From positions 1 to 14,054 of the forward strand of contig DUKK01000074.1 of assembly GCA_013329355.1 (NCBI GenBank): 14,054 bases of DNA, given 5' to 3'. The stretch comes from Candidatus Poseidoniaceae archaeon. Its GTDB lineage: Archaea > Thermoplasmatota > Poseidoniia > Poseidoniales > Poseidoniaceae. The position numbers and the translations under genes are program-made. Positions 1-14,054 of this stretch are shown here, one piece after another. Numbering within the stretch: the stretch's first letter is position 1; the number at the start of each line of letters is the position of its first letter. The notes beneath the pieces are model-generated. The model was not told the DNA's origin. It searched no databases and was given only the letters and a program-made list of their open reading frames with translations.

Positions 1-786
1 GAAAATTTTTCCAACGGAGAAAATATATTTTCAAAGGGTTCGGTTATGTCACCGGAAAAAATATCACTTTGTGCAGCTGCAGGCGTAGCTGAATTAGTTG
101 TCTACAAAAAACTGAGAATCGCAGTGATATCAACAGGCGACGAGCTACAAAATTTGGGCGAAGAGTTAACTTTTGGGCAGATTTACGAATCTAATTCATA
201 TGGTCTCAAATCATTAATTGAGATATACGGCCATGAGGCGACTAGGATCCCTTATGTTATTGACGATATTGAGGTTTTGCGCGATTCACTAAACCGGGCA
301 GCAGCAGAATTTGACTGTATCATAACCTCTGGTGGGGTTTCAATGGGCGAACGAGATTTTGTCCGAATTCTCATGGAACAGGAGGGCGACATAAAATTCT
401 GGAGAGTAAAAATGCGCCCAGGTTCGCCGCCAATATTTGGTTTTTGGAACGATACGCCAATATTTGGCTTACCAGGAAACCCGGTAAGCAGTCACGTAGT
501 TTTCCGTGCGATAGTTGGTAAATGGCTAACATCTTTGACAGACTCATTAGATTACAATAGCAAATACGTTAACGCAGTAATAGCTGAAGATATCAAAACT
601 CAGCCAGATTTTACTACATATAGAAGAGTAGAATTATTCGAGGAAGGGGGAGTTACCTACGCACGGTTACAAGGTCATCAGGGGTCCGGTAACATAGCAG
701 GAATTGCTTTGAGTGACGGCCTTACGGTACTACTTCCGGAACAAAATGGTCGTAAAGGCGAAGTATGTAGGATTCTTTTATTGTAG
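1..786 (+). CDS. moeA: Molybdopterin molybdenumtransferase MoeA, C-terminal ~260 aa (5'-truncated by window edge)
   Basis: Frame 1 is open from base 1 (ENFSNGENIFSKGSV precedes the listed ATG at 46), so the gene begins upstream of the window. MoeA domain III/IV motifs are present: RIAVISTGDEL, TSGGVSMGERDF, PIFGLPGNPVSS. Stop TAG 784-786. Confidence 0.8.
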   Translation, partial: ENFSNGENIFSKGSVMSPEKISLCAAAGVAELVVYKKLRIAVISTGDELQNLGEELTFGQIYESNSYGLKSLIEIYGHEATRIPYVIDDIEVLRDSLNRAAAEFDCIITSGGVSMGERDFVRILMEQEGDIKFWRVKMRPGSPPIFGFWNDTPIFGLPGNPVSSHVVFRAIVGKWLTSLTDSLDYNSKYVNAVIAEDIKTQPDFTTYRRVELFEEGGVTYARLQGHQGSGNIAGIALSDGLTVLLPEQNGRKGEVCRILLL

Positions 787-790
787 GTGA
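785..790 (+). promoter_or_regulatory. Shine-Dalgarno-like AGGTGA, 4 nt upstream of GTG start at 795
   Basis: AGGTGA overlaps the moeA stop codon. Spacer is TTAT, then GTG. This suggests translational coupling of the two genes. Confidence 0.45.
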
Positions 791-794
791 TTAT

Positions 795-1667
795 GTGAAG
801 ATAATCGCCGATGTAGAGATCGAACTGTTGCCTTTTCTTCGGCAGAATTTTCCCGCATCATCTAGCAATAAACTACGCAAAATGCTGACAACAGGACGCG
901 TCAACGTGAATAATATAACGATCCACAAAGCAAAGCATAGTTTACGAAAAAACGATGTGGTTGAGATAAGTAAAAAATCATCAAAACCAAAAAAGGCATC
1001 AAATGAACTATCAATCAATAATCTCAAAATCGATTTGATTTATGAGGATGAAGCAATTCTGATTGTTGAAAAACCGCCAAAGGTACTTTCAGTAGCGACG
1101 GATAAGTTAGAGTCAAATACATTACATTCAAAGTGTGTTGATTATCTCAAGCAAGCGGATTCTAAGGGCTGGGCATACATCGTTCATAGACTAGACAAGG
1201 AGACCTCAGGAATAATGTTGCTAGCGAAACAAAAGGAGGCCAAAAACTATCTTCAACAGCAATTTGCCGAACGCTTAGTTTATCGAATCTATCATGCCCT
1301 AGTCGAGGGAATACCGAGTAAGAAATCAGGGACCATCACTCAGTTTCTTGTTGAGGATAAACATCTTAATATCAAACCTACATCAAAATCAAACAACAAT
1401 GCAAAAGAAGCAATAACTCACTGGGAAGTGCTCTCCTCTAGTAGTGAATCATCAATCGTCAGAGTTATGATTGAAACCGGGCGCCGTCACCAAATCAGGA
1501 TGGCTATGAAATCGCTTGGCCACCCAATTGTGGGAGATACACTGCACGGCGCGCTGACCGATCCATTCTCAAGAATCTGTTTACATGCAACTTCGTTAGA
1601 ATTTTTACACCCACAAACCGATGAACCGGTGAGGTTTGAATCAACCCAGCCTTTCACTTCACTATGA
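795..1667 (+). CDS. RluA-family (RluD/RluC-like) 23S rRNA pseudouridine synthase with N-terminal S4 RNA-binding domain
   Basis: GTG start. S4-like N-terminus (LLPFLRQNFPASSSNKLRKMLTTGRVNVNN). Catalytic-Asp motif HRLDKETSGIMLLAK. ETGRRHQIRMAM matches the TGRTHQIR motif. C-terminal LHATSLEFLHPQT is also family-typical. 290 aa, a normal length for the family. Confidence 0.85.
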   Translation: MKIIADVEIELLPFLRQNFPASSSNKLRKMLTTGRVNVNNITIHKAKHSLRKNDVVEISKKSSKPKKASNELSINNLKIDLIYEDEAILIVEKPPKVLSVATDKLESNTLHSKCVDYLKQADSKGWAYIVHRLDKETSGIMLLAKQKEAKNYLQQQFAERLVYRIYHALVEGIPSKKSGTITQFLVEDKHLNIKPTSKSNNNAKEAITHWEVLSSSSESSIVRVMIETGRRHQIRMAMKSLGHPIVGDTLHGALTDPFSRICLHATSLEFLHPQTDEPVRFESTQPFTSL

Positions 1668-1724
1668 ACCCAACCACTAATTCAAATAGAGGACTTATTG
1701 AACTCTTGACATCCAATTGTGATT

Positions 1725-1732
1725 AGGTGGAG
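1725..1732 (+). promoter_or_regulatory. Shine-Dalgarno AGGTGGAG upstream of uvrA ATG 1736
   Basis: Strong anti-16S complementarity 3-6 nt before ATG 1736. The GTG at 1727 used by the ORF track lies inside this motif, which favours 1736 as the start. Confidence 0.5.
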
Positions 1733-1735
1733 ACC

Positions 1736-4666
1736 ATGGGTGACGATCAGGACTGGATTACGGTACGCGGAGCCCGTACTCATAACCTAAAGAATATCGA
1801 TGTAAAACTCCCACGTGGCAAATTCGTTGTAGTATCAGGGGTTTCTGGTTCAGGGAAATCCAGTCTTGCTTTTGATACCCTCTACGCAGAGGGTCAACGA
1901 CGCTATGTCGAAAGCTTGTCATCCTATGCTAGACAGTTTATCGGGCAGATGAAAAAAGCCGATTGTGATGGCATTGAGGGCTTATCTCCTGCAATCTCAA
2001 TAGATCAGAAGCAGGGCAGCCACAACCCGCGCTCCACGGTGGCAACAGTGACAGAAATCCAGGATTATCTTCGATTGCTCTGGGCAAGAATAGGCAAACC
2101 CCATTGTCCAACATGTGGAGTTGAGGTTGCTAGGCGGACAGTCCAGGAGATTGTAGACGATATACTATGGAATCTTGAGGAACATACAGTTGCAGTATGG
2201 TCGCCCGTGATTAGAGCTAGAAAGGGAACGCATCAAGACCTGTTTCGTCAGTTATTCGAGCAAGGCTTTCTCAACGGCAAGGTGAATGGGCATGATGCTG
2301 AATTTGAAAACCCTCCCCAATTGGATAAAAATTTCCGTCACGATATCGATGTAAGAATAGATCGGTTTGTGTGTCGTAGGAAAGCTAGACAGCGACTTAC
2401 AGAAGCAGTCGAATCTGCACTACGATTGGGCGGAGGAGCGCTTGCAATCGAATCATTAAAGGAGCCGTCAGAGAATTTACCACTACCAAGCGGTAGCAAA
2501 TCTAGAGAAAACAAAGTTGGAGAAATTATCTCATGGTCAGAGGACTTTGCCTGCCCTGAACACGGGGCATTTATGCCGGAACTTTCTCCCCGAGTATTCT
2601 CTTTTAACTCTCCACTTGGCGCCTGTAGCAGTTGTCAAGGACTTGGAGTACAACGACAATTCAACACAGAACTGGTCGTTGACTATGAATTATCGATAAA
2701 CAATGGCTGTGTTAGACCGTGGAAACGATCAATGTCCCCTTCATGGTATCGAAGGTTACTAGAACAGGTGGCAGACTACTACAATATCCCTATCCACGTT
2801 CCGTTCAAACTACTGTCGGATGACGAACAGGACATTTTGCTGTATGGTTCAGGCTCTACTGTAATTAATTTCCATTTCGAATCAGACAACGGTTCGGTTT
2901 ACAAAATGAACCGGCCCTGGGAGGGCATCATACCCCGCTTAGAGAAAACCTATACAGAGACCTCATCTGATAGAACCCGGAATCGATTGATTAATTGCAT
3001 GACTGATCTCCCATGTCCTGATTGTAATGGTGAAAAATTGAATGCAGCAGCAAGACACGTAACCGTCGGCGGCATCCGTTTGCCAGAGGTTTCTTCATGC
3101 TCGATACATGACAGCCTTGAGGTAGTTAGGTCATGGCGCCCGGAACACGAACGCGGACCGCCGGAAGAATTCGCTGATCAAGTTGAAATTCTCGATGAGA
3201 AGAGCTTATTCATCGGCAATGAAATACTAAAAGAAATCGAGAGCAGACTAGACTTTCTCAACAGTGTTGGCCTTGATTACCTAACATTAGATCGAAAAGC
3301 CAACACGTTATCAGGCGGCGAAAGTCAACGGATAAGACTGGCAACTCAGATAGGGAGCAGGTTGACCGGCGTGATGTATGTTCTAGATGAACCATCAATC
3401 GGGCTACATCAGCGTGATAACACCCGGCTGCTGACAACACTCAGAGAATTGAGCGATTTGGGTAATACGTTAATTGTTGTAGAGCATGATGAGGATACAA
3501 TTCGGCAAGCTGATTGGCTGTGCGACCTTGGACCGGGAGCGGGTCTAGAGGGTGGAGTAGTAGTTGCTAACGGACCGCCTGAAGAGGCAATGAATAATGA
3601 CGAGTCGGTAACCGGAGCTTATCTTAGCGGTAAGAAAACCATCGCTATACCAGAAAAGCGAAAGAGACCAACAAAAGATAAGATTAAAATTAAAGGCGCC
3701 CAACATAATAACCTACAATCAGTCAACGTAGACTTTCCATTGGGCTGCATGACTGCGGTTTGCGGGGTTTCTGGGTCTGGTAAATCATCACTAGTGTCTG
3801 GGATTCTAGCCCCTGCTCTACAACGTGCATTACACAATGCCGACACAACTCCAGGCAAATACAAGAGCATCGAAGGTATTGACAAAATTGATAAAACCAT
3901 CATTATAGATCAATCACCAATTGGAAGAACTCCTCGCTCCAACCCAGCAACCTATACCAAGGTCTTTGATGAAATAAGGAAATTATTTTCGCAGACGACG
4001 TTATCCAAAGAACGAGGTTACACTCCCGGGCACTTCAGTTTTAATGTAAAGGGCGGCAGATGTGAAGCATGTAGCGGCGCGGGCTCAATTAAACTGGAAA
4101 TGAACTTCTTACCAGATGTTTGGATTACTTGTGATGTTTGCAACGGGATGCGCTACACCCGGGAGTGTCTTGAGGTGACATGGAAGGGGAAGACCATCCA
4201 TGATGTTCTAGAAATGCCAATTGGCGAGGCGGTAAAATTCTTCGAAAATCACAAAAAGATCCACCGAACCCTTGACACTCTCAGAGCCGTAGGTCTTTCT
4301 TATGTGAGATTAGGCCAACCCGCTACTACTCTATCTGGTGGTGAAGCGCAACGGGTAAAGTTAGCTAGCGAACTACGCCGACCACCCAATAAACACACAG
4401 TTTACATCCTTGATGAGCCGACAACGGGATTAGCATTATCAGATGTTCAAATGTTAATCGACGTATTACTAGAATTACGTGGCAAAGGACATACCGTAAT
4501 AGTGATTGAACACCACTTAGATGTGATAAAATCCAGTGATTGGGTTATCGATTTAGGTCCGGAAGGTGGAGACCGCGGAGGCCAATTGATCGCTTACGGA
4601 CCGCCAGAGAAAATCGCTAAAAATGAGCATAGTTTTACCGGACAATATCTCAAAAATATGTTGTGA
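1736..4666 (+). CDS. uvrA: Excinuclease ABC subunit A (UvrA), 976 aa
   Basis: N-terminus [15 protein letters not shown]. Two Walker A motifs (GVSGSGKSS, twice). Two ABC signatures ([16 protein letters not shown]). Walker B motifs [11 protein letters not shown] and [10 protein letters not shown]. Zinc modules [22 protein letters not shown] and CEACSGAG...CDVCNG. Confidence 0.95.
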
Positions 4667-4731
4667 CATTCATCCGTATTGTTCAAAGAGCGTATGCGCC
4701 GCCACCAATATGACCCCGGCGGGCTTATACT

Positions 4732-7700
4732 ATGCAAATAACAAGAGTCGAGACTACTCCTAGGTCTGGTGATGGTCTTAGAGATGTCAGAGGAGATGTT
4801 GTCAGACGACATCTTTCAGCCGATTACGGCATACAATTGACCGCAGTTAGGAGCATAGTTGGGTTCTTAATCAGCTCAGACATCGCGCCAGAGCGAATAA
4901 GCCAAAGGGCTGACGATTTATTTGCTGACCCAATTATTGAATATTCTCTAACCAATCAAACTTTTTTGCAATCAAAAGATATCTTCACTGAGTTGCCAGA
5001 TGCAGTAGTTTCCGTAGGCTTCAAACCAGGAGTCACCGATAACCCAGGGAAGGCTGCATTAGACGGATTCAGAACTATATTTCCCGATGCCCACCAAGAA
5101 TCAGATATATCTACCTACATAACCTACTCTTTCTATGGTTTGGACGGCCAAACAACGCCAGAATTCATCGCTGCGAATCTCTATAACAATCTGATTGAAA
5201 GGGCTGAAATTTCTACAGCAGAAATGTGTCAAAACGGCGAGTGGCCGATGATCGATTATCCAATAAGACCGCCACAGGAATTTAAACAACCAGCTCATAT
5301 CGATCTAGAAATTGCAGACAATGAATTAATCGAGATTTCCGAAACGGGATTACTAGCTTTAAATTTAACAGAAATGCAGGCAATTCAAACCCACTATCGT
5401 AACGATTCAGTTCGTAACGCACGCCGTGCAATAGGTATTGTTGAGGATCGGCCAACTGATGTAGAATTGGAGTGTTTAGCTCAGACCTGGAGTGAGCACT
5501 GCAAACACAAAATCTTCGCGTCAAAAATACACCATAAGGACCTAGAAACCGGTGAAGAGTCAACAGTAGATTCAATCTTCAAGACTCACATTATGAATCC
5601 AACGCATGATATGCAGAAAGAAGTTGACTGGTTGTTATCGGTATTCCATGACAATTCAGGAGTAATCGCTTGGGATGATGAATGGAGTGTCTGCATGAAA
5701 GCCGAGACTCATAATTCCCCATCAGCACTTGATCCATACGGCGGCGCCATGACGGGAATAGTCGGCGTTAATCGTGACATTCTTGGCACCGGTTTAGGTG
5801 CAAGGCCGATAGCTAACACGGACGTGTTTTGCTTTGGCCCGCCAGATTGGCAAGGCGATATTCCGGATAACTTATTTCACCCATCTAGAGTGCTTAGAGG
5901 AGTCCATTCTGGGGTTCGCGTTGGCGGCAACGAATCAGGCATACCAACAATTAACGGTGCTATTGTGTTCGATGAAAGATATCTTGGCAAGCCTTTGGTG
6001 TATTGTGGTACGGTGGGGCTGATGCCTAGGAAATTGCCCGATGGTCGAGAATCACACGTCAAGACTCCTACTGCTGGTGATATAGTATACATGGTTGGCG
6101 GCAGAGTAGGCTACGACGGGATACATGGAGCGACCTTTTCATCATTAGAGTTGACCGAGGAATCGCCATCGAGCGCCGTGCAGATAGGTGACCCGATCAC
6201 TCAAAAGAAAATGGTTGACATGCTATTGGAAGCACGTGATGCCGGATTAATCACTTGTATCACCGACAATGGTGCAGGAGGGCTGTCATCATCTATTGGT
6301 GAGATGGCCGAGTATACCAACGGTTGTCGAATTGACTTGGCCAAGGTGCCACTTAAACAACCAGGTTTATCGCCATGGGAAATACTGGTTTCTGAGAGTC
6401 AAGAAAGAATGACAGTTGCCATCAAGTCGGAAGATATTGCGGAATTTGAGCATCTTGCGGCATTGCATGAAGTAGAGGCCACAGCAGTTGCTGAATTCAC
6501 TTCTACGGGCATGTTTCATGTCCAGTTTAATGATGCAACAGTTGCTTACCTACCGATTGAGTTTTTGCACGATGGAGTGCCGCAGTTAGAACTTGAATCC
6601 GAATGGAGCCCACCACAACATGAACCATTTATTGCTCCTGCAGAATACGATCACAATCAGATATTACTTGATTTGTTAGCGAGGCCTAATATCGCTAGTA
6701 AAGAGACCTGGGTTCGACAATACGACCACGAAGTAATAGCTCAGACCGCAGTTAAGCCGTTTGTTGGCGTTGAACGCGACGGACCAGCAGATGCCGGAGT
6801 AATAGCTCCGATCTATGGTAACCCACGCGGCTTGGTTGTCTCATGCGGTATAGCGCCACGCTACTCGGATATCGATGCTGGAGCGATGGCAGCTGCAGCA
6901 ATCGACGAAGCGGTAAGAAATGCAGTTTGTGTAGGAGTCAACGTCGATAAGATTGCCGGCTTGGATAATTTCTGCTGGCCAGACCCAATCCAATCAGAAA
7001 AAACCCCTGACGGTAAGTTCAAACTCGCTCAATTAGTCAGAGCGAATCGAGAACTAGAGCGAGTATGCCGGGCATATCGTCTGCCTTGTGTTAGTGGTAA
7101 GGATTCTATGAAGAATGATTATGGTAAAGGTCCGAATAAGATATCGATACCACCAACTCTGTTGTTCTCTCTATTCGGCGATCATCCAGATGTCAGGAAT
7201 ACCGCAACTAGCGACTTCAAGCATTCAGGCGACAAGGTGTATCTCGTTGGCGAATCGTTTGACGAATTAGGGGCGTCGGAGGTTTCTTTCATGCTGCGTG
7301 AAAGCAGCAAAGCCAGAGGAATTGGCGGAAAAGTCCCCTCTTTATCGAATCCAGAGAAACTTTTCAATTCATATCGTTTACTTAGTTCTTCAATTAATAG
7401 CGGATTAGTAAAAACCGCCCATGACTGCTCAGAGGGAGGGATTGGAATCACCCTTGCTGAGATGTGTATCGGCGGTAGAATTGGTGCAACAATTGACCTC
7501 GACGGCACCGGAGACTGCCCGCTTTGGTCAAAGCTGTGGGGAGAATCTCTCGGCAGAATAGTAGTTGCAGTATCACCACAAAACGAGGCTGCATTTTTGC
7601 AGAGCATGTCAGGTTGTATAACGACTTATCTAGGCGTTGTGGAGGATTCAGATACGCTCACTATTTCAGATGGTTTTGAGCCATTAGTCTCCATTAGGAT

Positions 7701-7758
7701 ACCTGAATTAGTGCAATCATGGCAAGGAACTTTGGATATGAATGGGGGCGAATTATGA
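4732..7758 (+). CDS. purL: Phosphoribosylformylglycinamidine (FGAM) synthase, PurS-PurS-PurL fusion (PurSL), 1008 aa
   Basis: The PurL core starts near aa 190 (linker LALNLTEMQAIQTHY; WSEHCKHKIF; KAETHNSPSALDPYGGAMTG; GARPIA; ITDNGAGGLSSS; ESQERM; VSGKDSM). The preceding ~190 aa form two PurS-like repeats (RDVRGDVVRRHL...DLFADPIIEY and GFKPGVTDNPGKAALDGF...NLYNNLIERAEI). Stop TGA 7756-7758. Confidence 0.9.
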   Translation: MQITRVETTPRSGDGLRDVRGDVVRRHLSADYGIQLTAVRSIVGFLISSDIAPERISQRADDLFADPIIEYSLTNQTFLQSKDIFTELPDAVVSVGFKPGVTDNPGKAALDGFRTIFPDAHQESDISTYITYSFYGLDGQTTPEFIAANLYNNLIERAEISTAEMCQNGEWPMIDYPIRPPQEFKQPAHIDLEIADNELIEISETGLLALNLTEMQAIQTHYRNDSVRNARRAIGIVEDRPTDVELECLAQTWSEHCKHKIFASKIHHKDLETGEESTVDSIFKTHIMNPTHDMQKEVDWLLSVFHDNSGVIAWDDEWSVCMKAETHNSPSALDPYGGAMTGIVGVNRDILGTGLGARPIANTDVFCFGPPDWQGDIPDNLFHPSRVLRGVHSGVRVGGNESGIPTINGAIVFDERYLGKPLVYCGTVGLMPRKLPDGRESHVKTPTAGDIVYMVGGRVGYDGIHGATFSSLELTEESPSSAVQIGDPITQKKMVDMLLEARDAGLITCITDNGAGGLSSSIGEMAEYTNGCRIDLAKVPLKQPGLSPWEILVSESQERMTVAIKSEDIAEFEHLAALHEVEATAVAEFTSTGMFHVQFNDATVAYLPIEFLHDGVPQLELESEWSPPQHEPFIAPAEYDHNQILLDLLARPNIASKETWVRQYDHEVIAQTAVKPFVGVERDGPADAGVIAPIYGNPRGLVVSCGIAPRYSDIDAGAMAAAAIDEAVRNAVCVGVNVDKIAGLDNFCWPDPIQSEKTPDGKFKLAQLVRANRELERVCRAYRLPCVSGKDSMKNDYGKGPNKISIPPTLLFSLFGDHPDVRNTATSDFKHSGDKVYLVGESFDELGASEVSFMLRESSKARGIGGKVPSLSNPEKLFNSYRLLSSSINSGLVKTAHDCSEGGIGITLAEMCIGGRIGATIDLDGTGDCPLWSKLWGESLGRIVVAVSPQNEAAFLQSMSGCITTYLGVVEDSDTLTISDGFEPLVSIRIPELVQSWQGTLDMNGGEL

Positions 7759-8591
7759 TGTATATCCCTAAAGTTGCGGTATTATTTGGCTTTGGAATTA
7801 ACTGCGATCATGAGACAGCAGCGGTGTTTGATATGGTAGGTGGCAACTCTACTAGAGTACATCTTAATTCATTTATCTCGGGCTCGGATAGTTTAGACAA
7901 TTATGACATACTTGCGGTTCCGGGAGGATTTTCCTTCGGTGATCATTTGGGTAGTGGGCGACTCATGGGCAATCGAATGCGGTTTTCTCTCCGCGACGAG
8001 TTGACTAAGTTCATTGCTGCCGGTAAACCGATAATAGGAATCTGTAACGGTTTCCAAGTATTGGTTAAAACGGGATTACTACCTGGCCCGGGAGGCAATG
8101 TGCCAGACTTTGTTCAACGAGCGAGTTTAACATTAAATGATTCAGGAAGATATGAAGATCGCTGGGTTTCCTTAGAATTCAATCAATACAGCAACTGCAT
8201 TTGGACTAAAGGAATGAGCCGAATCGATTGTCCGGTGCGACACGGTGAAGGGAAATACGTTATGCCAGACCGTGAGAATCTGACAAAACTAGCTGCTAAT
8301 AATCAGATTGCAGTTCGCTACATTGATCCCGACAGCACAGATGCTGATCCAGATGTCGTATTACCATTCCCCAAATCACCCAACGGTAGTATGATGAATA
8401 TCGCTGGTATCTCAGATAACACTGGCTTAGTATTCGGCTTAATGCCGCATCCTGAGGCAATTTACGCACAATGGCTCCATCCTGATTACACCAGAGGAAC
8501 TGCACCAGTTACAGCTTCAGACATTGAATGGGAAGGACAGGGGCTGCAAATTTTTCGCAACGCAGTCGAATATGTAATTGCGAATAATTGA
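7755..8591 (+). CDS. purQ: FGAM synthase glutamine amidotransferase subunit PurQ (long form, 278 aa)
   Basis: ATG 7755-7757 overlaps the purL stop TGA 7756-7758 (ATGA coupling), and a GGGGG run lies 6 nt upstream. The ORF-track start at 7719 would overlap purL by 40 nt. Triad motifs: GICNGFQVL (Cys), HGEGK, LMPHPE. C-terminal LQIFRNA resembles the end of the large-PurL glutaminase domain. Confidence 0.9.
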   Translation: MMYIPKVAVLFGFGINCDHETAAVFDMVGGNSTRVHLNSFISGSDSLDNYDILAVPGGFSFGDHLGSGRLMGNRMRFSLRDELTKFIAAGKPIIGICNGFQVLVKTGLLPGPGGNVPDFVQRASLTLNDSGRYEDRWVSLEFNQYSNCIWTKGMSRIDCPVRHGEGKYVMPDRENLTKLAANNQIAVRYIDPDSTDADPDVVLPFPKSPNGSMMNIAGISDNTGLVFGLMPHPEAIYAQWLHPDYTRGTAPVTASDIEWEGQGLQIFRNAVEYVIANN

Positions 8592-8596
8592 TTGAA

Positions 8597-9631
8597 ATGT
8601 CGGAAACGGTAAGATTTCGTGAGGTAGATTCAATTCGAGGGCTGGCTGTACTGTTAATGGTAATGGTTCATGCTGCTGCCACATGGAATCCCCATAACAC
8701 AACTCAGGATACTATGTTAGCATACCTAGTAGCTGGATTAGGCGGTCTAGCAGCCCCGCTATTCGTAACTATATTTGGCTGGGGCCTGATAAAATCGAAA
8801 TCAAGTATCAGGAGCAATTTTATCAAAGCGCTCATTCTGTTATTATTGCAATTAGTGGTTAATCTATTCTCTCCACATTTATTCCATCTATTGACTCCAG
8901 GAATACTATCACTATTCGCGTTGTTAATAATAATGAAACCGTTAATTGTTCAAATCACTAAGAATAACATCAGGACCGCATTATTTATCCTGAGTATGGC
9001 TCTAGTTTATGCCTTTTCGAATTCAATTTATTATATACAAGGTAGTAGTGATTGGAGCATTAGAGTTTCTGTTGGCGACCCATATACTCTAATTAGTCAC
9101 CTATTTTTTACTGGAACTTATCCACTATTCCCGTGGATAACGTTCGCAGTGGTTGGTGCATTCCTTGGAAGTTCCATTACGGAGGGGGGGAAAACACTTC
9201 CAAGGAATAACACCACCTTGTTACTGATAATTATAGGAATGTCCTATTGTCTTGTCTCGCTGATATTAGCCATTAAAGCGAGAGTTGTTTGGGCGCATCC
9301 TACTGAAGGATCCTACCTAAACTTCTTTCCTGCTAATATTGGCTTCATGATCGGCGCAGTGACAGGGGTGTTCATCTTCTGGTTAATTATTCAGGAGTCG
9401 CAGATGTTGTTGTTCGAATCTTGTGGTAGATTGTCCTTGACTATCTATGTCCTGCATTTTTTGCCGTTGACTTTACTTTCCAATATCGAAGATGAAGGAT
9501 ATTGGTCAGTGATGGAAGCGAGCCTGGCAGTAGTGCTATACACTACTGCCTGGCTCTTCTTCGCATTTGTCTGGAACAGGTTTCAATGGCTAACCATTGA
9601 ACGCCTGGTTCGCAGACTTTCTAGTGGGTAA
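8597..9631 (+). CDS. Polytopic membrane protein, DUF1624/HGSNAT-like (acyltransferase-3 superfamily) family, about 344 aa
   Basis: N-terminal RFREVDSIRGLAVLLMVMVH matches the R-x3-D-x2-RG...H signature of DUF1624/heparan-alpha-glucosaminide N-acetyltransferase-like proteins. About 9-10 hydrophobic helices. C-terminal NRFQWLTIERLVRR resembles the GPLEWLWR tail of YeiB/DUF418 relatives. First ATG is at 8597. An in-frame TTG at 8588 overlaps the purQ stop and is the alternative start. Confidence 0.55.
   Translation: MSETVRFREVDSIRGLAVLLMVMVHAAATWNPHNTTQDTMLAYLVAGLGGLAAPLFVTIFGWGLIKSKSSIRSNFIKALILLLLQLVVNLFSPHLFHLLTPGILSLFALLIIMKPLIVQITKNNIRTALFILSMALVYAFSNSIYYIQGSSDWSIRVSVGDPYTLISHLFFTGTYPLFPWITFAVVGAFLGSSITEGGKTLPRNNTTLLLIIIGMSYCLVSLILAIKARVVWAHPTEGSYLNFFPANIGFMIGAVTGVFIFWLIIQESQMLLFESCGRLSLTIYVLHFLPLTLLSNIEDEGYWSVMEASLAVVLYTTAWLFFAFVWNRFQWLTIERLVRRLSSG
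9521..9555. repeat. Inverted repeat / RNA hairpin: 15-bp stem (14/15 paired, 10 contiguous), 5-nt loop
   Basis: AGCCTGGCAGTAGTG-CTATA-CACTACTGCCTGGCT. It lies inside the 3' end of the membrane-protein CDS, 77 nt downstream of the opsin stop when read on the minus strand. Confidence 0.7.
9582..9601. repeat. Inverted repeat / RNA hairpin: 8-bp perfect stem, 4-nt loop
   Basis: TTCAATGG-CTAA-CCATTGAA, 31 nt downstream of the opsin stop on the minus strand. On its own this is statistically unremarkable. Confidence 0.4.
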
Positions 9632-10438
9632 TCACTCTTCAGATCCGGCTGCTTTGGTATCCATTGTAGCTGCATACCAAACCATCATACCGAAGGCAGT
9701 CTTGTTGACTACGTCAGCGATGTTGTAGAGGATGTTTAGCATCTCTATGTCGCCAGCGTCGCCGCCTTCGCCCATGATGAAACCGATTGGGTAGATTGCC
9801 CAACCAACGGTTAGGATGATTGCCATAGCCTTGAAAGCGAATTGTGTTCCTTCGCTTGCACCGCTAACATTCTCCTTTGCTTCACCAGCCCAAATCTCGT
9901 AGATGATGTAAATCCATGCAGCTACACCGATAGCGAACAATGGCCAGGTTAGGCCGTCGTCCATTTCTCCAGATTCTGCTAGGAAACCAGCAATTAGCAT
10001 GACTAGGGATGCTCCGAAGAGTCTCCAGAACAGTGCAGCAGTAGCAGCACCGATAGCAGCCAGAATTAGGTAGAATTCAGCAACTTGTAGTGGCACAGTA
10101 ATCAACCAGTCAATATATCGCATGACTAGCGGGGAAGTTTCGAAAGCTTCCCAGTGCTTCCTCATGTAGGTGTAGTGATACCATGCAACACCAGTAACTA
10201 GTGCAGCAACGGTCATTGATGTTCGCCACTTAGGCGCTACATTTTGGCGCTCCATCATGAAGAAAACGGTAGATGCTAGCATCATTGCAGTTGCAAGCCA
10301 GAAAGATACAGCGACCATATCGGTCTCATCCATGTATCCGTCTCCAGCTACGTTTGCACTAACGTTTCCTAATGCCAACAGGCCAAGGGTTCCGATCAAA
10401 AGCAGGCTCGATGTTCTCTTCAAATTTGATTTAAACAT
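9632..10438 (-). CDS. Proteorhodopsin-family microbial rhodopsin, predicted outward H+ pump, blue-tuned (268 aa from ATG 10438)
   Basis: Seven hydrophobic helices. Helix C RYIDWLITVPLQVAEF gives D110/T114/E121, equivalent to PR D97/T101/E108. H88 in VAWYHYTYM corresponds to PR H75. Helix F has GWAIYPIGF. Helix G NIADVVNKTAFG carries D242 and the Schiff-base K246 (codon 9701-9703). Q118 (codon 10085-10087) corresponds to PR position 105. N-terminus MFKSNLKRTSSLLLIGTLGLLALGNVSA looks like a signal peptide. The ORF-track start at 10540 adds 34 non-homologous aa and overlaps the upstream ABC gene. Confidence 0.9.
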   Translation of the reverse strand: MFKSNLKRTSSLLLIGTLGLLALGNVSANVAGDGYMDETDMVAVSFWLATAMMLASTVFFMMERQNVAPKWRTSMTVAALVTGVAWYHYTYMRKHWEAFETSPLVMRYIDWLITVPLQVAEFYLILAAIGAATAALFWRLFGASLVMLIAGFLAESGEMDDGLTWPLFAIGVAAWIYIIYEIWAGEAKENVSGASEGTQFAFKAMAIILTVGWAIYPIGFIMGEGGDAGDIEMLNILYNIADVVNKTAFGMMVWYAATMDTKAAGSEE

Positions 10439-10467
10439 TATTCTCAAGTCGCGGTTCTCTCGTTTAG

Positions 10468-10476
10468 TATATAAAA
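10468..10476 (-). promoter_or_regulatory. Archaeal-type TATA box (TTTTATATA on minus strand) for the opsin gene
   Basis: 29 nt separate the box from ATG 10438, which places a TSS expected ~23 nt downstream of the box only a few nt before the ATG. No Shine-Dalgarno motif lies in between. A second AT-rich element (AATATAAA, 10488-10495) lies 20 nt further upstream. Confidence 0.5.
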
Positions 10477-10512
10477 GAGTGTTAAGATTTATATTACATC
10501 CATGCGTTTTCG

Positions 10513-12288
10513 CTACTTTTGGCCCGTCTGCACCTTCCATAATCTGCTGTATATTCCACCATTGTTTACTAACTCATCATGATTGCCTTTTTCTACAATC
10601 GAACCGGCATCCATAACAAGAATCTCATCACAGTTTCTTATTGTTGATAATCTGTGGGCAATGATTACAGTAGTTCGGTCTCTTGATACATATTCAATCG
10701 ACCTTTGTAAAGAGGCCTCAGTCTCATTATCTACTGCCGAGGTTGCTTCGTCTAATATTAGCAATGGGGCGTCCTTCAGAACCGCTCGAGCTATTGCTAG
10801 GCGTTGTCTTTGACCGCCAGATAGGCGATATCCTCCTTCCCCAACCATGGTTTGCCATTGGTCAGGTAGTCCGATGACGAATTCAGCAATTTCAGCAATT
10901 TTTGCCGCCTCATATACCTCTTCATCCGTAGCATTTGGATTCCCGTAGCGTATATTTTCTAATATTGTAGTTGGAAATAGGGTTATGTGTTGCTCAACTA
11001 AGGCAATAGAGGTCCGCAGGTGTTTTAATGACCAATTATCGATTTTTTCTCCACACCAGTATATGTCACCTATGTTTGGCTGAGCAAATCGCAGTATTAG
11101 TCTGGTGAGTGTGGTTTTCCCCGCACCCGTGGAGCCTACGATACCAGTGGTTTTACCTGCTGCTATTGTCAATGATAAGTCGCTGAATGTTTCCTCTCTA
11201 CCGCGATAAGCGAAGGATACCGAGTCAAAAGTAATATCACTATTTTCAACCATATTTCGTTCAGGCACATAATCGCCCTCCTTGATTTCGATCTCGGATG
11301 TTAATACATCTAGGACGCGAGTTGATGATGCCATCGCTCGCTGGTATAAATCAAAAGTTTCACCTAATCTAGTCAGAGGCCAAAGTAATCTTTGAGTCAT
11401 AAAGACCAATACAGAATATGCACCTACGGCTAACGAGCCTTCAAGGGTATACCAGCCACCAAGCAGTAATGTTGCTGTAAAACCACACAGTATTGCCATT
11501 CTTATCAGTGGGGTAAACGCAGCCGACAAACGAATTGCTTTACGATTTGCTTCACGATAGCCGTCACTAAGCATCCTCACTCTGTCTACTTCTATTTCTT
11601 CAGAAGTGAATGACTGAATGGTAGACATGCCAGATAGGTCATTTTCTAGCAGAGCATTCATCTTACCAGCAGCATTACGCACTTCGGCATATTTTGGCTC
11701 AAGACTACGTTGATACTTGAACGAGCCCCACACAATTATCGGGATTGGGATTATCGCTAACATAGCAACTTGCCATGAGATGAACAGAAACACTGCGCCA
11801 ACCACAATAACTGTAGTGGATACCTGTAAAAGGTCATTTGCGCCCTTGTCGAGGAATCGTTCCAATTGGTTGATATCGTCATTTAAGATTGCTAGAATAT
11901 CTCCTTTTTGACGCTCATCAAACCACCCCATGCCTTGTTTTTGCACGTGATTAAAGGTGTCTAGACGTAACTCATGCTGCACGGTTTGAGCAAGGTTTCG
12001 CCACAAAACGCCGTAAAAGTACTCAAAAAGTGATTCTAAACCCCAAATGGCAAATGTAAGTATTGACAATAAAACCAGTTGATTCCACGGGTCGGCTATT
12101 CCTAAGCTTGCAAGAAACGAAGCGTCTCTTAACACCACCACATCAACCGCTAAACCGATTAGTAATGGTGGCGCAAGGTCCCAAACTTTGTTTGTTACAG
12201 AACATAATGAGGCTAGACGAATCGTCTTCCTATGGCCCTTCATGTGAGACAGAAGCCTTCTGAAAGGACCAACTTCGCTCATACACAT
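10513..12288 (-). CDS. Half-size ABC exporter, fused TMD-NBD (ABCB/MsbA-like type I exporter), 591 aa
   Basis: N-terminal six-helix TMD. Walker A GSTGAGKTT, signature LSGGQRQRLAIARA, Walker B LLILDEATSAVD, H-loop IIAHRLSTI. Starts at ATG 12288 (or the M3 ATG at 12282). Stop TAG 10513-10515. Confidence 0.9.
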   Translation of the reverse strand: MCMSEVGPFRRLLSHMKGHRKTIRLASLCSVTNKVWDLAPPLLIGLAVDVVVLRDASFLASLGIADPWNQLVLLSILTFAIWGLESLFEYFYGVLWRNLAQTVQHELRLDTFNHVQKQGMGWFDERQKGDILAILNDDINQLERFLDKGANDLLQVSTTVIVVGAVFLFISWQVAMLAIIPIPIIVWGSFKYQRSLEPKYAEVRNAAGKMNALLENDLSGMSTIQSFTSEEIEVDRVRMLSDGYREANRKAIRLSAAFTPLIRMAILCGFTATLLLGGWYTLEGSLAVGAYSVLVFMTQRLLWPLTRLGETFDLYQRAMASSTRVLDVLTSEIEIKEGDYVPERNMVENSDITFDSVSFAYRGREETFSDLSLTIAAGKTTGIVGSTGAGKTTLTRLILRFAQPNIGDIYWCGEKIDNWSLKHLRTSIALVEQHITLFPTTILENIRYGNPNATDEEVYEAAKIAEIAEFVIGLPDQWQTMVGEGGYRLSGGQRQRLAIARAVLKDAPLLILDEATSAVDNETEASLQRSIEYVSRDRTTVIIAHRLSTIRNCDEILVMDAGSIVEKGNHDELVNNGGIYSRLWKVQTGQK

Positions 12289-12333
12289 TCCACGCGGCTC
12301 TCATTGATAACTGTGTGATTAGCACCCTAAGCA

Positions 12334-12341
12334 GATATATC
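12334..12341. promoter_or_regulatory. Palindromic TATA-like element GATATATC in the divergent ABC/GGGPS intergenic region
   Basis: Exactly 45 nt separate it from ATG 12288 (minus) and from ATG 12387 (plus). It is the only alternating-TA, TATA-like motif in the 98-nt spacer. Confidence 0.3.
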
Positions 12342-12386
12342 TCCGCAACAAATATGCGTTGTAGGTTAAACCAACTGACGATTGGC

Positions 12387-13199
12387 ATGCGTCGTGATGA
12401 AGGTAGTGTTCTTTCTTACATCACAGATACGAAGGGGCGCGTCAGGCACATCACTCTAATAGATCCGGACAAACAATCACCGCAAACCGCATCAGATCGG
12501 GCATGTGTGGCGGTAGAAGCGGGTACCTCAATGATTTTTGTTGGAGGCTCTACTGATACACCTGATGAAATTGTCCATGCAACCTGTGTCGCAATACAAG
12601 AAGGGCTAGAATTGCGTGCTTTTGCTGCTAGCCAATCACCAGATGGTGACGAATTAAGATGGCAAATACCCGTAGTTCTATTCCCCGGAGGGTCCCATGC
12701 CCTATCTCCTGCAGCAGATGCTATAACATTCATGATGCTGATGAACTCTACCGACCGGCGCTTCTTAGTTGGCGAACAACTCAGGGGCGCCCCATATCTC
12801 GATAAGTTCGGCGTCGACGCGCTACCAACGGGATACTTGGTTTGTCATCCAGGAGGTAAAGTGGGCGAGGTTGGCAGTGCAGATTTACTGATGCCTAATG
12901 ATGTTGAGTTGGTAAAGGCATACTCATTAACCGCAGTAATGTTTGGTTTCAAACTACTTTATCTCGAAGCAGGCAGCGGTGCAGACAATCAGGTTAGTCC
13001 TGATTTGATTAAATCAGCCCGAACGACAGACGGCTTGACAATCATAGTCGGTGGTGGCATTAGAACTGCAGCCCAAGCGAAACTAGCTGTCGAGTCTGGT
13101 GCTGATTGGGTTGTTACCGGGACGCTGACAGAGGATGCAACGAATTTGAATGATTTGAAGAATAAGATTGCAGAAATATGCTCAGCATTAAGTGAATAA
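12387..13199 (+). CDS. Geranylgeranylglyceryl phosphate synthase (GGGPS, PcrB/GGGPS TIM-barrel family), about 270 aa
   Basis: Family motifs: HITLIDPDK, MIFVGGSTD, VVLFPGG, ADAITFMMLMNS, YLVCHPGGKVGEVG, LLYLEAGSGA, IIVGGGIRT, GADWVVTGT. From memory it resembles Thermoplasma-type GGGPS. The ORF is open from GTG 12315. ATG 12387 gives the family-typical ~20 aa before HITLIDP and lies downstream of the putative TATA. ATG 12354 is an alternative start. Confidence 0.8.
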   Translation: MRRDEGSVLSYITDTKGRVRHITLIDPDKQSPQTASDRACVAVEAGTSMIFVGGSTDTPDEIVHATCVAIQEGLELRAFAASQSPDGDELRWQIPVVLFPGGSHALSPAADAITFMMLMNSTDRRFLVGEQLRGAPYLDKFGVDALPTGYLVCHPGGKVGEVGSADLLMPNDVELVKAYSLTAVMFGFKLLYLEAGSGADNQVSPDLIKSARTTDGLTIIVGGGIRTAAQAKLAVESGADWVVTGTLTEDATNLNDLKNKIAEICSALSE

Positions 13200-13229
13200 T
13201 TTCTTTAGCGATTAAAATCACCTCACCTC

Positions 13230-13772
13230 ATGACGAGACTAGTTGCTGGCGCTAATGCGCCAGATATTATCCTACCAGCAGTAGACGGAAGCACATTCAA
13301 AATGGCAGATTATTTGGGCAAAAGAGTAATCTTGACATTTTTTAGATTCTCATCATGCCCCTTTTGCAACATTAGAATTAATCGGTTAGTAAAACGCTGG
13401 AATGAGTTTTCCACTGATACGGTCATGGTAGGGGTATTCGACGCAAAAATCGGCGAGCTTACCAAGCGGATGAAAAAGCACAATGCGCCATTCACAATTG
13501 TCGCTGATGAATCATATGAACACTTTGAGCGCAACTCGGTAGCCAAATCACTAGGCAGATTCCTTATCGGAGCCTTAAGATCGCCGTTAACCTTCATGCA
13601 GGCGACTCTCAAGGGCTATTTTCCTTTGACTCTGTCAATAGGTAAACTATCAATAATTCCGGTCGACATTCTGATTGACGAACAGGGCAAAGTAGTTAGA
13701 GCACATTACTGTAAAGATACGGTTGATCACATACCAATCGATGAGTTGATTGCGTTTTCTAAGGGTCAGTAA
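13230..13772 (+). CDS. Thioredoxin-fold AhpC/TSA-family protein, PRX_like2-type with CxxC (180 aa)
   Basis: APDIILPAVDGSTFKMADYLGKRVILTFFRFSSCPFCN is the typical AhpC/TSA N-terminal beta-strand plus active-site context, with CPFC in place of the peroxidatic-Cys motif. IPVDILIDEQGKVVRAHY is the typical C-terminal strand pair. Confidence 0.7.
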   Translation: MTRLVAGANAPDIILPAVDGSTFKMADYLGKRVILTFFRFSSCPFCNIRINRLVKRWNEFSTDTVMVGVFDAKIGELTKRMKKHNAPFTIVADESYEHFERNSVAKSLGRFLIGALRSPLTFMQATLKGYFPLTLSIGKLSIIPVDILIDEQGKVVRAHYCKDTVDHIPIDELIAFSKGQ

Positions 13773-13790
13773 TATCACCTTTAGGGAGCA

Positions 13791-14054
13791 TCATGTGGCA
13801 ATGTGCCCGGGGATTCGCGTTACTAATTCCTCCACTGAATTTAGACGCTTTCTTGCGCGTGGCGGGAATGGGGCCATCCCAGCTAATACTTGTGAACACC
13901 AGTAAACAGTACGTCCTTTTAATGCAACAAGCCACTTGTCTAATGAATCCTTGTCAGATTTAATTTGCTGATAATTATCTAACGCGGTAAGAATCTCATT
14001 AGCCCACGGGTGGCCATCTGAATCAAATACGCCCGATTGTTCAGAGCGCTCTAC
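13791..14054 (-). CDS. 3' end (87 codons) of an unidentified protein-coding gene; start lies beyond the window
   Basis: My own translation of the minus strand: open from base 14054 to TGA at 13791-13793 (...DGHPWANEILTALDNYQQIKSDKDSLDKWLVALKGRTVYWCSQVLAGMAPFPPRARKRLNSVEELVTRIPGHIAT*). It is absent from the ORF track because it has no in-window start. I recognise no family. Confidence 0.5.
   Translation of the reverse strand, partial: VERSEQSGVFDSDGHPWANEILTALDNYQQIKSDKDSLDKWLVALKGRTVYWCSQVLAGMAPFPPRARKRLNSVEELVTRIPGHIAT

Follow-up and report, generated by a model that had tools for sequence, protein, structure and literature searches.

Organization of the locus

The DNA analysed here is a stretch of 14,054 nt (hereafter, the window) in which a proteorhodopsin (PR) gene lies on the minus strand at 9632..10438, between genes that are mostly of housekeeping type. 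The low-coordinate side is occupied by a conserved housekeeping block on the plus strand (moeA to purQ, 1..8591), identified by profile matches and consisting of moeA (ORF 46-786, 5'-truncated by the window edge), an RluA-family pseudouridine synthase (795-1667), uvrA (1727-4666), purL (4732-7758) and purQ (7719-8591). The same block is syntenic in loci L008, L010, L023, L025, L035 and L058-L071. It is followed by a membrane acyltransferase gene (HGSNAT_cat / Acyl_transf_3; 8588..9631, plus strand), which is convergent to PR and whose stop codon abuts that of PR. Directly upstream of PR and co-directional with it is a gene for an MsbA-like ABC exporter with fused transmembrane and ATPase domains (10513..12288, minus strand), the most widely conserved neighbour of PR. 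The remaining two genes, both on the plus strand, encode geranylgeranylglyceryl phosphate synthase (GGGPS; 12315..13199) and, from profile matches, an AhpC/TSA-family thiol peroxidase or redoxin (13230..13772). The order purL-purQ-acyltransferase-PR-ABC-GGGPS is kept across the family, including in a single-cell genome, and scans of the window for Rfam families and tRNAs gave no matches.

GGGPS is a marker of archaeal ether lipids. An earlier interpretation made from the letters of the window, to which we refer as the sequence-only reading, had placed a GGGP synthase two genes away from the opsin, and the second gene from PR indeed matches PcrB (E 1.6e-40) and scores 172.9 bits against the NCBIfam equivalog model TIGR01769 (phosphoglycerol geranylgeranyltransferase), above its cutoff of 161.55 bits. 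Judging from its orthologue, for which 281 aa are annotated, this gene probably has its true start downstream of the called one.

The proteorhodopsin and its conserved residues

The PR open reading frame begins with an ATG at 10438-10436 and ends with a stop codon at 9634-9632 on the minus strand. The 268-residue product, described in the sequence-only reading as a protein with seven transmembrane (TM) helices, matches the Pfam family PF01036 with 161.8 bits (E 2.3e-47) over residues 42-258, which cover positions 3-222 of the 224 in the profile. In a search of PDB sequences, the top matches are the green proteorhodopsin GPR (E 5e-72; 50% identity), the blue proteorhodopsin Med12 BPR (1e-71; 55% identity) and the proteorhodopsin of HOT75, with E values from 5e-72 to 3e-66 for the three. 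The strength of the Pfam, GPR and Med12 scores makes chance an implausible explanation for the identification. The AlphaFold model, of only moderate confidence (pLDDT 73, pTM 0.70), consists of a signal helix at the N terminus followed by seven TM helices; in structural comparison it comes closest to solved proteorhodopsins (target-normalised TM-scores 0.84-0.90; 0.89 for HOT75 blue proteorhodopsin).

The functional residues previously assigned to this protein were all recovered. The segment RYIDWLITVPLQVAEF begins at residue 107 and contains D110, T114 and E121; H88 lies within WYHY, GWAIYP occupies residues 212-217, and D242 and the Schiff-base lysine K246 are found within NIADVVNKTAFG. Alignment to GPR (PDB 8cqc) gives H75, D97, T101 and E108 as the equivalents of H88, D110, T114 and E121, as had been proposed, and in addition R94, D227, N230 and K231 as those of R107, D242, N245 and K246. 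The Schiff-base lysine is thus in helix G, with the aspartate counterion four residues upstream, as in GPR (K231/D227). These residues and Q118 (H, R, D, T, Q, E, D, N and K) do not vary among the 57 related genome loci, as far as each locus covers the column, and they are also invariant in a separate alignment (A2).

Residues 1-28 (MFKSNLKR...LGNVSA; 10355..10438, minus strand) constitute a predicted signal peptide with a basic n-region, a hydrophobic core and a VSA motif. In the structural model, residues 8-29 form a separate helix of low confidence preceding the seven TM helices, and the N-terminal segment aligns with the signal region of GPR. By analogy with GPR, cleavage would occur after A28, which is invariant in alignment A2. 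The identical 268-aa protein is found in NCBI under three accessions (DAC59093.1, HII37365.1 and MBK71629.1).

Promoter and translation start

Upstream of the gene we find an archaeal-type promoter element, aacactc-TTTTATATA (10468..10483, minus strand), composed of a TATA box with a BRE-like stretch upstream of it. The TATA-like TTTTATATA at 10476-10468 ends 29 nt before the PR ATG, and at least 20 orthologous loci have kept both the motif and its spacing against a diverging intergenic background. Of the TATA box and leaderless-style start suggested earlier, the former is therefore present and conserved, while the latter is consistent with the TATA-to-ATG distance, and transcription may start at or near the ATG; the Red Sea mdRNA-Seq paper gives no transcription-start information for the PR of Marine Group II (MGII) archaea. 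An in-frame extension of 34 codons (10439..10540, minus strand), overlapping the 3' end of the ABC gene, yields an ORF of 302 aa that is called in many public gene sets, whereas NCBI annotates the 268-aa form. We regard the start at 10540 as an artefact: the extension lacks conservation, in-frame stops interrupt it in the orthologues L008, L057, L035, L003, L004, L010 and others, and it would place the signal peptide, which must be N-terminal, inside the protein.

Colour class, clade and known relatives

The spectral-tuning site, PR position 105, is occupied by Gln118, a residue that the sequence-only reading did not name and that predicts blue absorption. The combination of Gln at 105 and Glu at 108 defines the blue clade A (PMC6336850), and it also fits the DP clade (PMC6461757) and pop2-4 (PMC6741140); in the window protein the two positions are Q118 and E121. 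Given the DTE motif and the glutamine at the tuning site, we place the opsin with high confidence in the published Archaea clade A or "deep photic" group of blue-tuned pumps. This clade has been named 'DP' for deep-photic (Rinke et al. 2019, PMC6461757), pop2-4 (Iverson et al. 2012) and, in MicRhoDE, unk-env8 and unk-euryarch-HF70_59C08. Since genomes of Marine Group IIa (MGIIa) are without the HF70_59C08 subgroup (PMC6336850), the window PR most likely falls in an unk-env8 subgroup.

We find no substantive difference between the window PR and Archaea clade A. The DTE motif, Gln at 105, the glutamate donor, the His75 equivalent and the single copy are shared, the Poseidoniaceae host and the conserved neighbourhood are common to both, and the identical sequence has already been deposited from metagenome-assembled genomes (MAGs). 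The window PR is one allele of this clade, common to several species-level lineages at 93-100% amino-acid identity, and the caveat that it might belong to a known class was correct. Identity to the 57 related genome loci, all of which have the same motif, is 56-100%, compared to 50-55% for bacterial proteorhodopsins. An inter-domain origin of the PR from bacteria is proposed in the literature; the comparison made here covers the 50-55% identity to bacterial proteorhodopsins.

Among the solved relatives, the bacterial blue proteorhodopsins (HOT75 BPR, PDB 4KLY/4KNF; Med12 BPR, PDB 4JQ6) have the same fold (target-normalised TM-scores of 0.88-0.90) and share the key residues, including Q105, and presumably also the proton-pump mechanism; in contrast to them, the window PR has an archaeal host and an archaeal TATA promoter and represents a separate lineage. 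GPR (EBAC31A08; PDB 8CQC, 7B03, 2L6X) has all the proton-path residues and an N-terminal signal peptide in common with the window PR, but its position 105 is Leu (green) where the window protein has the Gln predicted to confer blue absorption, and the D-E loop of the window PR has a 3-residue insertion relative to GPR. No archaeal proteorhodopsin appears by name among the best 60 PDB matches, and we found no solved structure of a clade A archaeal proteorhodopsin.

The more distant classes differ at diagnostic positions. The Archaea clade B rhodopsins of MGII ('SP', shallow-photic; e.g., ACB-G35), which pump protons outward (PMC6461757, PMC12137139), occur in the same host order with the same single-copy locus logic but constitute a separate family with Met at 105 and Lys as the donor at 108, whereas the window PR has Q118 and E121. 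The antenna-binding DTE pumps (xanthorhodopsin, Gloeobacter rhodopsin and Kin4B8) share the 7TM fold and the DTE motif but are only 27-30% identical to the window PR (27-28% for xanthorhodopsin, XR, and Kin4B8). The helix-E glycine window of the XR clade is replaced by F168, which corresponds to GPR F152 by HMMER alignment and residue counting; the further mapping of GPR F152 to W138 of bacteriorhodopsin (BR) and G156 of XR is based on our own helix-E alignment. A fenestrated proteorhodopsin with a carotenoid antenna was ruled out because Phe168 fills the glycine-window position, in agreement with the report that Poseidoniia proteorhodopsins are not fenestrated (PMC12137139). Halobacterial BR is 22-24% identical to the window PR and matches it at E ~1e-9 to 1e-10 only, and the donor of the window PR is Glu, with no DTD motif, as expected from the earlier statement that the protein is not of the halobacterial type. 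The His75-Asp97 pairing is absent from halobacterial BR; its histidine is present here as H88.

Proposed function and alternative explanations

We conclude that the product of the gene is very probably a light-driven pump of clade A that absorbs blue light and moves protons outward, encoded in a Ca. Poseidoniaceae chromosome. Following homology to GPR and BPR, the protein would be exported, would probably lose its 28-residue signal peptide, and would then bind all-trans retinal on Lys246 as a protonated Schiff base. Photoisomerisation would transfer the proton to Asp110, a member of the PR-specific His88-Asp110 pair, with the participation of Arg107 and Asp242, after which the Schiff base would be reprotonated by the cytoplasmic donor Glu121. 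Gln118 would shift the absorption maximum to ~490 nm, and with the xanthorhodopsin glycine-window site shut by Phe168 no carotenoid antenna would be expected. The gene itself is self-contained, with its own conserved TATA promoter, a conserved double hairpin after the stop codon and a fixed site between the acyltransferase and the ABC exporter. In line with a working pump, proteorhodopsin ranks among the most transcribed Poseidoniales genes (PMC9723583), and PR has the lowest effective number of codons (ENC, 50.2) and the highest GC3 among the window genes. The ATP synthase of MGII is possibly Na+-coupled (PMC6336850), which bears on how the resulting proton gradient would be used.

It is also conceivable, if unlikely, that the opsin is made without retinal synthesis and relies on scavenged retinal or contributes chiefly to something other than energy conservation, for example by stabilising the membrane; this possibility concerns the supply of the chromophore and is compatible with proton pumping. 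No retinal-synthesis genes (blh, crt) are found in the window or in the ~6 kb past its high-coordinate end that are added by locus L058, and the majority of MGII genomes, including 2 of the 8 MGIIa subclades, have no annotated blh (Tully 2019, PMC6336850). For some bacteria, a structural role of proteorhodopsin in an inactive state has been considered (PMC9723583). On the other hand, blh is annotated in the other 6 MGIIa subclades (PMC6336850), and the residues of the retinal pocket and the proton path are strictly conserved, with dN of 0.00-0.21 across the family, which argues for a working pigment.

A photosensory rhodopsin in place of an energy-conserving pump is very improbable. Transport cannot be proven by sequence alone, and proteorhodopsin-related sensors are known (PMC10519204), but such sensors bear Phe or Ser at the donor position (Rinke et al., PMC6461757), whereas the window PR and its relatives have the carboxylate donor E121 within a full and invariant DTE motif. 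In addition, neither the window nor the ~6 kb by which L058 extends past it contains a transducer-like gene, and the closest solved relatives are all pumps. The motif, the donor and these relatives are also what bears out the initial classification as a proteorhodopsin-type pump of the DTE class and not a sensor. Transport of Na+ or Cl-, or of protons inward, is scarcely credible: a Na+ pump would be physiologically sensible given the Na+-binding motifs in MGII ATP synthases (PMC6336850), but the helix-C motif is DTE and not NDQ (Na+), NTQ (Cl-) or an inward-pump motif, and chloride pumps match at E ~1e-11 only, compared to 5e-72 for proteorhodopsins.

Host of the locus

The whole window is 99.5% identical to PBJJ01000015.1, a 142-kb contig of the archaeal MAG GCA_002721085.1, and the closest species-representative genome is that of Ca. 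Poseidoniaceae UBA8725. The host is an uncultured Ca. Poseidoniaceae (Marine Group IIa) archaeon, in accordance with the planktonic Thermoplasmatota of MG-II type proposed before. Among the 57 related loci, 54 come from MAGs or single-cell genomes whose titles name Poseidoniales/MGII (in most cases), Marine Group III or other archaea; one of these single-cell genomes, L021, has the complete syntenic block. Single-cell genomes contain this locus or related ones, as do contigs of 100-480 kb that also carry archaeal-type genes (L18e-L13-S9-RpoN on L059; L18A(e), prefoldin and SRP54 on L060 and L066-L069). A bacterial contig, for example of the FCB group, that was assigned to archaea through a binning artefact and carries a GGGPS of bacterial PcrB/GGGPS type is extremely improbable in view of these loci. 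Three of the 57 come from MAGs labelled Flammeovirgaceae, Dehalococcoidia and Pseudobdellovibrionaceae, and some bacteria possess GGGPS homologues; yet the GGGPS of the window exceeds the cutoff of the GGGP equivalog model, and in the 'Flammeovirgaceae' locus (L020), which is therefore more likely mis-binned, the ABC-PR pair recurs at 71-73% identity. Best matches of GGGPS and the flanking genes to FCB-group bacteria, which would have spoken against an archaeal host, did not arise.

The protein and its genomic context are already known from public databases and from the literature, and our main finding leaves the current understanding unchanged. Bacterial-type proteorhodopsins in Marine Group II archaea have reportedly been known since 2006, those of Archaea clade A are said to have been first reported by Frigaard et al. 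in that year, and descriptions of the clades, of the colour tuning and of the conserved locus reportedly date from 2018-2019. The value of the present analysis is that the two points left open by the sequence-only reading are now fixed: the clade (Archaea clade A, blue-tuned) and the host (Poseidoniaceae). The side results that follow, namely breakpoint-level evidence of allele swapping and a near-universal hairpin specific to the PR-sense strand, are modestly useful.

Allele exchange at a fixed site

Identity to a second Poseidoniaceae species is 94-100% over a tract (approx. 9100..10400) that comprises PR and the 3' third of the acyltransferase gene and runs 500 nt into that neighbour, whereas the flanks are only 73-82% identical. 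The corresponding pS values are 0.19-0.24 in PR and 0.74-0.85 in the flanks. Six contigs that are independent of one another (L066-L071; 31-295 kb) show the tract, and the names of two of them end in '_pilon' (polished assemblies). Judging from these comparisons, homologous replacement exchanges the PR allele between species while its site stays fixed, a pattern that supports the published "overwrite" model at the level of breakpoints. A case in point is locus L010, whose inverted PR insertion carries a 135-nt scar from its donor.

Two other origins of the contrast between similar PR and diverged flanks were considered. Assembly chimeras, a concern with the short UBA contigs L001 and L005, are ruled out by the agreement of the six independent contigs. 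Codon bias is only partly tenable as the sole reason for the low synonymous divergence: the ENC of PR (50.2) is just slightly below that of its neighbours (52-59), and codon bias alone is insufficient because of the pS gap relative to the flanks and the extension of the tract 500 nt into the neighbour. The suggestion that retinal phototrophy is wired into a core-metabolism context as opposed to an island holds in so far as the site is fixed among housekeeping genes; the gene itself acts as a swappable cassette, and nothing points to functional coupling of PR to the purine-synthesis, repair or lipid genes.

Hairpins downstream of the proteorhodopsin gene

Shortly after the PR gene, the 3' end of the convergent acyltransferase gene contains a strand-specific double hairpin. 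Hairpin 1 (9570..9616, minus strand) lies 16-62 nt past the PR stop codon, antisense within the last acyltransferase codons, and is formed by 17 base pairs, of which 4 show compensatory changes; ~97-100% of cells are paired across 11 loci. Hairpin 2 (9512..9566, minus strand) has 22 pairs, again 4 with compensatory changes; at -33.7 kcal/mol on the PR-sense strand it exceeds every other local fold of the window in strength, compared to a mean of -9.1 (sd 3.9) for 56-nt folds across the window. An equivalent strong hairpin is present in 52 of 55 related loci, and our limited literature search found no published report of a hairpin downstream of PR. The hairpins do not generally conform to classical hairpin-plus-U-tract terminators, as a T-rich run follows in just 13 of the 55 loci. 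A feature of the acyltransferase gene was ruled out: in L010 both hairpins persist in the non-coding remnant beside PR (hairpin 2 is kept there outside a coding context), whereas folds at the 3' end of the acyltransferase gene proper are not strong (-13 to -14 kcal/mol). The hairpins may serve as a terminator or a 3'-end stabiliser, and whether the PR-sense hairpin acts as an archaeal terminator or mRNA stabiliser is testable in existing ocean metatranscriptomes.

A tentative reading, plausible though short of probable, is that the Poseidoniales PR is a compact, self-contained cassette of TATA promoter, ORF and strand-specific 3' hairpins that is moved in 'overwrite' events, the hairpins acting both as terminator or stabiliser and as cassette boundaries. 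On this assumption, the hairpins would end or stabilise the 3' end of one of the most expressed mRNAs of the cell, and the last 40 acyltransferase codons would, in the lineage of the window, be written antisense to them. The hairpins would also mark the boundaries of the cassette, as the 135-nt scar travelling with the inverted PR of L010 would show.

The opsin and its clade

The PR gene occupies positions 9632-10438 on the minus strand, where the longest form of the open reading frame runs from 10540 to 9632 (302 aa) and the form starting from the ATG at 10438 encodes 268 aa. In the protein, RYIDWLITVPLQVAEF, which begins at residue 107, supplies R107, D110, T114 and E121; H88 lies within WYHY, GWAIYP occupies residues 212-217, and NIADVVNKTAFG supplies D242, N245 and K246. 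Every residue position named in the sequence-only reading agrees with our recomputation, and so does its assignment of the gene to the proteorhodopsin-type opsins. An HMM comparison with the bacteriorhodopsin family, which that reading had proposed as a check, was run with Pfam and gave a Bac_rhodopsin match (E 2.3e-47) over nearly the full length of the model. The best PDB matches are green proteorhodopsin (GPR; 8cqc, E 5e-72) and Med12 blue proteorhodopsin (4jq6, 1.2e-71), with HOT75 blue proteorhodopsin (4kly) at 1.8e-67, whereas xanthorhodopsin-type, sensory, chloride-pump and halobacterial rhodopsins match much more weakly (1e-19 to 1e-9). In an AlphaFold model built from a 25-sequence alignment (pLDDT 73, pTM 0.70), a helix at the N-terminus precedes seven long helices, and the solved proteorhodopsins head the list of Foldseek matches (target-normalised TM-scores 0.84-0.90).

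A scan for relatives of PR with one genome per GTDB species yielded 57 loci, and the residues H, R, D, T, Q, E, D, N and K are common to all of them where the column is covered. Gln118 stands at the tuning site, PR position 105, and Glu121 at the donor site. Archaea clade A is characterized by Gln-105 and blue tuning and clade B by Met-105 (Tully 2019, PMC6336850); the same groups have been named DP (Gln, Glu donor) and SP (Met, Lys donor) (Rinke et al. 2019, PMC6461757), and clade A has been equated with pop2-4 (Pereira et al. 2019, PMC6741140). Because it combines Gln at position 105 with a Glu donor, PR carries the motif that defines clade A/DP and not that of clade B/SP, and on these residues we assign it to the blue-tuned Archaea clade A proteorhodopsins of Marine Group IIa (MGIIa). 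It likely falls in an unk-env8 subgroup, since the HF70_59C08 subgroup is reported to be absent from MGIIa genomes (PMC6336850). Phe168, which corresponds to F152 of GPR and to the glycine-window position of xanthorhodopsin, agrees with the description of Poseidoniia proteorhodopsins as having no fenestration and binding no antenna (PMC12137139).

The suggestion that PR may belong to a known class is thus borne out, and the earlier observation and its interpretation are both correct. The identical 268-aa protein has been deposited as DAC59093.1, HII37365.1 and MBK71629.1 under the label "bacteriorhodopsin [Candidatus Poseidoniaceae archaeon]", the locus is discussed in the literature, and PR ranks among the most strongly transcribed genes of Poseidoniales (PMC9723583). 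Since the locus, the model and the expression are published and the exact sequence is available, the finding itself is already known; the potentially new part may be only the anatomy of the cassette, namely its promoter, reading frame, 3' hairpins and recombination scars. Codon usage sets PR apart within the window: its effective number of codons (50.2) is the lowest and its GC3 (0.48) the highest of all the genes there. Its synonymous divergence saturates at ~0.65 versus ~0.85 for its neighbours, and this codon bias and low saturation are consistent with high expression.

Host and gene neighbourhood

The host is Archaea; Thermoplasmatota; Ca. Poseidoniia; Poseidoniales; Poseidoniaceae, as anticipated when a planktonic MG-II/Poseidoniales-like organism was proposed. 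An exact-protein look-up led to PBJJ01000015.1, a 142-kb contig of the MAG GCA_002721085.1, which is 99.5% identical to the window across all 14,054 nt. The best of the 57 relatives, from Ca. Poseidoniaceae UBA8725, encodes the same protein (100% identity), and its 11.5-kb contig is 91-93% identical to the window in DNA. Fifty-four of the 57 have archaeal titles, most of them as MAGs of Ca. Poseidoniales/MGII or of a "Euryarchaeota/Methanobacteriota archaeon"; single-cell genomes and two MAGs of Marine Group III are among the 54. The same or related PR alleles are borne by long contigs with archaeal-type genes nearby: L18e-L13-S9-RpoN lie within 10 kb of PR at locus L059, and ribosomal L18A(e), prefoldin and SRP54 within 10 kb at loci L060 and L066-L069. 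The GGGPS gene of the window (12315-13199, plus strand) scores above the cutoff of the NCBIfam GGGP equivalog. Since the window's flanks are nearest to MAGs labelled MGIIa-L1, the genus is probably L1. The remaining three relatives (L020, L031 and L036) come from bacterial-labelled MAGs (Flammeovirgaceae, Dehalococcoidia and Pseudobdellovibrionaceae). The contigs were probably binned wrongly in these public MAGs, which is the simpler reading given that L020 carries the pair formed by PR and the MsbA-like ABC exporter gene (ABC) as in Poseidoniaceae.

The order moeA, rluA-family, uvrA, purL, purQ, acyltransferase, PR(-), ABC(-), GGGPS, peroxiredoxin is kept in many Poseidoniaceae loci and persists down to 40-80% flank protein identity, the single-cell genome L021 included. 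The most persistent adjacency is that of ABC (10513-12288, minus strand) and PR, which run in the same direction with a spacer of ~75 nt and stay together at loci where the other side of PR has changed (L007, L009, L011, L012, L016, L018 and L059). This linkage may reflect either function or mere synteny. Distant relatives (56-69% identity to the window's PR protein, two Marine Group III loci included) have no such neighbours in the same arrangement within 10 kb. The description of the opsin as stand-alone is accurate, since the window and the ~6 kb past its high-coordinate end that are added by locus L058 hold no carotenoid or retinal gene.

Among the other genes, PurL (4732-7758) has 1008 aa, and the ~230 N-terminal residues that precede the standard PurL match show a weak PurS-like match (E 0.014, below threshold), which suggests a putative PurS-PurL fusion plus a separate PurQ (7719-8591); the purL and purQ reading frames as listed overlap by 40 nt. 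Outside the window, ~4 kb beyond the peroxiredoxin gene, the archaeal contigs carry a gene of the MreB/actin family and one for a large S8 peptidase (L058:2544-3560, L060:4245-5309).

Start codon and promoter

The 34-codon extension upstream of the ATG at 10438 (10439-10540, minus strand) reaches into the 3' end of ABC. It contains in-frame stops in L008, L057, L035, L003, L004, L010 and other orthologous loci, while the first residues of the 268-aa form, MFKSNLK(R/K), are conserved across orthologous loci. The extension is therefore non-coding and the 302-aa form is rejected as an artefact. Public and metagenomic gene catalogues often call an opsin of 299-303 aa that starts inside the ABC transporter gene; the NCBI annotation has the 268-aa form. 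Residues 1-28 resemble a signal peptide in their basic N-terminal stretch, hydrophobic core and VSA motif, and they align with the signal region of GPR.

Upstream of the start, the element TTTTATATA, preceded by aacactc, lies at 10483-10468 and ends 29 nt from the ATG. At least 20 orthologous loci have it at this same distance, with the rest of the spacer diverged, and this conservation of element and spacing supports a predicted archaeal TATA promoter for PR with a leader that is very short or absent.

Exchange of PR alleles

In several lineages PR has diverged from the window far less than its flanks have. On six independent contigs (L066-L071, 31-295 kb) the PR DNA is 95.4-95.7% identical to the window, whereas every flanking gene is 73-82% identical. 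The high-identity tract, sharply bounded on the left, extends from ~9100 to ~10400 and takes in PR together with the 3' third of the acyltransferase gene. For L001 and L005, synonymous differences from the window are 0.19-0.24 in PR versus 0.74-0.85 in the flanks. The disparity between PR (95-96%) and flanks, together with a sharp tract edge inside the acyltransferase gene, indicates a recent exchange between species in which PR was replaced at its existing site (window versus L066-L071, L001 and L005).

The neighbour-joining trees of PR and ABC disagree on L010: in the former it joins L003, L004 and L006 (100% bootstrap), and in the latter it falls outside a seven-member clade holding these three (100% bootstrap). 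On the L010 contig (117 kb, MAG "LRMED"; region 9977-10945), PR is inverted relative to otherwise collinear flanks. On its 3' side is a degenerate 135-nt remnant of the 3' end of a window-type acyltransferase gene, in which QWLTIE is still readable and stop codons occur; L010's own acyltransferase gene is intact and has a different C-terminus. The inverted PR with this remnant is direct scar evidence of cassette transfer between Poseidoniaceae lineages.

Poseidoniales have been described as carrying one PR copy per genome in conserved neighbourhoods, with a PR tree that conflicts with the genome tree, and an "overwrite" model has been proposed in which the resident copy gives way in situ to an incoming PR, "possibly via homologous recombination" (Rinke et al., PMC6461757). 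The exchange results refine this model without overturning it.

Hairpins downstream of PR

Local folds across the window average -9.1 kcal/mol (sd 3.9). The strongest, with both strands considered, is a hairpin at 9512-9566 on the PR-sense (minus) strand (-33.7 kcal/mol), and the fold scan gave a second hairpin at 9570-9616 on the same strand. Both lie just 3' of the PR stop, within the final 40 codons of the acyltransferase gene (8588-9631, plus strand), which converges on PR. Over 11 related loci, 98.1% of cells in the two-hairpin structure are paired, compared with only 32-46% when the registers are slid by 1-3 columns, and compensatory double changes occur at 8 of the 39 pairs, a number reached in none of 500 shuffles. 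The 28 G-U cells would be A-C mismatches on the opposite strand, so this bias favours the PR-sense strand. In L010 both hairpins are kept in non-coding DNA, within the 135-nt remnant beside PR, and the 3' end of its own acyltransferase gene has no such hairpins.

A hairpin of -24 kcal/mol or lower occurs within 170 nt past the PR stop in 52 of 55 Poseidoniales loci versus 12 of 406 control segments (3%), and at -28 kcal/mol the counts are 44/55 and 0/406; the loci share ancestry, so these counts exceed the number of independent events. The hairpins belong to several unrelated sequence families, and the fold is stabler on the PR-sense strand in 48 loci of the 55 (Wilcoxon p = 6e-9). A T-rich run follows the hairpin in only 13 of the 55. 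We infer that the hairpins would act at the RNA level in the PR transcript, either terminating transcription or protecting the 3' end of this very abundant mRNA. A limited literature search found no report of this post-PR element.

In the lineage of L008 and L060-L065, whose PR has 93% amino acid identity to the window, the acyltransferase gene is wholly lost, and a spacer of ~190 nt retains only a ~84-nt trace of it. This lineage is also among the few lacking a strong post-PR hairpin, its fold reaching -13.8 kcal/mol.
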